Assembly: GCF_006345805.1 (NCBI RefSeq)
Contig: NC_043024.1
Span: 13,516,001 to 13,580,000, forward strand
Source of the DNA: Octopus sinensis
Lineage: Eukaryota
Direction of reading: 5' to 3'
DNA: 64,000 nt
Translations under genes and position numbers: made by a program
Shown: piece after piece, positions 1 through 64,000 of the stretch
How positions within the stretch are numbered: position 1 is the first letter of the stretch
Layout: the number at the start of each line of letters is the position of its first letter
The notes under the pieces: generated by a model
The model's input: only the letters and a program-made list of their open reading frames with translations
Databases searched by the model: none
Told to the model about the DNA's origin: nothing

Positions 1-300
1 TTCAAAATGTGTAGTTCCTTAGGATACCTACTTTCTTGAACGCGCCTATATCTCTGATGATAATTCATTTCTATTTCGCAGTCTTTACATAATTGGTTGT
101 GTATCACACAATTTATAGTAATTAAGAAATGGATATTTGACACAATCTTAACTAACCTCGCTATTTCACATCCAACAGCGATGGCGGCTTAACTTCTTAG
201 CTTTTCTTCTGGCTTCTGCATAATAACCGGTCATTTGTTACTGTCATACCGATTATTAGTACACCTTTGCAATTTTTCTACAGAACATTATGCTAAGCTG
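1..300 (-). pseudogene. Possible highly degraded Helitron Rep/Hel (PIF1 helicase C-terminal) relic
   Basis: Reading the minus strand across frameshifts gives fragments in the expected order: 'EAAIAVGC', 'FLITIN', 'ARSR-VG..KELHI'. These resemble Helitron helicase 'IEATIxTGC...FAMTINK...YVACSRVG'. Aligned by eye only. Confidence 0.3.
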
Positions 301-1288
301 ATGACGTTGTGTTCTTTCAAATAATCGTAAAATCTCTCGTTGATTTAGTTCACTTTTAATATTGTGAAACATTTCACGAATGCCATTAAACATTGCCTCA
401 CGCTGGCACAGATTTTTTGACTGGAATTATGTAAACCTAAATTATAATATTTTTATCTACCTTTCAGGTAATAAACTAAAATACACCGAGGTTTCGCCTG
501 AAGACTTTGGTTTGCAACAAGAAGATACCATGCTGCCAATGGACAGAAATTATCAATCCTACAGTTTCTTTGCGATCGACAGAATTTAGTCGCAACACGA
601 AATTCTACAACGGTTCCTCAAAAATTAGTGAGGACCAACAATGTCTTTTATTTGTAATGATAAAACTTTTTAAAAACGTTTGTTACTCTATAGATGTTTC
701 GATATGTTTAACCACTAATGCAATATCTCGGCGAATACTCGTCGATTGAGGGAAGTAAAATATTATCAAATATCACTGAACATCTGGAGTTGTGAACGAA
801 ATATTCTTTGAAAGAACACAATGGAGTAGAAGACGTGAAGGCCAGACAAACTAAATGATAAATTCTAATTTCCATGGGCAGAAACACCCCCACAGACGCG
901 TAGGATTCCTCTACAAATTTTCGTTGAAGTAGCTTTCACTGATAAAGCAAATACAGTAGATATGGAAAATCTAGCAATGCAAGGGAAAATTTCTTCTCCA
1001 GTCGTCGAGGAGTTCCACCCGAGATATCAGAAATATATTTCGTAACACATTATTTCTACTATCTAAATTCCTTGTGTCAATTAAGCTTTGCTTCGACAGA
1101 CCATTCATACCTTCTGTTTTCTTTTTTCTTTTTACAGATTCTACACTTTATTATTCACAGTAGAATGCACATCCCTCACGGGAACGAACCCGAAAATCTA
1201 TTTAACAAGATTGTTAAATACACAGCCATTAACGGCCGCCTACTATAAATGTATGAACGAAGCAGTTAAGCACCTATAAGATTACACA

Positions 1289-1289
<1 letters not shown>

Positions 1290-1379
<90 letters not shown>

Positions 1380-1460
1380 ATATGTGTGTGTATCTATCTG
1401 TCTATTTGTTTACACACACATATATGTATGTATATATGTAAGTGTGTATGTATATTTGTC
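1290..1460. repeat. (CA)n(TA)n compound microsatellite
   Basis: Direct inspection. Confidence 0.95.
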
Positions 1461-2540
1461 TATACTGTAAATAACTTTGTTCAGCAAGCTCTCCCATTCG
1501 TTTCATTCGACCGCCCTAAGATGTCTACAGCAGACAATAACTGAAAGAGCGGCATTGTTGTTGCTTTTCTTTCTCCATTTTCGTTTTCTGCTACTGTCTT
1601 CGTCTATTAGGAAAAGTGTATGATCCACAAGTAACGGACTCACATTATGTATTCGGACGAATTTACAGAAGACAAATCATAGATATAATATGAAAGAAAA
1701 AATATATATTTGTAGTCAGAAGTCGTTTCTATTCACCCGTAGCTTCATTCAATTTCCTATTATTTTCATATCTATAAAATATTGCTAAAAGAAAAACACA
1801 CGAACACAAAAAAAAACCTATACAAAACATCTTCAGATTTTTAACAGAACAATTATGTGTGAAATATACTTATTCAACTGTCTTAATCTCACCAAGCAAT
1901 ATAACAGGAGAAAACTGACGCAAGCAGAAACCTGAAAGCTATTGTTTATCAAGCTTTTAGCTATTAAAATATATCGATGTCGAACTGTATAGGAACAGAG
2001 TTTAATATCCTGTAATCTATGTTTTCAATAAACAATTCTGTCAATACAAGAACAACCCCGGAACCAGATTTACAAATAAAGGATGTATGTACGCTACTCA
2101 ATAGAGTTCTTTTTGTAATTTCCGGTTGTCATCGAATCAGTCGGAATCAAAGCCCTCGGGTCGGTGGTATTTTGAAAATTTTGACAGAACTCGTAGAAGC
2201 TATACCGGTTATACGCAGGCATTTTGTTTTGATCAATGTCGTTTGGTTTTAGTTGGCTGTGATACGCTAGCTTTTGTTTCTTTATTTTCGTTGCATTCAT
2301 CTCATCTGGGTTCAGTTTGACACTAATTCTATCGTTTGTCGTTTCACATGATTCTAATTAACTCCACAAGTCTGTAATATGATTCCATAGCGGCGATGCC
2401 ATGCGTTTTCAGGCTGAAAACATAATTAAGTGTCTTCGGATATAGAGAGTGTTGCCTTCTACAATATTCCTCTTCTTCTGGTGATATATGAACAAGATCA
2501 AATCAGTGTCAGATGGGATTGTTAATCTTAAAAGAGATGC

Positions 2541-2637
2541 TGTTGTTGTTAGGTTATTATTGTTGTTGTTGTTGTTGTGGTGGTGGTGGTGGTGGTTGGC
2601 GGTGGTGGTGGTGGTTGGCGGTGGTGGTGGGTGTTGT
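2541..2637. repeat. (GTT)n/(GGT)n trinucleotide microsatellite
   Basis: Direct inspection; explains the poly-L/W/V/G/C ORFs at 2488-2832 and 2513-2773. Confidence 0.95.
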
Positions 2638-2646
2638 TATAATCGA

Positions 2647-3350
2647 AGGCAGCGAGCAGGCAGAATTGTTAAAGCGCCAGACAAACCGCTTAGCATTACT
2701 TCGTTTGTCCATGCGTTGGGAGTTAAAGTTCCGTCGAAGTCGACGTTGCCTTTCATCATTTCGAGATGGATAAAAATGTACCAGTTAAGCATTGAAGCCG
2801 ATGTAATCGCCTTAGCCCCATGCCCGAAGTAACTAGCCTTGTGCCAAAATTTGAAACCGTTGTGATTATTACCCTTGGCGGTGTCGTAATTGATGGCGGT
2901 GAGCTGGCAGAATCGTTAGCGCGCCAAGCAATAATGCTTAGCGGCATTTCGTCTCTCTTTATGTTTTGAGTTCAAATTTCGCCGAAGTCAACTTTATATT
3001 TCATCCGCTGAGGATCGATAAAATAGATACCAGTTGAACACTGGAGTCGATGAAATTGCCTAACCCGGCTTCCCAAATCTTCAAGCTGTGTGACTATACT
3101 AGAAAATATTATTATTATTGTTGCTGTTGTTATAACTGAAGTTTGTAAGCTGGAAAACTGTAGGAATACCGGACAAAATTGTTAGGAGCATTTCGTCCGT
3201 CTTTGCGTTCTAAGTTCAAATTCTGCCGATATCGACTTTACCCTTCATCCTTTCTGGGTCGATAAAATAAGTAGCAGTTGAGCACTATAGTCAATGTAAT
3301 CGAATTGCCCTCTCCCCCGATATTGCCGGCATTGTCCCAATATTAGGAAC
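2647..3350 (+). mobile_element. Three tandem diverged copies of SINE family A (about 2647-2858, 2894-3105, 3138-3350)
   Basis: Each copy has a ggcggcgagctggcagaa-like head, a B-box-like gagttcaaattcc, and a gtcgactttgcctttcatcc...gtcgataaaataagtaccag-like central block (Meta-domain-like). The same family recurs more than 10 times in the window. Confidence 0.85.
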
Positions 3351-3585
3351 TGACAACTAAATCTGTGGTATTGAGCAAAATATTTGCTGTAGGCCATCTT
3401 TTATCCCAAGACAAAACACTGTACACGATAACCCTTCCATTCAGTTAAGAACAGAAGCCTTGAGAATCGCTGCCTGGTCGCGCATCCGGGCCTAAAACAG
3501 CTTGATTTGTTTTAAATAACTATGCATCTAACCACAACTAGATGTGTTGAGTACCTTTTTTCTTATCTTTTCCAGCCCCTTGCAT

Positions 3586-3650
3586 ATCTATCTATCTCTA
3601 TATCTATCTATCTATCTCTCTATCTCTCTATCTCTCTATCTATCTATCTA

Positions 3651-3723
<73 letters not shown>

Positions 3724-3816
3724 CTATCTCTCTGTCTCTATCTATCTATCTCTCTCTATCTATCTATCTCTCTATCTCTCTATCTCTCTATCTCTCTATC
3801 TATCTATCAATCTATA

Positions 3817-3887
<71 letters not shown>

Positions 3888-3978
3888 CTCTATATATCTC
3901 TATCTCTCTCTATATGTATCTCTATCTCTCTATATATATATCTCTATCTCTCTCTATATATATATATATCTCTCTATA

Positions 3979-4011
<33 letters not shown>

Positions 4012-4020
4012 CTATATATC

Positions 4021-4062
<42 letters not shown>

Positions 4063-4067
4063 CATCT
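3586..4067. repeat. Long (TATC)n/(TC)n/(TGTC)n compound microsatellite
   Basis: Direct inspection; source of the spurious 184 aa and 178 aa ORFs. Confidence 0.97.
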
Positions 4068-4380
4068 AAACAATAAATAATATTAGAATTATAGAAAATT
4101 TTATTACCAGAGGCCTAGCACAAAAAATTAGTCAATAGACTATATTTTTTTTACATAAAAATATCGTGTACATTAAAACACATTAAGAGGAAAGCATTGT
4201 GCCAGAAAGAGCAGTAGAAAACTCAAACCACTAATTAGGGATAAATTCTCGAAAGGATTGAAAATTAAAAACGTTTACCATCCAATTTAGTTCCTAGACC
4301 ATGTTTTGTAACTCATTCCAGTAAAAGAATATTTACTGAGGCTAGACTTCGTCAGTAGGTAGGCCTTTACATTTCAAATA

Positions 4381-4538
4381 TACAAACAACTATATTCGCA
4401 TGTAAACTAGTTACCTGTATATCCTAACCTGTATATCAAAACCACAGTGCCGATGCAGGTTATTTCCGGCGACAGAGAGAATTTGAAAAGTTAGGGTATC
4501 CAGACAGCTAGTTTACATGCGAATCTAGTTGTGTGTAG
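4381..4538. mobile_element. MITE-like element with ~48 bp imperfect terminal inverted repeats
   Basis: tacaaacaactatattcgcatgtaaactagttacctgtatatcctaac (4381-4428) is the near reverse complement of gttagggtatccagacagctagtttacatgcgaatctagttgtgtgta (4490-4538); TA at both ends. Confidence 0.65.
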
Positions 4539-4681
4539 AATAAACTTGCCCAAGATGGTTCGCAAAGGGTCTGAACGTGGAATTTCCTGGTTGCAAAGCG
4601 ACCTTCTGAAACATAGAGCCTAACCAAAACCAGTAATAGTGCTTCGGTTGCAGCGAAGCCATGGTATGGAAAGCACTTACT

Positions 4682-5078
4682 CTTTACTCTTTTACTCTTT
4701 TACTTGTTTCAGTCATTTGACTGTGGCCAAGCTGAAGCACCATCTTTAGTCGAGGAAATCGACCCCAGTACTTATACTCAATAAGCCTAGTACTTATTCT
4801 ATCGGTCCCTTTTTGCCGAATCGCTAATGTTACGGGGACATAAACACACCAGCATCGGTTGTCAAGCGATGTTGGTGGGACAAACACAGACTTATACACA
4901 TACACATACATATACATACGACGGGCTTCTTTCAGTTTCTGTCTACCAAATCCACTCACAAGCCTTTGATCGGCCCAAGACTATAGTAGAATAAACTTGC
5001 CCAAGTTACTACGCAGTGAGACTGAAACCGGGTCTATGTGGTTCGAAAGCAAGCTACTTACCACATAGCCACTCCTAC
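4682..5078 (-). mobile_element. SINE family B (tRNA head, CORE-like ccttgggcaagt block, internal CA/TA repeat, AAAGAGT-type tail)
   Basis: Full-length reverse-complement match to the plus-strand copy at 41426-41822. Confidence 0.9.
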
Positions 5079-6399
5079 ACACTTGCCCGAATGCCACCAG
5101 AAAATACACACCACATATCACTTAGCTGGGAATTGAACTTTCGTAACCAGCAATAGTACCTGAGTTCATAAGTCGTTCATGTCATTATAATGCCACATTC
5201 AATAACATATACAAATAAAAGCCAAAAGCCAAAAGCGAAAGCGAAAGCGAAACTAAAACAGACAGATTGATGAAAGATGTGTATTAGACATAATGTAATC
5301 GAAACGGAAACATGAAGCTGCCTTGTTTTCTTTTATCTTCTTTTGTTGTAAATTTATTATTTGTCCAACTGAAAACAACATTTAATAAAATACAGCGGAA
5401 AAAAAAATACAAATTAAATATATCGTAAGATTGAAACATAAAGAAACACTAAAATAAAATGAATAATAAAAAATGGAAAATAAATTTTAAAAAAAAATAA
5501 CTATTTTAAAATTTTAAAGATTTCTTTGATAATATTTAAAACAATTTTGATTGTAATTACTGTCTGATTCAATGATAATTATTTAGGATTAAATAACAAA
5601 TATTATTTTGTATAAGTTCTGATGAGTTGGCTTACGGATTTAATTTACTCTGCTGGAAATTTCAATGAAAATAGAATTCCAAATGATACAATGTGTAAAT
5701 ATAATATTACATGATGCGGTGGTGTTGGTGGGGGGCAGTAGGACGACTGTGTAGGCGTTCGATCTGCTACGAATAATCGTCTGTTCGTTAGACTCTGTTA
5801 ATTAAAATTTCAAAACCGGTAAACAGAACGACGCAAAAAATTATGTACACATAGACACAGTATTTCTGGAACCAGAAGTGTGGGCCACAGGTGGAAAGCC
5901 AACATTGGTTGGGTTAGTCAGTGAAACTTGACCGGATTCTAAACAACAGAGATGATTCAGCAAATGGCTCTACTATTTTTGAGGCTTCGTTAATGAAACA
6001 TTTGTTTTAATGACATTCTTGTAGGTGAAAGCGGAAACCTTCTACCTGGAAGCTCTTCAGATTCTGTCAGATCGCTTTTTAAGATGTCCAGATGTTATGT
6101 TTAGACAAAAATGTATTCTGAATCCTGGCAAAAAAAGGAAAGGAGTAATGTTAATCAAATACAGGAAGTGAACTGGAGTAAGTGAAATTGTGTGGCTTAG
6201 CTACTTGGGTGTTGCACTCACGACTACCAGACCACGGTTTTGATACCCCGACCGCCTGGTTCCTTCTGCTCTTCACCAAAACGCTTGATTTGTCTTTGCT
6301 TTAGTCTCCTGAACTGTGAATGTGTAGAAATGGTATTCAATTCAGCAAAAATCTTGTGATGTTGTTCAACTATGAAAACCTGACACCCGACCTAATAAG

Positions 6400-6700
6400 T
6401 TCAACATCTTTACATCTTGGAGGGATGAGGGTACCCGCAAGAAGAGATGCAGTTCCCTCCCAGGTTCAACGCAGTTTCGACACTGAAATCGCAGAAAATA
6501 GTTCAGATGGAGCCGAGTTCGTGTTGGAAATATTTCTTGCACAATATGTCACACAACGGATTTCAACGAAGAAGAGTCCAAACCACGTTGGTTGTAATGG
6601 AGCTACTTAATATACGCAAATAGTTACAATCACTCCGCAAATTTAGTACCAAAATTCCTAAGAACCCTATGATGTATAAGCCCATTTCCTCAAGCAGACA
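6400..6700 (+). pseudogene. Degraded LTR-retrotransposon (Gypsy-like) integrase relic
   Basis: ORF 6320-6610 ends ...SFDTEIAENSSDGAEFVLEIFLAQYVTQRISTKKSPNHVGCNGA, which resembles the integrase core 'FGxPExIxSDNGxEF...GI...SxPYHPxxNG'. Confidence 0.4.
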
Positions 6701-7105
6701 CCCATGCAAACGATGCTTACATTTGATTTCCAAAACAAACGCTGATGAGAGTGTACAGATTTTTGAACAGCAGAAGCAATCGTAGATGGATATTTTATTT
6801 CTTTTATCTCGTATCAGTAACTGATTTCGGTGATTGGACTGTCGCAATTAAAAAATTTGTTAATTATTGTGTCGTTCTGTAATGTCGACTCATTAACTGA
6901 TGGGGGCATAAAAAAAACACATATCAGTAGTCAACTGGTCGGAAACACGAACAAAATTTGCTTCACCAAATATCGAAGTTAATAGAAGTTAAATACTATT
7001 CAACTCCCATAAAATATCTCCCACACAGTAATACTCTTGGTAAAATTATTTTACTCTTTATTATTATTGTTTATATATATGTGTATACATACATACATCA
7101 TATAG

Positions 7106-7149
<44 letters not shown>

Positions 7150-7186
7150 TATATATATATATATTATATATATATATATATGTATG

Positions 7187-7219
<33 letters not shown>

Positions 7220-7220
<1 letters not shown>

Positions 7221-7353
7221 ACGTGACGTATTTTTGCCATTGCAATATGGCTAACCCCTAAGGGTGGATGCTACTGTAGTTTTAGCCCCAGGAGGACACA
7301 GTAGCATCCACCCTTAGGGGTTAGCCATATTGAAATGGCAAAAATAGTCACGT
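7220..7353. mobile_element. Fold-back element in (TA)n: ~57 bp arms, 20 nt spacer; related to the element at 55615-55838
   Basis: aacgtgacgtatttttgccattgcaatatggctaacccctaagggtggatgctactgt / acagtagcatccacccttaggggttagccatattgaaatggcaaaaatagtcacgtt; TA tracts on both sides. Confidence 0.75.
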
Positions 7354-7396
7354 TGTGTTACCGCTACTGTATATAACTCACATGATATTTATATAA

Positions 7397-7456
<60 letters not shown>

Positions 7457-7492
7457 GTATGTATGTATGTATGTATGTATATATATATATAC

Positions 7493-7625
7493 GTCGGTTC
7501 CGCACAGTTTCAGACTACCAATTCACACAAGATGCATTGGTCTACCTTCGGCCTTGCTTACAGAAGACACTTACACAAAGTGCAGTGTAGTGTGACTGAA
7601 CCCGTAACATCATGGTTGCAAATCT
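7493..7625 (-). mobile_element. Diverged 5' fragment of SINE family B
   Basis: cagtttc..ctacca..cacaag..gaagacactt..actgaacccg, similar to the family B head. Confidence 0.6.
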
Positions 7626-8153
7626 AGGCGCTCAGAGATGTAGATCGATGCTACTATCTACCATAGTTTACCACTGCTAAAATTGAAACGAGAAAGAATT
7701 TAGATTTCATAATTGTAGGTCAATGAACTCTGTTATTCATTAAACCGAGAGAAAGCTATATAAATTGAGTTAATCTGTAGATGAGAATATAAAAACTTTG
7801 CTTTCCTGAAATGATTAATTAGGCTCAGAATTTAATGAAATTAAAAAAACAATTATTCAGTAATACTTCCGAGATGAAAGAAAAGACACAACAGATTTAT
7901 TAGTGTTTAAAAATATATATACACACGTAAACACATACACCTGCGCGCACACACACAAAACACACATACACACAAACAAACACTTAGAAACATATCCGTC
8001 TATTTGAATGTAAACTTGTCAATTGTATGAATATTCCGACACGTTTGTAACAATTTTCCTTCCTAAAAATTTCTTAAGTATTGTCGGAATCATTCAAATT
8101 TACAGCGTCTACTTAGACGTCTGTGTGCGTTTCTGAGTCGTTAGGAGCAGCTC

Positions 8154-8188
<35 letters not shown>

Positions 8189-8299
8189 TCAGTAAATAGT
8201 GGGGTCGTGTTAACCGCACGTGGAGAAATGATAGGAGAGGAAAATGTATAATAAGGCAGAATGCAAAATTGAAAGTAATTTTATATATATATATATAAC

Positions 8300-8325
<26 letters not shown>

Positions 8326-8330
<5 letters not shown>

Positions 8331-8436
8331 TAATCCAAACATGAAAGCACAAAAAAACACAACAACGCGAGGACGTGGAACAAATATAGTATTATTGGAC
8401 GCTCAGGAAAGGAGGAAAGAGGGAGGGTTTAACGTT
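8326..8436 (-). mobile_element. Truncated TA-embedded element (putative Penelope-like pLTR remnant), same family as 55345-55560
   Basis: Shares aacaacgc..ggacgtggaacaa..agtattatt..gacgctcaggaaag..ggagggtttaac with 55403-55474; TA tracts on both sides. Confidence 0.65.
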
Positions 8437-8491
8437 GTATATATATATGTTCATCCATGTACCTATCAATGTCTCTCAATCTGTCTGTCTG

Positions 8492-8522
<31 letters not shown>

Positions 8523-9880
8523 GTGTGTGTGTGTGAGCGTCTATTTATCATCCCAATAGCTGCATATGTCAAGAAGCTCGAAGACAACGGGGATGTGTTG
8601 GTCGAAGCTCTCCATCACACCACATGTTAGCAAAGGCAGCAATTAGACATATGTTTTACTTGAATATATCAAGCATAAAATTAACCCTGATGAATAGAAA
8701 TTTATTTATATGTAGCGAGACTGGACCTTCCTCACAATCACATCACCTCGCAGCCTTTTCGCTTTGAAATCCTTCGCCTGCTATTTGAAGGTGTGGTTGG
8801 CCTGACAGCGATCCAAAATCGCGAGGGGTATTAATCGGTTGCATTTATATATGTTATGAATACTTTAATAAAAAAACAAAAACACTTGATTCTGTCATGC
8901 AACCAATTCTGTGGCTGTCTAGAGACCGTTATTGCGGCTGGAAGTTGTTATTGAATTAAATTTGTATTTGCTGTCTCTCGTTGAATTTGTGCGTTTACGC
9001 CATTTCCTTTTCGTACAGTTTGTCGTATTTTCTTTAAGTTTCTTTTCGTTTTCTGGTTCAAAGTGTAAGTGTAAATGGCATTTATCAGTTTATGTATTTG
9101 TGTCATTGTGTGTTTGAGACAATTAAATTTACTAAAACATTATTATCTCTGTCTAGATTAGTTGGGCGAGAGCAGATCATAAAAATATATTATTATTTAA
9201 TTTCCACTGTTCATGAAGTTGGTAATTAGCGAATGCTTAAACAATGATTCTATTTCGTTAATTAAATACCTACTACATTGTTATTTTAACAGAGAAACTC
9301 TATTATTCAAGCATTATTAAACAAAATTCAAGTCAGCACAAAGGTGAACGCAAAGTCACATCTGTACACAGAGGTTATGCACAAAATTATGCTAAACAAT
9401 TTATCAACTGACACAAGCCATTCAAAATTCTCAAGTAAATACAATAATACTTTTTCTATAGAAAGGTACAACACAACATTGTCTCCATCAAAAGCGAGGC
9501 AGTTCAGTCGTCACGAAATTCAACTTTAGAAAAGTGCAACTAAGTAAGGTTTTACTTACTTTTGTAGATATTTTTCTGTCATTTTCATTTGGCTTCTCAC
9601 GTAATTTTTTTTCTCAGCGAAACACCGTGCTACGTTGTATCTTCGCGGTGGACTTCAGAGCTTGCCAGATCTAGGATGTACAGTGGATTAGGAACCAATG
9701 CCCTGCCCAATGTGTCAATAGCCTGATTTGTTACGAAGGTATGAGTGTTCGCCTACTGACTTGGTAAATATAGATGGCTTTCAGATTCTTCTGTCTCCAC
9801 CTTATGAATTCTTTAAGCAGTTTACTTTCCTAAATCTCTATCTCGACATTACCATCCATGAAAAAGGGCCATATTATTAA

Positions 9881-10075
9881 GGCCGGTTTCCCCATTTCCA
9901 CTTGGACTGGACACTGGTCTGTTGCATGATTACTCACTTTTTCCAGATGAGTGGACTAAATCAATGTGAAATGAAGTGTTTTGCCGAAGAAAACAACTTG
10001 TCACTCGGTCGAGGAATTGAAACCACAATCTGCCGATCATGAGTCGAACACCCTAACCACTAAGCAACACTCCTC
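9881..10075 (-). mobile_element. SINE family D (tRNA head + gtgttcttgagcaaaacacttc-type block), diverged
   Basis: Similar to 24475-24688 (-), 33227-33547 (+) and 58640-58775 (-); tRNA A/B-box-like tagtggttagggtgttcgactc...gtttcaattcc. Confidence 0.7.
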
Positions 10076-11036
10076 CTCTTAATTACTGTCCATCACTTCT
10101 CAGACAATTATCCAGATTCGCTCTGCGATATGCATGACTTTGAAGCATCAGAGACAGATGAATGCTGTAACGTGCCGTGAACTTCCAACTGGTTAGATCT
10201 GTACACGTCACTAATCTTCCATTGCCACAAGACTTTCAGTTGTTGGAACGACAAATTAGATTATCTCGAATCGACATATGCGACACCGTAAGTATTAACT
10301 AGTGACTAAAGGTGTTAGGACCAGTGATCACTCGGAATTGCAGATTTCATATTTGCGTGTACCTCTCCTAGACGGATGCTGGTAGAAATCTAGGAATCCT
10401 ACATTCACGGTGGTTTCCTTGATCGCCCTGATATAAAACAATGATTTTTCTGAGGCACCACGCCCAAATGGATTGCTAATACGTCAATTAACCCATAGCT
10501 GGCAAGTACTATTCCGGGTGGGAGCAGACCTTAGAACACTAGTAGCTAAGGGGTGGTTTCACTCTCCCCTACACACAGGAACTCCCGAGTCAGAGTCACA
10601 CTAACTGATGCAGTTTAGTCATACACAAGATGTGTATAAATATATACATACATGAACGCATGCATATATCAATGCACACACATAAACAAATAAACAAACA
10701 AACACACACACATATATATATATAGAATGCAATAATTATCCAAAATATATGAATAGATGATGATTAAAGCACGGTAAATCTACCTGTTGTTATGAGTAGA
10801 TATACTTCATGAATTTGTTTTGGCGATTGGGGCGATAGTATTAATAAGATCGGAGATAGAAAGTGTAATATATTTTTTATTAAGCACAACACATGGTTTC
10901 ACCCGTCGTTCTGGGTCTCTTTGGGTACATCAATAAAAGAAGTTTCATTAGAGATTTCTTGGGTCGGCTTACGTACCGCTGTATGTACATCAAATTGTAT
11001 GGAAGTATGTAAGAATATATACACATATATGCATAT

Positions 11037-11207
11037 GGGGAGAATTCACGAAAAAAACAAAAGACGAAGACAGGTAGTGTAGAAAACAAACAAATGCATT
11101 AGTATAACTATCAGTCTTTTACATTTCGAGCCTACGCTCTTCTACAGAAATGGACACAGAAAGAAACAAGGAGAGAAATTTAGTGTGTAGTGGCTACCGA
11201 TCTTCAT
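11037..11207 (-). mobile_element. TA-embedded element (putative PLE pLTR remnant), same family as 57311-57506 and 53888-53960
   Basis: Shared aaacaaaagacgaag..aggt.gtgta..aaaca..tgtattagtataac..ttttac.tttcgagcctacgctcttctacagaaa.ggacacagaaa. Confidence 0.75.
11117..11150 (-). ncRNA. Minimal hammerhead-like motif, core variant CUGUAGA
   Basis: Minus strand: uuu-CUGUAGA-a-gagc-guag-gcuc-GAAAU-GUA-aaa. Confidence 0.45.
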
Positions 11208-11214
11208 ATATATA

Positions 11215-11277
<63 letters not shown>

Positions 11278-11503
11278 CTTTATTTTAAGCAGCAGAAAAT
11301 TCAACAAAATCTGTTACTCTGAGTTCTCGTTGCCGTTCATCAGACAGTTTTTGCTAGCAAAAACTCTCTGATGAACGGCACGAGAAACTCAGAGTACAGA
11401 TTTTGTTGAATTTTCTGCTGCTTAAATAAAGCATATTACTCTACCACTGGTATTTGAGTACTCTTTTTTCCACCTTGTTTCACATTTATGTGTTTACTCC
11501 GGT
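11278..11503. mobile_element. Palindromic element (zero-spacer axis at 11355/11356) with one-sided tail, in (TA)n; two damaged hammerhead motifs; same family as 39807-40043
   Basis: Arms 11278-11355 and 11356-11431 are reverse complements around tttttgctagcaaaaa. Both arms carry ctgatgaacggca(a)cgaga(a)actcagagta with single-base deletions. Confidence 0.85.
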
Positions 11504-14149
11504 CTATATATATATATATATACACATATACAGAAAAAGACGAACAGAGAGAGGGAGGAGTAACCGTTCCATATAAGTGAGTATGCATAAGCACATATAA
11601 TATGTATGTAAGATGTATGTATCTCTCTCTATGGATATGCTAATTTTGGCTATCTACCTCTCAATTAATTTTCAATAGATTACAAGTATAAATGATTGGT
11701 AAACTAATGCAAAATACTTCGCGGATGGTGCTGCAGTCGGATTTCGTAACAAAAAGATTATGGGGTGTAAGCATGCTTCCCTGGACATAAACAGGCGCAT
11801 TTTATTCTATACGTGCTCAAATATATATTTCGAGGAAAAAAATAAACACTTGTGACAAAATGATGTTATATATATTTAATATAATTACAGTAGATACACA
11901 TCAGAGTCCTCAACTTCGTTGTCCCATAACACATTAGGTATGTATTATCGCTGTATGTAGATACGTACATATTTTCTACTGTTTTTGAAGAATTCAGAAT
12001 CCAGCGGAAAATTACGTTAATGTTTGTAAAACTTCATGGAAAATTATTGACATCACGTATTTGAAAATACATTGAGTTGGTGTCAAAGGATAAAACGCTG
12101 TGGGGAAAAGAGGTAAACAATTTGGTTGAGAGCAGAGATAATGACGTTGCGAAGTCAATATCGTGATAATGGTTTATGGACTCGCTCAAGATATTTCTTT
12201 TTAAAGTTGTATATTATTTGGTTTCGTAGGGGTTCAGTGATTTAATTCGACAGAGCAACACGATCGACACCGCTTGTTAGATAATAAGCAGCCTTGCTAC
12301 AGTTTTGTGAAAACTGTCGACCTAACAGCTTAAGAAAATAAACTATACGGATAATGCAATCCAAAGTAAATAGAATTCTGAGTAAGTTGAAGAACATGAC
12401 CATCATGAAGGAATGCATTTGATTATATTTCTCCTGAATCAGGGTGGATGGCAGATAGACGTCATCAACAACATGAAATTTCTCTCCGTTAGGTGGGGTA
12501 TTAAGAATCGATGAAAAGGTTAATTTTTAGCAAGTTACAATTAATTTGAATAGATCGATTAAATCATAATTTAAGTAATATCTATTGAACATAATCTAAT
12601 CTAATTAAAGTTTGATAAAATGTAAAGTGGTTCAGAGAATGGTGGTTTGAGCTTGAATCGAAATAGTAGCAAACTTGAATTTGATTTGTTTAACAGAACT
12701 CGTGAGCCAAGTGCAATCTTTGATTTGTCTGCTAGATCAAAAACGATAGAAATGTATTTTTGTTTTTACACAAGACATATAAACCTTCAGAGGCAAAGCT
12801 CCATCTATCACTGGCTTCAGGGTTACTGGAATTGTGATATAAGTAATACAAGTCTCTCGGAATATATTTCGGAATCCCCGGGACTACTGAAAAGCGTATT
12901 TAACCAAGATGTAATTAGCGGAATCGAACCTGCGATATTCGCACAACTGAATACAGAATTGTATTAATATTTTTTAACAAATAATAGTAAATAATAATAA
13001 TTCTTTCTAATTATTCGAACAAGACTAACAATTATGATTTCATCTAAGATAAACATAGCCATGTAGTGTTATTCAAGGAGTTGCCATTACTAGTCTTTGA
13101 AGCGAACACAAGTATAAGGAAATGTCAGAAGAAAGAACATCACCACAAAGCTTAGACCCTGGGAAGAAGCGTTAACTGGGTCTAAATAAGCTTGGGTCAT
13201 AGGCTGTAGACGACACAGACACGAAAGAGAGAAGAAATGGGAACATCAAGAATGGTTCAGTAAGGAGAAAGTTAAATAGAAGATACAAAAATTTATTTCC
13301 AAAACCAGTCGATGGTGTGCACATTACGATAGTTGACATTTAACTACATCCCTAACATTTATCCTTATAGTCTAGGTAAAATACCTATACAGCTAAATAT
13401 TGCAATGAATTTTCTGTATTGGAAATATTTAAACGCCAAACAGAATTAGTAGTCGGAGAGGTCAGGATATAATCGCCTGCAGACTTTATAAAATAAAAAC
13501 TGAAAAAATGATTGGAAATTAGAAATATTAGCGGTAAATTACCAAGTGTTTGGAAGTGAAAATAAAGAAATAAATGAATAAATGTGAAAGCAGGTAAGAA
13601 TTACGGATAGATTATTAAAGGCTAACTGTAGCAAATCTACAAACTTCGTCCAGGTAAATCCGAAATATCTCTTACGTATTAAGGATCCTTATTAGGAAAA
13701 TATTTGAGCACTTTTCTTATTTGGGGGCTAATTCTCATCTATTATTCAATAAAGACGAAAGAGAATTCATAGTCGGAGAGGCCCAGACTACAGACTATAA
13801 AGAATAAAAAACTTTAATGATGTTTCCCGGTTTTGTAACGCATAAAATAAGGCTCTCAGTAAAAGCTTATTCAACTGATGGCGACATAGGTATTTTCAAC
13901 TTTTCTACAGATATTTGAAAAAAAAAACACACTTGCTCTTCTATTATAAATTCTGTCTACATTATGTCTTCTGCAAAACATAGCTTTACAGATACATAAC
14001 CGAAAATTTCCACCATATTCCCATCCTCGGCTTTAAAAGAGATAGGTGATGTTGATGATTCGGCCTTAATCAGATACGACTCCAAGAACCAGTACCCTAT
14101 ATTAAGCTCTGAAAAATATCGCTGCCATGTTTCTAGGGTCACTATGTTG

Positions 14150-14900
14150 CCGCAAGAAACAAGAGGCAGAATTATTCTGATAAAATGGGGAAGGTACAGC
14201 ATATTTTCGAGGAAGTCAATAAACCAATTCAATTATTCCACATAGAGTGCAACATGATATCTACAGAGAAATATATTGAGCTATGCAACAGCAAAGTTTG
14301 GACAGAACTTAAAATTCTCCATCATAAAATTGAAGTCAAATTTTGGAATCGGATATCCAAGCTCCCATGAAATCTGAAAACAACTCCCTCAGAACGGTTG
14401 CAACTGTGTTACTTTATGGGATCCCAGCATGGAAATAAAACGAAAGGTTTAGGAATATGCTGGATGGCACAAACATGTACATGGTTTATGCCACGTTCAA
14501 ATTTGTCTCGTAAAGAACAGCCTATCAATAAGCTTCCAGACGTGGCAAACACGTTTAAGAAAAGAAAACCGCTTTGTTTGACGCTGCTGAAGGTAAAGGA
14601 ATTGCTTAGTGAACCTTACATTGGACATTAAGGAATGCACAAAATATCATTAGATGTTGTGATAAGATGTACGTCAGTCAGCAAACAGAGCAAACTGGAT
14701 GTTATTGAGCACAATTATCAAATAGCACAGCAAATGAAGACAAGCGTAGCCTCAGGATCAGGAGAATCAATAAAGATGTAAACCCGATGATTATAGTAAT
14801 TGTTCAGAATGTTACATAGATTTTTGGTTCTAAAAAATGCAAACATGTGCGCATGGAACAATTCCGTTTTCGAACAGGACCCTGACGCTTTAGTTTGGCA
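14150..14900 (+). pseudogene. Degraded Gypsy-like RT/RNase H relic
   Basis: Ordered fragments 'ELKILHHKI', 'LGICW...WFMPR...PINKL...KVKELLSEPYIGH' and frameshifted 'FRFRT-DPDALVW' (cf. 'FxLRTDHxALxWL'). Confidence 0.45.
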
Positions 14901-14997
14901 AGACCAGGGGAGTTATAGAATCGGAGCTAAAGTGGAATGATTGGAGGCTTCATGATCGATAGCGGATCAATATATTTTAAACGTTGATCATTATGCA

Positions 14998-15040
14998 TAT
15001 ATATATATATGTACATATTATATATAATATATATATAATA

Positions 15041-15078
<38 letters not shown>

Positions 15079-15130
15079 TTATATATATATATATTTATAT
15101 ATTTATATATATATATATTAATATATATAT

Positions 15131-15179
<49 letters not shown>

Positions 15180-15198
15180 TTATAAATTATTATATATA
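14998..15198. repeat. (TA)n microsatellite
   Basis: Direct inspection. Confidence 0.95.
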
Positions 15199-15199
15199 C

Positions 15200-15385
15200 G
15201 AGTTGATAGAATCGTTAGCATGCCATGTATAAATACTTAGCGGTCCTCAGTTGATAATCCGCCGAGGTCGACTTAGCGGTTCATCCACTCGCGGTCGATA
15301 AAATAAGTGCCAGCTGATGACTGGGGATGATGTAATCGGCTTATATTTCTTCCGAAATTGCTGGCCTTGTGCCATAATTTTAATC
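15200..15385 (+). mobile_element. Diverged SINE family A copy
   Basis: agaatcgttagc..ccgccgaggtcgactt..ttcatcc..ggtcgataaaataagt..gatgtaatcg..ggccttgtgcc. Confidence 0.75.
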
Positions 15386-15405
15386 CATTATATATATATA
15401 TATAT

Positions 15406-16064
15406 TGGTGGATTCCTCCTTTTCGCCTTCGGCCCAGTGCGTCCATGCTGCCAACAAAGCACGCGGAATTCTGTTTTGATTCGACGGTCATTCGGAATGC
15501 TCACAGCAGCCATATTCCTACCACTCTATGTCACGCTGGTGAGACCCATATTGGAGTATGGGATTCAAGCCTCTTCTCCTTATCTCCTCAAAGACATACA
15601 GCATCTCGAAAGAGTCCAGAAGCTGGCTACCCGCATGGTTCATGGTCTCAAAAATTTGTCCTACGAAGAAAGGCTGAGGACGCTCGACCTTTATTCTCTT
15701 GAAAAACGCCGCCGCCGTGGTGATCTCATTCTCGCCCACACCATCATAAGCGGAAGTGTAACCTCTCGAAAGAGCTGTTCTTCACTCCTGCTCCAGAGCG
15801 TCGGCTGCGGGGTCATTCCGAAAAGCTCTACCTGCGACGATTTCATCTCAATCGAAGGAGAGGAGCTTTCTCCGTCCGGGTTGCGGATCCGTGGAACAAG
15901 CTGCCAGACGAGATGGTGAAGATGCCGACGACCGCTTTGTTCAAAGCCTCCCTTGACCTCAAGTGGCCTGAACTCTTTACATGAACACCACCCTGTACTT
16001 AACTCCATGTCCCCCTACATGGCCTTGCTATTTGCTTTTGAGCCAAATTAACTAACTAACTAAC
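15406..16064 (+). mobile_element. 5'-truncated CR1-clade LINE (ORF2 C-terminus, short 3' UTR, (TAAC)n tail) inserted in (TA)n
   Basis: Across two frameshifts: LVDSSFSPSAQCVHAANKARGILF-IRRSF...LPLYVTLVRPILEYG...KDIQHLERVQKLATRMVHGLKNLSYEERLRTLDLYSLEKRRRRGDLI...LRGHSEKL...FSVRVADPWNKLP...FKASLD, stop at 15982-15984, tail taactaactaactaac. Confidence 0.93.
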
Positions 16065-16803
16065 ATATATATATAAATGTGTGTGAGTGTGGGGATATTT
16101 GTAAATATCTGTCTGATTCTCTCTCCCTTGGTATACAAACGCACAAACGCACACGTATAGATAGAAAAACAAGCTGGACAACTAAATATATGAGCGAAAG
16201 TACAACGAAACCCATACAAGCCGCATTAAATTTACTTAAAGATCTGCCAGTTGTTGTTGTTGTTGAGCGCTATTTGTCAGAGCCACGTGTATCATTTCAT
16301 TTCTATTATCACTGTGGTAACATTGACTAGTTGCGAGTCTTGAGGCGAAGGTTTTAGAAACTTGAGAATAACAAGCGGTTTGTCTGATGTTTGAAAACAT
16401 CAATAGATTTAGGCATTTGGAGATCAAGAATAAGTGATTAAAGAGTATGATTGATCGATATCTTGCAGTGACGAATCGGAGCTAAATATATGCTTGATAG
16501 GGAATATTCTTCTGAAAGATGCGATATCACATATAAGTGTGACTAAGTCGTAACTGTTTTGTTACAGGTTAATCATCATGCATGTTTTCCCAATTTGACG
16601 AAATTAACGCCGTAATTGTCCAGCTTTAAATCTCTTTGGGTCGGCATTAATTCCTTTTATACTTTCTTTGAAAATATATAGTTTAAAAAGGATTTGCAGT
16701 GTGTCACCGATCTGCGATGAGCGATTGTGTGAATGTTTTTTCCAAAGTTTCTGGGGCGTGAATAAGTGTAAGAATGATTGATAACGAAAACAAGAAGAAA
16801 TGG

Positions 16804-17116
16804 CATTTCACGATCAAATCGCAGTCGTGACGATGTATGGATATATTTTTTTTTTTTTTTTGGCAGAGAAATAAAATACGATGAGGTACAAGAACTGATC
16901 TACTTTTAAGCGCTTCCTGGTCGAATTCAGCCAATGGTGGGAATAATGTATTTTACGTTTTTGTAAAATAGCATGTGACGATCAGATCGCAGTCGAGACG
17001 ATTTGTGGACAATTCTTTTCAGAGAAATAAAATACGATGAGATACAAGAACTGATCTATGTTGAAGCGGTTCCTGGTCGAATTCAGCCAATCCTAGGAAT
17101 AATATATTTTACTTTC
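16804..17116 (+). repeat. Tandem duplication, two units of ~150-165 bp (16804-16960, 16972-17116)
   Basis: Both units contain acgatca.atcgcagtcg.gacgat...cagagaaataaaatacgatgag.tacaagaactgatcta...cctggtcgaattcagccaat..ggaataat. Confidence 0.9.
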
Positions 17117-17277
17117 TGTTGGATCTAGTCCCGGATATATTTGTTTCTATACTAACAGTAGCGGTATCAGTCCCCGTATGTGTTACACATAGACAGATAC
17201 AGGTGTATCAAATACCATACAGTATAAATGGTTGATTAATTAAAGTTATAACTGCCTCTAGATGAAGTGCCACATGG

Positions 17278-17653
17278 CAATCATTTATCAGGACAATCCT
17301 CGACCACTCGCTTCACTAATGACGCTCCAGAAGATGTGGGAACCCGGCTACGAAGTTCTTCACTCAGCATACTCACCAGACCTTTTTACTACGAACTACC
17401 ACTCTTTCAAGCACTTTGATGGTTTCCTGCGAGAGAAGAATTTCAAAAATCAAATGGATGCTGAAAGTGCGTTAAAAGAGCTCATCCGTTCCAGAATTCC
17501 AGATTTTCTATGTTACCGGAATACACAGACTTGTAACTTGTAATGTACTGATACTAATGGCACTTACTTTGATGGAAAAATGTCCGAATAGTTGAAATAT
17601 ATTGCGATGAATTTCAGGCTTCAAAATGCTGCTTACTTTTTACTCAGCCTAAT
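17278..17653 (+). mobile_element. Mariner transposon 3' half (transposase C-terminus plus right TIR), defective
   Basis: QDNPRP...GYEVLHSAYSPDLFTTNYHSFKHFDGFL matches mariner HDNARPH...YSPDLxPxDYHxF. The end aaaatgctgcttacttttttactcagcctaa-TA resembles the reverse complement of an Hsmar1-type TIR (TTAGGTTGGTGCAAAAGTAATTGCGG). Confidence 0.9.
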
Positions 17654-17689
17654 ATACACTTATATACTTTTCAATATATATTTATATAT

Positions 17690-17712
17690 GCATATATACT
17701 TAAATATATATT

Positions 17713-17754
<42 letters not shown>

Positions 17755-17818
17755 CAGCATTTTTTGTATATACCTATATATATGTTTGTGTGTGTGTATC
17801 CATATATATATATATATG

Positions 17819-17897
<79 letters not shown>

Positions 17898-17898
17898 G

Positions 17899-17945
<47 letters not shown>

Positions 17946-18290
17946 ACATAGTAAAAAGTGAAAAAACTCCAGAAGGCTTGTTTTAAAAGGTTAAAATATA
18001 TTTGTGTCATTATGTCTGAAGAATGTTATAAATTTTGTTCATACAATTCAACCACGTGCTTTCACACACCAACTTTCTCACCTATATATATATATATATA
18101 TATATGTATATGTATGTATGTATATATATATACATATATATATATAATATATATATATTATATACATACATATATATATGTTCATATATATATACATATA
18201 TATATATATAATATACTTACAAATATATTTACTTATGTATAAATACATTATACTTACAGACACACACAGACACATACAAACATAAGTACA
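17690..18290. repeat. (TA)n/(GA)n microsatellite cluster
   Basis: Direct inspection. Confidence 0.9.
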
Positions 18291-20309
18291 TATGACGAGA
18301 GAGAGAAAGACGAATGGGATAGGAGGGTAAAGAAGTGCGTGTTGATAATGTAATATATACATTAAGCATATCACACTTCTACAATTGTATCGTCTGAGGT
18401 GGTAAGATCACTTATCAGTCTCCCTTATCGCAGAATACTATCGTATTAATAGCGAACAGAAGATTATACTCTTATATATTTTCGTCTATTACCGACAATT
18501 TTAATGGTATATCATCCTTGCATTGTCATTTCGATATTAAACAAATATTTAAGCACGTTAAACCAATTTAGGTAAAAGTACTTTGAAAGAGAATATAAAA
18601 AACACACATTGCCTCATTGTATCATTTATCGATCTTTTATTGAGCTTTCTCTTGTGAAACACGGCTTTCTGATTAAACTAGTCTACTATTGCAAACGTGA
18701 GAATTCAGTTTCTTTCGTATTTCTATCACCTATTACTCTTTCAATGGCGTCTTATGATTACTGCGAGCAAGGGAGAAGGCAATGCCGAAATATTTACCGT
18801 CTGCTCCGTTTGCTTTCAACCGTTTGTGGGGTTTCATCAGATGATGATTTTAATCTACCATTTACGTAGAGCAACAGCCTCTCTAATACGCTTCCATAAA
18901 ACATATTTCCACCGTATTCACAGGGCTGTAATCGACGTGAGTTTAAGCTCGATAAAACATTTCTGAAGTAACTTCACAGCTTTGACCTATATATATATGT
19001 ATATATAGCCTCACTACCTAGGATGTTTGGAAAACTCATATGTGTTTTGGCTGATGATTACGGGACATTTGGATTTGCTGCAATATTTGCAGCTTTAAAC
19101 AAAACTGTTCTTCGTATGAAACAATTGTACTGAACAACTAATCAATTCTTGTTGCTTTTTTCTTGCTTATATATATATATATATATATGCTTTTTGTATG
19201 TGTATGCGTTTTAGTTTGTGCTAGTTACCCTGTTTACGCTGCATGTCAGTCGTCCATGGTGGTTTGTATACGCCCATGTAACATAGCAGTTCTACCAATG
19301 AAACCGATAAAAAATTACCAGATTTAGAAAATACGTACCGCGGTATATTAACCGACTAAACGCTTCAATGTGGTACCCCAGTATGGCCGCACTCTAAATA
19401 GTGAGACATGTAGAAGATGAAAGATGATGCCATTCAAGTCGTACTCTGCTTTCGATGTAATAAATCTTGGCAACAATAATTTCTGTGACTCATTGCTGTT
19501 TAGACTGTCTGTGTTTACGAAATAAAATCGAAATCTGAGACTAAATATGTGAACGTCTGTCTTCTGTAGATTGTAGTTAAAACATGGGAAAAAGTATTCT
19601 GCAATGCAAAAGTGTCAAACAGCCACGGACCTTTTGTGTGCACGTGGAAATATAACAGAAACGTTGATTGAAATCTTCAATGTAATCTACGAGACATACA
19701 GACAGATTCGTTATCATGATGTATTGAAAGATGTACTAATGAAAACAGAACCATACCCGGTTTGGAAAAAACAAAAAAAAAAAAAAAAGAAAACTGAAAA
19801 GAAAAGATGAAAAAAGATAGCATATACAATGATATACGCGATATATTTGTGAGAAAAAATGAATTGTATCAGATGATAAATATTATGTTTTGTGCGTGTG
19901 ATTTATTGAGTTTATGGAGATGGGAAGTGGTATAAAATTTCAACCACCCACACAGCAAATCAGGAAATTTGTCACGATTAGCCACAAATGATCTTCATCA
20001 CATATCATATCACCATGTAAAAAAAAAATAATAATAATAAACACGCACACACAATCAAAAAAAAATCTATGTGATCACTGCGCAATACTATACGAACACA
20101 ATACTATATTTTCAAGTTAGTAATAGAAGAGAGAGAGAAGAGTGGTTTTGATATAATATAACATTGGTGCAGACAACATAATTTAGTAAAATAGATAGAT
20201 TCGTAATTTTGTGGACTCGGCTTAGATACCAGATAGTAGGTTCTTCTGCCAGAGATTTTGTAGTGAAGCATCGATTCTACTAGGGCAGTGGAACTCAACC
20301 ATTTTCGTA

Positions 20310-20534
20310 GCCGTTCAAGAATTTGGACCTAGAGATCTTCATTTCCAGCGACTTCGAGGGTCACCTCCCAGTGGTGTCAGGCGTCGACGAAGAACCCTCG
20401 ACTACAACAAGGCGACCAAATTATTTTTTTGTCCAAGGTCTGCGGTATCCCGCCCCTAAGCCCTAGACCATCACCTAAACACCCTTACCAGTTTTGTTGC
20501 TTAACAACAACAACAACAACAACAACAACAGCAA
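20310..20534 (+). mobile_element. Short retroposon insertion (~225 bp) with (AAC)n tail and 14 bp target-site duplication
   Basis: caaccattttcgta at 20296-20309 and 20535-20548 flanks a GC-richer body ending in (aac)n. Confidence 0.8.
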
Positions 20535-20837
20535 CAACCATTTTCGTACTATACTCAAGTAGACTCTCATAGCCATTCGATGTTTTAGAAACAATATATT
20601 TTTATAATGAAATATTATAAGGATTGTGAAAAATGATATATTTTGTTGTGTCTGGGGAAGTCATTTTCTTTTTGTGCCTTATTATGTAACACACGCACCG
20701 TTAAAATTTCCACCTTTTTCTTAATTTTCCACTTGTATTGAGTCCTATAATTTATCACTTCATGCAAATCAACACACATACACATTCTCACGCAGACACA
20801 GACACACGCTCACACACACATATGTACACACACAAAG

Positions 20838-20869
<32 letters not shown>

Positions 20870-21903
20870 GTACATGTATATGTACGTACATATATATGTG
20901 TGTGTGTATGGATTTATGTGTGTATTATATAATATTTTGAAGAACACAAAGCTAAATATACAAAATAATGAATACGAAATTATAAAGTTTTAGAGCCTCA
21001 CAGACAAATACATTTTAAGAGAGGAATAATTTTCTTTTCACTACCGTTAGCTAACCGACTGCAGTAAAATATAGAAATATCGAAATTAAATATATAACTA
21101 AAGAAATAACTAGCTGAAGTATTTTGCTCTTTCTCCACATAATTATAACTCAAGTTGAAATAATCGCATAAAAAGGAAAGTGCCAATTGGAAATTTTATA
21201 GCAATATTTCAGTGAAATGCTAAGAGAACGAAAAATGAATATAAAAATGGAGTCGATCGCGGCAAAGCATTGTGGGAATAAAATACCCATCAATTGTTTA
21301 AAATGTCGATTTTGTTGTTTGCAGCAACGTAGTGTCGCTCACAGTCATTCAATGAAGTAATTACAGTATTTGAAATACTATAAATACACATACCAAAATA
21401 GAGAAAAAATTGTCTTTAGGTATTAAACTATTTTGGCAATGGAAGAAGCATGGCGATGATATTCCCACGGTAAAAACCTAAAATTCCTCTCTGTTAATCT
21501 ATTGACAAGTCAGCTTACAATTTCTTAAACAAGCAACCAAAACATACAAAGAAATCCATGTGATTTTAATAAATCTAACAAAATTCCCAGTCGGAATATA
21601 ATCATATTTTCTGAAAGTGAAATTTTGAATGGATGGGTGGATGGGCGGTAACGAGGGTGATGTGTACGTGTGCTGGTGGGTGGGTCTGTGTGTACTAATT
21701 ACTAGTGATTAGTAAATGTATATCTGTTGCTACGTTAATCAGATTGTGTATTCAACATATGTGGCGTTTCAGAGAATTTTCAATTCTTGTAATAATTTTT
21801 AAGATGGCTGTGTGCATTTAGGGGTGAGATTTTCAATGACTGCATAGAATTTTCATCATTCTGTCCGCCCATCAATCGACTAAACTTCGTGTTGTTATAC
21901 CTC

Positions 21904-22422
21904 TCTATATATAAACGGCAGTTTGTCTGTCTGTGTGTCTGTGTGTCTGTCAGGTTGTACCCTCAACCTAACCACGGCTTTCAACCGATTCTGATGAAAC
22001 TTCACACACACATAGCCCAATGTCAGAATTCAAAACTATCGCAGCGAAAATTTTGAAAAGTCTCCCCAGTTCTGAAAATAATCGATAAATTCGACATGGG
22101 GTCGAGAATCTAAGCTTTTTATTTGCAACACATTTTCTGTTGTAGTTTTCGCAACTTGCAATCGATTTTCACCAAACTCATGGTGATGCTTAAGGTTACC
22201 CTAAGAAACTTAATTCTGACATTAGTTTTCCACGCAATACCTTACCATCAGAAAAGATCGATAAAATCATGCCATTTTTGGAAATCGCGTTCAAATTCAA
22301 GATGACATATTTTCCACATTATCATTCACAAATTGGCAGGAATTTTTTTAAAATTCACAGCAAGCATCATGTCTGCTCCAGGGGCTCTTACATACCCGGG
22401 CAATGCCGGGCTATGCTGCTAG
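21904..22422 (+). mobile_element. Non-autonomous Helitron
   Basis: 5' TC-tatatataaa followed by a (gtct)n-like tract; 3' hairpin cccgggcaatgccggg about 8 nt before a terminal CTAG (22419-22422), then T. Confidence 0.85.
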
Positions 22423-23258
22423 TATCAAATAATAATTTTAAAATACTTATCACGTATATAAACTTTGAAATGTTCATATATGTGCCTTTTTTTCATATAA
22501 ACTCTCATATAGTGAAGTGAGCTGGCAGAATACTCAGCATTTCAGACAAAATACTTAGCGGCATTTCTTCATATTTTACGTTTTGAGTCCGTAACATATG
22601 TACTATTTCAGAACTGAGTCTATATGTAAACCCTTTTTACCCCTCTTTCGGCGTTACTGCCATCGTAGAAAGACATCGGAACCAATATTAGCTCGAGGTT
22701 ATAGTAGCAGCTGTCGTTGATCTTATTAAAGTCCAGTTATATGCAAGACTATTTACATTTTGGCCGACATTCTTGCTGATAATTGGAGACATTTAATATG
22801 AAATATATTAGTGTTTTTGCTGATTAGTAACATATGGGCCCTAACGGAAAACAAGCCTGTGATCTACGGCATCACAGGTATAAGTAAACAGTCGGTTTCA
22901 GAAGTAATTATCTGACAGATAATTTAATGCAAAAGAGAATAGATTTAATATTTATTGCAATATAGCATCAATATTCGGCGCTCAGACAATTAGAGAGAAA
23001 GACCGTCATGATAATGTTTTTGTTCGTGTAATGTAGCCCTGGACGAGCCAGGAGCTAAAGAACCTGGTTTCTAGGATGAATAGAAGAAAACCTAGAGTCT
23101 GATTGTTTGTCGCAGATAAAAGAAAATGCGGTCGGATGCTTAAAAATGTAAGCACCATGATTCTTCAGACTCTAGTACCTTATTAGGAAACCTGAAAGAA
23201 TGTCAAAACGTGTTTGTGTTTGTGTGTGTGTGTGTGTGTGCGGGTTTCTGTGTACTAA

Positions 23259-23645
23259 TCTTTATATATAAAAGTGAAGTTGTGTGTCTGTCCCCTACGA
23301 TTTAGATACCTAACTACTCGCACATTTTGCGGTGCAGTTTAACCAAAACCGGGTATTTTATAGTCGTGATTCATATGGAGCCCTTCTGGGTATTAGCGCG
23401 CGTCTACGATGAGTCTACGATTTTTAAAAAAATTACCATCATTTTTTCCATTTTAATGCATTTCTTTCGCTATTATATAAGGGAAGTAACTCTCTAAAAA
23501 TGTCTACGATTAGTCATCGATTTAAAAAAAAAATTACCATAATTTATTTTCCATTTTTAATGCATTTTTTTGCTACTTTTTGGCTATAACTCTCTAAAAA
23601 TGCTTATATAGTTATTTCCCTTACAAACCCGAGCGATATTACTAG
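23259..23645 (+). mobile_element. Non-autonomous Helitron with an internal ~100 bp tandem duplication
   Basis: A|TCtttatatataaaa...CTAG|T termini, no TSD; 3' hairpin partly deleted (cccgagc); internal repeat 23402-23502 / 23502-23602; flanks match the uninterrupted paralogue at 21682-21760. Confidence 0.88.
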
Positions 23646-23990
23646 TTAGTACTAATTAGTAAATATGTATCTGTTGCTACGTTAATCAAACTGTATATTC
23701 AACGCATCTATTCGTGATCCGAATGCCAAAGTTTGAATCGAATAACTTGAAAAATATTGTGTAGGTTCTTGAGTTCGGTTCACGCGGGAAAATATTCTGA
23801 AATAGTTCAAACGTTCTCTTGTTAACTATTAAGTGAGAATCATGAAATAATGCTAAACTAGAAAACAAGATAAATTTTTTAAAATAGAGAAAATAAATGT
23901 TACTAATTATTCATTCGATTGAAAATGTGCATTAGATGGAACTTGAAAATATAAAATTAAAACAAATCACTTAATTTTACGCACACACGT

Positions 23991-24378
23991 GGGAAGGAAG
24001 CATTCCGTCGGTTACGACAACGAGGGTTGCGGTTGATCCGAATCAACGGAACAGCCTGCTCGTGAAATTAACGTGTAAGTGGCTGAGCACTCCACAGACA
24101 CGTGTAACCTTAACGTAGTTCTCGGGGATATTCAACGTGACACAGAGAGTGACAAGGCCGGCCCTTTGAAATACAAGGTACAACAGAAACAGGAAGTAAG
24201 AGTGAGAGAAAGTTGTGGTGAAAGAGTACAGCAGGGATCACCACCATCCATGCCAGAGCCTCGTGTAGCTCTAGGTGTTTTCGCTCAATAAACACTCACA
24301 ACGCCCGGACTGGGAATCGAAACCGCGATCCTATGACCGCGAGTCCGCTGCCCTAACCACTGGGCCATTGCTCCTCCA
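23991..24378 (-). mobile_element. SINE family C (tRNA-like head ggaggcgcaatggcccagtggttagggcagcggactcgcggtc), full length
   Basis: Reverse complement of 29328-29708; clear A box and B box (ggtttcgattccc). Confidence 0.92.
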
Positions 24379-24474
24379 CTATATCCTTGCGAACATTCCG
24401 AAGTCTGACCTTTGGTATACATGTGTACCTGTAGGGCAATGTCGATTTGATGCAGAGTGTAAAGGTCCTTGAAC

Positions 24475-24688
24475 CATGTAGACTCATAAGGGCCAGTTTG
24501 GCGTTTTTCATGGCGTGGACGGGACGCTGGCCCGTAAATAGATAACATATCTTTACCAGCCAAGTGGACGGGAGCAACGTGAAATGATGTGTTTTGCTCA
24601 AAAATAGAATGCGTCACACAGTCCAGGAATTGAAACCACAATCATACGATAATTAGTCCGACACTGCTAACCACTTAGTTACACGCCA
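24475..24688 (-). mobile_element. SINE family D copy
   Basis: ggagcaacgtgaaatga.gtgttttgctcaa..ccaggaattgaaaccacaatc..taaccact. Confidence 0.7.
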
Positions 24689-25276
24689 CTACGATGCAGA
24701 GAGCAAGCTTATATGCAAACCATCTGTGTGGTTGTTCAGCAAGAAACTGCAAAACGCAAGAATACTGTGAAACCAGCTTAGAAAATCAGGTAAACACCTA
24801 TTAGAAGAAACAAAAAAAAATGTGTGGTGGGGTGCGATCAATTCTCCGAGGGAAATCAAGGGCTGGAACTCTTAGAAACCGGATCAGTACTCTGAACCAT
24901 TACGCCAATATTCCTCCTGACACCGAACTCTACCATTTGATAATGCTAAGTAATATCTTTCTAAATATGAACGTATTTTTCAAATTTATTAGTACTAAGT
25001 GTGTCTGCATTCCTCATAAACAAAGGAGTTCGCAAATGCAGGGAGGCTGTGAAGAAAGCTTAGAAAATTGTGAAAATAACTGTTAAAACGCGGAAAAAAT
25101 AGGCACAAAGACTCCAGAGGGCGTCGAACCATGCACCACTGAGATTCCGCCAGAGCATGTACATATAACATAATATAATGTAGTGTAATATACAAACTAT
25201 ATATATTATATAATATGATACAACATATCACACACACACACACATATATATATATATAGTTATGATATATACATAC

Positions 25277-25318
<42 letters not shown>

Positions 25319-25779
25319 ATGTATATATCCATACATACATGCATATATTGGTATGTATGCGTGAGCGTATCATCTATGTCTGTATATATGTAGCCTTTAC
25401 ATCAAATGACAGACAGTTCGCTGTGTATACCAACTTTCCTATAAATGGGATGTACGTCGTAATCTATACACTGTAAATAGTTTTTAAAATGTATAAAAGT
25501 CGTTTTTGTTTTTTTATTGGAGTTAGGTTTTTACGTTTAGGTCCAGTTCATTGTAATATTTTAAAACATATTGATAAAACATAAAACTGTCCGTAAAATT
25601 AAATATTGTGTACATTCACCTTTTTGATACCACATTGAAATAATTACATTATAATTAATATAGATAATTAAATACACTAATTCACACCCACGCACAACAA
25701 TGCGTATACAGACGTATCATACACATTCACGCACGCATATGTTATGTATATATATACATATATGTATATATATATATAT

Positions 25780-26150
25780 CTTTACTCTTTTTTACTCTTT
25801 TACTTGTTTCAGTCATTTGACTGCGGCCATGCTGGAGCACCACCTTTTAGTACTTATTCTATCGGTCTCTTTTTGCCGAACCGCTAAGTGACGGGGATCT
25901 AAACACACCAGCATCGGTTGTCAAGCAATGCTAGGGGGACAAACACAGACACACAAACACACGCATAGATATATATATACATATATACGACAGGCTTCTT
26001 TCAGTTTCCGTCTACCAAATCCACTCACAAGGCATTGGTCGGCCCGGGGCTATAGCAGAAGACACTTGCCCAAGATGCCACGCAGTGGGACTGGCCCGCA
26101 ACCGTGTGGTTGGTTAGCAAGCTACTTACCACACAGCCACTCCTCCGCCT
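25780..26150 (-). mobile_element. SINE family B, with internal deletion
   Basis: Matches 4682-5078 and 41426-41822; lacks the gtcga..cccc..tacttatt segment. Confidence 0.9.
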
Positions 26151-26159
26151 ATATATATA

Positions 26160-26234
<75 letters not shown>

Positions 26235-26484
26235 CGGTGCAGAATGTCAGAAAGAGAACGAGAGTATAAAAAGAGAAATAGGGAGAGACCTATGCGAGGG
26301 TATTGTTATCAAATGTTAGGCTCATGCCATATCCAGAACGACTAAAGTGACAACCAAACCGCAAACACCTCAGCGCGTTACTTATTCACAATTTTAATTA
26401 AAAGAGACTCAGGTGAATCACTCTATTTCAAAGGAAATGCGCACGCCAGGGTGTACGTGTGTGTATAGGCATTTGCGTATTATA

Positions 26485-26540
26485 TAACATACACACACAT
26501 ATGTATATATATATATATACATATAATACATATACATATA

Positions 26541-26610
<70 letters not shown>

Positions 26611-26621
26611 GTATATGTATA

Positions 26622-26665
<44 letters not shown>

Positions 26666-26686
26666 TATATGTATATATATATATAC

Positions 26687-26763
<77 letters not shown>

Positions 26764-26795
26764 GTTTATATGTATGTATATGTATATATATATGA
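26485..26795. repeat. (TA)n microsatellite
   Basis: Direct inspection. Confidence 0.95.
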
Positions 26796-27266
26796 ATTGT
26801 CATTCTTACTGTGTTTGGTTGACTAAAGTATTGTTTAATGTTCGACTTTATTAATTACGGATATATATATATATTATTAATTAGATGTCTCCTCTTCATT
26901 AAATTATATATGTGTGCTGTGCCTTCTGCCCTGATATTAGCCTTGTAATCAAGCCTTGTCAGTAAATCTGTTAGTTTCGCTAATAAAGAATTCTAAATTA
27001 ATATCTTTAATAACGAAGTTACAGAATTTTCTCTTTAATCTTTTATTCGTTTCAGTGATTGAATTGCTGCTATCCGAGGACACTACCTTGAAAGGTTTCG
27101 TGGAACAAACCAATTCGTTCTCTATCAATCTCCTTTGCAAAAAGCATAATATACGAGGCGTAAACTTTCCACAACATGCTGGGATTCGAACCACTGATGG
27201 GAGGCAAACGCAAGCAAAAAGCACACAAAAGGTACATCCATATATGTATATATATATATGAATATT

Positions 27267-27297
<31 letters not shown>

Positions 27298-27356
27298 TAT
27301 ATATAATATATATATATCTGTATCTATCTATCTATCTATCTATATATATATAATAT

Positions 27357-27396
<40 letters not shown>

Positions 27397-27409
27397 TGTA
27401 ATATATATA

Positions 27410-27454
<45 letters not shown>

Positions 27455-27476
27455 GTGTGTGTGTGTGTGTGTGTGT

Positions 27477-27772
27477 GGACGGGCAATGGCCCAGTGGTTA
27501 AGGCAGCGGACTCGCGGTCGTAGGATGGCGGGTTCGATTCCCAGACCGGGCGTTGTGTGTTTATTGAGCGAAAACACCTAATATTTCCACGAGGTTCCGG
27601 CAGGGGGGGGGGCGTGATCCCTGCTGTACTCTTTCACCACTCTTTCTTCTGTTGGCCTGCTCGCTTAGCCAGCTGGGTGGCGTCATTCGAAGGCTAAAAC
27701 AATGCGAAGCGCATTGCGTCCTGCGATGTGTAGCAACATCTGATGGTCTGGTCGGTCACGTGATCACGTGAT
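27477..27772 (+). mobile_element. SINE with family C head and a different 3' half ending in (CACGTGAT)2
   Basis: Similar to family C up to ccctgctgtactctttcaccac, then ctgttggcctgctcgcttagccagc...ggtcggtcacgtgatcacgtgat. Confidence 0.85.
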
Positions 27773-28889
27773 ATGAATATATATATATATACACATATAT
27801 AAAACGTTTTTTGTGTGTGTACATCAATAACTTTTGCATCTTTTCTCCAATTTCTAAAAAAAATTATACACACCTGTTTCATATCGCAGCCCCAGAACTT
27901 AGGTTACGTACAATTTAAAGAAATCGATATTGGAACCTCTAAAGCGATGGGAAACCGACAATAGATAATTCCTATTCTTTTGAATTAATCTGCTGTATGT
28001 TCTTCCATATTTTTAAAATCTCAATAATACTAAAATCTAGATGTTTGATTGTTCCCGAAATATCTCAGAAATCGTATATTTTATCCATTTTTTTTACATA
28101 TTTGTTTTCATACTTCCTTTCTGCAGTGCACCACGTGGAGTTATATTTAAAACAATAGGTAGCAAAGGCATTATCACCATTTGGATTTTAGGAACCTCAG
28201 CCGAAATGGTAAAGGTGGTAGAAAGCACTGCTATCGAGATGCTATCGCCAGCGACTCGGTACATAAGAGACGAGATTTTGGTGTTCTGGTGTAGGATTGC
28301 GAATGCATAGAATTAAATATAAGGTCCATTACGACTGAATGATAAATCTTACTCTTCGTGAATGAGGGAAACTGAAGAATGCAGCGATTATTCTGTAAGT
28401 AAACACGAAAGTTCTCTCTTTTGTTTTGATTCCTAGAGTGCTTAGATTTTCTGAAGAAATGGAAAACAAATCTCCATTAATTTCCTCCAGATTGTGTCTT
28501 TAATGAAATGCGTCACTTCATTATATAATGTTTAATTAATATGTCAATTAATAGATCATGCAAACAATTTCTAAGTACCATGAAATTGTGTTAAACATGA
28601 ACACCCCCGGCGAGAACTTTAAAGATCTCTGTAAGAAGTAAATATAATGAGTGAATATATAAACGGATAAATTATAATCCGAGTTCTCTACAACCTCTTT
28701 GTAATTATTAAATTTCGCATTCGAATCTCTAATCCTGCCTCATATGATAAAGAAATGGTTATCTCACTTGTTATCTCACTGCGAAAAGCTTGTCTAATAA
28801 TTGTCGTTGTTGTCTTTGTAGTGTTTTCATGCACGTACAAGATGTTTTGCTTTGTTTATTAAACCAGCTCAGCCGTACAAGAATATATC

Positions 28890-29115
28890 TATTTCTTTAC
28901 TACCCACAAGGGGCTAAACACAGAGAGGACAAACAAGGACAGACATAGGTATTAAGCCGATTACATCGACCCCAGTGCGTAACTGGTAATTAATTTATCG
29001 ACCCCGAAAGGATGAAACGCAAAGTCGACCTCGGCGGAATTTGAACTCAGAACGTAACGGCAGACGAAGTACGGCTACGCATTTCGCACGGCGTGCTAAC
29101 GTTTCTGCCAGCTCA
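28890..29115 (-). mobile_element. SINE family A, young subfamily with long tail
   Basis: atttctttactacccacaaggggctaaacacagag..atcgaccccgaaaggatgaa..gtcgacctcggcggaatttgaactc..ctgccagctc; flanking duplication ccagctcagccgtaca(a/g)gaat. Confidence 0.9.
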
Positions 29116-29327
29116 GCCGTACAGGAATTATATGTGTTCTAACCATGAACAGGTGGTCCCCTTTCTTTTTCAAAAGTCTTTCTTTTCCAACCTATTTTCA
29201 GCTATCAAAATTTTCTTATGACTATCCCGAGAAACCTCAAATAAAAGACGGATTTTGGTGTCAACAATTAACATTCATGCTGTGATTCCTCAATGATCAA
29301 CGTGAGAGAAAACATAAGAGAAAAGAA

Positions 29328-29708
29328 GTGGAGGCGCAATGGCCCAGTGGTTAGGGTAGCGGACTCGCAGTCATAGGATCGCGGTTTCGATTCCCGACCG
29401 GGCGTTGTGAGTGTTTATTGAGCGAAAACACCTAAAGCTCCACGAGGCTCCGGCAGGGGATGGTGGTGATCCCTGCTGTACTCTTTCACCACAACTTTCT
29501 CTCACTCTTACTTCCTGTTTCTGTTGTACCTGTATTTCAAAGGGCCGGCCTTGTCACTCTGTGTCACGCTGAATATCCCCGAGAACTACGTTAAGGGTAC
29601 ACGTGTCTGTGGAGTGCTCAACCACTTACACGTTAATTTCACGAGCAGGCTGTTCCGTTGATTCGGATCAACCGGAACCCTCGTCGTCGTAACCGACGGA
29701 GTGCTTCC
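29328..29708 (+). mobile_element. SINE family C, full length, 12 bp TSD
   Basis: tRNA-like head; aagagaaaagaa at 29316-29327 and 29709-29720. Confidence 0.95.
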
Positions 29709-30124
29709 AAGAGAAAAGAAAGAAAATGAACGGAAGTAAGAGAAGGACGAAATACATTTTGAATGCATTACTTAAATCTTATAAACATCAACCAGAAAGG
29801 TATTTTTAGCCAGCACCTCTACACTGTCATGAAGGTAACATTAAAGGTAGAATCTGAAATAAGTTACTTGGATGTGTATTTCTATTCTGCCATATCACGG
29901 AATCCTTTTAGTAAAGCATTGTGCTGGCAAAATGGTTGGCTCATCTTTTGTTTTTTGATACTCTCAAGTTTTCAAGATTCTAAAACCTTTCTGTGTCACC
30001 CAGACTTTGCTTCTTTCGGGATTCATAACCAAGGAACTATTCTCGAACTCGGGTCTATTTTCCTCCCTTCTTCTATTATTCCAGTGTCTGTCTCTATGTT
30101 TCTCATATTTACTCTCTCCCACTT

Positions 30125-30295
<171 letters not shown>

Positions 30296-31354
30296 CTCCT
30301 TCTGGAGTGTCTTCATTATTCAAAGATCTCCGGTTTAGTGGCATGTGACACGCTGTCAGGGTCTAAGTATTCTATTATGGTACCTATCAGCGTGAAATGC
30401 CCAACCGCCGTTGATCGACTAACAACTGAACAGTCAAAGATTAACTAAGGAATTATCATTTTATGGATTAAGCCAAGAGATAATACAACTGGGGATATAC
30501 TCTGACACCAACTTCAAGATGATATCAGCTACATACAACTCAAATATATCTATACAAATATTTATTTTAGTTCTCGAAAATAATTTGAGAAACAGTGAGG
30601 GTTATGAAAAGGACAGAATATAACCATAGAAGACATCACTGTTGTTTTAAATCGGTGTTCATAGAACACCAGACTCAGGAACCTTGCTTATTCGCACAGT
30701 TTCGTTTACCGAATTTCACAAAATTTTGAGCTGTCGCCTAAATTGACGAATATCGAGATCGAAACTAGAAGCACATGTTTCCAAATTGCATTTCTTCACC
30801 ATGAATCCATGCACGCAATAATTCTCAGTGAATAAATGTAAACAAAGAAATATAATTGGGATGAAAAATGGAATAGCATATTCCAAAAGAAGAAGAATCC
30901 ATCACACAAAAAGAACCTTAAATACCAATTCCATTGCAGTCATCTGCAGATTATATTTAAGAGAAGAGAAACGTGTTCCTCATCAGACAATTGATATAGC
31001 CGTAGCAGCTGCAACAGCAGCAGCGGTAGCAGCAGTAGTAGCAGTAGTAGTAGTAGTAACAACAACAGCAATAAGAGGTGAAGAAGTGGAAGAAGCTTGA
31101 TTGTGATAATGGATTTGGCAAATAATCAAATATCTATATAAGAGCGAACTTCTGTTACAGACATTTTGAAAAATAAAAATGTTAAGACATAAATATTATA
31201 TCAGAATAATTTGAGATGATGTTTCAAATTCATGTTGGCAGTTCAGAAGCAAATAGTGTAATAGCAATAAATATTAAATACCGTCTGATTTATAACTTAT
31301 TTGTAAAACAACATGAAAAAGAAACAAAAACACAGAAGAAAACACGCATACACT

Positions 31355-31514
31355 CGTGCATACATACACATATATATACATATATATACATGTATGCGTG
31401 GTGTATGAAAATACATACACTCGTACAGATATATGCAAACAAACATACGTACAAATATATATATATTTATATATATATATGAGTGTGTATCTGTGTATGT
31501 ATGTATATATATAT

Positions 31515-31557
<43 letters not shown>

Positions 31558-31601
31558 ATGTATTTGTAACTAGATATATATATATATATATATATAAAAC
31601 T

Positions 31602-31666
<65 letters not shown>

Positions 31667-31715
31667 TATATATATGTATATAAATATATGAGTGTGTGTA
31701 TGTGTGTATAAACGA
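31355..31715. repeat. (TA)n-rich compound microsatellite
   Basis: Direct inspection. Confidence 0.9.
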
Positions 31716-33226
31716 TACATAAATTATTTGATTTATATCTAGTTGAAAACAACACTGTTCCATTATATTCCTGCCGTGTGTGTAAGACGTAGAGTAATAT
31801 TTGTTACAATGAATTATTTCAATGTCGTTTAACAAGAACTTTGAGTTTTGTGTTATGATAATTACCTCATTATATTGGACACCGTTTGGAATATTTAAGA
31901 CCCGCATCAGAATTTTGGCTTGTTCATATATAATGTCTGTCCATATATAATGTAATACAATTATCAGGACAGATAATATTAACACGCTATATTTTCCAAA
32001 GATACAAAGCGAGATAAGGAATTTGGTGATTTGTCAGAAAGAAAGACTTGTATATTGTCTTAATATCTTACAGTTATTATGCATAGATCTTTATGTATGT
32101 GCTGAATTATTAAGCAAGCTGAGGTCAGTATTATCTTTCTTTCCTTTAGATTAGCAAGAACCAAAGTAATGAGATAGCTTCAGTGGAATATAATAAATAC
32201 TTTCATTTATTTGTTATGTATTTTATTCCTGATTCTGAAGCAAATTAACAAGTCTCTTTTACCCAATTGATGTATTTGTATGAGATCGCATTCTTCTTAA
32301 GCGTGGTTGCCGGCTTCCGAGCTAAATGTCGACGATGAATAAGTCGACAATTGACCACACAGATACACTTTTGTTCGGCCTTTATTTTTGTTTGTTTTTT
32401 TCTACATCTTATATAGCTGTTTATAATGTGTCAGTGTCATCGATGTGGTGGTCAGAGAAAAGCAACACCGTATCGAATCACTTGCTCCTCCCACCATGTT
32501 AACAACTCGCATATTATTTATTCCGTGTTGGGTGTACATGATTACAATGAAGTCGGGAGTAATTCACTCCAAGAGGAACACATGACCATCCAGTCAGAAT
32601 CCTTGCTAATTGCGACAAATGGAACCACGAGCCATGACTGATTAATAAGTGGTGCCAGGAGCAATCCTAATAAATCAGTATCAGTTCGTAAGAGTTTGAG
32701 AAGGGTTTATAGAGAAGTAATTCCATGACTGTTTCTTCTTTCATTGGCCAAAACAGTCAATTATTAAATGCATTAAGAACACATCCATTGACGTCCTCCA
32801 TAAGCGGTCAAAACCAAGGTTATGAACAATGAGGTTCATTCCGCCTGGAGATTGACGGCGATGAAGGACGGACAGTGCCAGAGAATGCCTGTATTACTTG
32901 TAATATACATTGCTGTCGGATCCTCTTATGCTGCTCAAATCTAATTTGACTAGATTGGAAAATATTTCAGTTACTTTATTGGATAAGACGACTTCTTACG
33001 GCCACGATGATCCTCTGCTACGAACAAGTAATAATCATAAGCTGTAAAGGACATGAACTGCTTATAAGACGCTCAAAACTTATGATACGCTCCAGAGACT
33101 AGTGTGAAGAATTCAGTATAGAGTTGAGCCCATTCAGCAAGAATGGATCTGTATATGCGTAAACACTCATACGCATGCGACACACACAAACACACACACA
33201 TACACACACATAGGGCTACGCAAATG

Positions 33227-33547
33227 TGAAGGCGCATGGCTCAGTGGTCAGAGCGTCGGGGGTAACGATCATGAGGCAGTGAGTTCGGTTCCCGGACAGG
33301 GATGTGTGTTGTGTTCTTTAGTAAAACACTCTATTGCTCCAGTTCACTCAGCTGTAGAAAGGAGTTGCAACGTCACTGGTGCCTGTGCCTTTTCTCTGGA
33401 TAACATCGGTGGCGAGGACGGGAAGATGTGCATGCATGACCGACTGCTGGTCTTCCTTAAACAACATTGAACGGACTTGTGCCTCGGAGGGAAGTATTCT
33501 AGGCGCAATCCCAATGTCATTTATGACCTAAGGTGGTCTTTACCCTT
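33227..33547 (+). mobile_element. SINE family D-type copy
   Basis: gaaggcgcatggctcagtggtcagagcgtcg...gagttcggttcccggac...gttgtgttctt.agtaaaacact..gctccagttcactcagctg. Confidence 0.8.
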
Positions 33548-33795
33548 TATACATATGTTCATATATAAATATATTATCTCACATATACACGTTCAAACAT
33601 GTATTAATATACCCCACAAAAATGTATTTGTTTATATATTTGTGGGGTGTAATGCACAAAGCTAAACGTCATAACAGAGACGGGATAAACAAATGAGGAT
33701 TCAAGTGTTGGCCCTACTGAACAACAACAGATAAATAAGTGTCAGCTACAAGAGGAAATTAAAATACTGCAAGAGAGATAGAGAGAAAGAAAGAA

Positions 33796-33849
<54 letters not shown>

Positions 33850-34098
33850 GTACACATGTAAAGATGTGGAAACGAAAGAGTATATAGGAGCCAGAGAATA
33901 ATGTGGGAAGCAACCTGACTTAGGGGGAAGCAAGAAAAAATTATAAGGTTTAGTCTATGAAGCAGAAATAAGATAAATTAGCGATGTCTTAGAGGAAGAT
34001 ACGAAGATATACAACAAAGGAAATACTGACATACACGCAAAGCTAAATATACACAAAACCACGCAGAAATTGTATCATATGGAATTATAGATATCTGT

Positions 34099-34525
34099 AG
34101 GCGCAGGAGTAGCTGTTCGGTTAAGAAGCTCGATTTGAAATCAAGCGGTTTCAGATTCATATCCACTGCACGGAACATAAGTGCCTTCTATTCCACCCGG
34201 GGGATTCAACCTTTTGGATGAATCTGGTAAGAGAAACTTGTGTGAAACCTTTCGTATTTATACATATGTGGGTGTATGTTATGGAAATAACAAAATTTGA
34301 TAACGACAACGGGAAAATCTGCGGACAAACTAATTAATTGTTGCCCCCCCCCCACTGACGCTTGGCAGCAAGTGTTCACATCCTTGTCGTCTAGTGGTAC
34401 ACCAATAAGAGAGTAGTGTAAATGCCAGATTAAAAATTAAGTAGTGTGGTCAATTCGCTCGACAAATCCTTTCAAGATTATATCCCAGCATGGCCGCAAT
34501 TCACTCACTGAAACAAGTAAACAAT
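34099..34525 (+). mobile_element. Old diverged SINE family B copy
   Basis: aggcgcaggagtagctgttcggttaagaagct...cccagcatggccgca...actgaaacaagtaa. Confidence 0.7.
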
Positions 34526-34987
34526 AACATAATAAAATGCAAAATGAGCACATGGAATTCCTGGTAAAATTGGACACAAAGCACATTGCACCAAATCATG
34601 AATTAAATTTAATAATTCTATGGAAAAAAAATAATTTTATAACCACAATGGGAAAATCTGCGAACAAGCTAATTAATTACCAATCTCATCGATAAATTTT
34701 ATTATAAAAAAGTTCATGTTTTTAAATGCTTGGTCACCGAACTAGGATACATTCCTACCGCCAGACTACTTTTATAAACGAGTCTATTCTGTTTTGTGTC
34801 TTGTATTATTTAAATTTCTTGTTTTCTTTGAATACGATACAGAAACTGCATAGAAAAACCTTAACAGACGACAAAACCATATTATTGTAAAGACTTAATG
34901 ATTAGACAGATGGAGAAACCATCTAAAAAGAAAGTAAAGAAGACGGATAAGGAATGAATTGAGTCGCCAATACGTGACGTTGCGCAA

Positions 34988-35510
34988 AGGCAGGTGAACT
35001 GGAAGAATCGTTAGCACACCGGGCAATATTCTTAGCGGCTTAACACCCGTGTTTACATTCTTAGTTCGAATTCCACTCAGGTCGACATTGCCTTTCACCC
35101 TTCCAGGGTCAATAAACTTAGTAGCAGCTGAACACTGAGGTTGATGAAATCGAGTTACACCCTCGCCCGAAATTGATGAGGGTGTGGCAAAATTTTAAGT
35201 CAATATGGAATATCTTTTGAGCTTCAAATTTTCCCGAAGTCGACTTCGCCTTCCAGCCTCCATGATTGGACAAATTAAGTACCAGAAATATACTGGGGTC
35301 CACTTAATCGACTGTAACTCTCCCCACGAAATTGCTGGGTTAGTGTCAGTATTTGAAACCAATATATTTCTTTACTGCCCAAAAGGGGCTAAACACAGAG
35401 GGAACAAACAAGGACAGACAAAGGGATTAAGGCGATTACATCGACCGCAGTGCGAAACTGGTACTCTGTTTATCGACGCCGAAAGGCAAAGTGGACCTCG
35501 GTGGAATATT
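34988..35510. mobile_element. Cluster of SINE family A copies (+ 34988-35200, + 35215-35360, - 35365-35510)
   Basis: Repeated gtcgac..gcctt(t)ca..c and tail atttctttactgccc..ggggctaaacacagag. Confidence 0.8.
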
Positions 35511-35759
35511 TGAAACCACTATATAATATCGAGCAACATTGTGTATGGTACACAATTCGCTGCTGTTCTCTGGAGCCAAAGAAATTTGATGCAACGATCC
35601 AGGACAAAATCCATGCAAAATAAAGGATGACATTCAGAACTTCTAGAAACATTGCGGATAGGTTTGAGAACTTTACTGTTCAAAGCAAACCATAATGAAA
35701 TTGATGTGGAAAATAAAAATATGTAAAACACTCTACTTATTAATTCCATATCATATGCG

Positions 35760-36116
35760 CACAAATACACACTCACATACGTATGCACATATATGTATTT
35801 GTATATGTATACGTATACGTATATATATATATTCACCATATAATATTATATGGATTCATAAATAGGGACAGGCAAATGTACATATATATATATATATATA
35901 TTATATATATAGCTATACAACTCATATATGCATCTTTATGCGTGTGCATGTATGTATATGTGTGTGTGTATAATTGATTTTCAATGATTGTCTAATCTAC
36001 ATATGTAAATATAAATATTTGGTTAGAATATCGAATGACGATTTTCCCTGCTGACTATTATACAATCGTATATTGCATATTTGGATCTAAAATTATTTGC
36101 ATAGATTCTATATATA

Positions 36117-36149
<33 letters not shown>

Positions 36150-36314
36150 AAGGTGTCGATATGGATGTGTTTCAGCGTGCATATAAATATATTACATCTA
36201 AGAATCGTATATGCATTTATATTTACGGTCATATGCTTGAATCCACATCCACATCCACACATTTACATATTTATATGTATATATCAACTACAATATATGT
36301 ATATATATATAATA

Positions 36315-36359
<45 letters not shown>

Positions 36360-36616
36360 AGTGTATATATATATATATATATATATATACGCATGAATCA
36401 AAAGGAAGTCCATAAAGGAAATATAGATGGCTCGATATTCAAATGCGAATGCGTGTGTCAGTGTTTCCGTGTGTGTATATATACATATATTGCATGTACA
36501 AATTGTAAGTCAACACGTAATCGCGTATGCGTGGAAAGATCCACACACACACACACACACACGTACACATACACACACACATATACGTATGGAAATGTAT
36601 ACAAATATAACCCAGT

Positions 36617-36647
<31 letters not shown>

Positions 36648-36735
36648 ATATATATATATATATGTATATATATATACATATATATATACATATATATGTA
36701 TATATATATGTGTATATATATATATATATATAATA

Positions 36736-36770
<35 letters not shown>

Positions 36771-36790
36771 ATATGTATATACATATCTAT
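35760..36790. repeat. (TA)n/(CA)n microsatellite cluster
   Basis: Direct inspection; source of many IYIY ORFs. Confidence 0.9.
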
Positions 36791-37499
36791 AACAGTTCAA
36801 CCTGATTCGTGTGATATCATTACAACACAATTCACGCATTCCCTGTCAGCACCAAACATGTAGAATTTTTTTTCTTTGAATTTCCCTCCGGTAACCACTT
36901 TCATATATTCCTCTCTTATTCTACGTAAATATCGCTGTCACATCCACTCCATCTTTCGCCTTCTCTTCTTTTTCTCTCTTTCTCTCACTACCATCCTCTC
37001 TCTCTCTCTACTTTTCTTTCCTACCATCTCTTTTACGTGTCAGTCTCTCTATTATTTTATCGCTCTTATTCTTCGCCTCTGTCTCTCGTTTCCTTTCTCT
37101 CCCTTCTCTCTCATTCTGTTCTCGCATTTCGCTCCTTATAGACTCGCAGTGTTTGATAACCAGCTTGGAACATATGTAACCACACATTCACATATCCACA
37201 TAATCATATATGCCTTGCACAAAGTATCTGTCATGTCACTTTGCATAGTGAGATACAATGTCTTCGAAATATTAGTCAATAACTAAACAGAATTATATCC
37301 AGCAACTAAAGGTATTGGACATATTATCGAAATCAGGTAATCGTAATCACAAGAAATAGACTGAACATTACAATTAATCATGTTTTTGGTATTTACCTTG
37401 AGAGCCTTTTGTTGCGAAAATAATTGATATATTGGGCAATTCTGCTTAAGTTCAAGATAAAGAAAATGTCCGTTATATACATGCTTCCATTTATCTCAG

Positions 37500-37539
<40 letters not shown>

Positions 37540-37974
37540 CTCACACACACATGCACACATGCACACACACCCACATATATATATATGTAACTATGTATGT
37601 GTGTGTGTGTGTAAGTCGAGTTCGAGGTTATAATATCTAATGGTTAAAGTATCTGTATATACTATGTAGATATTGATTGGCATCGGGTGCGGAAACGGCC
37701 GTAATATTTGTTAGGTCACATACATGTTATGCAATATTTTGTATTAAATGATAAGCTATTAATGCGATCGAATTGATGTGTATATATATATAGAAGCATA
37801 TATACATACAGGACACAAAAAGACGTGGACAGAACGAGAAACGAGAAAAAAGATCGTTTTCTATGTTTTTGTTTTTTATGTTCTCTTTCTGACCACGTTT
37901 TTTCATGTCCTATACCTGTATATGCGTCTATATATACATATATGTATGTACATATATATATATATACTTACATA

Positions 37975-38019
<45 letters not shown>

Positions 38020-38231
38020 AAATATTAGGGAATAAATCCAAACTTACAGGGAAAAATCAGATTTAGGATTGAATCCAATTTTATAGTAAAATATTATATT
38101 ATATTAAATTAGAGATAAAACCACTATTAGGCAAATCAAACAATGAAAAACTTAAGCCAATACATGAGATTAACTAATTTATATTATTTTAAATATATAT
38201 CAAAATTATTAAAAGAAGATAATTAATATAA

Positions 38232-38294
38232 CACTACGATCGTTTCATGGCTGTCCAATTCGTAAAAATTCGAGTTACAGTCATTCTTCAGGTG
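38232..38294 (-). ncRNA. Minimal type I hammerhead ribozyme (mirror copy)
   Basis: Exact reverse complement of 38355-38417. Confidence 0.75.
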
Positions 38295-38354
38295 ATTGAA
38301 ATATTTCACTTGGCGAGTTCATTGATTAAACCTCGCCAAGTTAAATATTTCAAT

Positions 38355-38417
38355 CACCTGAAGAATGACTGTAACTCGAATTTTTACGAATTGGACAGCC
38401 ATGAAACGATCGTAGTG
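38355..38417 (+). ncRNA. Minimal type I hammerhead ribozyme, predicted cleavage after 38414
   Basis: cac-CUGAAGA-[aug.cugu...acag.cau stem II]-GAAAC-gauc-GUA-gug. Stem I is cac/gug; the stem III region ACGAUCGU is self-complementary. Confidence 0.78.
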
Positions 38418-38707
38418 TTATAATAATTATCTTTTTTTAATAAGTTTGATATATATTTAAAATAATATAAATTAATTAATCTTATGTATTGGCTTAAGTT
38501 TTTCATTGTATGATTTGCCTAATAGTGGTTTTATCTCTAATTTAATATAATACATATAAAAATGTATATAAATTACTGCTTTGGTTACAATTTCGACATA
38601 TATACATTTAGGTATATCAATCTATATATATATCTATATCTATGCATATATATATATATAATATATATATACATATATATATACATACATACATACATAC
38701 ATATATA

Positions 38708-38747
<40 letters not shown>

Positions 38748-38831
38748 TATATATTAAATTAGGAAAAAACACTTTTTTATCTATTCAGTAATGAAAATTT
38801 TCATTATACCATTTAGAAAATTTACATATTG

Positions 38832-39187
38832 AATGCACCAATTCACACAGCTAAATTGTTACTGAATGGCATGAGGAACATTCTAGTGAAGTTGAAATTC
38901 GTAAGTGGCTAACACATTCTCCGGGTCTAAATATTTTTGAATAATCATGGTGCATTTTAGAAAAATTTCTAAGGAGACAATATCTCCACCATCATAACTA
39001 CAAGGACTGGAGACTGTTTTAGTTGGGGAATGGACAAAAATTCCTTTGGAAACAATTCAAACTTTGTACGAGTCCATACCTCGTAGAATTCAAGCTGTAA
39101 TTACTGCCAGACGCAGTTGTATCCCATATTAAAATAAATTTCTTTGAAATTTTTAAGATGTTTCCATTACTTTTTCGAATACCTGTA
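38832..39187 (+). mobile_element. Tc1-family transposon 3' half (defective transposase C-terminus plus right TIR)
   Basis: NAPIHTAK..W..SPGLNI..W...QGLETVLVGEWTKIPLETIQTLYESIPRRIQAVITARRSCIPY* (stop 39130-39132); ends tgtttccattactttttcgaatacctg-TA (TIR begins CAGG). Confidence 0.88.
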
Positions 39188-39278
39188 TATATTAGACCGA
39201 CAGATATATAGATAAATAGATACATAGATAGAAAGAGAGATAGATAAATACACATACAAACACATACACACACACACA

Positions 39279-39319
<41 letters not shown>

Positions 39320-39765
39320 TATATACACAGGCACAGACACATACACACACATATGTATATTTATATGCATATATATATACATATGTATATGTGTGAAAGT
39401 GCATACGTGTGTTCGGACGTATTCTCACGTGTGAGTGATGCATTATATCTGATTTACGACAGCATTGATTGGATATGCTTAACTATGAATATTTAAGTGA
39501 TTTCTCCAATAAAAGATCAGTTCCTAGAAATGCCTGGGAGGAAACTGTAAGTCGTAGCACGGACACTCATCTCCGCTCAAGGAGCTCAAGGCGAAAAAAA
39601 GGGATTACGCAAATCCTATCGTTTTGTCACTTATTTATTAATTCTGCACATACCTATCGATATATATTTGTATGCATGCGCACACACATATTTACATGAA
39701 CACACGTACACACATACATACACACGCACACACACACACATACACACACACATACACACACACAC

Positions 39766-39806
<41 letters not shown>

Positions 39807-39810
<4 letters not shown>

Positions 39811-40043
39811 GTAGAGTAATATGCTTTATTTTAAGCAGCAGAAAATTCAACAAAATCTGTTACTCTGAGTTTCTCGTTGCCGTTCATCAGACTAGCAAAA
39901 ACTGTCTGATGAACGGCAACGAGAAACTCAGAGTAACAGATTTTGTTGAATTTTCTGCTGCTTAAAATAAAGCATATTACTCTACCACTGGTATTTGAGT
40001 ACTCTTTTTTTCACCTTGTTTCACATTTATGTGTTTACTCCGG
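39807..40043. mobile_element. Palindromic TA-embedded element with one-sided tail (arms 39807-39892 / 39904-39989); same family as 11278-11503
   Basis: Near-perfect inverted arms; tail ggtatttgagtactc...gtgtttactccggt shared with the 11 kb copy. Confidence 0.88.
39902..39939 (+). ncRNA. Minimal type I hammerhead ribozyme, predicted cleavage after 39935
   Basis: cugu-CUGAUGA-a-cg-gcaa-cg-a-GAAA-cucaga-GUA-acag. Stem I is cugu/acag (extendable aaaa/uuuu); stem II is 2 bp with a GNRA loop; stem III cuc-a-gag is quasi-palindromic. Confidence 0.72.
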
Positions 40044-40065
40044 TATATATATATATATATATATA

Positions 40066-40542
40066 GGAAAAATTGTAAAAATGCAGAATGCTAAATTGAA
40101 AGAAAATTTTAATGAAATGAGAAATTGATAAAATATATAAATATATATTTATTCAAACCGGTTTTCGTTCTGTTTTGCCAACATCCTAAATTAAACTAAA
40201 CAACACATGGCCTTAATCCCATTGGATCGTAATACCTCAAGGTAATTTTTTCGTGAACAATCATTAAACTCAAGATACACAACGAACTCACAATGTATCG
40301 GAGTACTTATTTTTTAATTTTTATACATATTTATTATTATTCTTTTGCCCCTTTCTCATTTTTAAAAAGCTTTTTCACCTAACTATGACGAAAACCGGTC
40401 TGAATAAATATATATTTATATATTTTATCAATTTCTCATTTCATTAAAATTATCTTTCAATTTAGCATTCTGCATTTTTACAATTTTTCTTTGCTTATCA
40501 TTTCTCCATATGCGGTCAACACAACCCCACCATTTATTGATC
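40066..40542. mobile_element. Fold-back element in (TA)n: ~103 bp arms (40066-40168 / 40388-40490), ~220 bp spacer, one-sided tail
   Basis: gaaaaattgtaaaaatgcagaatgctaaattgaaag...attcaaaccggttttcgt versus acgaaaaccggtctgaat...ctttcaatttagcattctgcatttttacaatttttc. Confidence 0.8.
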
Positions 40543-40849
40543 TATATATATATATATATATAACAAAACAAGCATACATACATATACGCATACGCCAACG
40601 TCTATAGTTTTACCTTTAGAAGTTAAGAAGCGACCTTTATTATTTATACACGCACACACACACAATTACGCAAACACAACCACCCTTCTACACACCCACA
40701 CACACACATATATATATATATTTATGTATATATAGGTGTGTATGTGTGTATATATATACGCATATGTGTGCGTATGCTTTTTTAGGTATATATATATTAT
40801 CTGTTATACCCAACCGTCATAATTTCTGTATTTCTTCTACTGCAGACAC

Positions 40850-41141
40850 CAAACCTGAAATACGCGTGGGAAGATTGGTCGGGTACATCGACCCAACTGC
40901 AACATTGCTGCGTATTTTAACAACCTAGAAAGGGTGAGGACTAATGGGGATCTCGATTGAATTCGAACTCGGAAAGTAAAGCTGGAATAAATGCCGCTAG
41001 CAACGATTCTGCCAGGTCACTGCTTTCGCCGAGGTCGACTTTGCCTTTCATCCTTTCGGGGTCGATAAATTAAGTACCAGTTACGCACTGGGGTCGATCT
41101 AATCGACTTAATCCATTTGTCTCTCCTTGTTTGTCCTCTCT
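40850..41141. mobile_element. Old SINE A copy (-, ~40850-41025) adjoining a younger 5'-truncated SINE A (+, 41026-41141)
   Basis: ccgaggtcgactttgcctttcatcctttcggggtcgataaattaagtaccag...ccttgtttgtcctctctg. Confidence 0.8.
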
Positions 41142-41425
41142 GACAATAATAAACACACGCACTGGTAATATTTCATTTGGTTATTGTTCATAAACTGCTT
41201 AACTATTTCATCATCTACCGATTCGATTAATTGTTTTATCAATAAGTTCATCAATAGATTAGTTATATTTGGAACTGTCCTGAACTTGTGTAGAGAATAA
41301 GATGCCATTGAAGAATTCGGAAATGGCGACGAACACAGGATGCAACTCCACAAGAAATTTCGCTTATTATTCTCCCACCTCATCGCTATTTCATGATGTA
41401 TGTATTGTCTAAAAACAAGCAGATA

Positions 41426-41832
41426 GGCGTAAGAGTGGCTGTGTGGTAAGTAGATTGCTTAACAACCACATGGTTCCGGGCTCAGTGCCACTGCGTGGCA
41501 CCTTAGGCAAGTGTATTCTACTATATCCTCGGGCCGACCAAAGCCTTGTGAGTGGATTTGGTAGATGGAAACTGAAAGAAGCCCGTCGTATATATGTATA
41601 TATATATGTATGTGCGTGTATGTTTGTGTGTCTGTGTTTGTCCCCCTAGCATTGCTTGACAACCGATGGTGGTGTGTTTATGTCCCCGTCACTTAGCGGT
41701 TCGGCAAAAGTGATAGAATAAGTACTGTGCTTACAACAGAATAAGTCCCGAGGTCGAGTTGCTCGATTAAAGGCGGTGCTCCAGCATGGCCGCAGTCAAA
41801 ATGACTGAATCAAGTAAAAAGAACAACAAAAA
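41426..41832 (+). mobile_element. SINE family B, full length, ~14 bp TSD
   Basis: ggcgtaagagtggctgtgtggtaag head; aaaaacaag(c/t)agat at 41411-41424 and 41833-41846. Confidence 0.93.
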
Positions 41833-42085
41833 AAAAACAAGTAGATCACATCAATGATCCCTGGCAGCACGGTATCATTGTAAAATATGGAGTAACGTTT
41901 ACAGTAGCAAATGTCTAATGTCCAATGAATCAATATTACGCATGACAAAATGTATGAAGAATTCACAGGTAAAAATGATTAGTTCTTCCCTTCTCACCTG
42001 TCGTTTTATCGTATGCAATGAGGAACGACATAAACACCGAATACTATTCATTCGGTTCCCTCCATGCCTTGGTGCAAATAAGCAT

Positions 42086-42429
42086 ACTCTCTTTTACTCT
42101 TTTACTTGTTTCAGACATTTGACTGCGGCCATGCTGGAGCACCGCCTTTAATCGAGCAACTCGACCCCGGGACTTATTCTTTTTGTAAGCCCAGTACTTA
42201 TTCTATCAGTCTCTTTTTGCCGAACCGCTAAGTGACGGGGACGTAAACACACCAGCATCGGTTGTCAAGGAACGCTAGGGGAACAAACACAGACACACAA
42301 ACACACGCACACACATATATATATATACATATATACGACAGGCTTCTTTCAGTTTCCGTCTACCAAACCCACTCACAAGGCATTGGTCGGCCCAGGGCTA
42401 TAGCAGAAGACACTTGCCCAAGATGCCAC
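42086..42429 (-). mobile_element. SINE family B, 5'-truncated
   Basis: Matches 25780-26150 and 4682-5078; stops at cccaagatgccac. Confidence 0.92.
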
Positions 42430-42470
42430 AAGAACCTTTAACAATTCTAAATATTCTACATTTATCGAGT

Positions 42471-42850
42471 GTGGAGGCGCAATGGCCCAGTGGTTAGGGC
42501 AGCGGACTCGCGGTCGTAGGATCGCGGTTTCGATTCCCAGACCGGGCATTGTGAGTGTTTATTGAGCGAAAACACCTAAAGCTTCACAAGGCTCCTGTAG
42601 GGGCTGGTAGTGAACCCTGCTGTACTCTTTCACCACAACTTTCTCTCACTTTTTCTTTCTGTTTCTGTTGTACCTGTATTTCAAAGGGCCAGCCTTGTCA
42701 CACTCTGTGTCATGCTGAATCTCCTCGAGAACTACGTTAAGGTTACACGTGTCTGTGGAATGCTCAGCCACTTGCAGTTAATTCCACGAGCAAGCTGTTC
42801 CGTTGATCGTATCAGCTGGGACCCTCATCGTCGTAACCGACGGAGTGCTC
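42471..42850 (+). mobile_element. SINE family C, full length, 15 bp TSD
   Basis: ctacatttatcgagt at 42456-42470 and 42851-42865. Confidence 0.95.
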
Positions 42851-43651
42851 CTACATTTATCGAGTACATTCTCTGTGCAATATTTCTCCCAGAATGAATC
42901 TCTAATTCCAGGAATTCAACTTCCGTGATTGTTTCTTTCGTATATAGTAATTTCGTGCTTATACATCAACACCAACGTTTTCTCTTCTCCTGTCTTATAT
43001 GTTTGTCTATCAGGACTTCTGAAATTTGTGTATTCATATAACTTCTCTTTCCATTTCTTCTTTGCTGGGCTTTCTCTGAAGCACCACAAACGAACGATAC
43101 GAACCTATCGCTTATATTTCCATATATTCATTCGCGTGTGATTGGCGTTCCTCTGTGTGTGTGTGTGATAGAGAGTGTGTGTTTTTGGAAAGTGAATTAC
43201 ATACGTCTACACACTTGTCAATCTTTCCCGCTCTCCACACTCTACACACTTCCCTCTATAATCTCTTTCGAAATATATAGCGTTGTCTATATATACTTTT
43301 AAAGAAAACATATCCAGGTGTACACACACATGCACACACACACATGCACACACACACATTCACACACCCACCCGTATATATATGCATATATATATATATG
43401 TATGTATATATAAATATATATATATACATATATATGTATGTATATATAAATATATATATACATGTGCATATATATATATATGTATAGGCATGTGTGTATA
43501 TATATATGTGCGTGTGTGTGCATATACATATACATACATACGTATATATATATATGTGTGTGTGTGTGAGCGCATATATATATATATATATATCGAAAGG
43601 TGGTTTTGTTTTGTTTTTTCCTGTATACACCCCCCACCAATCCATCCTTAC

Positions 43652-43763
43652 ACACAACACACTTAGTATCATATGTAACAGTAAGTGAGTAAAATCTATG
43701 TTTGGTGGATTTTCTCTGTTATTGCTATTGTCCTCATCGTCGACGTCGCTCCAGTTATTGCCG

Positions 43764-43795
<32 letters not shown>

Positions 43796-43927
43796 ATTTT
43801 TGGTGCTGTTGTTGTTTGCGTTGTTCTTCGTTTCTTCATATCTCTTGTATTCGTCAGACCATGACAGCTCTATGGAATATCGGAAAGATGCTTGTGAAAT
43901 GCCTAAATGGGAAAATGGTTTTGGAAT
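43652..43927 (-). other. Candidate 276 nt phase 0-0 exon of an unidentified minus-strand gene (Asn-rich)
   Basis: Polypyrimidine acceptor ctgtctgtttttctctttAG (AG at 43929-43928); stop-free frame IPKPFSHLG...[12 protein letters not shown][13 protein letters not shown]...LSVLC; donor GTAAGG at 43651-43646. No homology recognised. Confidence 0.3.
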
Positions 43928-44147
43928 CTAAAGAGAAAAACAGACAGCAGCAGAAAACAATACTCGAAATAAATAAATAAATGAAAATAAAATGAATAAA
44001 TAAAATAAACAATATAGAATAGAAAACGGAAGCATAACAAAAAGACGAAATAAAATATAAAAAATATGGAAAGAAAGAAAACTGAAAACTGCGTAACATA
44101 TATATACATATATATATATATACACACACATATATATATATATACAC

Positions 44148-44180
<33 letters not shown>

Positions 44181-44183
44181 ATA

Positions 44184-44218
<35 letters not shown>

Positions 44219-44220
<2 letters not shown>

Positions 44221-44261
44221 CTTCTTCATGTGTAAGTCTTGTTTCCAATATTTCATACACC

Positions 44262-44309
<48 letters not shown>

Positions 44310-44369
44310 ATATGTATGTATATATATATATATAAAATATTGAATACAAGACTTGCACATGAAGAAGTT
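44219..44369. repeat. 35 bp inverted repeat enclosing a CA/TA microsatellite
   Basis: aacttcttcatgtgtaagtcttgtttccaatattt (44219-44253) / aaatattgaatacaagacttgcacatgaagaagtt (44335-44369). Confidence 0.85.
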
Positions 44370-44743
44370 AGTATAAAGACCACAATGATATGTGTGTGTG
44401 TGTTAGAGAGAAAGTGCATATATATATATATATATATATGTGTATGTATATATATAAATATATACGTGTATGTGAGTGCGTGTGTGTTTGTGCATAGGTA
44501 TAGAAAAGCTAAATAGGTATAGTAAGTAATCTTCCGTTTGTGCACTAAAAGTTAAGAACACCCATATATATTGATGCGTGTGTGTGCGTGTGTGTGTGTG
44601 GGTGTATATATATTTTTCTGTAGCTAGAATTACACACATACACCTGTACATATACGTATTCTTACATGGCTATGTGTATGTAAAGTGTAATATATATATT
44701 AATACGTGTATATATATGTGTGTATATATATATATACATATAA

Positions 44744-44781
<38 letters not shown>

Positions 44782-47700
44782 AGTATGTATGTCTGCGTTT
44801 GTGTGTGTGTATGTATATGTCTGAACTGTGTGTATTCACGCACAAATATCACCAACGTATATTTTCTGTCATATTCCAGAGAACCTTCATCTGAAAATTC
44901 AAATTTTTACTTGTTTTCCACGTCGTTTTCCTCCATATTGATAATGTTTTTCTTCCACCGCAGTTAGTTTCACGAATTTTCGATCTGGAATTCTTTTAAA
45001 CCTGTTAAAATGGAAAGTGGAGCATCGTTGAAGAAATAGAACAGATGAGAAATATAATAGAATTAACATTCCGATTCCACAGTTAAACAACTGTCATGAA
45101 CCACTTAACGGCGGGAATTCGATTACATCGTTGGATCTAACTTCTTTTTCTCTTTGAAAGCGATGCCTACGATGCACTCTTTCCGCGTATAAACGGATTC
45201 GTTTGACCTTCTATGATGATACTGACATAAAGTTAGAAGCAGCCTGTTTTGCATGCTAAATCTATATGTCGCGTATATTCTATATTGCGAATTACTCAGA
45301 AGACCATTTATAATTCCGGTTGCCAACGGTTGGTGAGAATGATGCAACGAACAGCTCAGACTGAAGATACTTTGTAAAGGTTATTCGGGGAGGGTAAAAT
45401 GTATCTGTGATCTTCGGTATTTACAAAGTCACTGAGATTATTGCAAGGATGAGTTGGAGATTTACTCAAACCAAGGACCTTTTTCTAGCTCTCTACAAAC
45501 GAATAAAGTCTGTTGAAAAAAATTCCATGCACCATATTTTTCCGTTACATAAAGGTCTTTGCTACTTTTGAAGTATCCGTTGGCGACGACGTGTTCTCCA
45601 CTGAGCGGAACCCATGAACTGTCTATTGTTCTTCAATCCAGTTATATCCCAGCTTTTTCAGCGCTATCTGAATGTTAAATCCCCCTTGCTCAACATTTTG
45701 TGTATTAATTTGCTGCCTGTCATGTCCCCCAGGGAAGACCTGGAGGACATGACAGGCACGCCTATTGATAAATCTGTCAATTTCTTCGTTTTAAAGATTT
45801 ATCAAGGATCATTTTAATCCCTCTTTCAAAACGACGAGCGATCCTATCTTATTAAAACTGTAGGACAAAATGATTAACAAATCTTATATAAATAATGAAC
45901 TTCAAGCATGGTCGCTGGTTATTAATAACAAGGTTAAGTTTATTGACTAGACGCATAGAACTATTAATATGTCTAAAAAGAGACATTGATTTCTTTATTA
46001 GCCACAAGGGCTCGATATAGATAGGGACAAACAAAGACGGACAGGACACCACAGAGGGGACAATACATAGAACGAATATGATTGCGATGATTATATAACA
46101 ATGGGGTTATGAATGGCTGCATGCGCCCCTCATCACATGCCTTACCATTAATCTTTTTAAAATGTCCGTTTTTATCATATATTTACAAAATTAATTATCG
46201 TCTACAATTACGAGTATTTGAACCGTTATATACGTTCTCTAAAATTGTTGTATTTTTCATTATTTTTAAACATAACATAAAACACTCTATTTTTTCCTTT
46301 TTTTCCTCCTTTTTCTTTTATATTTTCTTTTTTTCCTGTCAATTTAACATACTTATTTACTTTTTAGTAATATTTCATTAGTGGTTCATTTTCTACTAAA
46401 TCCACTACTGGTGGCAATTCTTTGAATTCCACCCTTACTCCTCGTGGGTCAATATCATCTCCACACATTTCTTTCAGTCTCTTGTAATTTTCCTCTTCGA
46501 TCACTATCGCCCCTTCATATCCTCTGCATATATGTAAATTGTATAATATGCCTCAGAGAAGTGCTGAGGAATTGTTATTTCCTGTACGCCCTGAAGGATC
46601 TTCGGTATAATCTATCGAAATACCATCTACAGAATACAACGAATACAAGGAATGTTTCTTTGGAAGAATTACTGTTTCTTTGTCTATATCAGAGGTTCTT
46701 AAATGTTATTTTTTTCATTTTGTAGTGCCCCATTTTCAGGAGTCGTGGTACTTCGCTCGCCATATAAGTAGTTAGTGCGGAATTACCACTAAACAAACGT
46801 ATGTTGGATGATAATTCATAACTTTTACTCAAATGACAACGCAACTAGAAAATACTAATCAAGACAAAACTATAAAATGAAATATTTATTATTCTTGTTC
46901 GACCACGTCTGTATCTGCGATATATAAATACCTCTCATTTCATTTTGATAATTCTTAATAGTTTTATCATTAATTAGTAGTATAGGTAAAATTTAATACC
47001 GTCCCGAATGACTGAAGCCGATTTGGAGCAGTGCCTGCCACGTTGAAGAATTCTGGTCTAGAGAAACTACAGATGGATTCGTTATGCTTGACATCCCCGG
47101 TATGGTAGCCAAAGTCTCTTAAATCACACCTAGTCGTCTTTTTGCTTAGAAGCATAGAGACATATTTTGCTTCAAAGGACGAACATTTGATAGCTAGAAT
47201 AGCTCAGATCATAGGTCTGTTCGAATCGGGAAGGCTGTGTCAAAACAACAATAAAGGTAACTTCTAAGTAAATATTTATTTCGTATAACTGCTGATGAAA
47301 CCTGGTTTGGGCAATAAGAATCAATAGTAATGAGATACAATCTTTTAGCAGATTAGTCTCACGCATGAAGTATGGTGAATAAATACACTTTATAAACAGA
47401 CGGGATATACACACACGTAGTTGATTATTTATGTTGGACAGGGTGTGAAGAAATAAGTGCTGAATTTCGGATGGGTTAGAGTTAATATCAGACAGGTGTT
47501 AAAAAATCCGAACAACTGAACATCTAAATTGACTGTGTTGCATTATATAACAAGAGCGTACAACAGCTCGTAATGTTGCCAGAGTAAAGCTTTAAAACCT
47601 TCAACGTTGTTAACAAGTTGAGATTGTTAGAAATGAAGAAAATGATATTACAGACAAGTTTGACATAAATTAATCACAATACAGCAAACAAACGTGGCGT

Positions 47701-48539
47701 TATAAATTCCAAGAGATCTTCTAAGTCCACCTTTGTTCAACGCAAATACATGAAGACAAAGGTAAAAAAAAATATAACCGTAAATATAAAACAAACATAT
47801 AAAATATTTATGATAATATCTTCTGATGTACAAGAAGCAATGTTTACATTACACATGTGTGTATATTCTGTGTATAATGTTTATATTATACATGTGTGTA
47901 TAATGTGTGTGTAATGCTTCCATTATGCATGTGTAGGAATATGTTGAAAAGTATGTTTGTGTGATTATATGTGAAGGTGTGTTTAAGATGTATATATTTC
48001 TTATGCCTTTAGAGAAGCTGCTATGGAGGTGTGGTGGTAAAGATACCGAAAAACAGGACAGTGTTCGGGGTCGCGAAAGCTGAAGGCCATAAACAGGTGA
48101 TATATTCATTTCTCATCCTCTATTAGGATTCGCATATATGAATGTATGTATATGTGCATATGCACGTTCTTATGTTTACATGTTTACGAGTATTTATATG
48201 CGTATGGGTCGTTCTCTTTTTAAGTTCATGTGCATATATTCATGTGTCCAGTGTTTTACATGCGTCCAGCATTTGTTTCGAAACATCAGTGTTGGGGCTG
48301 GACATATAAAGTGAAATGTATCATTCATTCTAGTATATTTTATATCCAAACATAATTCGTTGAATCGTCATGTTTCAGAATATAACGATATATACAGAAA
48401 CGACCAAACGTATATACATACCGAGTACTTCTTTCAAATGTCGGAATTCAAATAATTCTGCGTCGATCAGTGACGTATATCGATTGGCGGCCGAAATGCA
48501 GCTCTACATAGACATCTCCGATCCGAAGAATGAGTAACG

Positions 48540-48800
48540 AACCGGAAAGAAGAAGGGCCAAATTGGACAGAAGATCCAGATATATTGTTGTAAATTTATC
48601 GAGCCACCGTCTGCAAATCAGTGTGTAACAGCAATCTCGATCCAAACTTGAGAGCAGATAAATTTTGTGGATCTGGTGTAGATAATTCATGTATACGAGG
48701 GTGGAATTGCATCTTTTCTTGGCACATATTTGTTATGGATTTCGTTTGTTCTGTTGTTCCTACTCAAAGCTATGTAGGTTCACGGCCATTAATTCATACA
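48540..48800 (-). pseudogene. Possible degraded Gypsy-like RT N-terminal relic
   Basis: Frameshifted minus-strand fragments 'PRIHEL...KI..LSSLD....Y...FTT..G...QF..P' loosely resemble 'PxIxEL...xFSxLDLxxGY...TxFxT..G.YQF..PFG'. Confidence 0.25.
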
Positions 48801-48924
48801 GGCTTTGGCCATAATTACAAAAACTTTGCACGTCACGGGTTAGAATCTTCCACAATATTGCTCTGTTTCTGACAGTATAACCATTCGCTTATGAGTGTAC
48901 TCCCACGTCTCTCTATCAAGCATT

Positions 48925-48959
48925 GTTTATATACATATATACATACACACATACATACA

Positions 48960-49002
<43 letters not shown>

Positions 49003-49175
49003 ATATATATACATATACACATAGATATATACATATACATATATATATACATATACATACATATATATGTATATATGTACACGCATACATACACGTATAC
49101 AATCATACATACATATATGCAAAAGATGCGTATATACATACTTGCATACATACATCCATACAAACTGACATACGT

Positions 49176-49214
<39 letters not shown>

Positions 49215-49380
49215 CATATTTCCACGCATTCAAACTCCTACACATACATGCATACATACATAGAGACACGCATATAAACATACAAAGTAACATACTTAGA
49301 CACACGCACACATACATATATACATACATACATACATACATACATACATACATACATACATACATACATACATACGCACG
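48925..49380. repeat. (TA)n/(TACA)n microsatellite cluster
   Basis: Direct inspection. Confidence 0.92.
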
Positions 49381-50155
49381 TAAACACTCCCGCGCAACAT
49401 ATGATTTTATTCCAAATATTTTTTCTCTTTCTCTCATGCTTTCTCCTTTTTTTTACTCTCTCCGACGTTCCCTAATTCTCCCTCATACACACACACACTC
49501 CCCCTTTTTCTTTCTCTCCCTCTGTCTTTCTCTCCCTTTTACTTTCCCTCCCACTCTCTCACTCCCGCCACCCCCTCTCACCCTCAAATATTTCACCGAC
49601 ACTAACAATACTTAGAAATTGTATGGAATTCTTACACTTCTGAATCAGCGTGAGAGGAGAAAGATTCTGCTACAGTGAAGAACGGAAAGCATAGAACTGA
49701 GAGCCGGCTATTATCGGTGCACACTCTCACAGATTGTTAAAAGACAAACCAAATCTTGCGTGCAGATTTCACAATTTCAACAATGGCATTTTGTGTTTAA
49801 TTGCCAAATGAATATCGCATATTCCAGCAGTTTACCTGTCATTCCGAGAAGATCTTATTGGTTATAAATCACGTTTGTTACTATACTTTGGCATACATCA
49901 ATGGTCATAGTACAATAGTAATAATAATGATGATGATGATGATGATGATTATGGTGAGGCTTATGATAATATTAGTAATAATGATAATAATAAGTACAGC
50001 AATAATAATAACACTTGAAGTAAAAGGGGATATGAAAGATTTTATGTATATACCTATATAGATATGTATGTATATGATAAATGTCAGTGTGTATATGCAT
50101 ATATATATATATAGTTTCTATATATATTATATATATGTATATATATATGTATATA

Positions 50156-50202
<47 letters not shown>

Positions 50203-50861
50203 TATTTATATGTATTTATATTTATATGTATATATATATATATATATGTTTATATATATTTCTATATATATATTCAATATGGTCATATATATGTATACAT
50301 ATATATATATGTGTGTGTGTATCTATATATGTGTGTGTTATAAAAATGTATGTGTGCGTGTTTGTATTTGTTTCCTTCTATATATGTTCATGTGTGTTTA
50401 TGAGTTCATGTGCGTGTATAAACACCTATATATTGTTTACTCAAACGTAATCCGTATTGATATATATTCCAGCAGTTAGATACCATAACTAGATAAGAAG
50501 CCTTTATATTGAGAACGAATGAAGAGAACGAGATGAGTAAAAGAAAAAAAGAAAAAACAACAACGAAAAGAACCACAAATACAACCAGAAAAAAGGCACG
50601 AACATATAAATTAAAACCTACAAACAAACAAACAAATAACAGCACAAACAATAGCGATTAGAGTTACCATTTGGTGTGCGAAATGGTATAGAAATGGTAA
50701 GATATAAAACAAAACACAAAGATGGAAAACTGGAAAGCTGAAAAGAAGGAGAAATAGAGAAAGAGACGAGAATAAGAAATAAAAAGAGAAATGGAGGGAA
50801 AAAGAAACGATGAAGAAAAATAATTTGGATTCCTTTCATTTTTTTTGTGTTTATGGAAACT

Positions 50862-51083
50862 GTAATAATGATGTTGACGATGATAATGATGACGATGATG
50901 GTGATAATAACGATAACAATAATAATAACAATAACAATAATAATAATGATGGTAATAATAATAATAATAATAATATGATAACAATAATAATAATAATAAC
51001 GATTAACCAATAATAATAATAATAATATGCAGAAGAAGAATAGTGCACATATAGGTATAACAACACGAAGCTATATATATATA

Positions 51084-51144
<61 letters not shown>

Positions 51145-51147
51145 TAT

Positions 51148-51189
<42 letters not shown>

Positions 51190-51385
51190 TATATATATAT
51201 ATATTTATATATATAGAGAGAGAGAGATAAGTATATTTTTATACATGCATATATATATATAATATACACACACATATATGTATATATATATATATACACA
51301 TATATATATATAACATATATACATATACATATATACACATATATATATACATTTATGTATATGTGTGTGTATGTATTTCTATATA
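50862..51385. repeat. (AAT/GAT/AAC)n tract followed by a (TA)n tract
   Basis: Direct inspection. Confidence 0.92.
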
Positions 51386-51754
51386 TATATAAATACTGTA
51401 CACATGTATTCTATATAAATACAGTAAAATATATGCGTGCATAAAATATGCCTGTCAGTGCACGCGAGTTTGCGAGCGTGCGTATGTGTGCGTCTGCACG
51501 CATGTGTGTGTGTGTGTGTATGTGTGTCCGTGTGCGTGAGTCTAGGTGCACAAAAATAATACGAAAGCTATTCTTGCAGAATATCATACAACTCCTGACA
51601 GTTAGATGCGAATGCCTAGATAAGACCTGTAAAGTACGCTACAGTATGGTTTGGTTTCAAAGAGGTGATATGTATGGCTTAGAACGTTGGATGAAGAGAG
51701 ACTTCAAAGTGCTTATTGCTACAATGAAATAACAGAACTGTGCTACCACTGCTC

Positions 51755-51778
51755 ATAATATTAATAACGATAATAATA

Positions 51779-51826
<48 letters not shown>

Positions 51827-51875
51827 TAAATTAATATTAATAATAATAATAATAACAATAGTAGTCATAATAATA

Positions 51876-51906
<31 letters not shown>

Positions 51907-51914
51907 TGATAAGG

Positions 51915-51973
<59 letters not shown>

Positions 51974-51990
51974 AACAATAATAATAATAC
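51755..51990. repeat. (AAT)n microsatellite
   Basis: Direct inspection. Confidence 0.96.
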
Positions 51991-52062
51991 TGCAATTATA
52001 AGAGCCAAGCGGTTGCTATCATAGAAAATGCCAAAGAAGAGTGAGTTTAGTTGGATCGAGGA

Positions 52063-52085
52063 TTATATACATATATATATATATA

Positions 52086-52124
<39 letters not shown>

Positions 52125-52175
52125 TACGTACGTACGCGTATATATATATTATATATTTTATATATTCATATTATG

Positions 52176-52218
<43 letters not shown>

Positions 52219-52384
52219 CATATATATATATAGATTATATATACATAAGTATATATATTATATATTATATATACATATACATACGTATATATATATATAG
52301 AAATATATATATATGTCTGTGTATATGTATATATCTATATACATGTATGTATATATACATATATAATTGTATATATCTACAAAT

Positions 52385-52416
<32 letters not shown>

Positions 52417-52530
52417 ATATATAATATATATATATTTTGTATCTATCTATCTACCTATATATATATGTATGCATATGTATTTGTATACGTATATGTATGT
52501 ATATATACATGTATGTACGTAAGTATGTGT
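52063..52530. repeat. (TA)n-rich microsatellite
   Basis: Direct inspection. Confidence 0.93.
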
Positions 52531-52687
52531 ACGTGAATAGATTCTGCTCCGTGGTGGCACCTTTACGCGAGTGCTTGTACCGTCGGTGGTAAAGCAGTGA
52601 AACATAGCGAACTGGATAACAACGGCTGCAATGAAAATAATATGATCCGCGGCAACAACAACAACACAATAAACAACAACAACGACA

Positions 52688-52740
<53 letters not shown>

Positions 52741-52858
52741 CATAATAAATATAATAATATAACTTCAACCGAAACAGAAAGGTCATCCACATTGAAGATA
52801 ACTTCATATGCATGGGTAATATGTACGGCTACACACACACAGAGTTGTACTAGATATG

Positions 52859-52892
<34 letters not shown>

Positions 52893-53201
52893 ATTTTTGT
52901 AATACATACTTATGCATATATACATACGTGTATCCCTTTAAGAGGATCTTGTCTCCTTGTTCTGGATATGCGTATATATATATCTATCTATCTATATCTA
53001 TCTATTATCTCTATATCTATATATATACACGCATATACACACATACACACACATACACACACACATACACACACATATATATACACACACACACACACAA
53101 TACACAATAGCGCGTGAGTGAGGCAGAGGAACACTTCGATGCGAGTGTGTATGCGTGTATTATAAAGAGCTCTTTCGCTTTGAATTTGTGCGTCTGAGTA
53201 T

Positions 53202-53238
<37 letters not shown>

Positions 53239-54413
53239 AGGGAGAAAGAGACTGAGGTGGGAGGAGGGGATTCAAAAGGGGGGAGAGAGAGAATTGTAAT
53301 ATTTATATCGTAGATACAAAAGGAAAACATTTCAATACAACTTTCGAGAAACGTACTCAATAAAATTCCGGTTTGATTCTCGGCGAAATGAAAGCGACCA
53401 CATATAACTATATTTAAATTCCATAACTTCTCCCCACCAAAGCAGTCATTGCTATGTTGGTGAAACGCTTGTGAACCAAGGAGCGTAACCACGTCGTCTT
53501 GTTTTCAGATCAACTTACCTGCAAATTTGGGACTTGCCAGATAATTTGGTAAACGGAAAATGGAATGTACCTAATACTTGTGTGTGAGTGCGTTTGTATG
53601 TATGTATATATATAGAATAGTATATATATATATAATATATTATCTATATATTATAGATTGATATATAATATATAGATATAGATATAGATTATAGATATAT
53701 AATATATATATATAGTTCTATATATCGATAGATAGATAGATAGATAGATAGACTAGATAGATAGATAGATAGAAGATACTTGGAAGAAGATGCGTTGTGT
53801 TCAATCATATAATATATGAATTTTATATATAAATATATATATATAGAGAGAGAGGGAGACAGAGAGAGAGAGAGGAGACTCCCCTCCAAAAAAACATAAG
53901 ACGAAGACAGGTGGTGTAGTCAACAAACAGATGTATAACGTTCGGTGAGTGAAAGAATCTATCCTTGTTTGTCCCCTCTATGTTAACCCCTTCTGGGCAA
54001 TAAAAAAATAAGAAAAAAGAAATAAGAATAGGCAACTTAATTCTTATTTCTAAATTCGGTGCGTGGCGAAGCAATTCGCTCACCCCCTGATAATAATTAT
54101 GTTTATAATTATAGAATATTTGTATAATTTTACCTAAAAATTTTATTTTAACGTACAGAACTACTTGGTAAAATTATAAATGATTAACTAATTAATTGTT
54201 TAATTAATTAATAAATTTTAACCATTTATTAGTATTGATGTATATATATATGTATATATACACACACACATACATATATATATATGTACATATATATCTA
54301 CGAATGAGTGTAAGTGTGTGTGTGTGCGCGCGCGCTTATGGCGTGTGTACATGTGTCTTTGTGCTTGTGATGTTCCCTACCATTCTTTGACAACCTGCTT
54401 CTTCTTTTCCTGT

Positions 54414-54925
54414 GTCGATTATATCGACCCCAGTGCGTAACTGGTACTTAATTTATCGACCCCGAAAGGACGAAAGGCAAAGTTGACCTCGGTGGAATTT
54501 GAACTCAGAACGTAGCACCAGCTGAAATACTTATTTGTTTACTACCCACAAGGAGCTAAACACAGAGAGGACAAACAAGGACAGACAAACGGATTAAGTC
54601 GATTACATCGACTCCAGTGTGAAACTGGTTCTTAATTTATCGACCCCTAAAGATGAAAAGCAAAGTCGACCTCGGCGGAATTTGAACTCAGAGCGCAACG
54701 ACAGACGAAATACCAATTTCTTTACTACCTACAAGGAGCTAAACACAGAGAGGACAAACATGGACAGAGAAACGGATTATGGCGATTACATCGGCCCCAG
54801 TGCGTAACTGGTACTTAATGTATCGACCCCGAAAGGATGAAAGGCAAAGTCCTCTTTGCGGAATTTGAACTCAGAACGTAACGGCAGACGAAATACTGCT
54901 ACGCATTTCTGCCAGCTCACCGCCT
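54414..54925 (-). mobile_element. Head-to-tail array of three SINE family A units (~185 bp period)
   Basis: The unit cgattacatcgaccccagtgcgtaactggtacttaatttatcgaccccgaaagg...gaatttgaactcag..gaaatac is repeated; junctions near 54530 and 54713; only the last unit keeps the head ctgccagctcaccgcc. Confidence 0.9.
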
Positions 54926-55288
54926 TTGTGCTTATTGCCAAATACGTGTATATTCATGTACGCAGTGCCTTTATCAACGGCTCTTAGTTTGGTCAAAACA
55001 CGAGCGTTAATTTTGCATATTTATACAAGACACGTTTCTCGCATTATTATAATAACGGGAATATGTTGAGAACAGAATTAATTCAAGGCAACTGAAATAA
55101 CATCACATGATGAATAATATGTAATCGCTTGAATATAAATCATAAACTGAGATTGCATATGCAATGATGATATAAACAGAAGTGAATACTTCGGATCTAA
55201 TGCAAGAATAATACTTCGCCCAAGATTTTAGAAATGTGCTCAATGAACAGTAAATGATCTCGTGTGTATGATTGAGTATATGCTTGTT

Positions 55289-55344
<56 letters not shown>

Positions 55345-55349
<5 letters not shown>

Positions 55350-55560
55350 TCCAAACAAGAAACATAGAAAAAAAGAGAAAAAAAGAGAAAAATGAGAAAA
55401 AAACACAGCAACGCAGGACGTGGAACAATTAAAGTATTATTGACGCTCAGGAAAGAAGGGAAGGAGGGTTTAACTTTTCGAGCGGAGCTCTTCGTCGGAA
55501 ACAAGGGAAGGAAAGATCCCAAGGAGGGAAGACCGAGGAGAAAATATTTGAGCTGGTAGT
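55345..55560 (-). mobile_element. TA-embedded putative PLE pLTR remnant with a mutated hammerhead motif at 55468-55502
   Basis: Minus strand guuu-CcGACGA-a-gagc-ucc-gcuc-GAAAa-GUU-aaac; same family as 8326-8436, which preserves AACGTT-aaac. Confidence 0.7.
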
Positions 55561-55572
55561 GCTCAAGAGATC

Positions 55573-55614
<42 letters not shown>

Positions 55615-55615
<1 letters not shown>

Positions 55616-55838
55616 CGACACTCTACAGAAACTGTAGTCCGCGCGTATCACTTAGGTTGACGAGGGAAGGATCACCTCCCTTTGCAAATACCCGGTAGGG
55701 CCACAGAAAGTTTGTCAATAGCCAGCTGGAGGAGATGTTTCTCCTGAGGCTACAATCTCCAGTAACATCCACCCTTAGGGGTTAGCTATATTAGGATGGC
55801 AAAATATACTTCACATTGTCGCGCAGTTACTGTCTATA
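55615..55838. mobile_element. TA-embedded element related to the 7220-7353 fold-back
   Basis: cagtaacatccacccttaggggttagctatatt...atggcaaaa..cac.ttgt..tactgt shared with 7299-7372. Confidence 0.7.
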
Positions 55839-56038
55839 TAAGATATATATATATATATTATATATATATATCTATATATATAATATGTACTACACACATA
55901 ATATATAGTATTTAAAAGGAGAAATCAGGTAGATACAGCGATTGAGAATAATAATACAGCATACTCGGGCATATAAAAGCTGTGTATGTAAATTATTAAA
56001 CTGTATTTAATGTTTAATTTACAGATATTAAAAAATAT

Positions 56039-56378
56039 TCTTTTACTTTTTTCAATCATTTAACAGCAGCCATTCTGGAGCACCATCATTAGTCGAAGAA
56101 ATCGACCCCAGGTATTATTTATAGGCGTAGTATTTATTCTATCGTTTTGTTTTGTCGTACCATTAAGTTACGGGGTCGTTAAAAAATAATAGTATCGGTT
56201 GTTAAGCGATGAGGGGGTTCCAACACATACACAAACACACACACACACACAAACACACACACATATATACGACGTGCTTCTTTCAGTTTCCGTCTACGAA
56301 ATCCACTCACAAGTCTTTGGTCGGCTCGAGGCTATAGTAAAAGATACCTGCCCAAGGTGCAATACAGAGGGACTGAAC
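56039..56378 (-). mobile_element. Diverged SINE family B copy
   Basis: ctggagcacc..tagtcga.gaaatcgacccc...ctttcagtttccgtctac.aaatccactcacaag...tgcccaaggtgc. Confidence 0.85.
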
Positions 56379-56439
56379 TTAATAGATATATATTGGTAGA
56401 AAGCCTATACTGATGTATAAAAATATATTAGCATCTTCG

Positions 56440-57170
56440 AAGGTGTACATTGAAGACATCGTCCTGCGTACAGATTAAAAGCGTTGCTAAAAAGATATTT
56501 AAAAAAAATATTAAACAATAAAATTATAAATTCTCGCGAAAAGGTACATAAAGAATTGTTTGAGCATCCAGATGGAAGGGAAGGTTTCCAACGATTATAT
56601 GTGATACTCTATCAAGAATTAAGTGGTGATACTACGACCGACGGCCTAACCGAATTTTAGACATTGCTTCCTTCATTAGGGAGAATGTATTAGTTAAGGA
56701 TTCACATCTCATATATTATCCTAATGAGTAAATGGATGTTTGGTTTTATAAACAATACTACGAGTTAGCAGGAAGAAGAGATGTTATAGCAAGAATTGCG
56801 GGAAGATAATTTAGAATATATGGCAGATTATAAGCAAGTATTTATTCACAAAAGGTAGGTTAGGGTGGGCGAGTATGAGTATTAATTGGACTATAGCCAA
56901 TTATAAAGTTTAATGATGAATCTATCCAGATTCATCAAAATGCTTATGTGTTCAATGATATATATTGTTGGATGAACATATTCAATACTATAGAGTTATG
57001 TCGATGGAGAATGCTTATAGATGCTTTAATACATATTCTACATACACGCGTAATTGTATTATACGGAGGGGTTTCTGATATTATAGACCAAGATAATGAA
57101 TATTGCTATATTCTTTAGTTTAAGTTCCTGTGTATATGTGGCTAGCGTTGCTGTGAATTTATATTTTAAG
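56440..57170 (+). pseudogene. Probable degraded Penelope-like retroelement ORF C-terminus (GIY-YIG endonuclease region)
   Basis: Ordered frameshifted fragments 'KIFKKN', 'CFL-GECI', 'YYELAGR..IARI', 'ISKYLF....EY..INWTI' resemble PLE 'KIFNxN...CPLxGxCL...YIGLT..FKxR...LSKYIW...YxIxWxI'. Aligned by eye only. Confidence 0.4.
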
Positions 57171-57192
57171 TAAAATACAAATGAGTCATATG

Positions 57193-57268
<76 letters not shown>

Positions 57269-57310
57269 CGCGTGTGTGTGTCTGTGTGTATGTGTGTATG
57301 TTTACGGCAA

Positions 57311-57506
57311 TAAACAAAAGACGAAGGCAGGTGGTGTACAAATAAACAGATGTATTAGTATAACGCTCAGGAATAGAAAACGTCTTTTACGTTTCGAGCC
57401 TACGCTCTTCTACAGAAAGGGACACAGAAAAAAACAAGGTGAGAAACAAGGAGAGAAAAACAATGTGTGTAGTGGCTAACGATTTATCATGGCGTCTGAC
57501 TCGGAC
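57311..57506 (-). mobile_element. Microsatellite-embedded putative PLE pLTR remnant, same family as 11037-11207
   Basis: Long shared sequence with the 11 kb copy; between (TG)n and (TA)n. Confidence 0.78.
57384..57419 (-). ncRNA. Minimal hammerhead-like motif with CUGUAGA core variant
   Basis: cuuu-CUGUAGA-a-gagc-guag-gcuc-GAAAC-GUA-aaag. Stem I is cuuu/aaag, stem II gagc/gcuc, stem III the loopless palindrome ACGU. Confidence 0.55.
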
Positions 57507-57519
57507 ATATATATATATA

Positions 57520-57690
57520 GTGCTTGATCAAAAGTACAGTACTGCATTTATTTACTAACCTAATCTTAGTGCTAGTCCTTACAGACAATCGGTTTCATCA
57601 GCCCGAAGTTCCCCGACTGTAGTCCATAGTGCCGAGTTATGAGTGTATAGCTTACTAAATAAACACAATACTATACTTTTAATCAAGCAC
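57520..57690. mobile_element. Short element with ~39 bp imperfect inverted termini in TA-rich sequence
   Basis: gtgcttgatcaaaagtacagtactgcatttatttactaa / ttactaaataaacacaatactatacttttaatcaagcac. Confidence 0.7.
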
Positions 57691-57729
57691 AATATATAAG
57701 CTGACATTGTAAAATACCTGTGCATAATA

Positions 57730-57748
57730 CAATATATATATATGTATA

Positions 57749-57799
<51 letters not shown>

Positions 57800-57809
57800 G
57801 TATGTTACG

Positions 57810-57887
<78 letters not shown>

Positions 57888-57932
57888 TATATATACATAC
57901 ATAATATATATATATACACATATACATATATA

Positions 57933-57970
<38 letters not shown>

Positions 57971-58007
57971 CATACATATATATATATAATATATCTAATA
58001 TATATAT

Positions 58008-58050
<43 letters not shown>
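57730..58050. repeat. (TA)n microsatellite
   Basis: Direct inspection. Confidence 0.95.
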
Positions 58051-58052
<2 letters not shown>

Positions 58053-58450
58053 CAATGAAATACAGGCGTTGATATATATAGGAGAATATATTTTAAACAT
58101 GAAAATCGTTTCGACACATCTAGCATACATTCCTCTTTTGTGGGACACTCAACAACTGGTTCAGAGGCATCCGGTGGTGCAGATGTAGGAAGATATAATT
58201 ATATATATGAAGGAGAATTATATGGGAAGATGGATAAAACGACATATTTTCTTCCAGTGCACAACAATTGTTTCTATATATCTACACTCACTTAGTACCT
58301 TGTTGTGATTATGTTATTACCATTTTGGCTAATTACTAGCATCTATCAAAAGTATAAATGCGTAAACATGTTACTTACGTTTGAGACAGAAAGTCTGACC
58401 CTAGGAAAACGGTCTACACCTTTGTAGTCGTTGTAATCATCACCATAAAT

Positions 58451-58481
<31 letters not shown>

Positions 58482-58509
58482 CATCATCATCATCATCATC
58501 ATCATCATC
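58451..58509. repeat. (CAT)n microsatellite
   Basis: Direct inspection. Confidence 0.95.
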
Positions 58510-58639
58510 TACAACAAGAATAACAGCTACAATATCAGCATAAGAACCATCAACTCGTACGTGTCAGGAAATATTGCTGGAGTGACATTTTGTCAGCGTA
58601 TAAACATTCAGCATCATAATAATCGTCTGAAGATGAGAG

Positions 58640-58775
58640 CCAGTGCGTCGCTAGGATTAGACATTTGCAAATGAGCGCAGTGGAACAGCCTGAAGTGAAG
58701 TGTCTTATTTTCAAGAGCACATCGCAGTCTTGAGCTGGATATCGAAACCACGAACATCCCAATGCCACGCACCTG
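58640..58775 (-). mobile_element. Diverged SINE family D fragment
   Basis: cagtggaacagc.tgaagtgaagtgtctt..tcaagagcaca..gc...atcgaaaccac. Confidence 0.55.
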
Positions 58776-59413
58776 CCACCATCCTATGCGACTAATATCC
58801 AAATAGTTTATTCACTTTCAAGCAGGAAACTTCTATTCAAAAACCAACTGAATCCTCATACTCAAACGCTGGAGATCCACAATATATATTTATACAACAT
58901 CCACATATGTGAACATACATATTCGGAGATATGTAAGCGTGTGTACGTGCGCATATGCGTAAATAATATAGTTAGTATACTATATATATATATAGATATA
59001 TTATATATATATATATATATAATATTATATATTATATATATATATATATAATATAATATATATATACACACATATATATATATATATATATATACATATA
59101 CACAAAACACATATTGTGGTACTCGAACGTATATCTATTTCTGAATGTCCGTATGTATGTGTGTGTTCCTATTTCTTTCAAGCCAGTGGTTCAATATTCA
59201 CGGATCAGTGATGAGAGAATGAGGAATTAAATCTACTGAATACAATCGTCTTGATGCAATAAATAGCAAATGTTATTTCGATTCTTGTATACCGACCAAT
59301 ATAATGTCATTATTTCACCAATGCATTTTAGCTTTGCCATCACATATTCGCCGTCTTCCCTCGAATTAGTAGAGATATCCGTCTACTTACAATTCCATAT
59401 ACATACATACATG

Positions 59414-59445
<32 letters not shown>

Positions 59446-59466
59446 TATAATATATATATATATGTA

Positions 59467-59542
59467 TATATACCCATCTATAATTACGCACACACACAGA
59501 GACATATATATATAAGTCTGTTTGTGTGCGTAATTATGTATG

Positions 59543-59548
<6 letters not shown>
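59467..59548. repeat. Short inverted repeat within microsatellite
   Basis: tatacccatctataattacgcacacacacagagac / gtctgtttgtgtgcgtaattatgtatgggtata. Confidence 0.8.
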
Positions 59549-59586
<38 letters not shown>

Positions 59587-60669
59587 ATATATATACATAT
59601 ATATAATATATTGTATATACATATATTTAAGAGAGAGAGAACTAGAGTATATATATATATATATAGATATAGATATATATAGATATAGATATATGTATAT
59701 ATACACACATATACATATATATGCAATCGTATGGTTCATCAAAGCTAAATCCATAAATATGTTGGCGAAGGCCTCTGAGTCAATGAAAAGATAACTTCCA
59801 TTCTTTATGGTAGAAGACCCGCCATATTTATTTATTCGCTGCTTTGTGGTGTTTGGAGATATAATGAGTTTTGCTGATGCGTTTTTAATTTTAACGAAAT
59901 AAGTAAATGAATGGATGAAGGCATTAAGATAGAAGAAGCAGTTAAAGTGAGGAAGGAGAGTATGAAAGAATGTAATTTGGAAATTGAAAGACAAAAGAAG
60001 GAGAATTAAGAAGCCGAGAAAGGAAGATAAAGAAACGATCGTTCGTTCTATTTCGAGAAAGAATAAAGGAATCAATGCAGTTAATAAGATGGAAGAAAAG
60101 TGTGAGAGAATAAGGTTGAAGGAAACAATGTATGAGGAGAATGAAGGGAAAATAAACAAAGACAGAGCGAAACAAATAAATGAAAATGAATATATAAATA
60201 AGGAGCGAATGAAAAGGAATCTACGAAATAGTTAATGTCCGGAATGAATGAGAGAGAAAGAGAAAGAACGAAAGAGAGAAAGGAAGGAGGGAGAGATAGA
60301 GAGGAAGGAGGGAGAGAACGAAATAGAAATAAAAGTAAGAACAATTGTGATAGAAGAAACGAGAAGTAAATAGATATGAGCTTTGGAGAATATTCTGAAG
60401 AACGAAAGAAGAAAAACAAAAGGTAGGGCATTCTGGAGATTCGTAAATTCTGCTTTACCTTGCACTACAACGTATTGATTTCAAAATATGCCTCATCTCC
60501 GCTTTTTGGGGCCGTTTAACTATCTTTCCTAATAGAATTGTTCCAAATTTTGGCGTAGAGCTCCGTATTTATAAGGAAAGAAGGTCAGTCGATTACACCG
60601 GCATCTTTAAGTGCTGAGTAATTTAAAGCTGCGAAGACTGTTTTAACATCATCTCTACTTTTGCCCTGT

Positions 60670-61060
60670 ATGGAGGCACACTGGTCCGGTTGTTAGGGCA
60701 GCGGATTCGCGGTTGTAGGTCGCGTTTTCAATTCCCAGAAACACGCGTTGTGAGTGTTTATTGAGCGAAAACAGCTAAAGTTCCACGAGGCTCCGGCAGG
60801 GTGTGGTGGCGAACTCTACTGTACTCTTTCATCACAACTTTTCCTCACACTTTCTTTCTCTTTCTGCTGTACCTGTATTTCAAAGGGCCAGCCTTGCCAC
60901 ACTCTGTGTCACGCTGAATCTCCCCGAGAACTACGTTAAGGGTACACGTGTCTGTGGAGTTCTCAGCCACTTGCACGTTAATTTACAAGGAGGCTGTTCC
61001 GTTGATCGGATCAACTGGAACCCGCGTCGTCGTAACCGACGGAGTGCCAACAACAACATA
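60670..61060 (+). mobile_element. SINE family C with (CAA)n tail and 10 bp TSD
   Basis: tttgccctgt at 60660-60669 and 61061-61070. Confidence 0.93.
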
Positions 61061-61199
61061 TTTGCCCTGTTTAGCCAAAAGACAATGCATCAACAAAAAT
61101 TGTCAGGGTTTGTATTTTGATACGTAAATAATTAGGACTAAATTCTGGGATATCAAGAGAGAGGAATAGTATAAACAGTTACAAACTTGAGCACAAACC

Positions 61200-61872
61200 A
61201 GCGATTTTAAAAGATGACTTTGTTACATCAACCCTATTTCATGACTGGTATTTAATTTGGCGACCCCAAAATGCTGTCCGGCAAAGATGACATCATCTTG
61301 GATATAAACTCAGAACGTGAAGGGACGAAGGAAATTCTACGAAGCATTTTGTCCTACATAAATACATATCTGCCAGCTCACCGGCTTTTCTCCATAATGA
61401 AACAGCACACGTAATTTCCATCCTATACACAAATATGATGATTCATTTTGATTTAACGTTCATGTAATTAACTATATCCATCCGTGACCAACACATATTT
61501 GTTGACATCTTTCACCTCTAATCTTTTATTTGATTTAGTTTTTAAAGCGCCCATGCTGGGGTATTGCTTTCAAGAAAGTCGAACGAATTGACCCCACTAC
61601 ATAATTTTTCAAAGTGGTACTTTGTCTATCGGGCTTTTTTACCAAAACAAGTGGTGGGGTGGGACAGAGAAACACACGCATATACACACAAACATATATA
61701 TTCATATACGATACGTTTTTTTTTTTAGTTTTTATCTATCCAATCATTCCCAACGCCTAGTTTGACCAAAGACTTTAGCGGAAGACACCCAAAGTGTGAT
61801 ACAATGGTACTGAACCCTGAACCATGTGGCTGGGGAGCAAACCTCTTACCATTGCCACAAGGAGACGCCTGC
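61200..61872 (-). mobile_element. Old diverged SINE A (~61200-61385) and SINE B (~61530-61872) copies
   Basis: ctggta.ttaattt..cgacccc..aactcagaacgt..ctgccagctcacc; ccatgctggg..gacccc..gaagacac..actgaaccctgaaccatgtgg. Confidence 0.65.
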
Positions 61873-62457
61873 ACTTCTAGTGTGATACATTTAAAAATTT
61901 TCCTTTTTGTTGTTCTTCGATTTCCATGATGTTTTTGCACCACGGTACGAGCGAGAGTATTCCCAGTTGAATATAATTTTCCCTGAACCGAAACATGTTG
62001 GTCGTCCCTCGTTGGATTTTCCTTTCACTGTTGAGAGAGACACAATGTGAGGTGCCGGTCGTTCGTGTCATTTATTGATCTTAATAGCTTATGAATTTAG
62101 AATGCAAATATTTGCTATGAACCGCCGGTGGATATCTGATAATTTCACAGCATTATTTATATACGTAACTCGGGCGATCTGGCCGAGGGGGATAACGCTT
62201 ATTTCTAATTCGACAAAGTTTACTTTGGTTTTGATAAATAAAATTAACCACATTTTATTACAGAAATAACTAATCTCCCGGAATTTCTAATTCTGTAACC
62301 CCTTTGTTCTCTCTGAATCACTTATAAAAAAGAGGCCGAGAAAAGAGGCCAGTCCAATCTTTCCACAGCCATTATCTAAACATCTTACCTATATCATCTG
62401 TGAAGGCATCAAATTTCTTCTGGTGTCCTACGAACTCCAGTTACACCCAGCAATACA

Positions 62458-62901
62458 CTTTACTCGTTTACTTGTTTCAGTCATTTGACTGTGGCTATGC
62501 TGGAGCACCGCCTTTAGTTGAGCAAATCGACCCCAGGACTTATTCTTTGTAAGCCTAGTACTTATTCTATCCGACTCTTTTGCCGAACCGTTAAGCTACG
62601 GGGACGTAAACACATACCTACTTCTTTATTACCCACAAGGGGCTAAACATAGAGGGGACAAACAAGGACAGACATAGGTATTAAGTCGATTACATCGACC
62701 CCAGTGCGTAACTGGTACTTAATTTATCGACCCCGAAAGGATGAAAGGCAAAGTCGACCTCGGCGGAATTTGAACTCACAACGTAACGGCAGGCGAAATA
62801 CCGCTAATCATTTCGCCCGACGAGCTAACGTTTCTGCCAGCACGCCGCCGATAAACACATACCAGCATCGGTTGTGAAGCGATGTTGGGGGACAAACACA
62901 G
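62458..62901 (-). mobile_element. SINE family B 3' part interrupted by a nested SINE A
   Basis: The family B sequence resumes (accagcatcggttg) after the insert. Confidence 0.9.
62619..62851 (-). mobile_element. Young full-length SINE family A nested in SINE B, 12 bp TSD
   Basis: taaacacatacc at 62607-62618 and 62852-62863. Confidence 0.93.
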
Positions 62902-64000
62902 CAATCTGTACATTTTGACATTAAACTTAAAAATTAATTAGGAAGAGCAGAATTTGTTGCATCAGTGTATTACGATTAGGTCCTGAGATAAAATTCCATT
63001 TCGGTGAGATTTGATATTCCTGCTTTCCAAAGTCGATAAAATGTCTACTCTTATCACGACTGTCTTCGTTTACCGCTTATCACCAGCAGTTTAACCTTGA
63101 ATCAATAGACATATATGATCCGTAGCGTTCTTCTCATGATTAATTTTCATTGCAATCGGGCATTGCGCATTTAAAAGTGCATTGCACAAAATATTCAATT
63201 CCTTCTATTAAAGACGTTACAATATAATAGATGTAGGTTATTATTATTATTATTATTTCTATTTCTATCATGTCGAGAAGCCTTGTAGAAATGGTCTTAG
63301 AAATGAAATACTTACTACTTAGAAATAATATACAGGTTTTGATTTAATAATCTACAGTGAAAATTTCCCAGAATGCGATTTATTCTTTTGCCAATGCTGG
63401 AAATCAATATTTTTCTCAAGTTTTGCAAAATATCTGTAGTTTATCTTCTGTATACAATTATTGCAAGCGAGGCAAGAGGTTTTTACATTGACAAAGCCAT
63501 TAATTTGAATATTTCATTTCTGTCTCAGCAGGTCAGCTTGTCACAAACCTGGTGAAGATCTTGAAATTAATCTTGAATTTCTTGTAATCTTACCATTTTT
63601 TCTTCCAATTCGATGATAGTTTCTCACCATGGTGCAGATGTGTTCTACATCTAGGGAACATATCAGTGTATTTTTGACAGATAATTTGATGTAAAGACGA
63701 AATACGTGCAAGCTACACACCGCTGTATCAGCATTCAGTCGTGAGCTGCATATAACAATAGAAAAGTTTTATATTAATATATAGCAGAACAATACATAGT
63801 GAAATCTCCATTCTTTTTTTTTTCTTTTTTTACGGTTTACTTACAGAACGAAGGACGGTGTTTATGACGTCTTAAAGTGCTTCTGGGACTGACAGAGAGC
63901 GGCGAACTATGATGCATGGTTTACTGTATGAAGAAGCATTGCCAATTATCCGCTTCTACATCGACGCATTGAGTTGAGAACTTGCAACGTAATTGATTCC

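Follow-up and report, generated by a model that had tools for sequence, protein, structure and literature searches.

A hammerhead-bearing palindrome in Octopus sinensis as a likely Penelope-like insertion of two opposite-oriented repeat ends

The palindrome at 38097-38552 is best explained as two short copies, in opposite orientation, of that end of a high-copy repeat which carries the hammerhead, probably produced in one insertion event by the enzyme of a Penelope-like retrotransposon (PLE). It lies in a window of 64,000 nucleotides of Octopus sinensis DNA, the whole stretch that was analysed, in surroundings that are AT-rich, rich in microsatellites and non-coding. The anatomy of the locus, the abundance of the repeat family and the variability of its junctions were observed directly. 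The repeat whose end forms the palindrome is referred to as family A, and its sequence is known here from the equivalent of 38315 onward only.

The two inverted-repeat arms, 38097-38317 and 38332-38552, are 221 nt each and 97% complementary, with a 14-nt spacer between them, and this pair is the longest inverted repeat among the matches listed for the window. The layout is head-to-head, with the 5' ends of both element copies meeting at the palindrome centre, so that an inverted 5'-truncated copy stands adjacent to the other. A sequence-only reading of the locus had described a palindrome of about 220 bp per arm with an identical hammerhead on each strand and about seven arm mismatches, all outside the ribozyme. 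This description was borne out: the motifs lie at 38355-38417 (plus) and 38232-38294 (minus), and the mismatches number exactly 7 (38342, 38423, 38434, 38444, 38475, 38483 and 38510 on the right arm), leaving 38343-38422 with none. The same reading placed the start of the palindrome at 38025, which is wrong, the start being 38097; it overlooked an 80-nt one-sided tail, 38017-38096, which ends in (TA)n and belongs to the same high-copy family. This tail is unpaired with the other arm and contains an 11-bp stem-loop in the predicted fold. The parts of the locus are as follows.

37978-38016, unstranded: (TA)n microsatellite adjoining the tail, likely the target site (a PLE preference for (TA)n is given in the accessible part of PMC8557442)
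38017-38096, minus: one-sided 80-nt tail that follows the left copy on its 3' side as family sequence and is missing from the right copy
38097-38317, minus: left arm, a 5'-truncated copy of the element end, with tail
38232-38294, minus: hammerhead motif of type I, minus copy, with the predicted cut between 38235 and 38234
38315-38317: GAG, which may be a 3-nt overlap between the left and right copies
38318-38331, plus: spacer of 14 nt, family sequence prolonging the right copy 5' (family contigs align from 38315-38321)
38332-38552, plus: right arm, an inverted copy of the same element end, without tail
38355-38417, plus: hammerhead motif of type I, plus copy, assigned by motif and fold
38406-38413, unstranded: helix III, self-complementary ACGAUCGU, the predicted dimer interface from cofold and pair probabilities
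38545-38552, plus: ATATAATA, occurring a second time at 38012-38019, a candidate 8-bp target-site duplication

On the target side, (TA)n adjoins the tail and AT-rich DNA lies on the opposite side. No clear target-site duplication was found at the palindrome locus. The sole candidate, the 8-bp ATATAATA pair, is composed of A and T only, is no better than chance and occurs in the family sequence too; this is counted against the PLE reading.

Family A is abundant in public sequence data. Contig pieces aligned from four public runs number 11635, 3432, 3379 and 189. On the tail side, 38038-38096 is deeply covered by contigs in all four runs, and cover is about 100-fold lower at 38566-38589 on the other side. 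The summed depth in one of the runs, X1, is about 0.9 million at 38038-38085 versus 9763 at 38566-38589 and none at 38590-38608; it should be mentioned that summed contig depth is no copy number, and that 38609-38680 was left out as repeat. This contrast in depth indicates that the left extension is family sequence and that the right flank is not. At 38091, 13 X1 contigs exit family A into (TA)n. Together with the cover of the tail to about 38017, these exits indicate two family 3' ends, about 75-80 nt apart, and at the palindrome the left copy has the tail and the right copy has none. Scans for the family A pattern returned 0 loci in metagenome contigs, viral contigs and prokaryote genomes.

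Left-to-right junctions of sister copies were collected from the best 15 of 42 and the best 12 of 26 joints, from which 17 distinct left-arm-to-right-arm joints were kept; the joints 38061-38117 (inside the left side) and 38109-38063 (backward) were dropped. Among these listed junctions, none of the 17 retains both hammerheads, 6 retain one hammerhead arm and 11 neither. The 34 arm ends are scattered from 38315 to 38550, and 5 of the 17 listed junctions recur in two to three runs. The figure of 0 of 17 is too strong as it stands, since a junction between two long arms skips only a few bases and such junctions may be missing from the list; later deletion may also account for some of the joints. 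With these limits, the junction set is strong evidence for scattered centres and weaker evidence for the exact proportions. Among the matches listed, there is no contig across the palindrome's own centre, and 38284-38313 is uncovered in a narrower alignment, a gap that proves nothing.

The alleles of the two arms can be compared with those of the family, bearing in mind that contigs go to the better-fitting arm, which biases allele shares. Both arms carry C at 38351, where about 65-70% of the family depth has A. At 38434, 38444, 38475 and 38483 one arm each matches the family majority, and at least four differences look private to one arm. A shared C at 38351 with arm-private differences is as would be expected if both arms were copied from one template and decayed afterwards.

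The motif in each arm is supported, on modelling grounds, as a PLE-type hammerhead of type I with a palindromic helix III. Both strands of the window were searched for the core boxes combined with stem II, 3 bp of stem I and a helix III of palindromic sequence; this descriptor matched 4 times, whereas 50 shuffles that approximately kept the dinucleotide composition averaged 0.04 matches. Rfam returned no family at gathering score anywhere in the window, and no hammerhead model is among its 81 weak matches in 38000-40100; with no qualifying Rfam match, the hammerhead call rests on motif and fold. The best of the weak Rfam matches, to microRNA precursors, were rejected, as such models match any hairpin and these scores are far under the cut-offs. 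The canonical core of the sequence-only reading stands, in type I topology (CUGAAGA at 38358-38364, GAAA at 38403-38406 and GUA at 38412-38414). Its long stem II stands only in part, 38365-38372/38395-38402 having 7 of 8 pairs with one A-C mismatch, pair probabilities of 0.53-0.77 and a 22-nt loop, and stem I (38355-38357/38415-38417) is only 3 bp with a pair probability of about 0.3. Pair 10.1-11.1 is A38365-U38402 and not G-C, and there is no bulge after position 9.

The view of the motif as a dimer-type PLE minimal hammerhead with palindromic stem III is supported, in that ACGAUCGU is predicted to pair only between two molecules. Helix III has a pair probability of 0.02 in the monomer; in a two-copy cofold (-24.0 kcal/mol), ACGAUCGU pairs between molecules as an 8-bp intermolecular helix. 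Dimer cleavage of PLE hammerheads was reportedly described in a 2017 paper in RNA Biology. The predicted fold of a single arm is no more stable than that of shuffled sequence (z=0.72), and the ribozyme monomer fold is -0.9 kcal/mol versus about -319 to -331 kcal/mol for the full hairpin. Loop II contains a short direct repeat at 38376-38392 (CGAATT twice), and is the variable part of the motif among family contigs. Variants within the motif, among the best-supported ones listed, fall in loop II or the stem II ends and not in the core boxes, a constancy which suggests selection in the source elements rather than in the present copy.

When simple repeats were masked, five more loci in the window, from four other families, showed the same layout of (TA)n, inverted arm, sense arm, one-sided tail and (TA)n or simple repeat: 39807-40043 and 11273-11509 (both family B), 40067-40541, 7221-7390 and 44220-44400. 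Three further weak inverted matches were left out because their layout was unfit. Family B is a second hammerhead family, with a CUGAUGA core, a 2-bp stem II with A-A at its base, a near-palindromic helix III and a long stem I. Its palindromes are head-to-head with a 54-nt tail between (TA)n tracts; the two copies are 93% alike and differ at the central junction and at the outer arm end. Both family B sense arms begin at the same CTAGC motif and the antisense arms differ; this start may be an RNA 5' end or a fold-back point.

No complete hammerhead was found by the descriptor in 40067-40541, 7221-7390 or 44220-44400. In the first of these, inverted arms of 102 nt enclose 219 nt that are present in the sense direction only, and a tail of about 52 nt leads up to (TA)n; a fragment of the tail recurs on the minus strand at 8189-8233. 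Its sense arm contains GAAA-ACCG-GUC with a possible flanking 4-bp stem I and no CUGANGA box, and may be a degenerate or split-core hammerhead-like half. The other two palindromes are short, lie in (TA)n tracts and each have a tail on one side; they are probably the shortest stubs of other PLE-type families. Elsewhere in the window, 41495-41709 and 42215-42429 form a 215-nt inverted pair, 90% complementary and 505 nt apart, which looks like opposite-oriented copies of a common interspersed repeat. A 205-aa stop-to-stop frame lies at 15302-15919 on the plus strand, a stretch of which may resemble the C-terminal part of a LINE reverse-transcriptase ORF.

We have compared the locus to PLE insertions as they appear in the accessible parts of the literature. 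The complex insertions described there in PMC8557442 have an inverted 5'-truncated copy adjoining the 5' end, a tail of 30-40 bp that is often one-ended, and (TA)n targets. Rotifer PLEs show the same complex-insertion anatomy, with head-to-head as the most frequent arrangement, in the available portion of PMC3846280. The present locus resembles these insertions (Fig. 2 of PMC8557442; Pen2a/Pen2 of PMC3846280, as accessible) in its head-to-head end, one-sided tail, (TA)n and unclear target-site duplication. Arm size is also alike, about 200 nt here versus 181-218 bp for the A. vaga pLTR in the same portions of PMC3846280/PMC8557442. Copies of family A vary in their 5' truncation and inversion points, as the 17 junctions among the matches listed indicate, and have a tail at one end only, of 74-80 nt, with two alternative family 3' ends; both are features of PLEs.

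Other features differ from PLEs. Direct, partial-tandem pLTRs flanking a body are absent, only two inverted stubs being present at the locus, which is expected because the copy is heavily truncated. Unlike the complex insertions in the parts of those papers seen, the locus has no ORF between the repeats, both copies are truncated within the pLTR, and a 14-nt spacer takes the place of the palindromic overlap. The tail is about twice the 30-40 bp published there, which is counted against the PLE reading. Over the roughly 300 nt of element present there is no ORF of at least 90 aa, and no ORF for the telomerase-like RT and GIY-YIG endonuclease that mark endonuclease-bearing PLEs was tied to family A, so that PLE membership rests on the anatomy.

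The hammerhead gives a mixed comparison. In the accessible text of Cervera and de la Pena 2014 (PMC4209133), dual minimal hammerheads of PLEs occur on opposite strands, 100-700 bp apart; the PLE minimal hammerheads studied there showed no cleavage in monomer form and weak cleavage in dimer form. The family A motif is like these metazoan hammerheads in its long helix II (7 of 8 bp here), short helix I, palindromic helix III and dispersed high-copy occurrence; helix I has 3 bp here versus 4-5 typically and 2 in D. virilis. It departs from the consensus given there in having A10.1-U11.1 for G-C, no extra base after position 9 and a 22-nt loop II, and the first two of these are counted against the PLE reading. 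Metazoan non-LTR retrozymes, as far as the available parts of PMC7229834 and bioRxiv 10.64898/2026.07.22.740005 describe them, are similarly non-coding and low in GC, with a type I hammerhead, a size of about 300 nt and a probable link to PLEs. They are, however, head-to-tail arrays of 150-450 bp units with a type I hammerhead and are characterised by abundant linear and circular RNA; no direct unit repeat is present in the window, and the locus lacks their canonical 6-bp helix I. Either an autonomous PLE or a non-coding retrozyme-like element could have supplied the source RNA. No specific report of an octopus PLE hammerhead was found in the open-access literature covered.

A route to the layout is suggested by Poseidon PAc of Anolis, studied in vitro by Frangieh et al. 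2024 (PMC11167929, accessible in part). According to that part, the purified protein cleaves and extends both strands and prefers AT-rich DNA, reverse transcription starts at two RNA sites bounding the tail, and the hammerhead is protein-assisted and dispensable in vitro, with no RNA-seq ends at the cut. The present locus shares with PAc a tail delimited by two 3' ends and, probably, an AT-rich target, and nicking and extension of both strands would yield its layout. PAc differs in that its ORF starts inside the hammerhead and reverse transcription starts within the ORF, whereas here the hammerhead is followed on its 3' side by very AT-rich, non-coding sequence.

From this comparison we infer the enzyme, the priming on two strands and the neutral fate of the arms. 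The RT-endonuclease of an endonuclease-bearing PLE would have made a nick in each strand of an AT-rich/(TA)n target, and from either nick one cDNA would have been primed on element RNA. The left cDNA would have begun at the outer start site and so included the tail (38017), and the right one at the inner start site, without tail (about 38552-38558). After about 300 and 235 nt the cDNAs would have halted near the 5' end of a pseudo-LTR RNA and been joined head-to-head, perhaps via the 3-nt GAG overlap. The arms would afterwards have decayed neutrally (7 differences). The hammerhead would then be a passenger. In the source RNA it would have had a function, likely that of a weak ribozyme helped by dimer formation or by protein, and it would be present on both strands only since both cDNAs happened to pass it.

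The main rival is the same kind of insertion with the inverted arm made by self-priming or fold-back, from a junction hairpin or possibly on an antisense template. A single locus cannot tell two-strand priming from fold-back priming, and the balance of evidence makes fold-back rather unlikely. Self-priming from palindromes at inverted junctions is proposed in the accessible part of PMC3846280. In family B, the turning point of the copy at 11273 coincides exactly with a GCTAGC palindrome, at which both B sense arms begin, and sense-arm starts of family A cluster at 38315-38326 (5 of the 17 among the matches listed), although this cluster may be an edge effect of the reference sequence. Against fold-back, the centre of the present palindrome is occupied by 14 nt of sense family sequence that are not themselves palindromic, and family contigs do not run on into 38308-38313, as would be needed for a natural hairpin. 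Moreover, a self-folded cDNA cannot gain a tail that was absent from its own start.

It is highly improbable that the whole palindrome was the unit of copying, as in a non-autonomous MITE-like or foldback element. Long near-perfect inverted arms with no ORF would fit such a unit. The arms are asymmetric with a tail on one side only, however, the centres vary among the 17 listed sister junctions and between the two family B copies, and the window holds a single family A copy. The varying centres and the one-sided tail already largely refute it.

Equally hard to sustain is a maintained regulatory device, in which the hairpin turns the ribozyme off or supplies dsRNA to small-RNA pathways. The geometry on which this idea was built is correct: whichever strand is transcribed, a read-through transcript has the antisense arm ahead of the sense arm, and the predicted hairpin would dominate it and bury the ribozyme. 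This would arise at any such insertion, so that no selection is needed to explain it. Rotifer PLEs with inverted ends give antisense small RNAs in the part of PMC3846280 available, which makes incidental dsRNA plausible; nevertheless, dsRNA from a hairpin requires no intact ribozyme. The absence of mismatches from the ribozyme segment, which the sequence-only reading had pointed out, is not significant. With 7 mismatches placed randomly in 221 nt, the 63-nt motif is clean with P=0.09, a 70-nt segment with P=0.07, and a mismatch-free gap of at least 80 nt occurs anywhere in the arm with P=0.32, values compatible with chance. The listed sister junctions disregard the hammerhead: they invert elsewhere, and mostly at least one arm lacks the motif. 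In the window, palindromes that share the layout but have no complete hammerhead motif are common. Given the chance-level mismatches and the sister junctions, a built-in off switch or maintained dsRNA source is not supported, and nothing specific on a hairpin or siRNA switch role of PLE hammerheads was found in the open-access literature covered.

Least probable of all is a fold-back artefact of the library or the assembly. Amplification and assembly can both produce long palindromes, but here the arms differ at 7 sites, several of which match one arm to the family majority, the spacer is non-palindromic, the outer flanks differ, five other loci have the same layout and similar junctions recur in independent runs.

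Under the preferred reading of a PLE insertion with two primed cDNAs, the arm ends of family A may also bear on ribozyme activity. Two of the 34 arm ends among the matches listed coincide with the base directly following the predicted cut, 38415, or with its mirror. The joint 38214-38415 is exact at the predicted cut (2 contigs in X1), and the joint 38234-38432 lies at the mirror position, ambiguous by one base, and was seen in X1 and in a second run, X2. Under a uniform spread, 2 of 34 has P of about 0.01-0.07 depending on tolerance, but the real ends are not spread uniformly, repeated ends occur at other positions as well, and the joints listed are a selection. A narrow contig alignment aimed at 38415 listed no joints, with no loose end at 38415 among the best 12 of 68, and a strong 5'-end hotspot at this position has no support. 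The two ends are a weak hint of cleavage in vivo. That some cDNAs stop after GUA because their template was the 3' cleavage product, the scars recording ribozyme cutting in vivo, is a doubtful but tentatively offered proposal.

Whether PLE hammerheads cut in vivo is left open by the papers compared, in the parts accessible, and the arm ends of family A bear on this question. If the proposal is true, family A, with its unusually long tail of 80 nt and its A-U closing pair, would provide genome-scale evidence for in vivo cutting by a PLE hammerhead and for two independently primed cDNAs per palindrome, in contrast with the in vitro study, in whose accessible part no RNA-seq ends lie at the cut and cleavage is dispensable. 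The single locus matters little, being one of very many PLE-type insertion stubs. Taken as a population, the junctions of the family are a record of how PLE reverse transcriptases start, stop and join.

Follow-up and report, generated by a model that had tools for sequence, protein, structure and literature searches.

The locus examined here lies in a 64,000-nucleotide stretch of octopus DNA (the window), AT-rich, microsatellite-rich eukaryotic sequence in which two short copies of a single repeat end are arranged head to head within a TA microsatellite (copy 1). A related insertion occupies positions 11278-11503 (copy 2), and no third copy was detected within the 64-kb window. The two insertions comprise the following features:

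39769..39807, no strand: (TA)n target, left side; position 39807 is assignable to either target or element
39807..39892, minus strand: inverted left arm of copy 1, the reverse complement of 39904-39989 at 86/86 positions
39893..39903, plus strand: 11-nt spacer of copy 1, the 5' part of the right arm, containing most of the 5' strand of helix I
39893..39948, plus strand: type I hammerhead motif with extended helix I and a predicted cut site
39906-39912, plus strand: hammerhead core CUGAUGA (sequence)
39913..39922, plus strand: 10-nt helix II region, 2 bp and a GCAA loop between the unpaired A39913 and the polymorphic 39922
39923-39926, plus strand: hammerhead core GAAA (sequence)
39926..39934, plus strand: near-palindromic helix III, 4+1+4, predicted to form between two molecules in short constructs
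39978..40001, plus strand: predicted bulged 3' hairpin (-5.9 kcal/mol), starting 44 nt past the cut site
39990..40043, plus strand: one-sided 54-nt tail, ending at a long 3' end 108 nt past the cut site that is common to copies 1 and 2
40044..40065, no strand: (TA)n target, right side, which also flanks an adjoining inverted element of another family
11278..11355, minus strand: left arm of copy 2, ending at a recurrent short end (mirror 39972), with GAAA one base short
11354..11503, plus strand: right arm of copy 2, from the CTAG axis to the long end, with a tail of 71 nt past the end of the left arm

The 38-nt hammerhead string falls at exactly 39902-39939 on the plus strand, and its predicted cut after 39935 and its 2-bp, GCAA-capped stem II are likewise exactly where the original prediction had placed them. 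The string has the CUGANGA core, the GAAA, the UH, and the three helices of a type I hammerhead. A strict type I descriptor matches the window once and gives no match in 100 order-2 Markov simulations, a result that shows only the rarity of such a site, the descriptor having been written with the motif in view. The Rfam hammerhead models produced no match at E-values up to 10, and they also missed a textbook minimal motif at 57415. Helix I comprises 12 pairs around one mismatch (39893-39905 with 39936-39948), and the motif spans about 56 nt. The hammerhead had been called ultra-compact, which is an overstatement because helix I reaches 12 pairs and the published minimal motifs of Penelope-like elements (PLEs) measure 33-35 nt (Cervera and de la Pena, Fig. 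S3; counted by eye); what stands is that helix II, at 10 nt, is short. Overall, the motif is not smaller than the 33-35-nt Caenorhabditis motifs (by-eye counts), and, as judged from sequence comparison, it counts as short only beside the members of its own clade, from which it differs by one helix II pair. According to Perreault et al. 2011, hammerheads commonly have a stem II of just two base pairs, and a U.U mismatch may open it.

In the left arm of copy 1, the hammerhead core is retained with a helix I of only 2 bp, and the outer end of this arm (mirror 39989) is located in the 3' hairpin loop. After the core, copy 1 has a frame of only 18 codons, as expected for a motif located in a 3' UTR. 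In the family consensus, the last four letters of the element (40041-40044) are found again about 10 nt before CTAG, either by chance or as what is left of a small circle; a circular unit of about 159 nt, which this 4-nt repeat at both ends would suggest, was rejected given that none of the joints listed for set B (see below) supports it.

Copy 2 is 93% identical to copy 1 and has the same tail, a shorter left arm, and small deletions, as noted previously, but the palindrome axis, thought to be shared, differs: copy 2 is a perfect palindrome centered on CTAG (11354-11357), whereas at this CTAG copy 1 is without 9 nt of the left arm and has the 11-nt spacer instead. The right arm of copy 2 differs from that of copy 1 by one substitution and three single-A losses, and its hammerhead is broken; altogether, the hammerheads in both arms of copy 2 are disrupted by four losses of a single base, each within an A run and including one in GAAA and another at the cut site, as well as by the helix I substitution. 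These A-run losses are absent from the variants listed for the contigs of eight public runs and may represent either decay or read error.

Both copies (2/2) sit in (TA)n, where a target-site duplication cannot be read. The palindromic body, the TA on both sides, and the high copy number (see below) are features that a DNA transposon derivative, either a MITE or a foldback element with TA target duplications, would display as well. The termini, however, are not inverted repeats (7/20 terminal matches in both copies), the tail is one-sided, the left ends differ between the copies, the inversion axes vary, and a Hydra-type hammerhead is present. A MITE, for which fixed symmetric termini would be expected, is refuted by this asymmetry, and we regard any origin of this kind as extremely improbable. 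The asymmetric ends and the one-sided tail agree with the original proposal of a reverse-transcription type of insertion.

The stretch is represented in 21 of the 24 listed public-run rows, from 11 studies with at least six organism labels; none of these rows is registered as RNA, and runs X10 and X20 are only presumed to be. We compared contigs from 8 of the 24 runs (set A: 10,684, 2,826, 3,537, and 5,148 contigs; set B: 1,420, 1,596, 503, and 1), and with thousands of contigs, the repeat is a high-copy family, the summed contig depth giving no copy number. No core position appears among the listed variants of the eight runs (cut-off of 3% in set A and 2% in set B), so that the core is kept in the family as anticipated, but most of the sites outside the core are likewise unlisted, and the result is not a sign of selection. 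Position 39922 is G in 15-42% of contig depth in seven of the eight runs and T in 8-19% in only the four runs of set A. Because this position is polymorphic, the A.A pair next to the core, of which 39922 is one partner, is not conserved.

In all eight runs, the contigs continue upstream of 39892, agreeing for about 8-10 nt before becoming mixed or TA-like, such that at least 8-10 nt of family sequence upstream of 39892 are missing from copy 1; beyond about 10 nt, agreement falls to 0.50-0.58 (six runs without an RNA label). On the 3' side, loose ends behind 39977 that lead into TA repeats are listed in six of the eight runs, with a matching letter change at 39973 in set A. The left arm of copy 2 ends at this recurrent site (39972-39977). 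The original prediction attributed the different lengths of the left arm to variable truncation, but the outer end of this arm is the 3' side of the element, and because the outer end of copy 2 is recurrent, the truncation is not random. The outer end of copy 1 (39989) is not among the loose ends listed. Further listed loose ends, behind 40047-40050, lead mostly into microsatellite-like sequence (set B). A loose end behind 40040 was seen in two contigs, with an agreement of 0.57. The sole contig of run X20, at low depth, is 161 nt long and consists of 39892-40044 with one difference plus eight upstream letters.

The junctions between the arms bear on how the head-to-head pair arises. In set A, 76 joints were found, of which the 15 best supported are listed; one opposite-strand row was left out of the counts, and the remaining 14 of the 15 connect the left arm to the right arm at near-mirror positions (offsets -40 to +9), with axes spread over mirror positions 39916-39977. 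Six of the 14 listed joints occur in two or more runs, and one in all four runs, from three studies. These joints were read on short contigs, whose shorter side has 18-29 letters, at a likeness of 85%, and were ranked by support. Mean microhomology at the 14 listed joints is 2.2 nt compared to 0.75 nt expected for all possible joints (P about 2e-5), although a later central deletion would also use microhomology and shift the axes.

The recurrence of such joints in independent runs, including the one in all four runs of three studies, together with the presence in the window of several such palindromes with unequal arms, makes it scarcely credible that the palindrome is a sequencing or assembly artefact (a fold-back chimera). 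It is nevertheless the case that the arms of copy 1 are 100% identical, that the four deletions of copy 2 all shorten A runs, as read errors would, and are unlisted in the read tables, and that no listed contig spans the whole stretch.

Given the many axes with microhomology at the joints, the hairpin is likely to form anew at each insertion rather than to be copied whole. The original prediction held that the fold-back form itself is the copied unit, and a fold-back RNA with a fixed axis could in principle serve as template, the left arm being shortened by 5' truncation and the axes drifting by central deletion. The window copies would be compatible with this scheme in that their right arms begin at the same CTAG and the differences between them are a central gap of 9 nt and the length of the left arm; a minority letter at 39964 is present in both arms of copy 1 and the left arm of copy 2; and the microhomology at the joints fits deletion too. 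Across the family, however, the listed joints would require central losses of 44-117 nt at 14 different places, the recurrent outer end of copy 2 matches Hydra 3' ends, inverted arms are a described by-product of PLE insertion, and the transcript of the whole fold-back is predicted to form an 86-bp duplex (-158 kcal/mol) in which the ribozyme is hidden. As a family-wide scheme, a fold-back template is accordingly very unlikely; from their sequences, the two window copies, with their common right-arm start, may form a small subfamily with a fold-back master.

We are highly confident that these insertions are of the Penelope type in the wide sense. An inverted, 5'-truncated copy with a one-sided tail of 30-40 bp is the described anatomy of PLE insertion; the inverted arm and the one-sided tail are shared by the octopus copies, the tails measuring 54 and 71 nt versus the 30-40 bp described. 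The Penelope insertions of Adineta vaga (PMC3846280) and the Poseidon element PAc (PMC11167929) share with the octopus copies the head-to-head inversion, the junction palindrome, the shorter inverted arm, the one-sided tail, the AT-rich target, and a start of copying in a stem-loop. These elements belong to the Penelope/Poseidon clade, and the PAc hammerhead is located at the start of the ORF, in contrast to the 3' UTR-like setting here. In the purified Poseidon system, the tail is explained by reverse transcription that starts at two internal sites (PMC11167929).

Within the PLEs, the hammerhead, the target, the ends, and the hairpin resemble those of the Hydra clade, as described by Craig et al. 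2021 (PMC8557442) and tabulated in File S2 of that article. Outside helix II, 27 of 28 positions agree by eye with the hammerhead of Hydra-2_aMil, which shares helix I, the core, the cut base, and both arms of helix III; Penelope-3_HM, also compared by eye, has an identical helix III. The helix II region, by contrast, has 12 nt or more in all 25 tabulated Hydra families versus 10 nt (2 bp) here. The unpaired first position of helix II is usual for the clade, a mismatch being found there in 15 of the 25 families (14 U.U and 1 U.C). Almost all Hydra families insert in (TA)n, the target of both window copies, and an inverted 5'-truncated copy is noted in Penelope-13_HM. Three of the six new Hydra consensi end 36-47 nt past the cut and the other three at 88-116 nt, and the latter carry a bulged hairpin that starts 39-48 nt past the cut (by eye); the octopus family has both types of end, at 37-42 and 108 nt past the cut, with the hairpin start at 44 nt. 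Hydra-1_Obim, which is listed from Octopus bimaculoides, has a motif different from that of copy 1, and a search of the accessible part of the supplement for the tail motif yielded no match. The 10-nt loop 2 of Penelope-2_NV (File S2) has nine of the ten letters of 39913-39922; judging from sequence alone, the short helix II may be a loop left after loss of the outer stem, or else the likeness may be due to chance.

By its hammerhead, target, ends, and hairpin, the repeat is probably the 3' end of a Hydra-clade element, and our preferred explanation, which we hold to be fairly probable, is that it represents the 5'-truncated 3' end of a Hydra-clade Penelope-like retrotransposon with a protein-coding master. 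The protein hallmark of the clade is a single ORF that combines a reverse transcriptase with a C-terminal GIY-YIG domain lacking CCHH, and that carries a CxCX5C linker and a DKT motif. No reverse transcriptase or endonuclease ORF is present at the locus or was retrieved from the scanned collections, and a six-frame motif scan revealed no convincing remnant of a PLE protein. Exact-motif scans returned 0 and 0 matches in viral contigs, 0 and 0 in prokaryote genomes, and 0 and then 3 loci in metagenomes; the three metagenome loci match over only 20-30 nt, were taken as chance, and were dismissed as family copies. We also considered the upstream bases as the end of an ORF, with the core supplying a double stop, and discarded this option given that Hydra ORFs end well upstream of the motif; short peptide searches for an ORF end in the accessible part of the Craig supplement (PMC8557442) produced nothing relevant. 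We found no printed description of this family in the literature, the repeat libraries Repbase and Dfam lying outside the search.

Under the preferred explanation, the GIY-YIG endonuclease of the element would nick (TA)n, and reverse transcription of one kind of RNA would begin from two priming sites, one being the long 3' end (40043) and the other internal, at either the ATAT stretch at 39972-39977 or the hairpin loop at 39989. Both cDNAs would then terminate early, and a short microhomology (CTAG in copy 2) would serve to join their truncated ends; alternatively, one cDNA might fold back and prime the other. Twin priming and self-priming are both compatible with the present data. The hammerhead would be a passenger from the 3' UTR of the element, predicted to need two molecules for helix III. 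The layout with two arms and one tail also occurs in at least two unrelated families of the window.

The Hydra-3'-end reading is weakened by the missing ORF, by tails longer than those described, by the common CTAG start of both right arms, and by the upstream consensus, because the mixed upstream sequence (agreement 0.50-0.58) does not obviously come from a uniform long master. The same insertion mechanism could operate on a short non-coding master of about 160 nt or more, that is, a solo pLTR or a small retrozyme that uses a Hydra-type enzyme in trans. In accord with such a master, the consensus upstream stays clear over only about 8-10 nt before giving way to TA-like or mixed sequence in most runs, both window copies start at the same CTAG, and the X20 contig covers almost exactly the right-arm unit; moreover, mobilization of pLTRs in trans is described, and retrozymes have been proposed to derive from pLTRs. 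Against it, no end-to-start joint is listed among the roughly 3,500 contigs of the four runs of set B, although contigs cannot prove the absence of tandem units elsewhere in the genome; no tandem units occur within the 64-kb window; and published retrozyme monomers are about 225-350 nt long, tandem, and equipped with canonical motifs. Furthermore, in the Craig supplement, the hammerhead of Hydra-2_Amil is, by eye, immediately preceded by a TA run and a 10-nt stretch of similar sequence, so that the mixed upstream reads may be element sequence. Metazoan non-LTR retrozymes (PMC7229834; bioRxiv 10.64898/2026.07.22.740005) share with the octopus repeat a non-coding locus, a type I hammerhead, and a proposed link to a PLE enzyme, but form tandem units, none of which are seen here, whereas the octopus unit is shorter and its motif is not the canonical one with 6 bp and 4 bp. 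On balance, we consider a non-coding master unlikely, albeit clearly less so than the fold-back template.

Fold prediction gives a helix II pair probability of about 0.8, whereas helix III is absent from the predicted monomer (pair probability about 0), in which the hammerhead fold lies 4.7 kcal/mol above the predicted minimum. The monomer fold is unremarkable, with z-scores of 0.37 (38 nt) and -1.9 (58 nt). For two molecules, the predicted minimum is the exact double hammerhead in three of six constructs, the three shortest, and this fold is lost in the three longest. From these models, a dimer requirement for helix III, and hence for the ribozyme, appears plausible. The PLE hammerheads shown by Cervera and de la Pena (Fig. 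S3) are likewise of type I, with a palindromic helix III and a predicted dimer requirement, and many are dispersed as single or opposite-strand copies, as in the octopus family; their conserved G10.1-C11.1 pair is missing here, and helix II has 2 bp versus 3 bp or more. The published metazoan PLE motifs show weak cleavage as dimers. Because transcription of the entire insertion is predicted to yield the 86-bp duplex, copy 1 itself is unlikely to be a working ribozyme.

A further, quite unlikely scenario is that the ribozyme, whose helix II would be the shortest seen for the Hydra clade, cleaves its RNA in vivo, and that the cut sets both the run-off of the cDNA and the closure of the hairpin. 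In 10 of the 14 listed joints, the right arm starts between 39933 and 39946, which is at the predicted cut (39935/39936) or slightly beyond it, and in 9 of the 14, both ends are at or beyond 39933. The scan-statistic P value of 0.013 was obtained with a uniform null that takes no account of the increase in copies toward the 3' end, of detection limits, or of the choice of the 15 best supported among 76 joints. No sites where many molecules begin or end are listed in the contigs of the eight runs, and both window copies span the predicted cut site uncut, which counts against a cleavage footprint. An accumulation of joints at the site of cleavage would be telling because Poseidon insertion in vitro needs no cleavage (PMC11167929): that article reports that the PAc hammerhead motif needs protein, is dispensable for insertion in vitro, and that no reads ended at the cut site. 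If the scenario holds, the joints would be a footprint, left in the genome, of hammerhead cleavage during Penelope-type transposition.

A hammerhead-bearing, two-armed Penelope-type end is already known in kind, and the family itself is an addition: a high-copy Penelope-like family with at least six organism labels and a helix II one base pair shorter than in the tabulated relatives. With thousands of insertions, two start sites, and variable axes, it could serve to separate twin priming from self-priming, and the same dataset could show whether hammerhead cleavage shapes the insertions.

The window contains several other repeats. At 38016-38552, a head-to-head palindrome beside (TA)n has 221-bp arms and about 80 extra nt on the left only, each arm with a hammerhead-like motif (38358 on the plus strand, 38291 on the minus strand) that has a long helix II and a perfect 8-nt palindromic helix III. 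A third inverted family, at 40066-40543, shares the right-hand TA run of copy 1 and has a second copy at 8183-8290; it consists of a short left arm, a spacer of about 200 nt, a right arm, and a tail of about 54 nt, the end of which recurs at 8183. It includes, near 40381-40400, a degenerate stretch reminiscent of the core and, near 40180-40215, a broken frame that resembles a GIY-YIG C-terminus. The textbook minimal PLE hammerhead at 57415 (minus strand) has an extra base, a 4-bp helix II, and a CG helix III, and a related copy lies at 11052-11178, just left of the TA run of copy 2. A palindromic repeat at 7230-7356, with 58-bp arms and located beside (TA)n, has a second, differently truncated copy at 55741-55819, and the type I descriptor detects no hammerhead core in either. 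More imperfect inverted repeats outside microsatellites occur at 4381-4537, 45714-45758, and 57520-57690. Elsewhere in the window, the reading frame 15302-15919 resembles the C-terminus of a CR1/L2-type LINE, and the frame 17262-17543 resembles a fragment of a mariner transposase.
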